Positions 1 through 64,000 of a DNA stretch of 64,000 bases are shown here, one piece after another (the stretch's first letter is position 1; every line of letters begins with the position of its first letter). Origin of the DNA: Vitrella brassicaformis CCMP3155 (Eukaryota; Protista; Chromerida); NCBI GenBank assembly GCA_001179505.1, contig CDMY01000356.1:372001-436000 (forward strand). The letters run 5' to 3'. Both the position numbers and the translations under genes were made by a program. Under the pieces are notes generated by a model that saw only the letters and a program-made list of their open reading frames with translations, was not told the origin of the DNA and did not search any database.

Positions 1-3000
1 GTTCAAGGTGACTGAGGCCATGATGGCCACGGACGCCAACCTGTTTATCGAGATGCGGTACGACAAGCAAGGCGGCCGCCACTCCTCCCTCACCCCCGAC
101 GGCAGCCCCCAGCAGCAGCAGCAGCAGCAGGCGTCCTCTGCCTCGTTCACCGTCAACAAGGACGGCTATCGGTTCATCCCGCCCGACCCTCTTCTGCTGG
201 CCAAGGCCAACGCGCCCCCCACCGCCACGCTCAACGGCGGCAAAGGCAACTGGGACGCCAATACGGCCTTTATGGACTCGCACGCCTACGTCGTGTGGAA
301 GGTACCGTTACAGAAATAAAAGTGAAAGTGACAAGCCAAATTTTGGTGCCGGCCACCAAGAAGGGAATGCGTGTTCCCCTCCCTTGTCTCTCTGTCTACC
401 TATCCATCTCCAGGAGTACCACCATATCTTGGTTCCGGCCGAGGAGCTGCAGCTCAACGACACGTGGTGGGTGGCGGTCTTGAACTTCCCCAGCCAGTAC
501 CCCAACACCGTCACGCTCACGCCGACCATCGACGCGGCCACCAACGAGACCAGCTTCACCAACCGCATCAAAGACCTGCCCATGACTTTCAACATCCGAA
601 TCCGCCAGTTCCCCCACGGCGAGCGGCCCTGCCCGAGGGACTGCTCTGGCCATGGGGTGTGCCGCGCCGTGGGCAAGTGCCGGTGCGACACTGGCTGGGC
701 TGACAACGACTGCTCTGTACCGGCGCATGTGTTGGAGAGCGGTGAGGCGCTGCAGAAGTCCATCCCGGCCGGGGAGTGGAAGTACCACTACCTCGACATC
801 CCCTCGGAGGACGACAGTGACAGAGGTGGGTGGGAAAAAAGGGGGTGGGAGATCCACATATGCGGCAGCATTGGATGTGCTGTGCTGTGTGGATTGCTTT
901 GCTTGGTGTGGTGTGCAGACCGTGGCAACACGCTTCGGATCGAGATGGTGCACCGAGGCGGCGACCCTCTCATGTTCATCAAGGCCACAGACAAGCAGTG
1001 AGTGAGCATGACATACATACATGACTATGGCATGGCATATTATATGGCATCCCACGTACACTCACTACACCGCTAGCTAGTTGCGCACGTGACGTGACAC
1101 ATACGTATGTGTGAAGGAAAGGACCACCCCACGAAACCTGTTGGTTGGGCTGGTTGCCTTGCTGTGTCTGATATATATGATGTATGTATGTATGTGTGTG
1201 TCAGGGATTATCTGATTCCGACCCAGCGCAGCGAGGACCACACCTTCTATCTGCCAATGCGGCCGGGGGGGAGAAGGCAAATCGTAAGGAAGGGGCGCGC
1301 GCACTCACATAGTCGGGATGGACGGGGGAATAAAGACACACACACACCCACACCCCTACACACACAGACGCGTCACATGTGACTCACGTGTCGTGTTGTC
1401 CCTCCCGTCTGTGTGTTGTGTTGTGTTGCAGCTGCAGATCCAGATATCGCAGTACCCCTCCGACAGATGGTTCTTCGGTACGGACAAGACAAAGCGCACG
1501 CTGGACAGAGAGGAGAGGGGAGGAGAGTGGGGATTCACACACAAGGAAGGCACACACGGGGTCCCTGTCTGGTCTGTCGCCTCGCCAGGCATCTATAACT
1601 CACGCGCGGAGCGTCGGCGTGCGCTGCGAGACACGCAGTACTCGTTGCGCGTGACCCTTCTCAACGCCCCCTTCTCGCGCATCAACCTCTACATCTACGT
1701 CGTCCCTGCTATCGTAGTCGTCAGCACTTCACACACACACACACACACACACGCACTCACACACATAGATGTACTGCACTGCACTGCACTGCACGGCCCG
1801 CCCTGTCTGTCTGTCTGTCTGTCTGCATGCGTGTGTGTGTGCGCGTGTGTGGTGGTGTATCTATCTAACGGTCAGGTGTTTGTGATGCTGTGGGTGATGT
1901 ATGCCATCCACCGGAGCGTGCAGACGCGGCACAGATCGCGGCTCGACGCGCGGCAGCTGGAGATCATCCTGCATGCGGTGAGGGAGCGGCCACACGAGGC
2001 ACAAAACGGTCCGGCTCGCACACACTCACCCCACCCTGCTCTCTGTGCTGTGGGGGTGTCTATGTGCAGCGGATGGTCGGTCAGGACGGCGGTGCCTCGC
2101 CGCGCCGATTGAGCAACGTAGACGAGCTCTTCCCGCCCATCAAGTTCAAAGAGGCCCTCACCAAGACGCGCGTGTGGGGCCTCCACCACCACCACCGTGC
2201 ACCCAATCACTCGCGCAGCTTCCGCACACCGACACGGTCCACACACTCGTCAGTGACCTCACTCGCTGCGACGTCGCAGCCAGCCGATGGGAGCAGCGCC
2301 GAAGACCACACCAGCACCTCTCAGCCGCAGCAGCAGCCGACGGTCTTCGGCAGACCATCTTTTCAGTTCATCGGTGTGCCCATCAAAACAGAGTAATTAA
2401 TGCTCGTCAGTGTGTGTGTGTGTGTGTGCGTGTGTGTGTGTCTGCAGGTCCGCCGCTGGCCCCTCCCACTCCGCCCCCGCTCCCCTGCACAGACCTTTTA
2501 GGCCGCCAGGCATCCGATGCGACCACTCACAACGAACAGCCGCCAGACACGCCCCACCAACAAGCGACTCCGAGCGACAACGGCTCGGCAGCATCCCCGA
2601 TGCCATATCATCGTGGGCTGGTGGGTGGTGGGGCTGATAGTGCGAGTGACAATGGGATGGCCGAGAAGACGCCCAGCCGGTCGTGGACGGTGGCCACGGG
2701 CGACGAAGAGCTCTGGTCAGTAGAGAAGTGAGGGCTCGGCGGGTATATGTGGGATTTTGCGTCCGTCCGAGCGTCATCAATATCAGTGTGTGTGTGTGTG
2801 TCCGTGCCGTGTCTGGTCTGCAGCTGTTCCGTGTGTTTGGTCGAGTTCGACAAGGAGGACGAGGTGCGTGTGCTCGACTGCAGCCATGTCTTCCACAAGG
2901 ACTGCATCGACCAGTGGTTCACCGGGTCCACCGTCTGCCCGCTGTGCAAACGAGACTACGGCCCACCGCCACCACCGCCACCAGACCAAGTAACACAACC

Positions 3001-3343
3001 ACCACAACAAGAACAAGAGCAACAGCCACAGCTGGAAGGGGACCAGCAGCAGCAAGGTCACCAACAAGACAACACGGCAGCACCACCAGCAGCAGCAGCA
3101 GCGGATGGCTCTGACACCCCAGCCGCCCCACCAGCGGCAGCAGCGGCAGCGGCTAGCTCGTCCCCCGCCCCTCACACCGATATTTCCGTGGCCGATTTTT
3201 CGGCCCCTAGAGGGGCGGACGCGGCGAGTCGTCACAGTGGCGACGCAGTGATAGTGCCATTGGCCGTAGATGCGGCGAGTGGAGCAGAAGCGAGAGATAC
3301 GGATGGCGATACAGGGGCGGGGGTGGTGTTGAGGACGCCGTGA
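1..3343 (+). CDS. Membrane-anchored RING-H2 E3 ubiquitin ligase with an extracellular EGF-like domain (multi-exon, 5' end outside window)
   Basis: EGF-like CPRDCSGHGVCRAVGKCRCDTGWADNDCS (~630-715). Hydrophobic TM split over exons (NLYIYVVPAIVV|VFVMLWVMYAI). RING-H2 CSVCLVEF..LDCSHVFHKDCIDQWFTGSTVCPLCK (~2825-2950). GT-AG introns (e.g. 302-413, 826-918, 1720-1875). Stop TGA 3341-3343. Confidence 0.85.
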
Positions 3344-4200
3344 CAGACAGACAGACAGACAGGCAGGGAGGGAGGGAGGGGGAGTGTGAAAGCGCTTTTC
3401 TATATTGTGGAAGAGTGGACGCGATGTGAGGTGTTTTTTGGTGATCGCGTGTGTGCGTATATCTGTTTGTGGGTGCTGTTTGTGGGGTGGGAGATGGGCG
3501 AGTAGGGAGGGATGGGTGGGCAAGGAAGACTGACTGTTTTTGTGACTCTCCGTCCGGACAGACAGACAGACAAGGGAGGTTGAGAGGGGGGTGGGGGGTG
3601 GCGGGGAGAAGGCAGCCGTGCTTTGTGCGTCCATACATGCGTGTGTGAGTGCATTTATCGACCCACTCAGTGGGACAGACAGACAGGCAGACAGACACAC
3701 AGACATTCAGACAGACAAATGGACCAGTGAGCCAACCGTGTCAGTCAGCGGGGCGGTTGATAGATCTCATCCATGTCATCCATGTGGTGTCTGTCCATGT
3801 GCGTGCATCGATCATGATGTATATGATGTGTGTGCGTGTGCGTGTGCGTGTGTGTGTTTTTTCGACAGACATTCATTGCCGCGCGATGCGATCGATGCGT
3901 GCATGTCAGTCAGTACGTGTGAGGCAGGCCTCTTGTCGTCAAGATCTGCATCTATCTATCTTATCTCATGCGTGCGTTGGGTTGGGAGGGAGGCGCCCTT
4001 ATGGCATGCGCTGTGTGTCTTTGTGTGGCAGGTGGGGTGGACCGATCGTGTGTGTGTGTGTGTGAGAGAGCTTGCTCTTTTTGCTCAACCACCGACCGAC
4101 CGACAGCAACTTGAGTGTGCGTGTGTTGGTTGGTTGGTTGATCGATCAGCTCACGCCCCTCCATCGCCCCTACACCCCATCCAGGGAACACAAGACGCAG
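3344..4200. repeat. Microsatellite-rich 3' UTR/intergenic region: (GACA)n, (GGGA)n, (GT)n, (GCGT)n
   Basis: Visible tracts, e.g. gacagacagacagacagac at ~3342-3360 and (GT)n/(GCGT)n at 3826-3856. ORFs here are low-complexity artefacts. Confidence 0.7.
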
Positions 4201-4552
4201 GCAGACCTGATGGGCCCGGCACTGCAATGGCGCGTGCCGTCGATATCGATATACGCTGCGAGTTGTGGTCGGTAAGTGATGAGATGTGTGCATCATGAGT
4301 GCCACCCAGACAGACAGACAGAGAGGTCCGCCATCCATCCATCCATCCATCCATCCCTGCACACACAGCGCTGCCTAACAGACAGACAGCCAGCCACTAA
4401 GAGACGCAGACACACACACAGGCCACACACATTGTACGGTAGGTACCCACACACGGAGCCAACCAGTCCCTCAACCTCCCCCATCCACAGCCCTCTTATC
4501 GCATCGCGCTGGCCACTTATATATCTTTCTCACTCACTGCCCCTCAGTCCCC

Positions 4553-7500
4553 TCACCCCACAGCCATCCCCTCGTCGAGCAACACACTCCCCCCGGGCTC
4601 CCTCGTCAGCTGCTGCCCCTCGTGTGGATGTGTGGCGCTGATGGCGCTGTGACATTTGTGTCGGCTGCCGAGGTGGAACAGCTGGCTGAGGTTGATCTGG
4701 GGCTGGCAGAGGTATGTGTTGAAGAAGCGCCGCCATGCGTCGGCCAGATGGTGGTCGTTCATCAGCTGAATCGGCAGCTCGTGGAGAAAGGCCAACAGCA
4801 GGGGGTACGAGGGGCTCTCACGGCTGATATAAGGAGGGAGGGGTGTGGTGAGACGAGACAGCACAGCACAGCACAGCACACATGGATGGGATCGACGAAC
4901 AGCTCAGCTGCTCTGCTTGTGTGTCGCTTCTTGCTCGTTTGTTTCTGTGCTGACTGACCGTTCGACTATGGTTTTGACGCTGAGTGTGAGAGACTCCCTA
5001 TAAGGACAACCGACCGACACCCATCATCGGTGTGCATGCCATGCGTTGTCTCCCCAGTCCCCTTGCCCTCTCCACTCACCCAAGCTGCTTTTGGACTTCG
5101 TCGCTGAATGCCATGGTCAGCCGCCCTTTGACGCCTTCGTCAACACCAACACCAACACCACCACCACCACCAGCTACAACGTCTCCTCCCCTGCCCCCAA
5201 TCTCACACACAGCCATATCCCCCTCCAGCCCCTCCCCAACACCAAGACGACCCCCCCAACGAGCAACATCCCCAGGATGGCCGCTCTTCTGTCGCTTCAT
5301 CATGGCCAGGTCCTTCATCATGCTCTCAAACGGCCGCTTCGTCCCGTTCACCGCCAAACCACCCAGTCCACCCTTGTGCTGCTGCTGCTGCTGCTGCTGC
5401 TCGTTGGTCAGATCGATCACAACGGGCGATACAGATGAGCCGGGGGCAGAGACGGGGCCACCGTGAGAGGGTGAGGGGAAGGGGCCACCAGCACCACCAC
5501 CGCTAGCAACACTGCCAGCAGCCACAGACGCCGGTGGATGGGGGTGTGGATGTGGGTGTGGGTGTGGGTTCCTCTGTCTGGCCTTGAGGATCCCCCCCAC
5601 GCCGCTCGAGTACTGCCTGGCCCCCTTGGCGAGAGGGGCGTACAGGCGGTCCAGGTTGGCCGTCTCCGTGATGGACGCGAAGCTCTCAAGCAGCCACTGC
5701 TCCTCCTCGGGCGAACCATGGTGGCCGACCTTCTCGCCACTCCTCGGCGACTGCGATGGCGAGAACAGGTCACCCAGAGTCTCAAAACGCATGTCGCCTC
5801 TACCCAGTGACGGCCTCGAGGGGTGGAGGTGGTGGTGGTGGGCGAGCCGCGGGGGCGGAGCGGATGGCGGGGGGAGGGGGCGGTTCTTGGCTGTGGGTGA
5901 TGTGGTGCCTGGAGCGGTGCCTAGAGGGAGGATGGGAGTTATCTTCACCTTCTTGGCCCCACCACGACCGCTGAGCTTGGTCTTCTTCTTGGAGCCGCCC
6001 GCGCCGCGCCGACTGGCGGAGGGCCTGCCGCGACGGCTCAGTGCGCGGGCTGCCACAAGCTGCTCGCCGCGGCACCTCTGGATGAATCGGTCGATGTCAG
6101 CGATGTCGCGGGGGGTCAGCTCGCTATCATCGGACATATCCACCGTCACCTTGCTGAAAACCCGGCGACGCTTGCGAAACTTCACCAGAGAAGACAACCA
6201 CATGTGCTGTGCAGATTGCCTTGGGCGTGTGTGTGTGTTCATCCGAGTGCGTACCTTCTCGAAGATGCGGCGCTCGGAGCAGATGATCATGCCGTCCTCG
6301 TCGGGGCCATCCTCGTCCTCCCCCTCCCTGTCCCCCTGTCCCTCGCTATCATCGTCAGCTTTGTCGCCCTTGTTGCCCGCCGGCTTCTTCTTACGTGTCT
6401 CCCTCTCCCTCTCGACGGTCGCTATCTTCTCCTCCTTGATGTCTTTCGGCTGCTGCTCGGTGGGCTGCTGCTCGGTGGATGGGGGGTGGGGGTGTGCTTG
6501 CGAGCACAGCTGCCGCAGGGTGCCGAGGTCCTGCTTGATGGTGGACATGGGCAGCTCCACGCGGATCTGCCGCTGCCCCTTGCGCAGCAGCGTGAGGTCA
6601 CGATACTTGCGACTGCCGCCAAATGGGGGGAGGTTAAGGAAGCCGATGCTGCCGTGTGTGCCGCTGTTGGTCCTGGTGGCGGGGACCTTCTTCTTTTTCT
6701 TGGGCTTGCGCGGCTGCTGGGAGAGCTGGGGGTGGTGGGGGTGGTGGGGCTGCCGGTCCTCGGTATTGCCCGACTGCACGCTCTCGTTTCCCTCCCGTTC
6801 GTCAGCAAATGGGTGCATCATGTCCGTCGTCACGTCCTCGACAGATGACGGCGGGTCGGTGGCATGCACCTCCGATGGTGAGAAACACTCCACCACACCC
6901 GTATCGGCAGACCGCACCCGGACGAGCCACTCCGTTCCCCTCTCCCCCTCGGTCTGCTCGACGGCCACCACCTCGCCCTTGCCCCCTCCCAGCACCCACA
7001 CCCACATGCCGCACCGGATCTCGTCCCCAGAGCTGTCGACAGCCGCCGTCAGCTGCTTCTGCCGCGTCTTGGCTCGCGTCTGCGTACCCTGAGGGTGGAT
7101 GGTGGTGTGGAGGTTGGCCTGGTGGTCCTTGAAGATGCGGACCAAGTCGACGGGCGCGCTGGATAACGGGTGCCACCCTGCGCGCCTGTATCTGACGATG
7201 GGAAGGTTGAGCTGTGGGTCGAGATGCGTGTCGATGAGGCGCCCGATGTGCGACACAGGCTCGCTGGGATCGGCCACCTGGAACACCAAGCGGAGACAGT
7301 GTGCGGGTGTTGGTTGCGTGTTTGGTTGGGGAGAGGATTGGAGAGAGGAGGGAGGGGGTGACATACATGTGTACGTACGTACCTCGATGAGTGTGCCCTG
7401 CTGCAGCCTTTTGATCTTCTCCCAATGCTTGAACGTCGCCTCACTCATAACCCGCTCGGCCCTACGCTTACCGTCCCGCCCCTCCCGCCGCACATTCCCC

Positions 7501-9075
7501 TCTCCCCCTCTCAGACAGGCACCTCCCTCGGCTGCTGCTGAAGCCTTCTTCTGGCTCTCCCCCTCTCCGTCATCCCCGTCATCCCCGCCATCACGCTCGC
7601 GCTCACGCCTGCCTGCTGGTCGCTTCGGGTCGCCTTTGTTGCCGCCCTCCTTGGCTTCTCTCTTGCCTTTGCGTGGCTTTGCGGCCTCGTCGCCGGGGAG
7701 TGATGACGTGCACGAGCGCGGGGCGGTGTGGGGGGCCGAGGGTGGGTGCGATGAGGGGCTGGACGAGCCGATGCGGAGGGGCTTCTTTTGCTGGGGGTGG
7801 TCGTTGGGACCGTCATCTGACTCCATCCGCGTGGGTTTGCGCCTGGACGAAGAAGAGGGGACATGCAATGAGTAGTGAATAAATCCATCTTGTGTCCGTC
7901 AGTCAGGTGGGAGGTGAGGGGCTGGCTCACCCACCTACCTACCTCTGTCTGGCGTGTTTGGCCGTGAGGCAGACCTCTGCGTCCCACCCGGTGCCGAGAC
8001 GCACATGCTCGGCAGATATCTGCACATGCAGAACAAAACACACACACCAGATATATCAGAGCCAAGGACATTCCGTGTCTGTCTGTGCTGTGGCGGCCGG
8101 CCATTTGGCTTACTTACCGTGAACTCGATGCTCCTTGCGTATCCCATGATGCGATGGCGCACCTGCCAGCCCCCATCCTTGTCTTTGAATAGACCGCTAA
8201 ACATCCCATTCTGACGGACAGACGTGAACAGCAAAGACAGAAGCCGGGCCGGGAGGGGATGTGATGTGTGGTCTGTTCTTCAACCTTTGCAACCAACTGT
8301 GTGTCTTTGTTTGTACCTCCAGTGTGCCCGAATCGTAACGAATCTGAATCTTGTCACCTGACCGACAAGACACGCACACACAACCAGCATCCTTCGCTTC
8401 ACACGGCCTCCCTCCTCTCTCCCGGCCCCCATAGCCCCCACCCACCTATCTTGAGGTTCTTGAGCTCTGCCGGTGCGTCGTTGTCCTCATCTCCCTCCTT
8501 CTTGACCTCCTGTATCCCCTTCTCCACCAGCAGCATGGTATCGTTGGTCGCCATCCCACCGCTCACAGATGATGAGTTCCCCTCAGCATCTGCGGCTGCT
8601 GCAGCGGAATCGTTGGCACATGCATCTATGGAACACACATAATGGGAGGCAGGGAGATGGGCCAAATGGAGCCATTCAGGCCGAGATTCTGTTCTTTCTC
8701 TCGTCATGCATGGAGGGGAGGAGGGGTCAGGTCGGTGTGCGTCTGCTATCGTGGCGTGTTATGTACCTGGTTCTCCCTCCTCCGTGACGGCGTTGTCTTT
8801 ACTCTGACTGCGTAGCCGAGGGCTGCTCCTCTCAGGCTTCGGACCTTCGCTTGGCTTCCTGTCCTTGGCCTTCTTGGCCTCACTGCGCCCCTTCTGAGGC
8901 GCTGCCGCCGTCGACCCGACAGACCCCTCGTCGCCGCGCTTCGCGCCTGGTAGCCAGAGGAACCCGCCACACGTGACCACTCATCCGCAGCAAGTACACA
9001 AGAAACGCACCACAGCACATGTGTCAGCATGCATTCGGGCTTACTGAGGCGAGTGGAGGCCCTGCGCTTCTCCAT
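4553..9075 (-). CDS. Large, mostly disordered, probably nuclear protein with three SH3-like beta-barrel (Tudor/KOW-like) modules and a C-terminal helical region
   Basis: Phase-consistent exon chain from ATG 9075 (MEKRRASTRL). Module 1: LKIG|DKIQIRYDSGTLE|NGMFSGLFKDKDGGWQVRHRIMGYARSIEFT|ISAEHVRL. Module 2: LQQGTLIE|VADPSEPVSHIGRLIDTH..PIVRYRRAGW. Module 3: IRCGMWVWVLGGGKGEVVAVE..WLVRVRSADTGVVECFSPSEV. The ORF-track stop at 5076 lies inside a GTGAGT donor, and exons 4997-4959 and 4823-~4553 continue in frame. The true 3' end may be near 4200. Confidence 0.65.
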
Positions 9076-9548
9076 GGATGGGCAAGAAGGTACCCTCTGC
9101 GGGCTGCAGCGGCTCACGAGGTTCGCCTGGCGGTGGTGGATGCGGGCAGAAAAAAGCTCAGCATGGGGACCGCTGGCAGTACAATTGCCTCTTTCACAAC
9201 AGTCTATGCTCTCTATGCTCGTTTGCGGAAGATGGAACTGGACGAACCGGCGGCAGTCTCACAGCTCTCAAGCGTCAGAATACGAATGTGCCAGGCACGG
9301 AGCTGAGGATCCTTGCACACTCTGCGACTCCCGCGTCGCGCGACTCTGCTTCGCCGCCGAGGGAAGTCGTTCCTCCGTGGCTTCAACTTGAAATTCTTCC
9401 GTTCAATTTACATGACGGCCCACAACGCCCCCACTCCGGAGTGCAGTCACTCGTCCTCTCGCGAAGCGGCGCGACCACCCCTGAGGGAAGCGGCGGCGGG
9501 GCCAACGGGGGCTTCGAAGGGCGGTGAGAGAGGAAGGAGACGGCAGCC

Positions 9549-12500
9549 ATGTCTGTGGAGCGTGCCTTTGTGCTCAACAACATCGAGATCAGCCTTGAAA
9601 ACCTGGTGTTCTTCTCCCTGGTTGATGGAGCGGTGCAGTTGCAGTCGGAGAACCTCACCAGCGTCCTGTCATCCATACTCGCTGCGCTTGTCGAGCAGAC
9701 AAACAAGGCCACTCGATTGGAGAGGGTACTGTACACAGCCACCCAAGCACCGTGACATGCTGAGCCCCTGTGTGTACTTACTTGTCTGTGCGTCCGTAGT
9801 GCATGATGAGTGTGTGTCCATGGTGTGTGTGTGCATGTCTTGATGCAGCGTGTGGAGCAGCTGACGAGCGAGGGCAAGACGAGCGAGAAGAAAGCAGAGA
9901 AGGTCCTCAAGGATCTTGGCGACATCAAACACAGGGTGGATGTGCACCAGAAGGCTCTCAACATCACCTTCACACACGATGGCCAAGCATGTAAGTACGC
10001 TGACGCTAGCGCTTCACTGTTGGGTGGGTGTGGAGGTCCGGCCGGTCATGTGCCTGCCTGTCTATGTGTCGGTGTGTTGGTTGATGTGCGTCCATGCAGC
10101 TGGCGGTTTGCTGGAGACTCGGCAGGAGATGGAGGGCGTCAGGGAGGAGATGGAGGGCCTCAGGCGGACGTTCATCACCACACAAACAGGCACCCACAAA
10201 CAAACTGCGTACATTCGACAGTAGATAGAATATGGTACGTATGAGTGTGCGTTCCATCGTGCAGGTGTGGAGTCGGCCAATCGGCGGATGAATCAGCAGG
10301 AGGAGAGGCTCGAGAAAACCAAGACCTTCGTGGGCACACAGGACACCAACATCAAGGCTCTGGAGGAGAGCGTCAATCACCTCTACTCCGAGACAGAGAG
10401 GCTCACACTCGACAGCGAGGAGCTGCACAGGAACCGCGAACAGGTACCTTTCTTTTGCAGCGTGTTAAAGGAAGTTGAAGCGACAATTAAGGGGAGGAAA
10501 CAAGCAAGGGGCTCGTTCGTTCCCTATCTGTCTGTCTGCAGGACTACTTGATGGTCAAGAAAATCGAGGACAAAAAAGTCGACAAAGAAAAGGTCGGAGG
10601 ATGGGATGGGATGGGATGGACGGTGTGTCTCTTCCCCCTCCCCGTATTCGTACCCATTGTGTGTGGTGGACTGACTGCATGCAGTTGGAGGCGCTGAGTG
10701 TGAGCATGAAGACCGTGGAGGGTCGGCTGTACGAGACGCTCGACGAGGTGGCCACCTTTTCGGAGAAGGCCAGGCGCTTCGCGGCAGCGCTCACCAGCTT
10801 CGACGAGGCCAGGGCATCCATCAACGACTTCGCAAACGTACGCGAGAGCGAGGCGCACTGAGGTGACATTACATTGCATTGCATTGCACGTCTCGTGTGT
10901 GTATGCATGTGAGTGACACATGAGAGCAGGAGATCAAGGGGGACGTCTCTGACATAAAGTCATGGACAGCCCGGAGGTGCGACGACATTGACCGTGCCAT
11001 CAACGAGCAGCGGGCGCACCTAGAGGCTCAGGTGGGTGAGACGACCTCTCGGGCAACGCTCCCTGTCACTGTCCATGTGTGCAACACTGCACTCACTGCA
11101 TGTCAGTGGGCGGCGCTGTCCGAGCATCTCAATGAGACAGAGCAGGCGACCGCCGATCAGGTGCGGCAGTTCGTGGCAGCTCTGCAGCAGTTCCACGAGG
11201 AGGTGAGTGAGGCATGTCGGGTGGAAGATGAGATGCTATCACCTCACTGCACTGCACTGCACTGCACCATTATGCCATGCATGCAGGCTTTGCAACGCGA
11301 TCGCCATTTGCGCGCACTGGGCGAGGTGCTGACCGAAATGACGGTACGTACGGTGCGCAAGGAACGGACAGGCGGCGGGTGTGTCTCGACCTCCCACTAT
11401 ATAGCTAGCGACGTGTGCTGTACGATTCATTCATTAATGTGTGTATGGTATGTCGTGTGGTGCGTGTAGGAGAGCATCAGCGACGAGGCCCTTGGGGGGC
11501 TGAAGTGCCTCTCGTGCCAGAAGCCCACCGACGGCACACTCCGCTCGGACGTCGCCGTTAACCTGCAGCGTGAACGGTCCAAGGAATTCATCTTCCAGCA
11601 GGTATATATGAAGCGGAAACAGACTGGACGGAGGAGCTTGCGCTGGGAGGGACACACGTGTGTGGGTGCCGTCTTGTGTCTTGTGTGCTGTGCAGCTCCA
11701 GAAGGTAATGGTTTCTCTCCCTCCCTCCACGCCCTCACCCACATCCCAGGCACTCAAACTGCTCGCTGTCAATGTAAGCATACAAAGGCCAGGCCGGACA
11801 CCGTACCGTACCAATGCACACACGTCACGTACACGACACGTAGCCATTCGGGTGAGGTGACCCATCCCATCAAAACACGCGTTGAATGCATTCACCTGAA
11901 TGAATGCACGGTCAGGTTGGCCGTCCTTCCCGAACGATCGGCACCGACGGCGCGGTGTATCGCACGACGACGGAGAGCAAGGGGATCGACGTCGGCACCG
12001 TCACACTCACCGTGGCCACCAACCAGCGGACCACACCGTCCTCTCGCGGCGGGGGATTCTTCCACCACTCTACGCGGTCAGGAAAAGAAGAGACACAGGC
12101 GCATCCCCGAGTCTCATCGATGTCGATGAATTTTGTGTCTGTCTTCAGTCTGACTCCCCGCAGCCCTCGTGACGCTCCCAGCCGTGGCGCCCTGTCGACT
12201 CCTGTGTCTCCCCAGAGAGGCCCACAACACCTCATCCCCACAGCTGCCGGCCGGTCGGCTTCAAAAACACCCGTATCACCAAGGGCCAAACTAGAAAGTA
12301 TCGATGGAGTGATCAACAAGCCGACGTGCCACCCCACCTGTACTTTGTCTCTTTGTTTCCAGGCACAGACGAGCTGTATGACTCATCAGCGTCCTCCATT
12401 ATGGACATTGCCACCCCCAGGCCGCAGCAGGCCTCACCACAGCCGCCAATTCCCCGGAACCACACCACACACACGTCCCCTCTCGAGATGACCCCCGACA

Positions 12501-12904
12501 CAGCCGCCATGCGTGCGCCCATGACCGACCGCCCCAGGCCATCCACAGAGGGCAGCCCCATCATGTCTCTCCCCCAACCTCCACGGAGCAGACTGTTGAG
12601 CGGACTGCTCACCTCACCCAAGGGAGATGGTGCTAGTGGTGCTAGTGGTGGTGGTGGAGCCAGAGCTACACAGCGACCAGGCAGCGGGAAAGGGAAAGAC
12701 GTTCAGCGGCCATCGACGCCACAGCCGGCTGATGGTCCCGATGCACAACTTGACGAGGCACGGCACGAACAGGAGCAAACCATTCCGTCCGATAGGTGAG
12801 CTCGGCGTCGGATCATTTTGTATGTCTTCCCCTCCGTAAGCGCGTCCCTTGTGTGTGTGTGTGTGTGTGCACATAGGTCGCAGCTCTTCTCCCCGCGGGA
12901 ATGA
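9549..12904 (+). CDS. Long coiled-coil protein with a C-terminal DUF4795/QRICH2-C16orf96-like signature (CLSC ... GTDGAVYR)
   Basis: Many short heptad-rich exons (e.g. RMNQQEERLEKTKTF..LTLDSEELHRNREQ). LKCLSCQKP at ~11500-11525. RTIGTDGAVYR at ~11930-11965. Last exon RSQLFSPRE* with stop 12902-12904. Confidence 0.7.
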
Positions 12905-13189
12905 TGCGATGCATGTCCGTGGGCTGAGTCCCTATTGATTCAATATCGCAATACTTGACGTGTCTTGCATTTCCCATGCTATCGCCATGTAGTATGAGTC
13001 AACGGATCCATCACATGAGCCCATGCACCGTTGATAGCCGAAAGTGGACAATGAATGCCTCAACTAATGCATTCCGTGAGTGCAGCCAGCCGACGGTGCC
13101 GCTGCTTAGGTCGCATCGACACCCGTGCAACGCGTGTTGGCACGCATATTTGTGACGGTCATCCGTACGCACATTGCAGTTCAGTAAAG

Positions 13190-14550
13190 TCAGTCCGTTT
13201 GGTTGCCGTACACGACGAAGAAGGGGTTGAGTTGGTCTTCCTTGTTGTACCGCAGAGCCTCACCCTCCTCACATGGGGCACCACCAGCAGCCTGCAGGTA
13301 TGTATGCAAAGCAGAAAGGGGAATGGGGTGTGGTGTGGTGTCGGTGAGGGATTGACGAGAGGCTTAGCTTACTTGGACGACTCTGCCGCCCGCCTCATTG
13401 ACGATGGCGTGGGCAGCGCAGGTATCCCGCTCACCTGTCACACCACACTCAGACAGAACAGGACAGGACAGGTAGCAGACAGACAATGAGTAGCTAGACA
13501 GGTTGGCAACCATCCCATCCCCAGCGTGTGGCTCTGTCTGTTGGTGGAAGGATGGATGGGCTTATATCACTCACTGCATACATACACACATACATACCTA
13601 CATACCTACATACGTACATGTGTCATGGAGTCTTGGATAGACATGGGCACTTCCCTCAGCAATGAGCATCAGCTTGATCGAGGAACTGCCAAACCAAAGA
13701 ATGGAGATCAAAGACACCACACCACACCACGACACAGACACACATGTCATGTCGCCGCCTTTTCCCCACAAGTATTTTTGCCGTGCCGTATGTATACTCA
13801 GGACTCACTCAACTCACCCGAGAGACACGAGTGTTGGGTTCTTATATTTGTCGATGAATGCCTGAGTACGTCGGAGGGTGTCCCCTCTGTTTTGTGGCCG
13901 TGGGGCCACTATGGTCAGGCCCTCGTCGTCCTTGCTGAAGGTCGCCGCATGGATCCTGCTGACCTCACCATTCTCCTCCTTGTACGCACCTAACCCACAC
14001 GACACAAAGTCGGCGCACACACGTGTCAGTTCATCTATGCCAGCACCTGCAAGCGCACTTACCGAGGCCTTGCGCGGCCCAGTAGGCGACGCCCTGTGCG
14101 GGGATTGTCACCACACCAGCGATGGGCGTGGGGCCCTGGCAGACGCCGATGTTGACCGTAAACTGACCGTTCCCTGTGCACGAGCACACAGGGGAATGAC
14201 GTATGAGATGTGGAGTGGCACGGCAGGAACCCATGTTTGATGAAGTCCTTGGTGCCATCGAGCGGGTCGACGCAGAAGTGGTGCTGCCAGTTCTTCCGCT
14301 CCTCGTAGGCCAGGCTCTCGTTCTCCTCGCTCACGATGGGCAGGTTGGGATAGAGCGTGCTCAGCGCCTCACAGATGACCCTGTTGGCCTCCCGGTTGGC
14401 CGCTGTCAGGGGCGAGGCGTCGCTCTTCATCTCAACCTCCCATTTGTCCTTCTCGCCCTCATAGATGGCCATAATGGCCACACCAGCACGCTTTGCTATC
14501 TTGACAACCTCCAAGACGTCCACCGAAGTGCTCCCGCACTGCACATTCAT
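13190..14550 (-). pseudogene. cysQ: CysQ-type 3'(2'),5'-bisphosphate nucleotidase (inositol monophosphatase family), apparently degenerate
   Basis: Family motifs: IVSEE, FCVDPLDGTKDFIK, NGQFTVNIG, G|SSIKLMLIAEGSAHVYPR, DTCAAHAIVNEAGG, YNKEDQLNPFFVVYG* (stop 13190-13192). Family identity is secure. Lesions: TxAD to TAAN, SRSH to PRPQ, EWD to ERD, and the donor after FIK reads AT (14234-14233) instead of GT with no in-frame GT alternative. Confidence 0.75.
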
Positions 14551-14616
14551 CGTCGGCCGTCTCGCCCCCAGCTGCGCCCCCAGAGACGGGAATCGAGGCT
14601 CGCGTGACCGGCAGAG

Positions 14617-17600
14617 ATGACTGCAGCTGACACAGAGGTGACGGCGGGCGACTTGGTGTCTGCCATAGTGGAGGAATACAGCCTGAGCGCCGATGAGGTT
14701 TTTCAGATGATGCATCAACAGGTATTTCATGAGAGACGGACAGACTTTGCCTGCCGTTGCGCTATGGTTAATGTATTTCACACAGGCCCCCGCCCTCATC
14801 CCTGCCGACGACACCGCAAAGGACGTCAAACTGCCAAATTCGGCTCTTCAAGGGCTGGTATGGCTCATCTCGTGTCGCAACAATATCCCTTTGCCATCAC
14901 TCATCGCAACGGTCGCCACGAAGTGCAAGTGGCACGGGGACCCTTGCAATGCACTGCTGCCGCCAGCTGCATCCCCACTGCCCTTTCTGCCACCGTATCC
15001 CTACCCATTTCTGCATCCGGCTGCACAGAACGGCCAGCCAGCCGCCGCCGTGCCTCCAGTAGGCAAATCTCGCAGCACATGGCCACTACACATCCCGAGC
15101 TCTCTGTGGTGTCTCGTCAGGTGTGCAGGGGGAACGTGGATGAAGGTGACCACCCGCAGCCGTCTCACGGCCCTACCAAGCGAGCCGGCCCGGCTGTGCC
15201 TGTCAGAGGCCGGTCGAAGCGCCAGAACCGGGGCTCGGACAATCCTGCCGAAGCTTCCGCGACGCCATGGCTTGATGCCTGTGTCTCCTCGCAGCACATG
15301 TCGTCGCTCACGGCCGGCCGTGTTGAGTTCGACGGGACGCCTGGAGTGGTGGGCGAGGAGGGAGAGACGCGGCCATTTGCACTGCCCTGGGAGAGGAGCC
15401 GGGCTCTCATGGGCCATCCGCAGCCGCAGACCCAGGGAGGCGGTGCTGGTGCTGGTGGTGGTGCTGGTAGTGGTGGTGCTGGCGGGGAGGGGCTGGGTAA
15501 GGCCGTGTGGCAGATTCCCGAGAGGCGGCTGACTTTCCAGGTTGGCGAGCTCATTTTGATCCGTGCACCGGGGGGCGCCGGGGTGCCGCCATGGCCAGCG
15601 AGGGTCGCCGAGCTGTGTCACTATACGCCCCGCCCCTATCTGTGCGAGTGCCTTGGGGCGGTCATCCCGTTGCCATTATACAAACGGTAGGTATGTTGAT
15701 ATTGCACGCAGAGATGGATGGATGGATGGATGGACGGCTGTGTATCTATCGCTGTTGTGTGCGCTGCAGTGTGCGGTTGGCTCCCACGTTGGTCGCTGAG
15801 TATTCGCGCGACAGTGTGGTGGCTATCTCGGCGGCTCTCCAGGGGCATGCAACGCACTTCCCTGAGGGCCCCAACCAGGTGAAGAGACCTGTCTGTCCAT
15901 GGACACCATCCCTGTCCTGTCTGCCACACGCACGTGGATCCATCCATCCATCCATCCGTATGCCTACCCACAGATAGCGAATTTCGAGCAGGCCATCCAA
16001 CAGGCGGAGCAGTTGCATGAGAAGATACGCTTACACGGTTGGTAGGTCACGTCGGTCGACATTCATGGCATCTCTCCATCACCCAAGACACCTTGCCTTG
16101 CCTTTCCCTGCCTACACTGCATGCATGTGTGTGGCTCGCTGCCGTGGCTCACCTCACAGGTCCTGTGCACCATTCTGTGGACTTTGACTACAGTGCCATT
16201 CAGCCGGTGGACAAGGCGTCGGACATCGAGGGCGCCATCTACACATTTGACCCTACGGTGAGTGAGACATCCATCCATCCATCCATGGTGCTGCTGGTGT
16301 CGTGTCGCTTCAGTTGGGCGGCAAGTGGGTCGCCCTTCTGCTCGACGGCAGCGAGCTCTCCGTATATGACCCCTTTCCCGTAGAGGTACCTACCGTACGC
16401 ATGAGGATCAGTCATGCTTCACATCATGTTGCTACGTCACTGGTGTGTCTGTCAGGTTTTTGGCTTTGCCGTCGCCAAAGCTCGCGCCGAGGAGAAGGTG
16501 TGCGAAGCCATGTACAAATCCAGCCCCTCTGAGGCGCCCAAGCGCATCAAGGCCACACACACGGTCAGAGGGAAACGTAACGACACAGGCAGGGGTCATA
16601 CGTGCATCGATCGCATCGCATCGCTGGCAACCGTCGATGCTCCTTGCCTGTCGGTCTGCAGGTCGCCAAAGAAGAGAAATTCTTCTCCAATGCCATTGAG
16701 GCATCGCAGGCTCTCCAACTGAGTGAGCGCGCCCACCAAACACACAACACCAGATACCACACCCATCAATTGGTTGTCATTTGTGTGTGTCTCATCAGGT
16801 GACATGGAGGTGCTCCAGCGCCTCACCGCCCCCGAGCTCACCATCCCCTCCCACCCATCACCGACAGCACAAGACGACACCAACACTAAAGCCCCCTCGC
16901 CCTTCCATGACCACAGCAATGACGACGAGGAGACCAAAGAGGGCAGTCCCACATCGGTGCGCATGGAGCTGGACGAGGGCGCCTGGCAATTGGAGTACCT
17001 GCAGTGGGCCTATGAGGACCGGCCGGTGTGGGCCAAGCGGCTGTCCAGGGGGTACGACGTGCTGGTGCGGGCGCAGTGCAGGAGTGATGGGTTGATCCAC
17101 TTCCTGCAGACGCCCCAGCAGGCTGTGTACCTATGCTCCCTCAGTGAGTCAGTGAGAAGGGATATACATCAAAAGAGACAGACAAGAGACATGGTGCCTT
17201 CCCTGCCACTCACTCTCCCTCCTCGTATCCGCTTTTCTGCTTTCACAGAAGACGTTGGTGATTTAGCGATGCTTCTCTCCGAGGCGGCCGAGAGCATCCT
17301 CGGCTGGTCCTTCACCACCTACCCTGTCACGGGGGACACCAAATCCCCTTCACCCCTGCCCCACTCTGACCCCCTCGGCATTGCCCATCCCCCAGAGGCG
17401 ACCCCCTGGTCACGATTCTCATGCACTATCATCGACCACTACACCAACGCCCTGCAGAAGATGCCTCTGGACTGGACCGACCTCACGGCCGAGAGGGAGA
17501 GCTCCCGCCCTATAGCCGGATGGGTGAAGGCTGAGTACAAGGGGGCGTGTGCCAAGAAGGACCAGGTTGTGCGGTACTTCCCCTCCATGCGGGCCGCTGC

Positions 17601-18922
17601 AGCCACCCTCAACATGAGTCAGCGACAGAGACACGTCATAGCTCGCATGACATACATGGAATCCATTCATTCTCGCGTTGATGCGTGTGCGTGTGCGTGT
17701 GTGTGTCAGGTCTCACAGCTGTGGCGATGGTGGCCAAGGGGTTCTGGCAGGGCTGCCGCGGGTGGAAACTCAGCATCCTGCCAGTCACAGAAGACGACCA
17801 CCTGCCCTCGTCCCGCCACCCCCGCACGCCCCGCGGCTCACACGCCCCGCCAACCCCATGCCAGCCCACACACTCGCCGTCTCCCGCCCTCTTCCACAAC
17901 GCACAGCGATCACACAGCCAAATCGCCCCACCACAGCAGCCGAGAGGCGGGCCACCAGCAGCAGCAGCAGCAACAGCAACAGCAGGTCCGAGGAAAACCC
18001 GCAGCAAAGGTTCGCACTTCCCACACCGCCCCATGCGGACAATGGAGTGGGCTGACGGCGTGCCGAAGCCGATGGAGATCCACGTGCCAGTGGCTGTGGA
18101 GCAGCAGCAGGAGGAGACGGCCGGAGGGGATGATGGTGCGGGTGGTGGTGAAGGTGCGGCGACTGCGGGTAAGGTGTACCTGTACGCGCATCCGGTGGGC
18201 GAGCGTCAGTTCCAGTGGGTGAGGACGGGGGCCAAGATGAACCCGGAGTCCATACGGGTCAAGGCCGTCTGCCTCGCCAACAACACCACACACTACTACA
18301 TGTCGCAGAGGGAGTGCGCCGAAGCCCTAGGACTCGGTAGGTACTGACTGACAACAGACAAAGAAAGAGACACCGCCCACACACTCACCACCGATTGGTG
18401 TCCCATCCCTCTGCGTGTGTGTGTGTGTGCGCAGCCCAGTGCTATGTGTCGATGGCTGTCAACGGCCTGAAGAAAGTGGAAGGTTGGCGATTCTTCAGAG
18501 TGGTCGACCAGCACAACAGGCGCCGCGTCGACTCGCTCAACCGCACTTTGTCGCGGATGGAGGAGCGGGGCAGCTTCGACCGACACTCGGTGCCCGTCAC
18601 CACGCCGCCCATGGTGGACTGGCACGCCGCACGACGATTCTTCCGCACTCAACAACACGCTGCTGCTGCACCAGCTGCCCTTGCCCCACCACAGCAGCAG
18701 GAGCAGGAGCAGGGGCAGGGGCAGGGGCAGGGGCAGGGGCAGCAGGATGTCTCACCGGCTGTCGTCGTGAAGACGGAGGGTGCGTGTGGTGGGGATGGGG
18801 GCATGGAGGTGGACAAATTGGCGTCGCTGCTCACTGCTGGCGCTGCTGATGGTGGTGCTGCTGGTGCTGCCGATGGTGGTGCTGATGGAGCGGGAGACAC
18901 GGAGGAAGAGACGCAGGGGTGA
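14617..18922 (+). CDS. PWWP-domain protein with two NUMOD1/IENR1-like helix-turn-helix repeats
   Basis: Exon chain from ATG 14617. PWWP-like FQVGELILIRAPGGAGVPPWPARV ... ANFEQAIQQAEQL (~15532-16030). Repeat 1: VVRYFPSMRAAAATLNM|SLTAVAMVAKGFWQGCRGWKL. Repeat 2: VKAVCLANNTTHYYMSQRECAEALGL|AQCYVSMAVNGLKKVEGWRF. Stop 18920-18922. Confidence 0.7.
18700..18745 (+). repeat. Coding hexamer repeat (CAGGAG/CAGGGG)n encoding QEQEQGQGQGQG
   Basis: caggagcaggagcaggggcaggggcaggggcaggggcaggggcag visible in sequence. Confidence 0.85.
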
Positions 18923-19415
18923 GAGTGTGGCGGAGAGAGACGTGCAGTGCCGTGCAGTGCGAAAAGGTGTGAGTGAGTGTGCTCTAAGACGACTTTTTGA
19001 CGCAGCGCAGCCCATCGATCGATCAATCAATGCAGACAGACAGACTGCCTCTCGTCAGCAATCACGGCTGGGCTGGTTGGGTCGCTGTAAGTAAAAAGCT
19101 CATTCACGTCAAGTCATAGGCCAGCCAGGTCTCTCTCAGAGGCACAAACACAAACGCACGCACACGCATGCATGCATGAGGCCAGGCCCCTACGCGTTAG
19201 TTAATTGTCCGGTCGGTCACATCAGTCATGTACAGCAGCACACACAAGGCACGAACGACACATCAACATGTATGCCACTCACACCCATCCATCCATCCAT
19301 CCCCACCCCCCATGTCAGCCATCCAGCCCTGTGTCTCGTCCTTGCCGTTCCTGCCATGGTCATTCGGTCCATCGTTTATTAGCTCTCATGTCATTCATGG
19401 CACATCCAGGGCTAG

Positions 19416-20626
19416 TCAATCCCCCTTCTTGCCGGGTTTGCCCTTCTTAATCTGCTCGTACTTGTCGACCAGCTCCATGACGTCCTCGTACACATTCTTG
19501 TGAACCACGTGGCCCTCAGAGTCGAAGTAGTGCCCGCATGAGCGGGTCCGCCACACCTCCTGGGTACCCGCCTCAAAACACACCTTGCCAACCACAGACT
19601 GCAACACACACAGTCACAGACACACGTCTTCTCACGCTCCTGAAACCGAGCTCCTGTGATGTGTTTTGCTGTGCTGACCTCGTCGGGAGTGATTTTGCCC
19701 TTGCCGCCGCCTGCTGTTGCGTGTCTGGACCGGTAGCCCGACCGGAGGCGGAATGTGATGTGCTCGTCGAACCGGGCCATGTCGCCATCCAGATACACCT
19801 TCTGACCCTGATGCACCGTGGTGGACCACACGCAGAGAGAGGGAGAGAGACAGAGACAGAGACCTCCATGCACTGCACACGCCCGCACTGTTCGGGTGCT
19901 GCCCGTTTGGCCTCCCGCGCACTGCACTGACCTTTTCGTTTTTGAGGATCATCATGGACCCCTTGTAGAAGCATGAATCGACTATCAGCACCAGCGTGTT
20001 CAAAGCAAAGTACACAATCTAAACACACACAGATCAGACACACAGGGGAAGCATCCATCCATCCATCCATCCATGTGTGTGTGTGTGTGTGTGTGTGTGC
20101 CTCGGTGGAATGGATGGATATGTACCACACACGCCCCCAGAGTGAGCCTCTGCTGAGGGAAGGGCACCAGGAAGTGCGACGCCACCGCCAGCAGACACGC
20201 GGCCGCCGCCAGCACGATGCGCACGTTCGACGCTGACACATCCTCTATGTAACCCTCCAACGGCAGAAACTGACACACACACACACACACACACGCACAG
20301 ACAACCAGGCAGGCTATGTGTGTTGCATTCCTCCCTCAGTGACATCTGGGCAGATCCATCAGTGATATCTGCGGTGCTGCTCACTTCGCTGAGGTATTCG
20401 CCGAGCACTTGGCGGATCTCCGTCTCAGAGTACAGATTCGTCAGCTTCCCTGCAACCAACGACACACAATCCCATCAATCACACAGGGCACACACATGTG
20501 TCATATGCGAAGTCGCTTGCATCGCCTCTGCGCGCCACGTGTGTGGTGTGTATGTGGCTTACGTTCTTGCATTTCATGGGAGGGCTGTGGCATCTCCCGC
20601 TTCTTCCCGCCGTTGCCACCACCCAT
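19416..20626 (-). CDS. SPCS2: Signal peptidase complex subunit 2 (SPC25)
   Basis: Spliced protein MGGGNGGKKRE...KLTNLYSETEIRQVLGEYL...GYIEDVSASNVRIVLAAAACLLAVASHFLVPFPQQRLTLGACV|YFALNTL...DMARFDEHITFRL...RSCGHYFDSEGHVV. It matches the SPC25 pattern: two TMs around PFP, RFD, and FD.xG near the C-terminus. Confidence 0.85.
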
Positions 20627-20851
20627 CCTCCGCTCAGCTCACTCTGTCAAAGGTCCCGCTGGCTGGATCTTGGTCACCTCAACGCAATGTCCTGCACTGC
20701 TGAACGGATGCCAGGCAGCTGCTGCTCGCCTCGTTTGGCCTCTGCTTCTCCTCGCGTCTAAGCTCGCAGATCGTGAGACCTCTTCACTTGAAGCTTTGCG
20801 GCTGCCTTTGTAGCGTGTTTTGTGGCCCGCCAGCCTGGTGATCACATCGTC
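20627..20851. promoter_or_regulatory. Putative bidirectional promoter between SPCS2 and the HVA22-like gene
   Basis: Divergent ATGs separated by 225 nt. The interval lacks microsatellites. Confidence 0.5.
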
Positions 20852-21508
20852 ATGCTGCCGTATTGGCTGCTGGGTTTCTTCCTGTTCATCGTCGGCCTGG
20901 TGATCCCCATCCTCATCACCCTGCACCACCTGCAGCTCAAAGACGTATGCGCCCTTCAATGCAATGCACGCAACACACACAAGAACTGCCGTTTGTTTGT
21001 GCCATGTGTGTTGATGTGGTTGCTGGCGTGGTGCAGTACGGGGCGTCCCGTGTGTGGCTGTTTTACCTGGTGCTGGTGGCTGTGGGGAGCTTCGTGCTGA
21101 TCTTCCTTGAGCCCATACTCAGAGGGGTACGGAAGGAAGAACACATCAAAGAGATGACGGAATGGCAGTTGGTTCATGCGCCACGGCCTGTCCGCCTTTT
21201 GTCTGTGCGAGTGTGTGCAGATCATCGGCATATTGCCCTTGGATTTGTACTACGAGCTCAAGCTGGCACTCGTGTCAATCCTTGTTGTCCCCAGAACAGG
21301 CGAGTTACCCAACCGACACACCTCAGTGTCTGTCTGATGGATGGATGGATGTTCGTCTGTCTGTCTGTCTGTAGGTATGTTGGAGAAGCTGTTGAAGACG
21401 ACCGAGGACGACTACGACAAGTACATCAAGGTGGGGCTCGAGAACTGCCGCAAAATGGTGAAAAAGATCAAAGACAGCGGGAAGGAACTCCTCAACAAGA
21501 TGAAGTAG
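20852..21508 (+). CDS. TB2/DP1/HVA22 (REEP/Yop1-like) small membrane protein, 131 aa
   Basis: Exons 20852-20944, 21037-21126, 21221-21299, 21375-21508 give an open frame with WLFYLVL..E and LPLDLYYELKLALVSILVVPRTG (family pattern W..YW...E...P.YYELK...P.T.G). The third intron is GC-AG. Confidence 0.7.
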
Positions 21509-22808
21509 ACAGGGTCCAGACGTACAGATGGACGGACAAGTAGGACAGGGGCCGACCGTGTGTCTGTCTGTCTGTATGGTAGCTACCTAGCTCGTATAGC
21601 TGTCGGTTTCTGTATGTCTGTGAGGGCGCTGTTGTTTTTATCTCGCCGATGGGGGTGTTCTTGGGGGGCTCTTTTTGATTCAATCAGTGGGTTTTTGCGT
21701 GCATACGCATGGCTGCTGTCTTTCACCGCTTTCTGCCTCCACGCCTGCCTGCCTGCCTGCCTGGCCTACGTGCCTCTTTCCCCCCCCCTCTCTCTCACCC
21801 CCTCTCTGTCTTTTGCTGTCTGTTCGCCATCCCCGTCTCTCGTCTGTGGTGTGGTGTGTGAGCGGTGTGTACGGTGTGCGTACGTGCATGTGTCATGTAC
21901 GTGCGCGTGTAGTGTACTGGTGGCCGGCTTGGTAAAGCCAACTCACGACGGATGGATGGATGGATGGATGGGCGGGAGGACCTAGTCGTGAGAAATGCAG
22001 GGGGCTCCATGTGACTGACTGACTGACAGACTGACAATTTTGAATGCACCTGTCCACCATCGCTTACGCAAGTCATTGATGCCTTGCACATGTAGCCACA
22101 GCCATCCATCCATCCTTCCATCCACCCACCACACATCCACCGGTCGGTCGATTCGATGGCTGGCTGGCCGTCTGTACCGTCCACACATGTATACCCCGAG
22201 GGAAAGTGACAACTAAGCATAATCGGTCCTTCTCAATCTCGTTTTCAATCCACACTCGCGCGGACGCACAGAGCGTCGTTTCTCAATTAGGCATGAGGTC
22301 AGCACGGACAGGGAGAGACCAGAGGGCATGCAAGTAGGTTGACTGATTGCTTGATCAGTCTGTAGCACAGTGAGACAGCAAACGACGATACGGCAGAAAT
22401 CAACGAGAACAAATAGACCAGTCTGGTGAGTACGGAACACCGTCTTGTCCGCCTGACATGGACGTGCCCGACAAAGCAACAGGAAAAGCCCCTCAACTCC
22501 ACACCCATCCCCTGTACTGAAACATACCTACCCATCAATTAATCGACCACCCGCCCCCACAGTGGTACGTCATGCAGTCAGTCTATCTGACTGTCTATCT
22601 GTCAATCTGTCAGACTCGTATGTACACCCGCAAGCGACCGCACTCACCCTTTACTGAAACACCGATCCGATCTGCTCTCAAGCAAGACCCACCCCATCCC
22701 ATCCCACCCCATCCCACCCCCTCCCCTCCCTCCCTCCATGCGATGCGCTCGACCGACCGACAACTACGAATGGAATGCACCATCCCACCGCCCCGCCCTC
22801 AGTCTCCC

Positions 22809-25800
22809 CTACTTTGGCTGCTCCTTCCTACTCGAGAATTTGGATGGCAGCGTGTCGCCAAGCAGCTGCACTCCTCTGATCTTCTTTTTCGGCTTCCCCA
22901 CCTGCCCGCCTGGCGGCCCCTCAGCCTCGAGGTCGATGTAAATGGGTGAGGGCAGTCCTTGCCCTTCACGTGGCTGAGGGGCTGCTGCTGCTGCTGCTGC
23001 TGCGGGGGCCGGCGACTGCTGCTGTTGGGGCACGACGCGACGACGAACGGGGTCCCTGGCCACCAGTGCATCTGAGGGGCCGGCTGCTGCTGCTGGTGGT
23101 GGTGGTGGGTGCGACCTGTGGGGATGGGGAGAGGGGGACTGTTCGGCTGCTCCGACGATGCAGTCATCGGGCGACTCACCCCTCACTCCCCCCATTCCCA
23201 CGACTGGCGCCCTACTGCGGCCATCGGGCTGCGGAACACCACGTGGGTCACCACGGTGTCGGACTGACGGACGCCACGCGGGCACGTTGCGGCTGTCATC
23301 GTCCCACTTGTCAGGCCCACTCCAGCGGTCAGGCTGCTCCTCTCGGCGTCGCTTCTGAGGCAAGACAGCAGCAGCAGCCGCAGCAGCAGCGGCAGGAGGC
23401 GGCAATGGAAACACGTCCATGTTACCATCCGCCGGCTCGTGTGCTGATGGTGGGGGCGGGAATGGGGCAGGTCCAGCTGCTGCTGCTGCGGCGGCGGCGG
23501 CGGCGGGGACTGGTGCCAACGCCAGGCCAGCCGTGATGACGAATTGCTGCTCGTGGTCGCTAGGATGGTGGCGGGGCCGCGGCAGCACGTCAAAGACAGG
23601 TCTGGCGATGCTCTGGGCCGCTGCAGGGGGGACGCAGTCACTCACTGCACACACAACAGACGCAGAGGGAATGGAAATGGCACCATGATGCGAGAGTCTT
23701 GGGTACCTACCCATCTGTTGGACTTTGACATCCTTGAACTGAGAGAGGCCCCTGGCGCCGATCAGGGCGTCTTGGCTGTCCCACTTGATGACACTGCACA
23801 CCATACATCCAAACATCAACGTGATCAGCAAATCGCCTGCGCGTCCCCTCCAGCTTACGGGGGTATCTTCATGTTCGTCCCCTCCAGCTTCAAATCCGTG
23901 TTGATCACTGTTTTGAGCGGCTGGTCGAGCGACTGGACCTGCTTGGATCCGGTAGCAGCAGCCATCTCTGGGCCATCCAAACCACAACCACATCACAACA
24001 TACACGTCGTCACGAAGACACCTCCCTCCCTCCCTCCCTCACCTGGCGCCAACGCAGGTAGTTTCACCCTCAACGCCTTCTCGACACGCGACATCAGCTC
24101 GTCAAACTCGCTCGGCTGGCCGACTTCCAAATGCCGCACCAGCCTGAGGAACTTCTGCAGAGAGTCGGCCTCGCTGGACTGGCTGGTCAGATATCCCCTG
24201 ATGATGTCGGTGCGCTCTCTGCCGAGGCAGTTCAGGTCGATGGGTACCTCCGCCGACGTGCCAGCAGGCTCAGCGGCCAGCACGTCTTTGAGCAGGTCCA
24301 CGAGATGCTGACGGAGGGTGATCGGCGTGAAGGCCGCCTCTGGCAAGCGAAGCGCTGACAAGGAAAGACAGTGAGACGCACGGTTGTGCTGTGCTGTGCT
24401 GTGCTCGTGTGTGTTAATTCACACTCACCTGGTGCGGTGTGGTCGAGCCGTGTGAGCATCATAATGAGTCGCTCCCGCCACTGGCCCCTCGATGCGAGCA
24501 TCCCACAATTGACGAGGGCGATGGTGGCGCCATAGCCCAGGCTGAGGAAGTCCTCAATGACGGCCGCGAGGGCGTTGGGATGGTCGCGTGGCAGCCCCTT
24601 GACATTCTCTGAACACGCACATGCACACACAACATAGCCAGACACACAATTCGATGCGTGCCGTGCATGTGTGCGTCGCTCGCTCACCGAGGACGATGTA
24701 TGGGTTTTTGGTCAGCCGGATGATCTCTACCAGCTGGAAGAGGACTTCGCGCTTCTCACCGGCCCTGTCGTCGCGGAACCGCTCTGCGGTGGGCCGAGCG
24801 GTGCTGAAGCCCTGACACATCGACGTATTCACATTGATGTATTCAGCACACATGTGAGGAAATGCCTGCCCGCTCACCTGGCAAGGCGTGCCCGCATCCA
24901 CTATTCTGGCCTCCTTCAGGTGGCGAAGGACGTCACCGGCGACCTGCCGTCCTTGTGAAGGCAGCTCGCTGTCGTCCTCGCCCCACGTGGTCAACACGCC
25001 AGCCACGTCAGCGAGCGAGGCCAGGACGCAGTCGGGGCCATTGGGGAAGCCGCGATTGGTCCCAGGAGGTCCACTCATGAGGTACTGCACACCCACACAG
25101 GCGCACATTCAAAAGACAGTCCCCAGACGTGGACGGATTGCTCCTTACCTTGAAGGCCTTGGCGCATGGCTCGTCCTTCTCAACCCCCAGGACGTTCAGC
25201 TGCACGCCGCGCTCCTTCGCCTCCATGTCAATGCCCGCCGTCAGAAAGCCCGCGCTGCAGCAATACGATGCAGTCTTGACAGGGCCGCCCTCGCCTCCAC
25301 CTCCACCCACGCCGCCCATGGCCCGCTCGATAACAGGGCACCTGTCGAGTGGCGCCTGCTTGGTGGCCCGGATGATCTCCAGGGGCACCCTGTCGATCGT
25401 GTCGGCGACTTTCTCGGCCTCGCCGTCGTGGCGAATGCGGCGCGCCCGCGCAAGGCGATCTGCATGCTCCTCTTGCATGAGCCCCGGGCCTCCCGTCTCG
25501 AGTGAGAATGGGGAGATGAAGTGGCGACAGACGAGGTGGGTGGGCGGCCGAGAGTGCGGAGAGCCGGTGCTGAGTTGGTGCTCCAGGCGCTTCATGACGC
25601 ACATGGTCTCGCTCGGACATCGGCAGAAGGACAGCGGCACCTCCCAAAGTATCTCCCAGGACACAGTGGGTGGGAAGGGGTTGGTGCCTCGCCTCGAGAG
25701 AAGGGAGGGCACGTCCACATCCATGTCGTCTGATGCCGAGGGCACGCGCACGTCCTCCGATGTCTGCCTGTGGGGGAGCCGGGCGAAGACGCTGAGGACC

Positions 25801-28766
25801 TTGCACCCCTTGTCGCCGATGTCATGACTCGGCAGGCTGATGGGCACCTCCGTGAAGCCGATGTGGGCCGTGAGGCTGAGGTAGTAGAGGACCTTGACGT
25901 GCGGCGACAAGACCGAGCACGGCTCGGCCAAGCAGGCGAAGCGCCGCTCATTGCGGGACTCGCGGAGGGGCAGAAGCTCCACGACGGCGCCCTTGGGGAT
26001 CTCGCCTTCTGGGGCGTCCACATTGATCTCGCTCCTGTCGAGGTGGCAGCGATATGGGCAGCAGGGGTCGACCGAGGGGAAGATGCGACGAAAGCACTCG
26101 GTGTGGAAGAAGCGCCCGCACGACTGCATGCAGGCGAGAGAAAGACCATTATCCATACAGGCAGGCAGGCAGGCAAGCAGTGAGGGATTGCGTACGTACG
26201 CGTACCTGATCGCTACATGGATGGAGTGGTTGGTTGGTACCCCCACAGATGGTGCAGTACTCGCTAACTTCCCCGCCCCCCCACATGTCCTTCCCCTTCT
26301 TCTTGAGCGCCTCAAAACACGTCTTGCACAGCACCACCTTGTCCGCCAGGACCCCATCCAGCCACGCCATCTGGACCGATCTCCTCTTCTGCTGGCGCCC
26401 CTGCTGTGTGGCGATGGGGATGAACCTGGAGAGAAGAGGGTGGTCCACGACATGAGCACGCTCATCCACAGGCTTCTTGCAACGCCAGCAGCACCGCTCA
26501 TCGTGCTCGTCCGTCTCGTCCTGCGACTCATCCCGTGAGTCGCAAAGCGGCTGCGAATCGTCATCGGGAGCCGCTTTGAGGCAGACGAGACGATGTCCAG
26601 CCAGCCTCTCGAGGTCGCGGAGCGATTTGAAGGTCAAGATGAGCTTGCCGCCGACCCGATAAAGGCCAAAGGGGCGGGACTGGGCTGGCGACTCTGCATA
26701 CACACCACACCACACCACACCACACCAGACCATACACACGCGGAATGGTGCAGCGGCTGAGTGTGTGGTCTGAGATGTGCCTACGTTTTGTGTGTTCGTC
26801 GTTGATCATCCTTTCGATCCTTTCGATCGCACGACGCTCATCCTTGAAGTCTGCGAATAAGCGGCGAGACCGAGACCTGCAGGAAGGCACAAAACACACC
26901 AAGACAGACACACGTGTGTGTGTGTGTGTGTGTCTGTGATGTGTGTATGGGGAATGTACATCAGGCCGCCCGGCATACGTAGACTCACTTGTGCACGGGT
27001 AAGGTGAGGTCGACACCCTCCTTGTTCACCAGCGACGTGTCGGGACAGCCCTACACATTCACAACAAACAGGTCAACGACTATTCTGCCTGCCTGCCTGC
27101 CTGCCTGCATATCCCTTTCTGTTACTCACCGCCCATTTGACGACGTATGTGTTGCCTTTCCTGTCACACAGGACGAGTCTGATCTCCTGCAGCCACGACG
27201 AAAATGCCATGAAGATGGCTGCAGGAGCTTTTCGAGTGGATGGATCGTCGAACCTCGATCTCGTAGTGAGCCTGCCTCTCGGGCACCGTGGCCAACGGGT
27301 CCTCGTGGAGCCTCCTGAACCGCTCGATGCGGTCGATCATGCGTAGCCGCTTCTTGTTGTCATGCTCCATCTCAGCCACCAGCTCGTAAGCAGGCGCCGC
27401 CTCAAGCTGCTGCAGCACCTCGCGCAACTGGTCACACACACACACAGAGAGAGAGAAACAAATATGGACAAATGGCTCATCGGTCGCAATTATGTGTGTT
27501 GTGGGTCTCTGACGTGGCCAAAGAAGGCATCGTAGGTGTCAGGGCTGTCCAGCTGACCCGCCATATGATGCATGTGCCGGGGGATGCCGAGCGCGTTGAG
27601 TTGTTCGTCCGTCGCGCTCGCCAGCAGCTGCCTGGCCGAGCGGACGTGGGATGGCTCACTGAAGGCGGCTGCGGCTGCTGCTGGTGGTGCGTCTGCGAGG
27701 GCCCTCTGGTCCTCGTTGTAGATGTCATGCAGGCGCACCGTGTACAGAAGAGCCGCCAAACGCTCAGCAGCCTGGAACACATCCACACACACACACACAC
27801 ACACATATGCATATGCCAACAATGATTGAGGGCGTGTTGGTACGTATGTGAGAGAGTGGTCTGACCTCAATTTCGGCCTCGTTGACCACCCGAATCACCC
27901 TGAAGAAGGGTATCTTTTTGGTACCATACTCATGGTACAACTCCTGCACCAGCACGGCCTGCAGACACACGGACACACACAGACGGCACAGAGCACTACA
28001 GGGAATGCAGGCGGAGAGTGCTGATCCGTGTCTAGTGCTCGCCTCGTCGGGTTGGAGGCTCGGCAGAAGGATAAGTGTGCCCCCCAGCGACTGGACGACA
28101 CACAAATAACACCACACCCACAGCACAGACGTCATGAATGGATGGTTGATGGATAGAATCAGTGAGTCGTACCCTCTTTGGTGGCTGCAGCCTCCTTCTC
28201 CTCTTGGGCAGGCCAGGCTCCTCTTTGATGACCACTCCCGGCGGCAAAAGCATCCCACCACCGCCACCGCCACTATCATCAGCAGCAGCACCACCAGCGG
28301 CCGCAGCAGCAGCCGCTCCGCCAACATCTGCACTGTCGTCTGGCCGCCCTGCGATGTGCCGGCCCTCCCCTCTTCGCCCCTGCCGGCTCCTGACCTCACG
28401 GTCTCGACCATCCACAAATCCCAACCCCGTCGCCGAGTCAGCTTCTTGCCGATTGCGCGAGGGAGCTCGACTTCGACTAGTGCCGGTGGAAGCCGCTGGC
28501 TGCTCGTGGCTGCCTGGCCGCTGGCTCGGTCGGCGGATGCGACGGTCGGGGCTTCGAGACCGTCCCGCGTCAGCCCGTGGCTCGTCGCAAGGCTCGTCGA
28601 CTCGTCGCTGGCGGTGACTCTTGGCAGTAGGCTTCTCCGCAGCGGGTGGCGCGTTGCGGCCTTCTGCACGGGCAACGCGAGGGGGAGAGGGAGAGGGCTC
28701 GGGTGACGGACTTGTAAGGTCTATCGCGTCCTCAGCTGTTCGCCCTTGCTGTTGCTGTAGTGCCAT
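22809..28766 (-). CDS. C5-cytosine DNA methyltransferase with an N-terminal ADD (ATRX-DNMT3-DNMT3L-like) zinc finger
   Basis: After splicing, motifs appear in canonical order: I KTASYCCSAGFLTAGI (~25280-25236), II LGVEKD, IV RIVDAGTPCQ|GFS (intron 24877-24812), VI IVLE|NVKGL (intron 24687-24609), VIII GQWRERL (24483-24469), IX-like IPP|VIKWDSQD, X QQM|VSDCVPPAAAQSIA. ADD finger at 26493-26041. ATG 28766, stop 22811-22809. Confidence 0.85.
26041..26493 (-). other. ADD-like zinc-finger domain of the methyltransferase
   Basis: CWRC..DHPLL..VVLCKTCF..SEYCTICGG..HPCSDQ|SCGRFFHTECFRRIF..CCPYRCH. This follows the GATA-like CxxC-HP-CxxC plus PHD-like pattern of ATRX/DNMT3 ADD domains. One phase-0 intron at 26205-26124. 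Confidence 0.75.
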
Positions 28767-29321
28767 CCTCCGCAACTCCCCTGATAGGCTAAGGCCTTCC
28801 TTGGTCAGCGGTAAGCGATGACGGCTGAGAGACCGATGCTATGCTATGGGAGAGTTCCAATACGCTCTCATGATGTCATTGATGATTGATTGATGATTGA
28901 TCGAACTCATTCAGGACAGACGAGAAATGACGATCCACAAGAAGTCACATATTCGTAGGCATCAATGCACCAAGGAAGACAGATTGATGCCTGAATGAAT
29001 GAATTAGTCCTGCAAAGCGACGGGACAGATGCCAAGGAGTGAGTCCCCCCGTCCCCTACCACTGACTGCCCTCCCCTGCCAGTGTGCCATATCCATGGTC
29101 CTTCGAGATGCAATTTGATCGAACCCATTGCAACCAACACGACGTGAAATCACCATCCATAAGAAGTCACACATACGTATGCGTCAATGCGTCCAGGAAA
29201 ACAAATTGGCGCCTGGCCTGCATGAGTGCTGCAAAGCGACGCGGCCCATCCCATCGCCCTCTCACCTCACCCCATCGTCACCAACCACCGCCCTCGCTCA
29301 GCCACCATTCCGCCCGCCACC

Positions 29322-31724
29322 TTATCTGTCCGCCCCAGGTCTATCTGCAGCCGCCAGAGGCCTCGACAGCTTTTGCACGAGATGGCCGCTGTGCTCGTAG
29401 ATACGAGCCATGCGATCCTGACACACACAGACACAGACAAGGTCGACAGACACAACCATGCATGCCGTTTCCGTGACCAGTGGACGGACCTGCAGCTCCA
29501 GATGGGCTCGCCGCAGCGAATGCAACTCATCACTCAGCGCCGCACACTCTGCGCGCCTCGCCTCGCTGCACACACACACACACAGTTGCAACACAATGAC
29601 AGGAATATCTGAGCTGTGGTTGCTGCCGATGTCGGGGCGTCTACCTTTCGGCAACGGTGGCGGCCCGCGTGTTGGTTCGCCATCTGTGCAGGGCATGTCG
29701 CTGCATCTTGCCCCAATGCAGCACGGCCATGCGCTCGGCAGCCCTCATCCACAGCATGTGTCGACGGCATCGGCCCCACGCCCACCGAGCCGCCGAGAGG
29801 AAGGGCCGCCTCAGTCGGGTCTCCATCTTGTGGGCGGCCAGCCGACGGCCATAGAAGACACACCTACACCAACAGAAGGAGGACACGTCTATGAGTATCG
29901 ATGCTGCCTCTTGCCTGCCTGCCTGCCTCCGTCCTCACCTGTATGCCATCCACGCCCGTCTCAACATCGCCCGTTGGCGCCGCCTCACCAGCAGCTCACC
30001 CAGCCTGTGAATCGCCCTCCCCCTCAAGGCCTCCCGCCGAAGTCGCCGCCACGCACGTGCCACATCACGACGCTCCACCGACCGCCTCAATTGGGCCGTC
30101 AGGTCCTGGCGCTGAGCCTGCCGTGCGAGGGTAGCCTGGTGCCAGGCGGTGAATGCCAGACGGCGGCCGTGGCGCCTGAGGCGGTCACTGTGGACGTGGT
30201 CGGCGGTGGCCGTGTCCTTGGTGACGCGGGCACTGTGCTGAGTGAGGGATACAGAGAGGCACACAAGACAACATTTTCATTGAATGAGACCGGCGTGGTG
30301 TGCCAGGGTCGCTTGTGGTGGTGTCGTACCCGCTGGAGGGCCGTGAGGGCTGCCCGAAGGCTGCTTGTGTGCCACCTGCTGATGGCCTCACCCAACTGTC
30401 CCACGGCGCCATGCCACCTAGTCAGCGGCCGCTCTCCCGCAACCGTGGCCCATCCCCTCACACACCGCTGCAGCAGCGCCCGCCGCCGACCCCCAGCCAT
30501 CGTCACCAGCCTCTTATACTGATCCACTAGCCTGCTATCGGCACCAAGCGACGCCTGCAGTGCCTCCCACGACATGGCCTCCCCCTGGTCCAACAGCCGA
30601 GGCATGGCAATCTGTGCCCTGGCCAGGATGAATCGCTGGAAGGGGACCTGGATGTCATCGGGGAGGAACTGCTGCCCACCCACCTGCTCCCAGAACGACT
30701 GAGAGGACTGGGGCGGTCTTGGTGGGCGGGGCGGGGGAGGCTGCGGCACCGTCAGATCGCAGTCGGCTCGCCGCTTGAAGGCCGGGATGCAGAAGCGCGA
30801 CGAGAAAGATGGGTCGTGTGGGGGCGGCTGGTCTCGGTCTCGGTCTCTTGGTGGGCCGGCCTCATCATCGGCCGTGAGGCTGGTTGGTGCCGGCGGCATC
30901 TTCACTATGATATCGCGATGCTGCGATGGCTCGACAGGCGACGGCTGGTGGAGGGAGGGGGAGGATGGCTGTGAGAGGGGGACAAAGGGATGGCCCTTCA
31001 GATCAGCCGTGGTCCTAGTCTTGACCAGTGACGAGAAGCTCAGCGGCGTCTTCTTGGACGAGGCCGAGTCCAGCAGCGGCCCGGGTGGGCTGGTGGCGTC
31101 GTCCGGCTTGCTCGCCTCGGTCTCTAGAGACTGATCCACAGCAGCAAAAGGCCGCTGCTGATGCAGCGGTGCCCTCATGGAAGGGGATGGCACCCGCGGA
31201 TCTGACCTCCCAGAACTGAACAGCCCAGACGACCGCCTCAGAGAAGATGCCAGCTCTCGCTCTCGGTCTCGCGGTGGCGGCACCGGTGAGCTCGCCAACG
31301 CGTCGGGCAGAGGCGGCAACAGACCCTCTATCTCAGCAACACCATCCAGACGAACGCTCAGAGGAGCAGACAGGTCGAGAGCCGCGCCGCCGCCGTCGTG
31401 CCTGACGCTTCGCTGCAAGGCCGCCGGTCCTTCATCCCCGCTACTGGCACCCATGGTGGCGTGGAAGGGCACCGGCCTCGCGGCTGCTGTGGTCCTTATC
31501 GGCGTTCGTCGCGGCACATCGGGCTGCAGGCTGCTGAATCGTGACTCGGTGGACTCGTGTAGGGATGACCGCCGCCTCTGGCTGCGATGAAGCGTGTGCA
31601 CTGGGGGAGTCTCCCTGACGCTGCCCGATGAGCGAAGGGAGCGGCCGGAAGTTCCCAGGCGGTCAGCGGTGGTGCGCTTTGGCGTGGCCTTCTGTGAGGA
31701 ACTCCTTACCCTGCCCCGATTCAT
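29322..31724 (-). CDS. Arg/Trp-repeat coiled-coil protein, Sfi1-like (putative centrin-binding), with a disordered N-terminus
   Basis: Periodic Trp in basic helical segments (LLQRCVRGW, AISRW, LAFTAW, VARAW, LRRAW, HALHRW). Ser/Pro-rich N-terminal half. Terminal exon DRMARIYEH...GADR* ends at 29322. Confidence 0.5.
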
Positions 31725-31971
31725 CCTGCGCTCTAGCCACTTGCGAGCTCAAAATCTGATTTGCGAGCTTAAGAGTTTTCAGCGACGGCTTTCGCGCAGA
31801 GGATGCAATGAGCACGTACGCCAGAGCGAGGAGGCTACGTTCTCCTCGTAGATCTCCGACATGGGCTGCGTGAGGACGCCACCTCGACGAAGCCTGTAAG
31901 TACGGCAGCTGAAGACGGGCACCTGTCAGACGCACGGGCCCTGCCTGCATTCGCGTAGACTGCATACAGCC

Positions 31972-34922
31972 ATGCAGGTGAAGCCAGCGGTGTTGCTGCT
32001 GGGTCTGACGGCAGCATGCCGGTCATCAGCGGCTGGTCAAGATAACGGCGCCTCGCCGTCTGATGGATCCCCAGTGCCGATATCTGTCCCGCTGCACCAT
32101 TACAAGAAGCCCCGTGTGCCGTCTGGTCGGCGTGTCAACGTGACGAGCCTGCTGTGTGGCCTGATAGAGCTGGTGGATATTGACAATGTGCAATACGTAC
32201 GTGACGTGTGTATGCGGGAGGGGGAGGGAGGAGGGGAACCGAACCAGTCAGTGCACTCAGTGCACTAACTTGCCTTCTTTTGCTTGCGTGTGTGTGTGTG
32301 TGTTGGCTGCAGTACGGCAATGTGGGTATCGGCACACCGCCCCAGGTCATGCGGCTGACATTCGACACAGGTGAGGGAGTGGGAAAAGAAAGGACGGCAC
32401 GCTGGCTGGCGTGTGTATTGATGGTATGTCCATGATCAGGTTCGGCTGACGTCTGGGTGCCCTCCCCCGCTTGCCGGCCCTGCCAGACACCCAGAGTCTT
32501 CGACCCTAGGTCCACACACATACACGAAAGAAAGGCGCACCCACACGTTCCCTGTGTTAACATGTGTTGTGCAGCAAGTCGAGGACGTTTGTGAGCAGCA
32601 GCGTGTATGAGGTTTTGCACTACGGCAAGGGCATCGTCATGGGCTCCGTCGCATACGACACCATCAGCCTCGGCGGCTACTACCTGCACGCACAGAACAT
32701 GCTACTCGTTGAAGAGGAAGACCAATTCGAAGGTAGGGCCGTCCGTCATCACATGCACTGCACCGGTCTGCACAACACACACACACGCGGTCAGTCTGCT
32801 CACTGTAAATACTGTGAGCGCGTTGTTGTGTCAGGGGCGACCTTTGACGGCGTGCTGGGTCTGGCGTGGGACGCTATCGCCCACACAGGAGCTACCGTGT
32901 TCAGCAGGTCAGAGAGAGCAACCGCCCCAAACGCAGGCACCTTACCTTTCCGACATACATCCGTCTTGCGTACCTGCCGTGCCGTCTGTCAGGATGGTTG
33001 CCAAGAGGCTGATCCCCTCGCCGGTGTTTTCGGTGGCCCTCACCGCCGGCGCGGGCTCAGAGCTCATTGTGGGCGGCGTCGACGCCAACAGATTCGATAA
33101 AGCCACTCTCGCGTAAGACCTCCACCACCATCACAGCACCCTCCACACACACACACACACACACGAAGACCATGTCATTCGGTGTGTCATTGGTCAGTTG
33201 GGCGCCTGTGATAGAGTTCAAGTGGTGGGCGATTGAGGGGTCCTTCGGCGTGGGCAGCAAGGTGCTCTTCAAGGACATCAAGCTGGTGGTCGACACGGGC
33301 ACATCCTACTTCAACATTCCAGCACCATACTTCAGAGTCAGCCAGCCTGCCAACCCAACCGCACATCTGAAACACTACGACACGACCGACACCCATGACA
33401 TGTCTATCTCTGTGTCTGTCGTGCTGCAGACGTTTGCTCTCGCCCTTCTGACGCACGACAATATGGAGAGATGCTTCGTACGCAACACACACCCACACAC
33501 CACACGCCTGATCGAACACACATGGCCGGTCGGCATGTCTGTCTGTCTGCATCTTCCTGCCCGATGTCATCCATTGATCGATCCATCAGGTTGATGCTCA
33601 GTTGAGTGTGCTGGTGTGTGAGTGCGGACTCGCACACAAAGCGCCACCACTCACATTCAACGTCGGCGGGCGCGTCTTCTCCATCCCGGCCCTCTACTTC
33701 TTCTCTGAGCCACTGCCTGACGGCCTCTGCATCCTTGAGGTAGGTAACTTAGCAGGGACACATATATGTGGTCAGCACATGACTTGATGGCATTCCTGTG
33801 TGCATCTGTGACGGTGCAGGTATCAGCCGGCCCCGAGACGCTGCCATGGATATTGGGTGACGTGTTTCTGCGGCGCGTGTACGCCATATTCGACGTCGAG
33901 AAGGGCCGAGTCGGCCTGGCGGAAAGGTTCGCCGCGCCCCACACCGCCCATCACACACGTCTGTGCATGCATCCTCCTTCCATCAATCAGGCTTGACGGC
34001 TGGCCTTCCAGCAGCAAAGCCATCAACGTGGAGGCGAATCTCGTGTCACTTGACGCCCTCTCCCCCTTCTCCCTCCCCATCACGGCCAACGCATCCTGGG
34101 CCACACCATCGCTGGCCGGGGACGGCAGGGGCTGGCAGCGGCAGAAGCCGCAAACAGACCCGCCCTCCTATGTGCCTTCGCCCCTGCAGTGGGTGGCGGG
34201 GGGGCTGCTGCTCGCTGTCTTCTTCACATGCTTCTGGTGAGCTCGCTCACTCGCCCACACAAATGAAGGACGGACAGATGGGGTGCTCATGCATGGTGTT
34301 GTCGTTGTGTGTTTGCAGCCTCGGTTCGCTCCCCATTTTGAAGCTGTTGTGGCAGCGCATCCGGCAGAGTCTCTTCCTGCTCACCGGCGGCTCGCGGCTG
34401 ACCATCGACATGCCACACAGAGGTCCCGCAGACGGCCAGCCCGACGACGACATGATGCTCGACGGCGGGTCCTACTGCATGGCCCCCGGCAGCTCCCAAC
34501 CGGCCGCCGGGTCCACCGACTCACCCAGAGGGCACGTGCGCATGAACATCCGCACAGCCCCGGTGGGAGCCGACCCATCTACCGGCTTCCACACCAGTCT
34601 GGTGGCCAGTGACTCGATGGTGTCCATCCCGTCGCTGCCGAGTGTGTCGAATGTGACCCCTCTCCACAAGACCAACCACTCGCATGGTCCTGCGCAGATA
34701 GTGGATCTGACGACGGCCGAGGGGACACAGGAGGCACAGAGGGCCAATGGTGGCCGTGCTGGGGCCGTTGCGAGCGGCGTGTCGCGGGCGCGCCAGTGGC
34801 TGTCGTTCTGGACGGGGACGGGGGCGCGGAGGGTTGTGGATCCTCAGGCTCTGCTTCGCGACACTGCGGTGACCGAGGAAGGGCAGGATAGTGCCCACCA
34901 GTCGACACATGACGTCAACTAG
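31972..34922 (+). CDS. Pepsin-family (A1) aspartic protease with signal peptide, C-terminal TM helix and cytoplasmic tail
   Basis: YGNVGIGTPPQ..FDTG|SADVW, flap LHYGKG, FDGVLGLAW, second catalytic VVDTGTSY, WILGDVFLRRVYAIFD, TM WVAGGLLLAVFFTCF. Stop 34920-34922. Confidence 0.9.
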
Positions 34923-36548
34923 GGAGGGGGATGGTTGGGGGAGGTGGGAGGGCTTCTGTTTTGTAGGGAGGTTGGGTCTGCAGAGATGTATGGCATCATG
35001 TGTGGCGGCTAGGGGTCTGTCTCTCTGTCTGGATGACCGTCTGTCTGCCTGTCTGTCTGTCTGGCTGGCTGGCTGGCTATTGTGACATGTGAGCTACATG
35101 CATGCATACATACCTTCGTACGTGTGTAGTGGAGGAGTGGCGGGGGTTGAGGGGCCCTTCACGCCGTTCCTTCTCTTTTTCTGGTCGGGCTATCCGATCG
35201 ACGGCAATTCCCTCACAGATTTTCCGTAGGTGTCTCTCTGTCGTATGTATCTGCACGAGACCATGGGAGAGAGAGGGTGAATGGGTGAGGTGAGTTCCTA
35301 AGTCATCTATCTGCCTGCGACATGACATGCATGTGTGTGCATCCGTCCGTCTGTCTGTCTGTCTGCTGCATGTACGTACGTGTGGTCTGTCTACACGACA
35401 CGTGGTACATGAGTGTGCGTGTCAAGAGTGGAGTGTGGACGATGGCCGGCCTGTTTGTACACGTACGCGTCTGTCTCTGTTTGGGTGGGTGCTTAGTGTC
35501 CATATCCAGTACATATTTGTAACCCTGACTGACTCGACTCATGTGTGTCGGTCGTGCCCCCTTCTTGCCATCCACACCACACCACACCCATACGGACTGA
35601 CTATATGGAGGGACACCTCGCTCATTGCGCTATCTATCTATCTATCTGCCGCATACGCTGGCTGCATACAGACACGTGTGTGAGAGTGCACATGATGGGA
35701 TGGATGGCGGGTGCGTCGTGTCTGAGACAGACAGACCTGTGTGCGCTTTATGTGTAGTGGAGGGCGTCTGCAAGCTTACACACACGCACATGTGAGTGAC
35801 CGTGCGTATGTATGGTGAGGGCTATGTGTGCCTGAGTGCAGACTGACTCGAACGAACCGGAATCAAGGTTCATCCACCTGAGTGCACGTCCGATAGCACA
35901 CTCGACCCTCATCACATCCACGATGGACAGTCAAATATCATGCATAATATCAAATGCAGCCAGCGATAGATAGATGCGGAATGCTCGTTCTCAACGACAG
36001 ACGAGGCCTGAACCCCTCGGCCCGGAAATTGGTTGTTCGGTGTCTGCCTTTTCTCGACTGCCTGCCGTCCATGACAGTGTCTGGTGATGGGTGGCGTGAC
36101 TCGTGTGTATGTTGATGGCTTGCAGCCTTTTATTTGACGCTTACATGTGCGACTGCTGATGAAAAAGGCGATAGAAGCGGTCGATTCTCGGCACCTGCCG
36201 TATCCACCAAGAGAAACTCATCCAAAGTGATTGGGGTTCACTGCGGCTGGGTGATTGACTCCTGGCGAGTCCTGTGAGCCCATCAGAAGGGCTCCTTCTC
36301 CCTCCTCTGTCGGCCTGCAGCCGATCGATGCGAGCCAAAGAAAGTGGGCGAGAAAAACGAAACGATTCGTCCTTCAGGCCCGCAGTGCAGTGAGGACCTG
36401 TTGAGCGGACGAGTCCGCTTGTCCACCGCTCAGCCGCCTCTCGCGAGATCCATTAGCGGCCTTATCCATCGCGCCACGTAGCGGCTTCTCGTCCGACGGT
36501 GAGTGGGAAGATGCGGCGATTGGCTCACTCACAAGCCCGGTGTGTGTT

Positions 36549-36590
36549 GGTGGTCTTCAGGTCTGCCTTGGTGGTCTTCAGGTCTGCCTT
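36549..36590. repeat. 21-bp perfect tandem duplication (GGTGGTCTTCAGGTCTGCCTT)x2
   Basis: Directly visible just upstream of the ankyrin gene. Confidence 0.85.
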
Positions 36591-36747
36591 GTCGGCGGGC
36601 GAGTCGGATTGATGAATGGTCACCTCATACGTTGATAGGCAAGCCCTGATGCACGCAACACACAGGCACACACAGGCACACACCAGGCCCATCTCTGTGT
36701 GTGTGTTCCATGGTGCAGCTGTCTGTGTGTTTGAGTGAGTGAGAGCG

Positions 36748-39700
36748 ATGTCGTCGGGCCGTCAGAACACCGACATGGCCCCTGCTGGCCGGGCAGACGG
36801 TGGCAATGGCGATGAAGGTACACTCAGCTCAGACAAATGCAGCACATCACACACAAGGCAACATCGTGTGTGTGGATGTGTGTGTTCCTTTGCAGACGAT
36901 GTAGCCGGGGAGGAGACCAACGGCTTTTATTTGACGAGGGTGAGCGACGAGCTGTGAGATATAGCAAGGCAGCACGGTCACGACTGCTCGTGTATGTGTA
37001 TTTGTGTGTGTGTGTGCGTGTGTGCGTGTGCAGGTGTTGTCCGTGTTGAAGGGGGCCGCGGTGTCGGCGGGCAGAGCCGGGGACGACAGAACACAGGTAC
37101 ACGCCGGCCGATCCACCGACACACAAATCAGAATCGCCCTTCAGAGCTCATCGTTAGTAATCTTGTATGTGTTTGCCCGTTGTGCCAACCACAGGTGCGC
37201 CGTTACCACACAACTGGTTCCCTCCCGGCACCAGTGGCGCTAGCAGACGGCTATCCGAGCGCATCCTCCGCCGCACAGTCACCGGCGAACAGCATGTGAC
37301 GGACGTGATCCAGCAGCATAAGGCCGACCCCAATGTGGAGCTGTGGCTACATACGGATGATGAGAATGGCCATTCTAGCTATGCAGATTATCCGCTGCTG
37401 GCGCTGTGCCCTGACAACCTCTCGGACAACCGCGTGCGATCCATCTGGGCAGCCGACAGGGACGTGGACGACGACATGGAGGCTTGTGGGTGTCCCGTCG
37501 TCTTGCCCATGTGGCAGACCCCCAGCCTCCAGCTCGCCATCATGCGAGTCCTGATCGAGAGAGGGGCGGACATCAATGCGGGTGATCTGTGTGCGCCCAT
37601 CGTTGTGGCCATCAGAGCCTGCAATCGGGCCGCATTCGACCTCCTGATCGGCCAGCCAGGTACGCACCCATTCACAGCACTCACGACACGGAACACACAG
37701 CATGGTGGCTGTCTGTCTGTCTGTCTGTTTCAGGCATCCAGCTGCAGGGGCGATGCGTGCTGATGGTGCCGCCTTCTCGTCGGACGGATCAGCCGACTGA
37801 GGCTGACGAGGCCACCCTGCTGTCCTTCTACCGGGAGCTCATCCAGCGGGACAGCACACTCGCAACAGAGCGGGACCCGGATGGCACCAATCCGGTGCAT
37901 TGGGCGGCCGCGGGCCCTCCCGTCTGGTCCCAGCGGTTCATCGAGATCTATCTCGACCTGCTGGTGAACAACGGGGCCGACCTCAGGGCCGTGGACAATG
38001 ATGGATGGACTCCATTGCACTTCGCGGCGGACTGGGGCTCCCACTGTGTCGCTGCGTCTCTGTGTCGCCGCCTCGCCGCTGCTGACGTCAACAGAGGGCT
38101 GCCGAATGACCCCACCTACACACCCCTCACCCGTGCTGCCCAACAGCTCGACGAGGACACCCAACGGCTGCAGGACGACAACACGGAGCAGACCGAGAGG
38201 GACCGGGCCACCATCCGGATTCCCCACGTCAAGACCACCATCCGTGTGCTGCTCCAAGCGGGCGGTGACATCGCCCGCATGCCCACCGCCACACAAAAGG
38301 ACCACCGCAGTCGCCAGCTGGTGTCGACCGTGGCCAACGAGCTGCCCATTCCCGAGCCGCGCCCCGCCACCATCGAGGCGCAGGAGCGGCTGCAGAAGAG
38401 GAAGGAGGACCGCGACAAGCGCAAGGGCCGACAGGCCACACGAGAGCTCAGGGAGGCCCCCACAGCGGCCGAATTGGCGCGACAGCAGAAAGAGGCCGAC
38501 GCCCATGCGGAGGCCCTCATCAGAGAGGAGGCGGCCAAGAAGAAGACGGCGGCCAACAAGAAGGAGGCGAGCAAGAAGAAGGACAAGAATCAGGGCAAGA
38601 GGGCGGGCAAGAGGCAGCCCAGCACAGCCACCTCCACCTCCACCAGCAGCCCGCCGGGCGGCGAAGACGATCAGGCGGACAGCAGTGGGGCAGCCGATGA
38701 TCAAGATGAAGACATCGACACCCTCCTGCTGAGGTCAGCTTTCGCCAGCCGCGCCGTCGAAAGCCAGAAGCAGACAACCAAGCTCGAACAGCAGAAGGCG
38801 ACACCCACCAGACGCGAGCCACCTGCCCACACCAAAGAGTCGACTCGTTCCCCCTTCTCGCCCTTCCAGCCTCCCACACGCAAGCCCAAAAAGACTGAGC
38901 AGCCGTCAGCTGACCGTCTGCTGCTCTCTCGCCCCAGCGGTGTGTCGACGGCCGATCAGACGCCGCGCGAGGAGCGCCTTCCGGGCCCATTGGCAGGCAG
39001 CAAATTGGGCAGAGGCAGGGGGCTGGGCCTCCCGGCTGCTGCACCAGCCCTGTTGTCTCGGCCTGCCCCTCCCACTCCCCGTCTGCCATCGGCTGAGGAG
39101 CTGCGCGAGTCGGCCAGGCGGCGATCGTTTGTGTCGTCGAGCACATCCCACCCGCCCCCACCCCCCCGGCCCCTCTCACCTGCACACCAATCGCCGAGCG
39201 GTGCCGATGATGGATTCCCGCCTCTAGCACATGCGTCACAGCAGCTGTAGGCAGACAGACAGAGAGAAGGGGATGAATGGATGTGCACAATGAATGGTGT
39301 TGTTGTGTGTCGTCGTCTCTCTTTGTGTCAGCAACGGCTCGTTTCCCGCGTCCTCGAGTGGACATCGTCCGTCATGTCACCGGGGCCCCCCGCCACTCGT
39401 CAAGTATCCCAAGTAAGGCACTGACAGGCCGACATGAGGCCACCTCACTCACACACCAATGGGTGATTATCGTGCACCCATCTTCTCATGTCGTTAGGGG
39501 CTCTTGTAGGCGTGTTGAGTGGGTGGCTGAGGAGGGTCTTGAGCGTGACGCTGGTAGCGACGCAGAAGACAGTGGCGCTGACGGCGAAGACACAGACCCA
39601 GTGCAGAGGTCGGCACAGCCAGGCCCACCACACACTTGCTCACTTATTGCGGCTGTCATGCAGGCTGCTGTCGGCTGCGGCAGCTGCTGATGACGCCGAC

Positions 39701-41589
39701 AACAAGGGCACTCGTCGGCCGAACAGACACAGGTGATCTCCGTTGGCCAGTGCTGAGCCTCTCCCAACTGCATCCCTTGTGTGGTTTGCAGGCCCTCGTC
39801 TCACTCGTCAGGTGCCGCCGCGGCATGTGCATCTGCGTCTGCCTCACCGCCGTCATTCCGAGCGGCAAACGACGCTCGCTACCCAGAGCACCGACACCAA
39901 GACGACAGGTCCGTTATTTGCTACAGACGTGCAGTGCACAAGCACGGCAGAGGTATCATATATTCTGTGTGTGCAGTGAGGATGACGAGCAAAGCCAGAT
40001 GGCCATCCGTGCGTCACTCCACGAGGCCACGACCGCCGCCATGATGATGCCCCCGCCATCCCCGCCCTCCTTGTCGCTGTCGTCTGGTGGCCATGCCAGT
40101 GGCGCATCCGCAGCAGCAGCGGCGCCGCTGGGCCCTCAAGAAGATACCGTGTCCAGGGCTATGTTTCCCCCGTCCTCGAGTGTGGATCGTCCCTCGTCTC
40201 ACCGGGGCCCTCCGCCACTCGTCAAGTCTCCCAAGTCAGATGCAGACAGAACGATGAATCGCCACACGTGGCCACACACCTGGTTGGCTCTGTTCATCTT
40301 CTGCTTAGGTCATTGGAGCTGTCATTGGGACAGGACAGTTCTGACGAGTTGGATGATGCCTCTTGCCCGCCGCCATTGTCTGAGCACAGGTATACACACA
40401 GCCGCCTCCAATTCGCTGTCTCTTTTCATCTGTGTCGTGTGGTGTCACCTCTTCTTCGTATGGTGCCTTCCTGCCGTCCAGTAGCTACGGCTTTGCCCCT
40501 ACCGAGCCATCGCCAGCAGCAGCAGCAGCAGCAGCCACCTCCTCGTCTAATGGCTACAACTACCCCAGTGAGCCACCATTATCACCAGCAGCAGCAGCAG
40601 CCGCGGCCAGTGCGTCTTCGTCTCAGCGATTTGACCAATCGTACGCCACACACTCATTCACTCAAGCAGGGAGAGGGCAGGCTGGTGACGGCCATCCCTT
40701 CAGCGGCTCATACGACGACTCATCGCAATACCACCACACGGCTCCAGAGTACGCTCGTGCATACCAATGAGCTGCTTGCAGGTGCCCTCATACTTGTGTT
40801 CTCTGTCTGTCTGTCAGGCCTTATGAGTGGCCGTCATGGTCCAACGGGTCGTGGGCTAATGAGGATATCCCTGACAGTGAGGTGCCGCTTCCGGGTCCGA
40901 TATTCGAAAATGAGGAGGACGACCAAACACTGCCACACTCGGCATCACCATACGCCGCTGCTGCTGCTGCTGGTGGTGGTGGAGATGAGAGGTACGCACA
41001 CACGATGACCGATCAATTGTTCTTGAACGGATTGATCGGATGTGTTCAGTATCGCCGGGACGTCTCGTGAGAATGAGGTGCTCAAGCGTGAGAATGAGGA
41101 GCTCAAGCGAAGGTACGCACCACATAATGCAACCAGGGGAGGAACACTCATCATGCACTCACTGTGCGGTCGATCAGGCTGGCCGAGTTGACCGTCCAGC
41201 AGCCGCCCCATTCATCCCAGCCACCCTCGTCCAGCAGCTCAAGCGCCCCTCCCCCACTCCAGCCACACTCACGGCCACAGCCACAGCAGCCACATGGCAG
41301 CGCTGACGACACGGCTGGCGAGTGTGTGATACGTTTCGGCGAGCACGGCGCTGCGTCGATCATGTATGTGCCGTGCAAGCACCTGTGTGTGTGCGGCCAC
41401 TGCTATGCCGATCGCCGGCGGCGCCACGAGGCTCGGGTGCGGCGCATTCGGCGGCTCAACGCCCGAGCTGAGAGCGAGGCCGACAAGCGGCCCATCCCCA
41501 CGTTCGAGTGTGACATCTGCCGCAAAGAGGTCGGCTTCGCCGGCACTCAGGCAGAGGTGCGCCAGTGGATCGAACGACCATTCACTTAG
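36748..41589 (+). CDS. Ankyrin-repeat protein with coiled coil, UIM-like motif and C-terminal RING finger (putative E3 ligase)
   Basis: Ankyrin repeats (VLIERGADINAG, GTNPVHWAA, LLVNNGADLRAVDNDGWTPLHFAA). The ORF-track stop at 39250 is intronic (donor 39247). Ten in-frame exons lead through EDDEQSQMAIRASLHEA (UIM-like) to CVIR..YVPCKHLCVCGHC..CDIC RING. Stop 41587-41589. The 5' exon structure is uncertain because of an in-frame TGA at 36955. Confidence 0.75.
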
Positions 41590-42108
41590 ACAGACAGCAG
41601 GCTGACGAGTGATCAGATTTAGATGGGGGAGGGGGGTGCATGGCTGTGGGTGCGCGTAGGAGAGAGCTTGTGTGGCCCACTGGATGCGGCCATTCATGTC
41701 GCGCTCTGACTGACTGACATACTGACTGACATACTGCAGGGCAGGCGGGAAGTAGAGGGAGTAGGCGGGAAGTAGAGCTGCCCGACTGAGATGGGCGAGC
41801 CCGGTATGAAACAGCTTGGGACCCTGAAGCGCATCGCATCATGGCGGGTGTGTGTGCCATGGTTCCGTGCGAGTGGATGAGTGGAAGAGGCGCTGACCTC
41901 CATTGCGATAGCAGCGGGGAATTGCATCAGCGTCGAGAAAAACCGCCATGTCGCTCCACACAAGGATGGCTGCGACGCACAAGCCTTGAGGCCGTGTGGC
42001 GAGTGTGTCACAGGAGTTTAGGCGCTGCTGTGAATCCTTTTTTGCTGAGAGAGTTTACAAAAGTTCTTCGCCAAAGTTCTGCTCCTTTCGTATCCATCTG
42101 CTCCCGCC

Positions 42109-42898
42109 ATGGAGCGTGGGAGGGAGGATGACCTGGATTACGACACGATGTGTGATGAGCTGCTGGAACTGGCCACAGAGCTCACAGAGAGCAACAGGGC
42201 CATGGCCTTCACGCAGGGCGGCCAGTCCCAATCGCAGTCATCCAGCCTCTCCCTCGTGGTGCTGTCCAACCTCCCGCACGACAAACTCAAGCCGCTCATC
42301 AGCCACCTCGACGCGCACAGCCTCACCCGCAAGCAGATCTGCAAATTGCTGCGCCACGCTTTCCGGCCGTCGGTGCCGGGCAAGCCCACCGGCATATCGC
42401 TGAGAGACCAGAAGGCCATCATCGCCGTCCTGCTGGCCGGCTCACCCGCCGATGGCGACGCGGCGCCCGAGCGCCTTTGCAACGTCGCTTTGGCGCTGCT
42501 GCAGGTGTTCATGACGGAGCCGACGGTTGAGGCCAAGGTGGTGTCGTGGGCCCTGCAGCAGATCATGACGTGCATCCCACAGATGAGCCCCGAGGCGCTC
42601 GACCTCCTGGTGCAGAGGGTCTTCAAAGTGGCGTTGGAGAAGGGGAGCGGGTCGCCACGGCAGTCGGCCAAGTCCGACAAGAGCGGCAAGTGGAAGGGCG
42701 GCAAGGGGAAGGGCGGCCACGGGGTGGAGTGCCTGGAGCTGCTGTCGTCCCTGCTGGAGTCCTGCGGGCGGTGTGAGGGCATAACGATGGCGGAGAGGGG
42801 CGGGGAGGGAGAGGAGATGACGGGCAAGGGGTACGTCGACGAATGGCTGACGCGTTTGTGGGGTGCGGAGGAATGGTCAGCTACACATACACAGACAC

Positions 42899-42933
<35 letters not shown>

Positions 42934-45900
42934 TGGCTGCTCTTTGACTTTTTTCCTTGTCAGGTCCCCTCGCGCCATCCCGGTGTTGCTGCGGCAGCTG
43001 GGCGACCTCCCGCTGACAACCGATGACCTACGACAGCTCATCCACAGCACCTGCAAGCAGCTCAAGATCGCCACACGGCTGGACAAGGACAAGGACAACA
43101 TGCAAGATGACGATGGCCGCGAGAGGGATAGTGAGAGTGCGATAGCGGAAGCGTATGACCATCTGCCCCAGGTGGTGGTGGAGCTGTTCTCGGTGGTGCA
43201 GCGGGGGACGGCCGAGGTCAAGGGCGAGTGTTTGCGCAAGGTCGCATCGTACTTCGCAGAGCTGGACCAGCGGATGTGAGCATGCAGGAATGGACGGACA
43301 GGGGCGGGAAGGGCGCAGACACACCCAAGTATACGGATAATGGATGTGTTGTGTGTGGCATTCATTGCTGGCAGGGCTAAGTGGCGATTGGAATCATCGC
43401 GGCCATTGGCGCAGGCGTCGTATGATGGAGCACTGCAGGCTCACGTGGTGCTGCTGCTGCAGGCACAGACATTCTATGGATTCAACTTCATCAAACTGCT
43501 CAAGTGAGGGAGAACCAAGCGTCATCCCATCCATCCATCCATGGCAAGGAGCAAAGGCATTAGGTGTGTGTCTGTATATGTATCTGCAGATCGCAGAACG
43601 TTTCGATGTCTCCATTTCTGCTGTCCATGTCGCTGGCCACCAGCAGGTCTCCCAGCAGTCTCCTCGACATAGAGATGGACGAAGACGACAAGAAACAAAC
43701 CGCCAAAAGTGAGGATCCTCACAGCGTGGCCAGCACACCAGACGTCACACAACTTCACACGCACTCCCTCCCTCTCATGTGTGTGCAGATGGCCATGAGG
43801 ACGCCACCATCAGCACTCTGCGCTGCCTCTTCATGGCCTCATTCACCCCACCCCCGGCCGCAGACCTCATCGCGGGCATCACCTCACCCACCCTCCCCGG
43901 CCTCCAGAAGCGCCCCTCCATCAGGTGGACGACCGCCATTCTGCGTAGAGTGGCGGAGATGATGCCCGACCCCCTCACGGCCTTCGAGATCAGCTGGGCG
44001 GTCAAGGGCGGCCTCGGCCAAACCTGCGATAGCGAGAATTCCGACATGGCCGCCCGCTACCTCGAGCTGGCGTACGCGCTGCTGGGGGGCAAGGCCGTGG
44101 GCAGGGGGGGCGAGGGCATGATGGCGCTGGGGTGTGAGATGGTGATCAAGGTGTTTAAGAGGTTCGTCGAGCGTAGGGGTGCGATCCTGAGCACGTTGCT
44201 GCCCCGAGTGCTGTCGTCGGACGTGCGCATCAAGGAGGCACGTGTCGTGGCATTCATCCTTTGGCGAATCGCAAAGGAACACGGGTGAGTGAGTGACCCC
44301 TGACCTGACCCGACAAGAGACACATGCATGGGTATTGACATGACATGTACATCTCTGTCGTGCTCTCTGACTTTCAGTAGCAAACTGCTATCGTCGCATC
44401 TGGCGCACCTCCGTGACGCCCTGTACGAGGCCCCCCGGCTCACCCCCTCCCATGCAGACCTGCTCTTCGGAGCCCTCGCGCCACTCTTCTCTCTTCACCC
44501 AGACCTACAGGTAGGTGCATTCGCACGCACAGGGGTTAGACACATATATATGAGCGAGATTCCCCTTCTCCTTTTTCTCCAGGAGTCGCTCATCATTGCG
44601 CTGCGCAAGTCCATCATGGTCACACCCCTCGCGCCACGACTGGTCGCCACACGGGGCTTCATCCATCTGCTGGCGTTCGCCATGGGCGGCACAGCCACCG
44701 ATTTCGGTGCCCTGGTGGCCGAGGGCTTCCCTCGCCACAAGGGCTGGGCCAAGGACAATGACATGCAGCCGACATCGAGCGGTCGAGACGACCCAGAGGT
44801 GGTCCACGAGGTGCGCATGGGTGGAGGGGCAAAGCAGCGCGGCCATCGGCGGGACGAGGGGCGAGGGTCCGAGTCGCTATTCGACGAGTGCGCCGGCATC
44901 CTCGTGAGAGCGGTCCGGGACGACCCCACGGTGCAGCACGACATCTACGTCGGTCTGTGTGCGCTGTTCGAGTCGCTCTGGACGTCGTTGGCATCCACCA
45001 GTGCCATCGATAGCCACGAAGACGCCCCCGCACAGCCAGCACCAGCACCGGCGGCCGCAACGGCCGCAGCAGCAGCTGCGGCCGCCCCATTCCCCAGCCC
45101 AGCGAGGAGCAGTGACGTGTCAAGCAGCTTCGGTAGTCGCATTCTGCAGCTGTTGGTAGATGAGTTCGAAAGGTCCTTGAGAGTAGCTCTGAAGAACATC
45201 GATCGCATCGTTGCAGCGGAGAGGGGCGAGGGGGATAGAGGGGCCGGGGGCAGACGCGTGGACGAGTCGAGAAGTGGGCTGACCCTAAATGACCTGCTGA
45301 TACCCAAGGAGGGCCCGCCTCAGCCTGTCGGCGGCAAGAAGGTGGGCTGCTGCTGCTGCTACTGCTGCTGGCAGAGGTGAAAATGCATTCATTGTGTGTG
45401 TTGTTTGCTGTCTTGGATGTGTGCAGGGCGGTGTTGGTACGCAAGGGGGCGAGCAGGGGAGGAAGGTGACGCCCCTCCAGGTGATGGGGCAGCCCCTCCA
45501 GCTGCTGCTCGCCTTACTTGTCAGGTGTGTGCACATACACCCATGAGCAGAGACACGACAGCAGCAAGGACATCATCCATCCGGCTCACCTCCCGCTTCT
45601 CTGCATTGTGTTTCAGACTCGACCATACCATCGCCGTCTGCCACACGTCCACGCATCAGCACGAGCATGAGCAGCAGGAGGGTAAGGGTGAGGGCATGGA
45701 CGACGACGCCAAGGTCCGCGAGCCTCAGGGAGAGCCGCACACCAGTGGCCGTGACGCGCAGCTGACGAGCGGCCTGACGACGCTGCACCACATGCTGGTC
45801 GGGGTGGCACGAACACTCCGCCACTGCCGCGTCGAGACGTTCAACTTCTTCGATGGTGACAAACACGACATTGACCTCTCCGCACTGTCCACGTAGGCAT

Positions 45901-48900
45901 CCACCCACCAAACCCAGCACGGAAAGACCGCCTGCTCGTTGTCCGTCTTTGGCCAGGGCTGGTTCTCGCAACATGTCGATCCTGTTTCTGCTTTTCTCGA
46001 TGCTGGAGGGGCTGGCATCCTACGTCTGCCTGTGCTCGACCCCCAGCAAGGACGACGACGGCGAGATAGAGGGCGGCAGGCACCCCCACGACCTGCGGCT
46101 GAGTGACCAGGACAAGGCGCAGCTGCTCAGCAAATGCCTTGACCTCCATGGCCAGCTCGTCAAGGTGACCGTCGAGGAAGCCAGGAACCAGAAACACTCG
46201 AAACAGGTCAGCAAGGGAGGGGAGTGACGGAGACACACACACGCCGTCTTAGTATCCACACACATCTCTCCTTGTGTCCGTGTAAACAGGCGTTGAGTCG
46301 ATTGAGTGCGGTGCCGCCCAACGTGACGTGGCCCGCCCTGAGCCAGTTGATGTCGTGGGTGTCAGACTCACCCAAGCCGCCGGACGGAGGCGACGCTGCT
46401 GCTCAACTTGGCACTGCCGAGCAGCCGATGGACCTGGACGACGGCGACGGCCCCGCGCAGCAGCAGGCGGACCACGATGACACGCTGCAGCGGCACCTGG
46501 CCAAGTCACATCACACCATACTCGCTCTGTGCCAGGTAGGTGGGAGGGGCAGAGCAAACCTCCACACAACACGCACCCACTACAGTATTGTCTGTCTGTC
46601 TGTCTGTTGCTGTCATTCGCGTCAGCGGGCTCTTGATGGTCTCGGCGCCACGCTGAGCGGCAGCACGTCCGTCGATGCGGTGCCCCATCTGTACCGGTCC
46701 ACCATGTCCATCCGCCACATCACCGTCTGGTCCATACGCATCCTCTCACCCAAACTCGCCAAGGACACAACCAGCACCAAGGCAGCCGCCGCCACCAAGG
46801 GCGGCGAGCAACCCAACGGCAGCGACCATGAGGGTCAGGCGGTGGATGCAGACAACGATCAGCATGACGTCGATGACACCAACGGGTGGGAGGAGGACGC
46901 TGCCGTGACGCGCAACGTCACTCAGGCCTTCACGGTCACGGGCGGGCAGTGGGCGCCCTCTGCCCTCAGACACTTCCCTGCCATCGCACAGTCGCTGGTG
47001 GCTCTGGCCAACACGTCCATGGCGGCCGACATCAAGCGCACCAAGAGGACGAAGATCCCCCCCAAGAAAGAGAAGCCCAAGGCCGCCAAAGACAAGAAGG
47101 GAGACAAGGGCGACAACAACAAGAAGAGCAAGAAGAAATCCGACGACAGCGATGAGGACATGCGCGACTCAGACGACGACGATGATGATGACGACATGGA
47201 TGACGACAGGCCCGCCGCCCCAACACCAGCAGCGAAGGGCAAGGCCAAGGCCAAGGGCAAAGCGAAGGCGAAGGCCAAGGGCAAGGCTGCGGCAGGCAGG
47301 CCCAAGAAGGAGCCGCAGAAGGCCGTGTTCCGGCCGCCGTCTTCATGGAGCATGGCGTTTGGGCTGCTACACGAGATGGCCGAGATGCTCTTCAACCAGA
47401 TACTCAAGCACACCAGGGAGCAGCGGCAGCAGCAGCAGGACAAAGAGGATGGTGATCGTGATGCGGCGATGGACGTGGGTGGCGCTGGCGGGGAGGGGGA
47501 GGGGGAGGGCGGCAAGGCGGCCACCACCACCTGTGGTGGGGTCAGTCTGGGTGCCGAGACGCTGTATCGCGGCTATGCAATGACGATGGCGGCATTCGTC
47601 ACGAGCGGCGCCGAGGAGAGGAGAAAGGAGCAGCTCAACGAGATCCTGACACGTCTCGACATGGAGCACTTCCCCGGGTCTCCGCCCCCGAATTGGGATG
47701 AGCTCGACGCCCACCTGCCCATCAAGGACGCCACAGCCATTCTCGACGTCGTCTGCCGATCCATCGAACGTACAGACACACACAGACACACACATACATA
47801 CACATACAAATAAACATATGTACGTGTCCGTGTACATGTGTGTGGTGGATGCACATCTATGTATGCAGAGACCATCGAGGACCTCCTCACCCGCGGCCTG
47901 CCCTTCTTCGAGCTCATCCAGGCTCGCTGCGAACCCGCCGTGGCGGCCCGCCTGCCGTCCTTCGCCGAGGTCTCCAAGGCCGTCGAGCACCTGCTTGCCA
48001 CCCTCGACACCACCAGTCGGCTCATGGCTGCCGCATGCACCCAGCTGGAGTGCGACCCCAGCAAGGCCAGCAAGAAGAAGAAGAACAAGAAGGGGGGCAA
48101 CGGCAGTGGTGGCGGTGAGGTGGACGAGTTGTCCGTGTACGTGAGCCGCCGCGAGCGCTGGGTGCTGTCAGTGCTGAACCGTGGGAGGAAGTACGCCATG
48201 GACGAGCTGGTAGAGATGTCAAAGAGCGAGGATTTCGACAAGCACGTGGCGGCGCTCAAGGGCGGGGTGCTCAAGGCCATGATGGAGCACCTCATGGCCG
48301 TGCAGGCGTGGAGGAGGGGCAACAAAGCCATCGAGACACTCCAACTCATGGCTGGGGTACCCATCCCATCCACACATCCCCACAAACGCCCCTGCATCCA
48401 TCCATCCATGTGTGTCTGTGTGTCTGTCTGTCTGCAGGAGATCCGCGATAGGGTGCTCGAGGCCGACGCGGCCAAGCGCAAGGCCAAGAAGGCCAAGAAG
48501 AAGAAAAAGAAGAAAAAGGACGACGACGCCGATGAGGACGATGAGGATGAGCAAGATCAAGACGAGGAGGGAGAGGAGGACAACGATGACGACGACGAGG
48601 ACATGGTCAAGCCCGAGCCGGTCGTCAAGCGAGAGGCCACCATGGAGGAGAGCGGCGTTGGAGACGAGGACACCGTTGGTCAGGTGCGCTCAGCTCATGT
48701 CGCACGTGTACGTCAGATCCATGCCGACGTGTCTCCTCTCTCCCTCTCTTTCAGGTGCGGCGCGTTAGTCGTGACCGCGCCTCTGAGTACGGCCCCTTCG
48801 GCTTCACCGCAGACAACGCCAACCAGGGCATCAAAATCATATGCACCATGCTCGCACAAGCCGTCAAGGAGTGAGTGAGGCAGAGGACAGACACACACAC

Positions 48901-50037
48901 AAGGAGAGAGGGAGGGAGGGAGGGATGGAGGGAGGGAGAAGTGGGGATGTATGTGTCTCATCCATCCTCATTGACAGGTTTGAGTACGTGTGGGATCGCA
49001 TGTGGAAGATCCGCGCTGCAGCGGTGAAGGAGAAGAAGGCAGGCGCCGAAAAGCGTCGGCGCGAGATCGAGTCGCTGTGGGAGGCCGGGTTCGGGCAGAT
49101 GGAGCTCGTGTGCCTGTGCCTGCAGCACTGCATGGAGGTGCCGCGCCCGCAGCACCTCAAGGACGTCATGCAGTGCCTGCTCAAGCTGTTCAAGGTGAAT
49201 TCCTTGAACCGTGTCTCCCACACACACACACACACATGGATGGATGGATGGATGTGTGTATGCAGCTGTTTAGCGAGAAGGTGTTGAAGCATCTGGTGTC
49301 GGTCAAGTACAAGGCGGCTGAGAGCAAGCTGGTGGACCTCGTCAAGAGGTTCTACGAGCTGCGCCAGCGGCAGCTGAACCTGCCGGGCGTCAAGACCAAC
49401 AAGGAGCAGGCCAAGGCCACCAAGGGCAACACCAAAGCACAGATGGACTACATCCCCAAGTGAGTAGACGAGGGAGGGAGGCAAACAACAAGGGAGACAC
49501 TGTGTGGATGTTTATGCGCGTGTATGGTGTGGCCATGTCTGTCTGTCTGTCAGGGTGGATTACTACTTCGAGCGTGCCGAGTCGTATCTGTCGAAGCTGC
49601 CCGACGCCGCCCACGTGCTGCGCGAGGCCAAGGCCACAATGAAGAGGTGGCGGAGCTTCGATATCAATTTTGACGCATTTCAGGTCGGCTGCCCCACCCA
49701 GACGTAGCGAGACATCCCATCCACTGGACGTATGTGTGTCGTATCGTTCCCCTCCCCCCCGCTGCATCAGGCGCCGAAGCCCGAGCCAGAGGAGGACATC
49801 ATGATGGAAGACCAAGACCAAGACCAAGAGCAACAGCAGCCCGATGAAGACGAGGAGGAGGAGGATGCAGAGCCCCAGCCCAAGAAGAGCAAGAAGAAGA
49901 AGGACGCCGTTAGGGAGAAGAACGAGAAGGACAAGAACAAGAAGAAGCGCAAGCGGCAGAGCAGCGAACAGGAGGACGAGGGCGAAGAGGACCAGCCAGA
50001 CAACGGAGCCGACGAGGAGGAAGGGGAGGACGACTGA
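42109..50037 (+). CDS. FANCI: Fanconi anemia group I protein homolog
   Basis: Segments resemble the FANCI solenoid: TGKGYVDEWLTRLWGAEEW|..VLLRQLGDLPLT..LPQVVVELF..YFAELDQR, SPFLLSMSL, and C-terminal YIPK|VDYYFERAESYLSKL..MKRWRSFDINF (cf. IP.LIF.IE.YEKFLI.LSKK..RDF.I), followed by a K/E-rich tail. Large acidic and basic insertions. Confidence 0.75.
42880..42932. repeat. Intronic (ACACAT)n hexamer tract in the first FANCI intron
   Basis: acacatacacagacacatacacatacacatacacatacacatacacac visible. Confidence 0.85.
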
Positions 50038-51007
50038 GGGATGGATGGATGGATAGAGGCGAGACGGGCGGTGGGCCCACACAGCCGATCGCTGTAAGTG
50101 TGTGTGTATCTTTGTGTGTGTGCGTGTGCATTTCGGTGTGAGACTTCCTCTCTGTGCTCCTTTCCTTCTTGTGTCAATACGTGTCCCTCTCGCTCTCGCA
50201 TCGTTAGTGAAACTGTGCACCCCACACCATGTCTTGGCATTCAGCAAACGTCCTTACGCATGGCATACACGCATCGCATCGCATCATCCAACCCATGGAC
50301 GTACGTCACATGTCTACCTTATCCCATTGTTCGCCGCTGCACTGCATGCGCCAGACAAAAAACTGCCTGGGCACACGGCCTACCTCCGCCCACTCACTGC
50401 CGCAGCTCTTTCCTGCCACGATGTTCCAGCTCAGACAGGCCACCCTCACGAGAAGCGGCCCACCTTGTGGCAAGTGGGCCGCTTGACCTAAGGGCCACCC
50501 GAGAGAGCGGTAGTCATCTTGACCGAAACGCCCCTCGGCAAGGCAAATGAAAACAGTGGATCAAGAAAACCACCCAGTCTCACAGCAGAGAAACACCCAT
50601 CGACCCATCCACCCACAGGCCGCTGCTGAGGTACTATCAAGGCCTTTCTGCTCCTCTCACCCTCCTCTCCTCTCCTCCAAATGCATGTATGCCCTCTCCC
50701 TCGGACAGTCGTGTGCGGATGGGAAGAAGTCATGTCATGTGGTGAAAAAACTTGGAACCAGGAATCAGCCAGGCAGGCCAGCAGCGTAGTGTGTGTCGTG
50801 TGTGCGATCAGGTGCGATGCGATGCGATAGACATGCAGGGAGGCAGGGAGGAAGGGAGGGAGAGAGGCTCACAGGCATGATGTGATGTACAGTACAACAC
50901 GTACGTGTCCGTATTCTTCTGTCTGTCTGTCTGTCCAGCTAGCGAGAGAAACCAGCTGTCTGTTCATCGCCCCGCCCGCCCCGCCGCCAGGTCGATGTAC
51001 GTATGTG

Positions 51008-51400
51008 TCAGAAGGTCCCCTTGTTCTCGGGGGCCTTGCCTCGGAGGGCGTGCACCTCCTCCCTAACACAACACACACAGCCAGACAGCCAAATGGGTGC
51101 ATTCATGCGGGTTTGGGGCATTCGTTGCGTGTCTGCCTTAGTCACCTGAGTCTGTCAATCTCCTTAACGCTCGACTCTGCACACACACACACACGCACAC
51201 ACACACATGAGGGACAGGACGCAGCCAGTGCACCGATAGATCTATGTGGATCTGCCCCTCCCCCAGGCCTCACCTTTGAATGCGTAGTATTTCTTGTAGA
51301 GGAGTGAGACCTCCTTGTAGGCCATCTTGGCGATTTCCTTGGCGTCGAGCTTCTCCAGCTCCGCGTCGGTGAGGGGGGGCGTGTGCACAGTGTCGGTCAT
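51008..51400 (-). CDS. 70-aa coiled-coil microprotein of unknown function
   Basis: Exons 51400-51274, 51176-51146, 51062-51008 (213 nt) splice in phase with GT-AG ends to give MTDTVHTPPLTDAELEKLDAKEIAKMAYKEVSLLYKKYYAFKESSVKEIDRLREEVHALRGKAPENKGTF*. Confidence 0.6.
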
Positions 51401-51618
51401 GCTTCGTCCCGGGGGAGGTTGCTGCTGGTGTGACGAAACGGGCGTCACTTCCGAGGCCTCAGATGGCGTGCGTAACAGGCGCTCAGAGGGATCTTGGTGC
51501 GCAATGGCTGCGGAGCTTCAGCTTGCATTTGGATGAACGCTGCCCAATGAGAATCTTCCGCACACCCGTTTTCGGAGTGAGCCCTAACCGCTCACCGTCC
51601 TCACCAGCTGTCCTGGCC
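51401..51618. promoter_or_regulatory. Putative bidirectional promoter between the microprotein gene and AMT
   Basis: Divergent ATGs separated by 218 nt. Shares GGATCTTGGT..CGCAATG with the 20627-20851 interval. Confidence 0.45.
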
Positions 51619-53766
51619 ATGTCTGAAACGATGGATCCATCAGCCCTGATGGCTGAGATAGAAAGCCTCAAGACCAAGATGGCAGAGCAGGAGGAGCTCA
51701 ACGCCGCCACCTTCGACACGCTGTAAGGAAGCCATCCCATGTCCACAATGAGTCAACAATGCACCAGATCTGTGCTCGTGCGTGTGTGTGTGTGCTGCAT
51801 GTGTGTCAGGTTCATCATTCTGTCGGCCATCATTATCTCCTTCATGCAGGGCGGCCTGGCGCTCCTCGAAGGTGTGCAGTGCACTCACACTAGGCGTTCA
51901 CTGTGGACGTGTGTGCGTGTATGTGTGTGTGTGTTTGTTGGTCCTTGCTGTGCCCAGCTGGCATGGTCGCGTCCAAAAACGTGCAGCACATACTCATGAA
52001 GAGTCAGCAGCACACACTCGCACACACAAACACACACACACACACGCACAGTGCATTTGCTGTCTGTCTGTCTGTCTGCGTATCTGCCCAGATCTGTTTG
52101 ACGTGTGTTTCGGCACCATTGCCTTCTGGCTGGTTGGCTACGCCTTCGCCTTCGGTGACGACACGGGCATCGGATTCATTGGCATGAGCGAATTCGCTGG
52201 TCAGTCAGGCAGTAGCACTGACCACATATCTACCATAGGCTGTGTAGCGATGCGGTCCCCTGCTGCATATTTCTGTCTGCTATGCTTGTGTGTGTGGTTT
52301 GGTCTCCACCAGGCATCTGGCCGGACATCGTCAATCGGGACTGGTTCTTCCTGTGGACCTTCTGCACCGTCACGGCGTCCATCATTTCTGGCGCCTTAGC
52401 GGAGCGGACAGACTTCCGGGCGTATGCGTGGTTCGTGCTGGTGGAGTGCGCCATCGTGTTTCCCGTGCTGCTGCACTGGGGGTGGCATCCCGACGGCTGG
52501 CTGCTGCACCTCGACCCCATCTCGTACAAGGACTTCGCTGGCGCGGGGCTCGTCCACTTCCACTCAGGTACCTGAGCCTGCCTGCCTGCCTGCCTGTGCA
52601 TCATGACAGACACATGTTGTTGACTGGGAGGATGGGTGTCTTTTCTGTCATTGATTTGATTGGTCTGGTGCCTTGCCTCAGGGACCATGGCTTTCATGGG
52701 CGCGTGGCTGGTCGGCCCCCGTCTCGGCCGCTTTGACCCTGCTGTCGATCAGTCCCGCTTCAAGCCGCACAACGTGCCGCTCTACATCTTGGGTGTGTTT
52801 GCCCTGTGGATGGGGTGGTACAGCTTCAACACCGGCAGCAACTTCGGCATCTCGCGCGGCGGCTACGAGGTTGTGTCAGTCATCGCCGCAAACACCACAC
52901 TCAGCGGCACTCTCGGAGGTCCTCAGACCACCACCATTCACTCCACCCCATCACACACACGTCTCTCTCTCTCTCTGTGTGATGTTTGTCAGCTGTGACA
53001 TGTTTTGTGATCGAGTCTTACCTGAACCGGAAGGAACTGACGTACGACCTCGAGGCGCTGGCCAACGGCGTGCTGTCGGGGCTGGTGGCCATCTGCGGCG
53101 GGTGCAACAGCATGTACCCTTGGGGCGCCGTGCTGACGGGCATTGGGGCGGGCATCTCTTTCATCCTCTTCAAGTACCTCTGCTTCTGGATCAAGGCAAG
53201 CCCGACACGGACGGATTAACCGCTGCAGCATGGCATACGTGACCTACATATAAATTTGCAAATGGATGGTGTGTGTGGTTTATTTGCTAGGTGGATGACC
53301 CCCTCGGTGCGTCGGCGGTGCATGGCGCAGCGGGGTTCTGGGGCGTCTTCATGGCGGGACTGCTCAACAAGGAGACGGGCGGCATGCCCATGCAGGTGGC
53401 CGCGCAGTTCATCGGGCTGGCCTCCGTGCTGGCATGGTCCGTCTGCTGGTCGCTGGCAATCTGGCTGCCTTGCAAGTGGATGGGTACGCACAAACAAACG
53501 AGACACTAGGAGGCATCGAAGAAAGAATGGAATGGAACCGCCGTCTGTCTGTCTCTGTGTGTGTGTGTGTGTCAGGCATCATGCGGTGTCCGCCTGAGGA
53601 GGAGGAGATCGGCCAGGACGTGCACCTGCATGGCGGCAGCGGCTACCGCTACCACATGGACGCGCTGCCCGGCGAGGTCATTGAGACCTGCAGCCCGAGA
53701 AATCTGGGCGTGGAGAACAAACTCACCGCCCCCAGCAGCGAGAACGGACACGAGGCAAAAGTCTGA
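51619..53766 (+). CDS. AMT: Ammonium transporter (Amt/Mep/Rh family)
   Basis: SFMQGGLALLE|AGMVASKN, ASIISGALAER, DFAGAGLVH (first conserved His), RLGRFD, LWMGWYSFNTGS, NGVLSGLVAI, DDPLGASAVHG (second His). Stop 53764-53766. Confidence 0.95.
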
Positions 53767-55190
53767 GAGGACAGGAGAGGAGAGGAGGGAGAGACTGTCT
53801 GTCGTGCGGGCACACATGGATGGGATGCGCGGAGGATGGCTGTTCTGTTCTGTTCAGTTCTGTGTGCATAAGTGGCGTGGCTTGGTGGGGCGTTGGGGGC
53901 CGCGGAGGTCTTTTTGCCTTCCGCCCTCCCCCACCTCTCCTCTCCTCTCGTCTCTCGTCTCCTCTTGTCTCGTATCTCTTTATCGCTTTCAAGTACTGAT
54001 CTTGATGCCTGGTTGCTCGTTCGTGCGTGTCTGTCTGTTTGTCTGTCTGTCTCGCTACTAATTGCCTGCCTGTCTGTCTGATTGATGGGCTCCCAATGAG
54101 GAGACCCACTCCCGCCTCTCTCTCTCTCTCTCTCTCTCCCCCACCCCCACCCCCTCGTCTGAGTGAGTGCGATGTCGCGTACATGTGTGTGTGTGTCGAT
54201 TGCATGGCTGTCCAGCCCTCCCTCCCAGGGCTCCCTGGTTTTGCTATTTTGTGTGTGTCTGTACATGTATGTCATGTGCCGTCCGTGCCGTCAAGGTGTG
54301 TGTGGGTTGGGTCATGTAGAATAGGAAGGAATGGGGGCCTGTCGGTCGGTCGGTCGTGTGTGTGTTCGTTGGCTGTTTTGTTTTATCCATTAATCGTATG
54401 CTATGCTATGCAATGCTATGCTATGCGTGTGTCTTGTCGATCGGTCGGCTTGTCGTGCCTGCCTGCCTGCCTGGATGGATGGACACAGGCAGAGAGAGAG
54501 AGAAAGAGGGAGATGCGTACTCGCACAGATTAGGTAGGGGTGTCTGTCTGTCGGCTGTTTTAAGCCGTCGACGAGTGTAGAGGTGTCGGTCGCTTCATTC
54601 ATGTGTGTACCTCGTCTGCAGTGTATAGAGGCTCTCCAGTGGTCCGTTCACACGGAGGGCGCGTGCAGCCGGCCCTGTCTGTCTGTCTGTCTCGTTGTCG
54701 CACTGCAGTGCACCGATGGCATCTCGCGCCACTCACTGAGTGAGCTGACTTCATGCCGTCTTGGGGTACGCTCGTGGATGGATGTGTACGTGTGACTTCA
54801 TGCTGCTTCACACGCACGTATGGCTGTGTGTGGTATGCCGGGACACATTTCGTGAGCCGTTGCGGACGGACACGTTATAAATACAGCTAAGAGGTAGTTG
54901 CGATTAATTAGTTGGAAGGAAGCATGAGAAGTCCATAAATTACTGCCTGCCTGCTTGCCTGGCTGGCTGCCTTGCGCGCTGTCCCGTCCGTCACCCACCC
55001 TAATGTGGTGTCTGTCTTTGTGGGCGAGGCCAGTCGCGGCTAGGAGGGCACACAGACGCAGACGCACCCATAGATATGATATGAACACACACCACACACA
55101 CACTCCGAGCGAACGCTGACTGGTCGGTCGTCTCGTCTACAACTATGAACACACATGTCTGTAAGCCGCCCTGATGGATGGATGGATGGA

Positions 55191-55950
55191 TCATTCGGTC
55201 TTCTTGGCCAGCCCCTCGGCTCGCCTTGCCCTGACCGTCTTGCTGTGCGATAAGACCTGGTTGCCCACAACCACCGCCACAAACGCTGCACTCACACACA
55301 CATACACATTCACAAACACACCACAGAGAAAGTGTGTTGTGTGTGGCGTGTATGTTGGTTGGATTGGGTGTGTGGCTGTCTGTCTGTCTGTCTGTCTCAC
55401 TGACTGAGGGGCACAAGTATCTTGACAAACGTGACGATCGATTTCGTCAGCCAAAACCAAAACAGCAGACCCGCCTCAGACACCAACAACACCTGATGTG
55501 ATGTGCATGGCATGGGATGCATGGGGCGCATCAATCACATCGATGAACACACAGAGCGAGAGGCATACCATGCGCACCCCCACTGGCCCACTGACAAGAA
55601 ATACCCACCCCCCCCCCCACCTGGAAGAGCACTGCGTAGATGAAGTGTGTCGACTCGGTGGTCGGTTTTGGGAAGCAGGCCATGTTGGCGGGCACCCTGC
55701 CCCACGCCCACACCAGACCACCGACGGGCACCAACGTGCACAAAACCAACGCCACCAACGGGATCTGAACACACACACACACACACAGACACAGACGCAG
55801 ATATGTACGTCGGCAGGTGTGTGTGTGTATGTGTGTGTGTGGTCTGTGTGTACCAGGGGGTTGGGTGAGGGTGGTGGTGGGTTGAATTGATGGTGGATGA
55901 GGGGACGGGCACGCCATGGCAGCTCGCTCTTCAACACAATCTCCTACACA

Positions 55951-55986
<36 letters not shown>

Positions 55987-58900
55987 CACACAGAGAGATG
56001 CAGTGTGTGGGGTAGCCAACTAACCTCTGTGCCGTCAGGTTTGGGCACTGTGGCGGTCTTGAGCGGCGCAGAGAACTTAAAACGAACGCCCCCAAGACGC
56101 CTGACATTCACGGAATGATCCCACACATACTGGCCCGTCCGTCCATTTGGTGTGCACCCGCACCCCACCCCTAACTGACACACCAGTTGATGGACTCGTA
56201 GAGATTGGCATCGCCTGCACGGCCGAGACGGAGGGATTAGATAGGGGGGGAGAGGAGAGGAGAGGGGAGGACAACAAAGAGAGAGAGAGAGAGGCCCCCA
56301 TGCCATGAGTGTGGCCGTCTCTCTGTGTGTGTGCCTCACTCACTGACCGATGAGCATCTTGACATAGTAGACGCCATCCACAGCAGGCACCGGCCTCTGA
56401 TGTTGGTTGACACACCATGCCATCCGCCCCCCTGTGTGCGTCGCATCGTGTGACCATACCTTATCGCCGTTGAGGTCGACAGTGAGTGTGAACCGCCCCG
56501 CCGCCCCCTTGTCCATCATCTGCTGACGGGGGCGGTATATCGGCAACGGAGTGTCTGCAGGGAGGGAAGGGACCAATGGCGGCCGAGGACACATGCCACA
56601 TGCCACACGCACAACTCGGTCTGTGTGTGCCTCTCTCTCTCTGGCTCTGGCTCTTGCTCTGTATTCTCTCACCCTTTTGGTCTGGCTTGTTCAGCTCGAA
56701 GAGCAGCGCCACCTGATGGGGCGTCAGGGGCTCGCCTGTCAATGCGTCCTCCAGCTGCGCACACCGCACGCACACGCCGACAGACAGCTGAGTGAATGGT
56801 TAGTGTGTTTGTGTCGTGTCTGTCTGTCTGGGTTGGGTGTGGTGTGCTGACTCACTCACCGCAGCGGTGAAGGTGAGTGTCTGTGTGTCGTCGATGGCCA
56901 CGATGGGCGTCAGGCTGTCCAGAGGGCTTGCAGGCAGCTCGCTCGTGCCCTTGCCGCCTTTGGCCTTGCTGGGAGCCTTGTACTCATACCTAATCCATCC
57001 ATCCATCCATCCCATTCACAGCACAACACCGTCCACGAGGCTGCCTGCCATCTATATGCTGTCTGTCGTGTGTGTGGGCGTACAGCGCTGCTTTGGAAGC
57101 TGAGGAGGTGACGGTGAGCTTGCTGACGCGGACATTGGCGCGGGCAGACAGACTCCGCACCAAAGTGTACTCGGTCGACCCCTGCACACCACACCAAGCA
57201 CACACACACACCGACATTCAGCCACAGACACAGCCACAGACACAGACACGTTTCGCTTCTCTCGCGTGTGTCGATCTATCTGTGTCTGTCTGACGGTGTC
57301 TGTCTGACCTTGTCGAGTGTGGGTACGGTGATGCCGAACTTGACGGCGGGGTTTTTGCCGATGATCTCTGACGCCTTCTTGCCCTCGGCCGTCGGCACAG
57401 CCCCCTCATACACACAGCTGCCCGTGCGCTCAAGCGACTGCAACCGTCACGTGACTGACGATGTTTCGGTTGGTTCGGTTTGTTTGTTGCCGTCTGTCTG
57501 TCTGTCTGTCTGTGTGTCTGTCTTACAATGGGCTGTTGCTGTGTGATGGGGGCGGGCAGCATGCGCACCGAGATGCCGCCCACCTCGGCCCCCAGCAATC
57601 CACACACTGACAGCTGCACACCACACACCGATACGATATGGACATTCCTAATTTGATTCACACACGCCTTGCCTTGCTCCACCCTCCCAGCTCCCTCCCT
57701 GTTAGTATGTCACTGGCTGACCTTGATGTGTATGGTGTCGTCCTTGATGTCTTGGGCATGTGGCGGTGCGAACGACACCCCAGTGACCGTCTGCGTGTTG
57801 GCCGCCGCCTTCAGTGCCATGTAGGCGTGCCCGATGTCCGCTGACACGCGTGTGCCCCGGAGGAAGGCCACCAGGTAGTCCTGAAGATGAGATGCGCACG
57901 GCCCTCAACTCTCCCGGCTACGGGGGATGTGTGGATGCATGTGTGTGTGCGTGTGAGAGGTGGTTGTGTGTCACGCCTCTCCGCCCACCAGGTCTTCGAT
58001 GATGGCGGGAGGTATGGGGCCAGAGATGTGCATCTCAGGCGCCAGCCTGACCACACACACACACGAAAAAGGAGGACCAATGGGGCGTTGCTGGTGCCTG
58101 GGGGCCCGGCCTCACTTGAAGAACGCCTCGACGAGGAGAGCGGCCACCTTGATGTCGCTCATCCGCTTGTCAGCAGAGAAGGGCGAGGGGGCCGGCTGAC
58201 ACACACACAACACATATACACACACACATACACACACATACCGGCTCAGACAGACACAGGTGCAACAACGAACTGTGTGCACTGCACTGCTGTGTGTGGC
58301 TGGCTCACGGCGGCGCTGGGGTCTTCCGCCTGTAGTGCCTTGGAGAGCACACTGGGGAGGTTCTTCAGCGACACACCGATGGACTCCCTGAATGGAATGG
58401 GGCAGCAGCAGAGGGAGGAAGATGGGCATACATACATAGACACCCACAGCAGTTGAAGCATATATGATATGTGTTGTGTTGTGTTGTGTTGTGTCGTGCT
58501 GCGCCGCACCTGTCAACGACGGGGAAGATGTTGGCGAGGATGGAGAAGCCCACAGCAGCCGACTCCTTGCCCGTCTGCGTCAGTCAGTCAGGGGAGACAA
58601 GGAAGGACAGGCTCGTTCATTCGTTCGTATGAACAACAACGAAGCGTGTCGTGTCGTGGCATGCCAGCATACACACTTACATGCTCGTACAGCAGGTCCA
58701 CCGTCAGGTCCCACACCGTCTTCCACTCTATCTCGCCCTTCCTCTACACACACACACACATCCACACCATCACCACACCATCACCACACCACACCACACC
58801 ACACCACACCACCACATCACATCACATCACATCACCACCCCGTCGGTGGCTGGCACCCCTCCCTAAACCAACACCCTCACTCACTCACCCCCGCGATGGC

Positions 58901-59631
58901 CAGTGGCGTGGCAGCGTAGAACAGCTCCGCTAGTGCCGACACGGGCAGCGGCCCCTCCTTCTGCTGGCCCACCACCTTGAGCACGGCGTTCTCGAGCACC
59001 TTGATGACGGTCTTCTTGGGCTTCTTGCTGCACCCCGACAGGTGAGCCGCTCCGATAGACAGATACAGGGCCTCGGACGAGGGGTCCGCGCCCTGCTGCG
59101 CTTGCAGGTAATCACAGATCTGCTCGACAGACAGACAGACAGACAGAAGGAGAGACAGAAGGAGAGAGGCCGATGATGGATCGCTGGCTGGCTAAACACG
59201 CTCATGCGTAGACGCGGTGTGTGTGTGTGTGTGTTGTGCTGTGCACCTCTGTGCTGTCCTTCACGACCGCTGCGTACGAGTAGGCGTGACTGATGTTATC
59301 TGAATGAAGCGGGGACCGACCAGACAGTCACACAGGCAGACGAGATGCGTGCTGCCTGTGTGTCTGCGTCACGGCCTGCCTGGCCGCCTTGCTCACCGAA
59401 TGCATTGTCGCTTCTCTTTGTCTCCTTGAGTGCCGCCGTGAGACGCTCCACATCGCCCTTGGTCAAGTATGAAGCAACTTGGCCCGACGCGCAGCAGGTC
59501 CAGCAAAGCCAGATTGTCAACACGCAGATCACCACGAGCGGCCTCCAGTCAGAGCATCGCCTCCGGCTGCTGCTGCTAGTGCTGCTGCTGCTGGTGCTGC
59601 AGGTGGTCACAGCTGCTGCCGCAGCCGTCAT
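55191..59631 (-). CDS. RPN2: Ribophorin II, oligosaccharyltransferase subunit (SWP1/OST delta)
   Basis: Signal peptide followed by ASYLTKGDVERLTAAL (cf. THYLTKHDVERLKASL). Lumenal beta-rich exons (FTLTVDL, DGVYYVKMLIG). C-terminal TMs LVPVGGLVWAWGRVPANM, LLFWFWLTKSIVTFVKIL, AAFVAVVVGNQVLSH, and a basic tail ending AKKTE*. Confidence 0.85.
58762..58838. repeat. Intronic (CACCA)n/(CACAT)n pentamer mosaic
   Basis: caccacaccacaccacacc...cacatcacatcacatcac visible. Confidence 0.8.
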
Positions 59632-60258
59632 CTTGACTGATCTCTGCAGGCGGGTCACAGATCAGATCTGTTTCCGGCTGCAGGCAGTGTAGCTGAGCAG
59701 CTATGAGCGTCCTTGCATCGGGGAGAAAGGGGAGAAGGGGAGTGGCCGGCCTCCCATGCAAGCTCGCAATTGAAGAGGGAGCGCGCGGCTTGGCAGCCTG
59801 ATGTGATGTGTGTGGCCGCCCAAGTGCAGTGCATTGCAAGGGGCGTCGTTTTGCACTGCTCCAATGCATTGATGGAGATTCACAGATCGGTTCACAGTCT
59901 GACACCGTAGTCAGTCAGTCAGTCGGTCAGGTGTACGGTACGAGCCACACACACGCATCGGCCACTGCCGAGATCAATAAACGTATAGCACATAGCATAT
60001 CGTGCTTGAACACTGACAGCATGACAGCATGATGTGACCCATTCATCTTCTCATACGCACCCATATATTTGTATAACGGAGCCTTCCTTCACAATTAATG
60101 CCCACCAAAGGCCCAGCCAGCCTAGTTAGTCCCAATCAAAACAAACACAACCCAATCACCCCGGGCCCCCGCAAACCCACCCCGGCCGACACATCCATGC
60201 CACGCCAGGCATCAATCACATCCGTTGGCCGTGCTACTTACTGTCCCCCAGCCGCCCC

Positions 60259-63200
60259 TCACACCGAGTGTGCGAGACTCGGCGAGTACGCTGATTGTGC
60301 GGGGGACGGCAAAGCATGTGGAGGGGGTGGCGGGGGCCGTGACGGCGGCGGGGGTATGTTGGCTGCCGGCTCCGGGCTCATGGGCACCACATACTCATAC
60401 TCTTGCTCCTGCTGCTGATTCTGCTGCTGCTGCTGATAGGGGACATTCCAGTCGGCTGGTTCGTTCATCTGAGGTATCGCTGGCAAAGGTGGCGGGGGTG
60501 GTGGGGGAGGGTGAAGGGGTGGGGAGTTGAGGATGGGCGAGCAGGGGTCATAGCTCGACTGGAGAGGGGGTCGTGGCGGCGCTCTCGACGGACATCGAGG
60601 ACCCATCATGCTGTTCAAGAAGGAGGGGCCCCGCGATTGGCAGCCCGACAGAAATGGCTCCTGGTTCGGGGCACCTGTTAGTTAACAATCACAGTTAGTC
60701 ACACATGCACACAAATGGCCGGCCGGCCATTCACTAAACCCATGTAGTGTCGTGTGTACACGTGACAGATGCTCACGTGGCTCCTTTGGCTACCTCTATT
60801 GGCCACTTGATGCATCGTCAACGGCTCTCCAAGCCCAGCGTCGGCCCCCACATCCTGACCCCCATAGTACCCCATGCCGCCAGATGCACGATCGGCCTCC
60901 TGCTGCTGGTGGTGGTGCTGCTGCTGGTGCGGGAAGCCACCACCGAACCTAGCGCCGCCACTCGCCGCGATTGCGTTCACAAGTGGCTGTAGTCCCTCCT
61001 CCAGCATGTGCTCATCGCGACTCAGCGACGGCATCGACGGACGGTGGGGAGGGGGCTGCTGCTGCTGATGCTGCTGCAGTGAAGGGCCAGTGGGTGAATG
61101 CGGCGCGAGAAAGGGGGGCCAATCGTTGCTAAAGAACGGTCCTGGGCGCATCATGCCCTGCTGCTGAGGAGGGATGTGGTCGGGCTGCCTGTCCACGGCC
61201 ATCATGTTGTTCATCCCCTCTCCGCCCTCCATCATCCCGCCAACGCCATCGGCTCCTGCAGCCCGGGCCTCGCTGCCGACCCCTGTCCACCGTGGCAAGG
61301 CCGAACCCAACAGATGGTCCCACTGCTGCCGTGGGACCATCCTGTCGCCGAAGCCGTTGGGGCTCAACACGTCACCGACCCACTCCTGTGGCACTTGCTG
61401 GTTCACCGGCTCATAGGCGCCGCCCGAGGCGGCTGGCGTCCTCCCATCCGGATCCACCCAGCCCGCCTGCATGAAAGCATCCTCGGGCTGCTCTAGATCT
61501 GCCTGCTGCCTGCTGCCGGGGGAGGCGCCCTGCGACAAGGCGAGAGAGGAGACCAGCTGTGGTGCCGGTGGTCTGGGTGCCGGGGCCGGGTCTGCGTCGG
61601 GATACGAGACGTTTTGGCGCCGCCTAGGGAAGAGCCTGGCGAGTTGGTGTTGGTGTGGTCGCAGAGTATTGGGTATGTGGCTGCCAGTGGTTGGTGCGGG
61701 GCGGGGCACCACATGGGGGCCGGGTGAGGGCGTGTTGCCCATGAGTGCAGGCAGGTCGCCCCATCCCGGGATGGGGCGCCTTGCGGTCCTTCCGGTGCGT
61801 GGGAGTGGGGGTGAGTGGCGGGCTGCTCGAGGGCCGGGGTGCTGATGGTTGGTGCTGGTGACGCTGTCGAGCATCTTCATCTGCTGCGCCTGGCCGCACC
61901 AGACAGACACAGAGAAGAACACAAACCGGATGATTGCTGATCGATCGTGACGACTGTGGGTGTGTGTTGTGTTGCGTCACGTCATTGCATACATAGATAC
62001 ATACCGCCGATTGTCGGAGGTCCAGCCGACACATGGGACAGTTGTGGGCCTTCTCGAGCCACACATCGAGACACCACTGCAGGCAAACACATCCATCACA
62101 CTCATGATCTCCACATGTATATACACGTGTGAGTGGCACGTGCCCTCTTTCCGTTCCTCACCACGTGGTATTTGTGCCCGCATTTGTCTACCCTTCGGAT
62201 GAGGGTGAGGGTCTCGAATTCCTCATGGCAGATGGCACACACACCCTCCGCCCCCTCTTCAACCCCAGTACTCCTGCTCTTCGATGATGGGCGCTGCTGG
62301 TTGGGGTCGTCGGCCTGGCGCGGCGACGACACGGCGGCCGAGAATGGGACGGACGGCTCGGCTGCCGCGGGCGAGAGGGGGACGGTGGGGGAGTTGGGTG
62401 CGTGGTAGCCCTTGAGAAGGGCTCTCACAGCGGAATCCATGTGCACTACCAAGGAGGTAGAATACCGGAGCTCCCTGCAGTCAATGAACAAACAGACACA
62501 TACATACATACATCGAGTGGAATGGCTACCTCCCTCCCTCCCTCTCCTCTCCTCTCCCTCTGCTGCGATCTCTCTCTCACTGACTTGAGGGACAGCCCGA
62601 ACCCCATGCGCATGTGCGGCGCGTATATCTCCTCATCATCGTCCCCCAGGCCCCCCTCGTCCAGCTCCCCCTCATCCGGCGCATCATCGAAAAGGAACCC
62701 CTCACGGTCGTCGTCCAGGTCGACGGGATTAGAGAGCTCCCGAAGATGTGGCGGGCTGCGCTCTCGCTGCCCGTCCTGCTGCTCGTTTAGCTCTCTCCAC
62801 CCGCGGAGACTCGGACCGGGTCCCATCGGCCACCAAACCATCGAATCTGTCTCCCGGTTTGCCCGCATCAGCGGCGCGTGTGGGTCCTCCCTATCGTCTG
62901 CTGCTGCTGCTGCTGCTGCTGGTGCTGGTTCTGCCGCCGACCGCGCCCTGACCTCGGTCGCCGGTGGTGCTGGTGCTGGTGTTGGTGTTGGTGAGAACCA
63001 TCGCTGCTGGCCGCCGCCCCTCTCCGCGAAGAACGCCTGTGCAAGCAGCACAGAGGGATCCACCCGAAGGCCCGGGGACCTCTGCACATCAGCCGACGAT
63101 GCTTGAGCCGGTGGTGCACCACCGCTCATCTCGTGTCGACGCCGATGCACCACCGGCGAGTCGAATGTTTCGAATCCGCCAGCATTCTGTTGACCATTGA

Positions 63201-63621
63201 ATGACACACGCCCGTTGCCATGTTGGCCGCAAGCGAATGGCGGAGGTCCCTGTTGTCCTTGCTGTTGGCTGTGGTTGTGTGCCGGCGAACCGTCGGGTGT
63301 GTCGGGTCCGATGAGCAGCGGCAGCGGGGGAAGGGGAGGGGGAGGGAGGTAAGGACCCACCGCGGCCGCATCGGCGGGAGGCGGCGGAGGGCGGTACCCA
63401 TAGACAGCAGCGTCGTCGTCAGGGTCTGGCGGCGCGTATGGGATAGGGGGGCCGCTGCTCGTAGCGAGTGTTCTCGGGTTGCTGGTGTTGCTGTTGCGGG
63501 GTTCCTCTTCTTGGTGCACGGTCAGCGTTCGTCCGCTGAGCTGCTGGTGCAAGATGATCTCGTGCTGCAGCACCTGCTGCAACACCTCATGCACCGCGCC
63601 ATCCCGTGGATGCATGGACAT
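60259..63621 (-). CDS. RING-H2 finger protein with long disordered Pro/Gln-rich flanks (putative E3 ligase)
   Basis: CAICHEEFETLTLIRRVDKCGHKYHV|WCLDVWLEKAHNCPMCR, joined across a GTGAGG...CTGCAG intron (~62160-62077). Start and stop positions are approximate. Confidence 0.75.
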
Positions 63622-64000
63622 CACAGGGGGAGAACCGTACAGGCGTAAAGTGCCGTCAGGTTGTCTCGACGCTTTGACGATGGAGCACCGGCGAATAAGG
63701 CTGACAGAATAGACAGCTGGGAGAGAGCCTTTGGAGCAGAATTGGCGAGAGAGTTGCGCGCTTTGCCCTTGAAGTTGCGATCCGAGACGGAGGTGTCACG
63801 CGCGGCGGACAAGGCATTGGAACAGTGTGTCATGCATTCCCTGTCTGACTCCGTTGGATGAATCGATTCACATGGTGCATCAATCAATCAGTTCATGAGC
63901 GCTAGGGAGGACAAGTTGGGGACAAGTCTGTCTGCCAAACGTACCGTACCCCACTCAGTCAGTCATGAGAAGCACTGACATGACATGACATGACCGATAA

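What the first reader, a model, noticed from the sequence alone, without database searches (positions are those of the whole stretch)
22809..28766. Hidden ADD-domain C5-cytosine DNA methyltransferase with a non-DNMT3 catalytic signature
Seen in sequence: introns cut the catalytic motifs, so no single ORF shows them. Splicing restores motif IV PCQ|GFS (66-nt intron 24877-24812), motif VI E|NV, motif VIII QWRER and motif X in canonical order, downstream of an ADD-like finger. Established: the ADD + C5-MTase architecture is the hallmark of animal DNMT3, where ADD reads unmethylated H3K4. DNMT3 has SPCNDLS, whereas PCQGFS is typical of DNMT1/CMT/DIM-2 and bacterial enzymes. Apicomplexan relatives are mainly known for DNMT2. 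Inference: this may be an independently assembled histone-guided DNA methylation writer in a chromerid-like alveolate.
Basis: partly seen in the sequence, partly recalled or inferred. Interest (0 to 1): 0.93.

Follow-up and report, generated by a model that had tools for sequence, protein, structure and literature searches.

The report
Reader-fused orphan cytosine methyltransferase gene
This is a real, expressed 17-exon gene of the alga Vitrella brassicaformis that joins histone-reader-like modules to a very divergent, bacterial-type DNA cytosine-5 methyltransferase domain; two published DNMT surveys do not list it, but neither the claimed ADD domain nor enzyme activity is shown.

Summary
The minus strand at 22809-28766 carries a 17-exon, 1563-aa reading frame. 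Spliced transcript contigs in two runs use the junctions, including the 66-nt intron 24877-24812 inside PCQ|GFS. My model is identical to a public Vitrella brassicaformis protein (P0001), auto-named DNA (cytosine-5-)-methyltransferase.

The spliced protein hits Pfam PF00145 (55.9 bits, E 6e-15), and an AlphaFold model matches M.HaeIII, M.HhaI and DNMT1, but not DNMT3. So the domain is a C5-MTase and is not DNMT3-like.

Only motifs IV-VIII are canonical. Motif I reads LMSGPPG, motif IX lacks TPRE and motif X has SD for GN, so activity is uncertain.

The "ADD" is not established. There is a C4 pair with a 50-residue spacer plus a canonical C4HC3 PHD finger, and all Pfam scores are below threshold. 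ADD structures top two Foldseek rankings, but not significantly and from a low-confidence model.

A chromodomain-like segment lies upstream (also below threshold).

No relatives were found apart from a 0.95-kb partial duplicate elsewhere in the genome. Two DNMT surveys (2023, 2025) do not list this gene.

Verdict: a new variant of reader-fused eukaryotic DNMTs, of moderate interest.

The parts
22809..28766 (-). Whole coding region: 17 exons, 1563 aa plus stop. Identical to public protein P0001 of Vitrella brassicaformis CCMP3155.
28173..28766 (-). Exon 1 (aa 1-198), a low-complexity N-terminus. The ATG is at 28766 and an in-frame stop lies upstream at 28839-28841.
   Evidence: (X4 piece ends at 28173).
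28043..28090 (-). Exon 2 (48 nt), followed by the only GC-AG intron (28042-27959).
   Evidence: Placed by sequence. Needed to fill the 142 nt of the X4 contig between 28173 and 27770.
27866..27958 (-). Exon 3 (93 nt).
27514..27771 (-). Exon 4.
   Evidence: X4 contig piece 27514-27770.
27254..27427 (-). Exon 5. Its end holds the start of the chromodomain-like segment (HYEIE).
   Evidence: Exons 5-8 sum to 385 nt, the unplaced length in the X4 contig.
27130..27186 (-). Exon 6 (57 nt), the core of the chromodomain-like segment (YVVKW).
26989..27050 (-). Exon 7 (62 nt).
26785..26876 (-). Exon 8 (92 nt).
26206..26693 (-). Exon 9: the C4 finger and the first half of the PHD-like finger.
   Evidence: X4 contig piece 26206-26693.
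25149..26123 (-). Exon 10 (aa 623-947): the second half of the PHD-like finger plus about 250 aa (651-900) with no detectable family.
   Evidence: X4 piece 25149-26123. No relatives in 1.84 billion representatives apart from itself. No Pfam family.
24878..25084 (-). Exon 11: the likely motif I (YLMSGPPGTNRGF) through motif IV up to PCQ.
   Evidence: X4 piece 24877-25084; alignment A3.
24812..24877 (-). The 66-nt GT-AG intron that splits PCQ|GFS.
   Evidence: It is absent from the X4 and X6 spliced contigs and present in DNA run X1.
24688..24811 (-). Exon 12 (GFS ... IVL).
   Evidence: X6 contig piece 24688-24810.
24429..24608 (-). Exon 13: motif VI (ENV) through motif VIII (QWRER).
   Evidence: X4 and X6 pieces 24429-24608. 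Pfam PF00145.
24043..24354 (-). Exon 14, the first part of the target-recognition region.
   Evidence: X4 piece 24043-24354.
23859..23967 (-). Exon 15.
   Evidence: GT-AG sites by sequence. Contig lengths fit.
23711..23793 (-). Exon 16: the degenerate motif IX (DSQDALIGARGLSQF).
22809..23644 (-). Exon 17: motif X (QQMVSDCVPP), a low-complexity tail of about 250 aa, and the stop.
   Evidence: An X6 piece starts at 23644.
26843..27274 (-). Chromodomain-like segment, aa 383-440, spread over exons 5-8.
   Evidence: Pfam Chromo 13.5 bits, E 0.068, below the 25.1 cut-off. The top two PDB sequence hits are LHP1 chromodomains, E 0.1.
26302..26496 (-). C4 zinc-finger candidate, aa 526-590: C528/C531 and C582/C585 with a 50-residue spacer.
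   Evidence: In the AF2 model the spacer is low-confidence. VIA matches ZAD and GATA fingers at Z 3-5.
26040..26262 (-). PHD-type C4HC3 finger, aa 604-650, split by intron 26205-26124.
   Evidence: PHD_NSD 19.6 bits, PF21255 14.3 bits. ATXR5 PHD E 0.045. Nearest atlas clusters are all PHD.
23571..25157 (-). C5-cytosine methyltransferase domain, aa about 945-1310, spread over exons 10/11-17.
   Evidence: PF00145 55.9 bits. TIGR00675 50.7 bits. Foldseek M.HaeIII E 4.8e-10. Atlas score 0.94, all 100 hits PF00145.

Best explanation
This is a nuclear, expressed Vitrella brassicaformis gene. It encodes a 1563-aa chromatin protein.

Domain order:
- a low-complexity N-terminus;
- a chromodomain-like segment (aa 383-440);
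- a three-zinc module of a C4 finger plus a C4HC3 PHD finger (aa 526-650), arranged in the same order as an ADD domain;
- about 250 residues with no detectable family;
- a highly divergent C5-cytosine methyltransferase domain (aa ~945-1310) of the bacterial/DNMT1 sequence type;
- a low-complexity tail.

Shown: the gene structure, the transcripts, and the methyltransferase fold with the catalytic Cys (PCQ), ENV and QxRxR.

Inferred: On that reading it is a lineage-specific, independently assembled counterpart of DNMT3 or chromomethylase.

Because the cofactor-binding motifs I, IX and X are degenerate, activity may be weak, unusual or lost.
For: - Gene model and splicing. Identity to annotated protein P0001.
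- Methyltransferase domain: PF00145 55.9 bits, E 5.9e-15, against a cut-off of 22. TIGR00675 E 2e-13. My own HMM built from 76 prokaryotic MTases, E 1.5e-14 over motifs IV-VIII.
- The domain is co-linear with 44 prokaryotic MTases over its full length, including motif I, the TRD landmarks and motifs IX/X.
- AF2 with that alignment gives a core pLDDT of 85-95. Foldseek then gives M.HaeIII 4.8e-10, followed by M.HhaI, DNMT1, MET1, ZMET2 and DIM2.
- Protein-language-model features score 0.94, with all 100 hits in PF00145.
- Reader modules: all eight PHD ligands are present. PHD families are the best Pfam, PDB and atlas matches. ADD chains rank first in two Foldseek libraries. Chromodomains are the best Pfam and PDB matches for aa 375-465.
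Against: - The HMMs see only motifs IV-VIII. The N-terminal (motifs I-III) and C-terminal (IX-X) parts give no Pfam hit on their own.
- Motif I reads LMSGPPG rather than FxGxG. TPRE of motif IX is missing. GN of motif X is SD.
- The AF2 cofactor subdomain has pLDDT 50-63 and the TRD is below 50.
- Every reader-domain score is below the curated threshold.
- The chromodomain-like segment has only two of the three cage aromatics (Cys where LHP1 has Trp).
- No orthologue is available to show conservation.
- I found no published 5mC data for Vitrella.
Confidence: 0.6

Rival explanations
1. It is a catalytically dead or impaired paralogue, a DNMT3L-like pseudoenzyme. It keeps the fold and the reader modules and works as a chromatin-binding scaffold or regulator, for example of the other Vitrella DNMT (the BAH-containing CEM15752).
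For: Motifs I, IX and X are degenerate and invisible to HMMs. The cofactor subdomain is modelled with low confidence. The domain is extremely divergent: the best hit outside Vitrella in 5.8 billion proteins has E 2.6e-4.
Against: The catalytic loop residues that dead paralogues usually lose are all intact: PCQ Cys, ENV Glu and both Arg of QxRxR. As I recall it, active DNMT3A also has a non-canonical motif I (FDGIATG), so a variant motif I is not proof of inactivity.
Confidence: 0.28
2. It is an RNA m5C methyltransferase with a DNMT fold, like DNMT2/TRDMT1, rather than a DNA enzyme.
For: Sarre et al. 2025 (PMC12344493) note that for orphan DNMTs it is hard to predict DNA versus RNA substrates. 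DNMT2 appears among the Foldseek hits at rank 43.
Against: The same paper notes that RNA-directed DNMT2 and DNMT6 consistently lack companion domains. This protein carries PHD and chromodomain-like modules. Vitrella already has a separate DNMT2, CEM37813 (PMC10538959 supplement). The TRD landmarks align with DNA MTases.
Confidence: 0.06
3. It is an annotation or assembly artefact, or a decaying pseudogene. The motifs line up only because introns were chosen to fit.
For: A decaying 0.95-kb partial copy of exons 13-16 exists elsewhere in the genome.
Against: One 4817-nt spliced contig covers exon 1 through exon 17 in run X4, with a second spliced contig in X6. There are no variant letters at the window copy in the RNA runs. 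The 1563-codon frame is open across 16 introns, and the public gene model is identical.
Confidence: 0.03

Closest known systems
Animal DNMT3A/3B/3L (PWWP + ADD + C5-MTase)
   Same: A zinc-finger histone-reader module sits N-terminal to a C5-MTase domain. The order C4 finger then PHD, with three zinc sites, is the same. ADD chains are the top Foldseek matches of the finger model, though not significantly.
   Different: The catalytic domain is not DNMT3-like: PCQGFS rather than the PCN-type motif IV, no DNMT3 chain in the PDB sequence hits, and none in the Foldseek top 50. No PWWP was found. The PHD is C4HC3, the C4 spacer is 50 residues, and the Pfam ADD models are below threshold.
Plant chromomethylases (CMT3/ZMET2) and DNMT1/DIM-2
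   Same: The catalytic signature is PCQ/ENV/QxRxR. ZMET2, MET1, DNMT1 and DIM2 are confident Foldseek matches to the core. Pairing a chromodomain with a DNMT follows the same logic.
   Different: Here the chromodomain-like segment lies far N-terminal, not embedded in the MTase domain. No BAH or RFTS domain was detected. Sequence similarity to ZMET2/DNMT1-type chains is only E about 1, against 4.5e-4 for M.HhaI.
Diatom DNMT4 with an N-terminal chromodomain, and raphidophyte PHD + DNMT1-like enzymes (Hoguin et al. 2023, PMC9998398)
   Same: These are SAR-lineage DNMTs with a single chromodomain or PHD companion domain in front of the MTase domain.
   Different: This protein combines both kinds of module. 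Vitrella's DNMT4-like protein in Funabiki et al. 2023 is a different, much longer protein: CEM15752, with its MTase at residues 2269-2619 and a canonical motif I. No sequence relative of this protein was found in any searched database.
Orphan, laterally acquired eukaryotic DNMTs (Sarre et al. 2025, PMC12344493)
   Same: The MTase domain is lineage-restricted. Its nearest look-alikes are phage and bacterial Dcm-type enzymes.
   Different: That paper describes orphans as generally lacking companion domains. This one has 16 introns, reader-like modules and expression, so it is fully integrated into the host genome.

Membership tests
C5-cytosine DNA methyltransferase (Pfam PF00145 / Dcm superfamily) | Scores above the curated Pfam gathering threshold. 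| tested here: met
   55.9 bits against 22, E 5.9e-15, on P0001. The match covers only profile positions 62-195.
C5-cytosine DNA methyltransferase (Pfam PF00145 / Dcm superfamily) | Catalytic motif IV (PC with the nucleophilic Cys), motif VI (ENV) and motif VIII (QxRxR), in that order. | tested here: met
   AGTPCQGFS at 1011-1019, ENV at 1058-1060, QWRER at 1100-1104.
C5-cytosine DNA methyltransferase (Pfam PF00145 / Dcm superfamily) | Cofactor motif I (FxGxG) and motif X (GN-V). | tested here: inconclusive
   The aligned positions read LMSGPPG and VSDCVPP, and TPRE of motif IX is absent. HMMs do not align these parts.
C5-cytosine DNA methyltransferase (Pfam PF00145 / Dcm superfamily) | The C5-MTase fold. 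| tested here: met
   An AF2 model built from a 45-sequence alignment has a core pLDDT of 85-95. Foldseek gives M.HaeIII E 4.8e-10, and 135 PDB chains at E<=0.001. Caveat: the alignment rows are prokaryotic MTases.
C5-cytosine DNA methyltransferase (Pfam PF00145 / Dcm superfamily) | SAM-dependent methyl transfer to cytosine C5. | not testable with these tools
   Needs a biochemical assay.
DNMT3 | The catalytic domain groups with DNMT3 (PCN-type motif IV, from established knowledge). | tested here: not met
   Motif IV is PCQGFS. No DNMT3 chain appears among PDB phmmer hits at E<=10 or in the Foldseek top 50. No phylogeny with family references could be built.
DNMT3 | A PWWP domain. | tested here: not met
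   No PWWP hit on P0001 at E<=1.
ADD domain (ATRX-DNMT3-DNMT3L) | Matches the curated ADD profiles (PF17980, PF17981, PF21255). | tested here: not met
   Only PF21255 appears, at 14.3 bits against a cut-off of 27. Generic PHD_NSD scores higher, at 19.6 bits.
ADD domain (ATRX-DNMT3-DNMT3L) | A GATA-like C4 finger packed against an atypical all-Cys PHD finger plus a C-terminal helix. | tested here: inconclusive
   A C4 pair followed by a PHD is present in that order. However, the spacer is 50 residues and the PHD is C4HC3. The AF2 model has pLDDT 49. ATRX, CHR20 and DNMT3 ADD rank first in Foldseek at E 0.15-0.2. VIA gives Z<5 and prefers ZAD, GATA and LIM fingers.
ADD domain (ATRX-DNMT3-DNMT3L) | Binds the H3 tail with unmethylated K4. 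| not testable with these tools
   Needs peptide binding assays.
PHD finger | The C4HC3 ligand pattern and a profile match. | tested here: inconclusive
   The ligands are C606, C609, C619, C624, H629, C632, C643/644 and C648. The best scores are PHD families but fall below the cut-offs. ATXR5 PHD has E 0.045. The ten best named atlas clusters are all PHD, with a top score of 0.85.
Chromodomain | A profile match and a three-residue aromatic cage. | tested here: inconclusive
   PF00385 scores 13.5 bits against 25.1. LHP1 chromodomain has E 0.1. Two of the three cage positions are aromatic (Tyr, Trp) and the third is Cys.
DNMT1 / CMT / DIM-2 superfamily | A BAH domain (and RFTS in DNMT1) next to the MTase domain. 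| tested here: not met
   No Pfam family at E<=10 in aa 660-810, or at E<=1 in aa 650-900.

The most novel reading that the evidence does not exclude
Vitrella independently rebuilt the logic of DNMT3 and chromomethylase. A methyltransferase core, most similar to prokaryotic or phage enzymes, was captured and gained 16 introns. It was then fused to an ADD-like (C4 + PHD) module and a chromodomain-like module. The result is an active, histone-tail-guided de novo DNA methyltransferase in the closest free-living relatives of apicomplexans. This would be a lineage-specific writer unrelated to DNMT1, 3, 4, 5 and 6, and it is missing from current DNMT catalogues.
Probability: 0.3. Interest if true: 0.75.

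Novelty: new variant of a known kind. Interest (0 to 1): 0.5.

Why it matters
DNA methylation in apicomplexans and their relatives is poorly understood. Two broad DNMT surveys give Vitrella either only a DNMT4-like enzyme plus DNMT2 (Funabiki et al. 2023) or no DNMT at all (Sarre et al. 2025). This gene adds an expressed, intron-rich, reader-fused cytosine methyltransferase candidate to that lineage.

Orphan DNMTs are described as generally lacking companion domains. One that has acquired PHD/ADD-like and chromodomain-like modules would therefore be a clear case of a foreign-type methyltransferase being wired into eukaryotic chromatin, convergently with DNMT3 and CMT.

It also gives a concrete gene to disrupt or express when asking whether chromerids methylate their DNA.

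The value is limited because the protein is already in public databases with an automatic name, has no known orthologues, and may be inactive.

Tried and rejected
- **Unspliced ORF pieces in Pfam and PDB sequence searches**: only one piece reached PF00145 at the cut-off. The pieces are too short, so I moved on once P0001 was retrieved.
- **Motif I at SYCCSAGFLTAG (aa 908-919)**: this was my first guess. I rejected it for YLMSGPPGTNRGF (948-960), because that is where the MAFFT alignments place it (3 and 45 sequences) and it keeps the usual distance of about 64 residues to PCQ.
- **Relatives of the finger region, the whole C-terminal half and the MTase domain** and of exon 10 in 1.84 billion representatives: only the protein itself, the partial duplicate P0004 and two weak bacterial hits turned up. 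P0002 and P0003 are low-complexity or repeat matches with no informative Pfam family.
- **Using the paralogue to test conservation of the fingers**: not possible. The copy in L001 covers only exons 13-16, with 85% nucleotide identity including introns, a deletion within exon 14, and 22 non-synonymous against 10 synonymous codon differences.
- **Single-sequence AF2 of the finger module**: too poor (pLDDT 49) to settle the ADD question.
- **Is this the DNMT4-like Vitrella protein of Funabiki et al.?** No. CEM15752 has its MTase at 2269-2619 and a canonical motif I.
- **The neighbouring "PWWP" gene noted at 14617-18922**: the four largest plus-strand ORFs gave no Pfam hit at E<=0.01. I did not pursue it further.
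- **A phylogeny with DNMT1-6 references**: could not be built, because no tool returned those sequences and typing them from memory or from the supplements was not appropriate.
Full report
**Observation.** No single ORF on the minus strand between 22809 and 28766 shows a methyltransferase domain. The best unspliced piece (24235-24711) reaches PF00145 at only 22.2 bits.

Laying public runs on the region settled the gene structure:
- Runs X4 and X6 hold spliced contigs, and runs X1 and X5 hold the unspliced DNA.
- One 4817-nt X4 contig joins 28800..28173, 27770..27514, 26693..26206, 26123..25149, 25084..24877, 24608..24429 and 24354..24043.
- An X6 contig adds 24810..24688.
- The stretches of the X4 contig that the table did not place are 142, 385 and 123 nt. 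They are exactly filled by exons I located from splice sites: 48+93+1 nt, 174+57+62+92 nt, and 123 nt.

The result is a 17-exon, 4692-nt coding sequence from ATG 28766 to the stop at 22809-22811. It has fifteen GT-AG introns and one GC-AG intron, each 64-112 nt long.

The translation (1563 aa) is identical to a public protein that the exhaustive search returned, P0001. That protein is an "unnamed protein product" of Vitrella brassicaformis CCMP3155, auto-named DNA (cytosine-5-)-methyltransferase in UniRef and carrying PF00145. The gene is hidden only from a raw-ORF view.

**The methyltransferase domain.**

Evidence that this is a C5-MTase:
- PF00145 scores 55.9 bits (E 5.9e-15) on the spliced protein, and TIGR00675 scores 50.7 bits.
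- An HMM I built from 76 prokaryotic MTases fetched gives E 1.5e-14.
- Fed with a 45-sequence alignment, AlphaFold gives pTM 0.61, with pLDDT 85-95 for the core and for motif X.
- Foldseek returns M.HaeIII (E 4.8e-10), then M.HhaI, DNMT1, MET1, ZMET2, DIM2 and DNMT2, with no DNMT3 in the top 50.
- PDB sequence search ranks M.HhaI (4.5e-4) and M.HaeIII far above the DNMT1/ZMET2-type chains (about 1.2), with no DNMT3.
- Protein-language-model features place the domain among phage and bacterial Dcm clusters (score 0.94, all 100 hits PF00145).

The limits of that evidence:
- All of these profiles align only motifs IV-VIII (AGTPCQGFS, ENV, QWRER).
- The flanks give no profile hit on their own.
- They are still co-linear with 44 prokaryotic MTases in a MAFFT alignment. 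Motif I falls on YLMSGPPGTNRGF at the start of exon 11. The TRD landmarks are echoed. Motif IX is DSQDALIGARGLSQF and lacks TPRE. Motif X is VSDCVPP, with SD for GN.
- The cofactor subdomain has pLDDT of only 50-63, and the TRD is below 50.

Its cofactor motifs are unusual enough that activity cannot be assumed.

**The "ADD".** Residues 527-649 hold C528/C531 ... C582/C585 with a 50-residue spacer. A complete C4HC3 PHD pattern follows: C606, C609, C619, C624, H629, C632, C643/644, C648.

- Pfam gives only sub-threshold hits, and generic PHD_NSD (19.6 bits) scores above the DNMT3 ADD-PHD model PF21255 (14.3 bits, cut-off 27).
- The best PDB sequence match is the ATXR5 PHD finger (E 0.045), and no ADD chain appears at E<=10.
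- The ten best named atlas clusters by protein-language-model features are all PHD families.
- A single-sequence AlphaFold model is poor (pLDDT 49), with the 50-residue spacer disordered.
- Even so, Foldseek ranks five ATRX ADD chains first (142 aligned columns), followed by four DNMT3A/3L/3B chains in PDB. It ranks the ADD region of Arabidopsis CHR20, which I take to be the plant ATRX orthologue, first in Swiss-Prot. All of these have E 0.15-1.2 and TM about 0.25.
- The structure-only aligner does not reproduce this ranking. It prefers ZAD, GATA and LIM fingers at Z<5.

I read this as a three-zinc, two-finger module with ADD-like order. Membership in the ADD family is not shown. The His-containing PHD and the long spacer argue against simple membership.

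**Other parts.**
- Residues 383-440 are spread over four small exons. They resemble a chromodomain: Pfam Chromo 13.5 bits (E 0.07), and LHP1 chromodomains are the top two PDB hits at E 0.1. Tyr and Trp occupy two cage positions and Cys the third.
- Residues 210-380 and 651-900 match no family.
- Exon 10 has no relative in 1.84 billion cluster representatives.
- No PWWP, BAH or RFTS domain is detectable.

**Relatives and literature.**
- The word-based searches found nothing beyond the protein itself, two weak bacterial MTases, and P0004.
- P0004 is a Vitrella protein whose locus (L001) contains a 0.95-kb duplicate of exons 13-16. The copy includes introns, has 85% nucleotide identity and a deletion within exon 14, and shows no sign of purifying selection.
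- All 13 "other letters" seen in the DNA runs are the bases of this duplicate. They are absent from the RNA contigs, so the transcripts come from the window copy.
- Funabiki et al. 2023 (PMC10538959) list only CEM15752 and a DNMT2 for Vitrella. CEM15752 is DNMT4-like, with its MTase at 2269-2619, and is a different protein.
- Sarre et al. 2025 (PMC12344493) score Vitrella as having no DNMT and describe orphan DNMTs as generally lacking companion domains.
- Hoguin et al. 2023 (PMC9998398) describe diatom DNMT4 with chromodomains and raphidophyte PHD-DNMT1-like enzymes, so single reader-DNMT fusions are known in the SAR group.
- The scan's own notes flag another locus in this genome as a chromodomain + PHD-like C5-MTase (s1-218426) and two as GHKL-BAH-DNMT fusions. 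I could not inspect any of them.

**Interpretation.**

The best reading (confidence about 0.6) is a lineage-specific, chromatin-reader-guided cytosine-5 DNA methyltransferase. It would be assembled from an MTase core most similar to prokaryotic ones plus eukaryotic reader modules.
- Shown: the gene, its expression, the fold and the catalytic-loop residues.
- Inferred: histone reading, DNA as the substrate, and activity.

The rivals are:
- A DNMT3L-like pseudoenzyme (about 0.28). The degenerate motifs I, IX and X favour it; the intact PCQ, ENV and RxR argue against it.
- An RNA methyltransferase (about 0.06).
- An annotation artefact or pseudogene (about 0.03), which the transcripts contradict.

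**Verdict.** This is a new variant of the known class of reader-fused eukaryotic DNMTs. The protein is already deposited and auto-annotated, but two published DNMT surveys I checked do not list it and I found no paper that describes it. Interest is moderate (0.5). It would rise if 5mC and activity are demonstrated, or if the finger module proves to be a true or convergent ADD.

Noticed in passing
L001:11847-12724 (Vitrella contig CDMY01000688.1), matching window 24629-23696: A 0.95-kb partial duplicate of exons 13-16 of this gene, introns included. Nucleotide identity is 85% overall (exons 94%, introns 89%), with a deletion within exon 14. It sits inside another annotated gene (P0004, 916 aa, no Pfam domain). 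It lacks motifs I-IV and X and shows 22 non-synonymous against 10 synonymous codon differences, so it is probably a decaying fragment.
   Followed up: yes
window 23750-23875 and 24516-24591: All 13 variant letters seen in DNA runs X1 and X5 are exactly the bases of the L001 duplicate. They are therefore paralogue reads or contigs, not alleles or RNA editing. The RNA contigs (X4, X6) show none of them. One X5 contig (24468-25201) carries the paralogue letters yet runs past the duplication boundary at 24629, so it is either a chimeric contig or a sign of gene conversion.
   Followed up: partly
window 24021-24040, 26158-26180, 23201-23400, 27601-27800: Short simple motifs, such as GGGA repeats at the donor of intron 24042-23968 and CTGC/GCAG repeats inside intron 26205-26124, have k-mer depths of 500-3500 against about 20-50 for the gene. 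They generate dozens of false joints in the contig data. They look like genome-wide intronic microsatellite-like motifs.
   Followed up: no
window 27959-28042: This is the only GC-AG intron of the gene (donor GCGAGC). It follows a 48-nt micro-exon (28090-28043), which is needed to account for the transcript contig length.
   Followed up: partly
window 28800 and upstream: The X4 transcript contig extends about 760 nt upstream of position 28800, although an in-frame stop at 28839-28841 precedes the ATG at 28766. This is either a long 5' UTR or a contig bridging into the neighbouring gene.
   Followed up: no
window 14617-18922: The scan notes a PWWP reader gene about 4 kb downstream of this gene's 3' end. 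A quick Pfam scan of the four largest plus-strand ORFs there found nothing at E<=0.01, so the call is unconfirmed. It may need splicing to show the domain.
   Followed up: partly
same genome, other pieces (scan notes s1-218426, s1-218423, s1-233244): First-stage notes flag another chromodomain + PHD-like C5-MTase locus and two GHKL-ATPase + BAH + C5-MTase loci in this genome. The latter two may correspond to CEM15752. Vitrella may therefore have several reader-fused DNMTs, even though one published survey scores it as having none.
   Followed up: no
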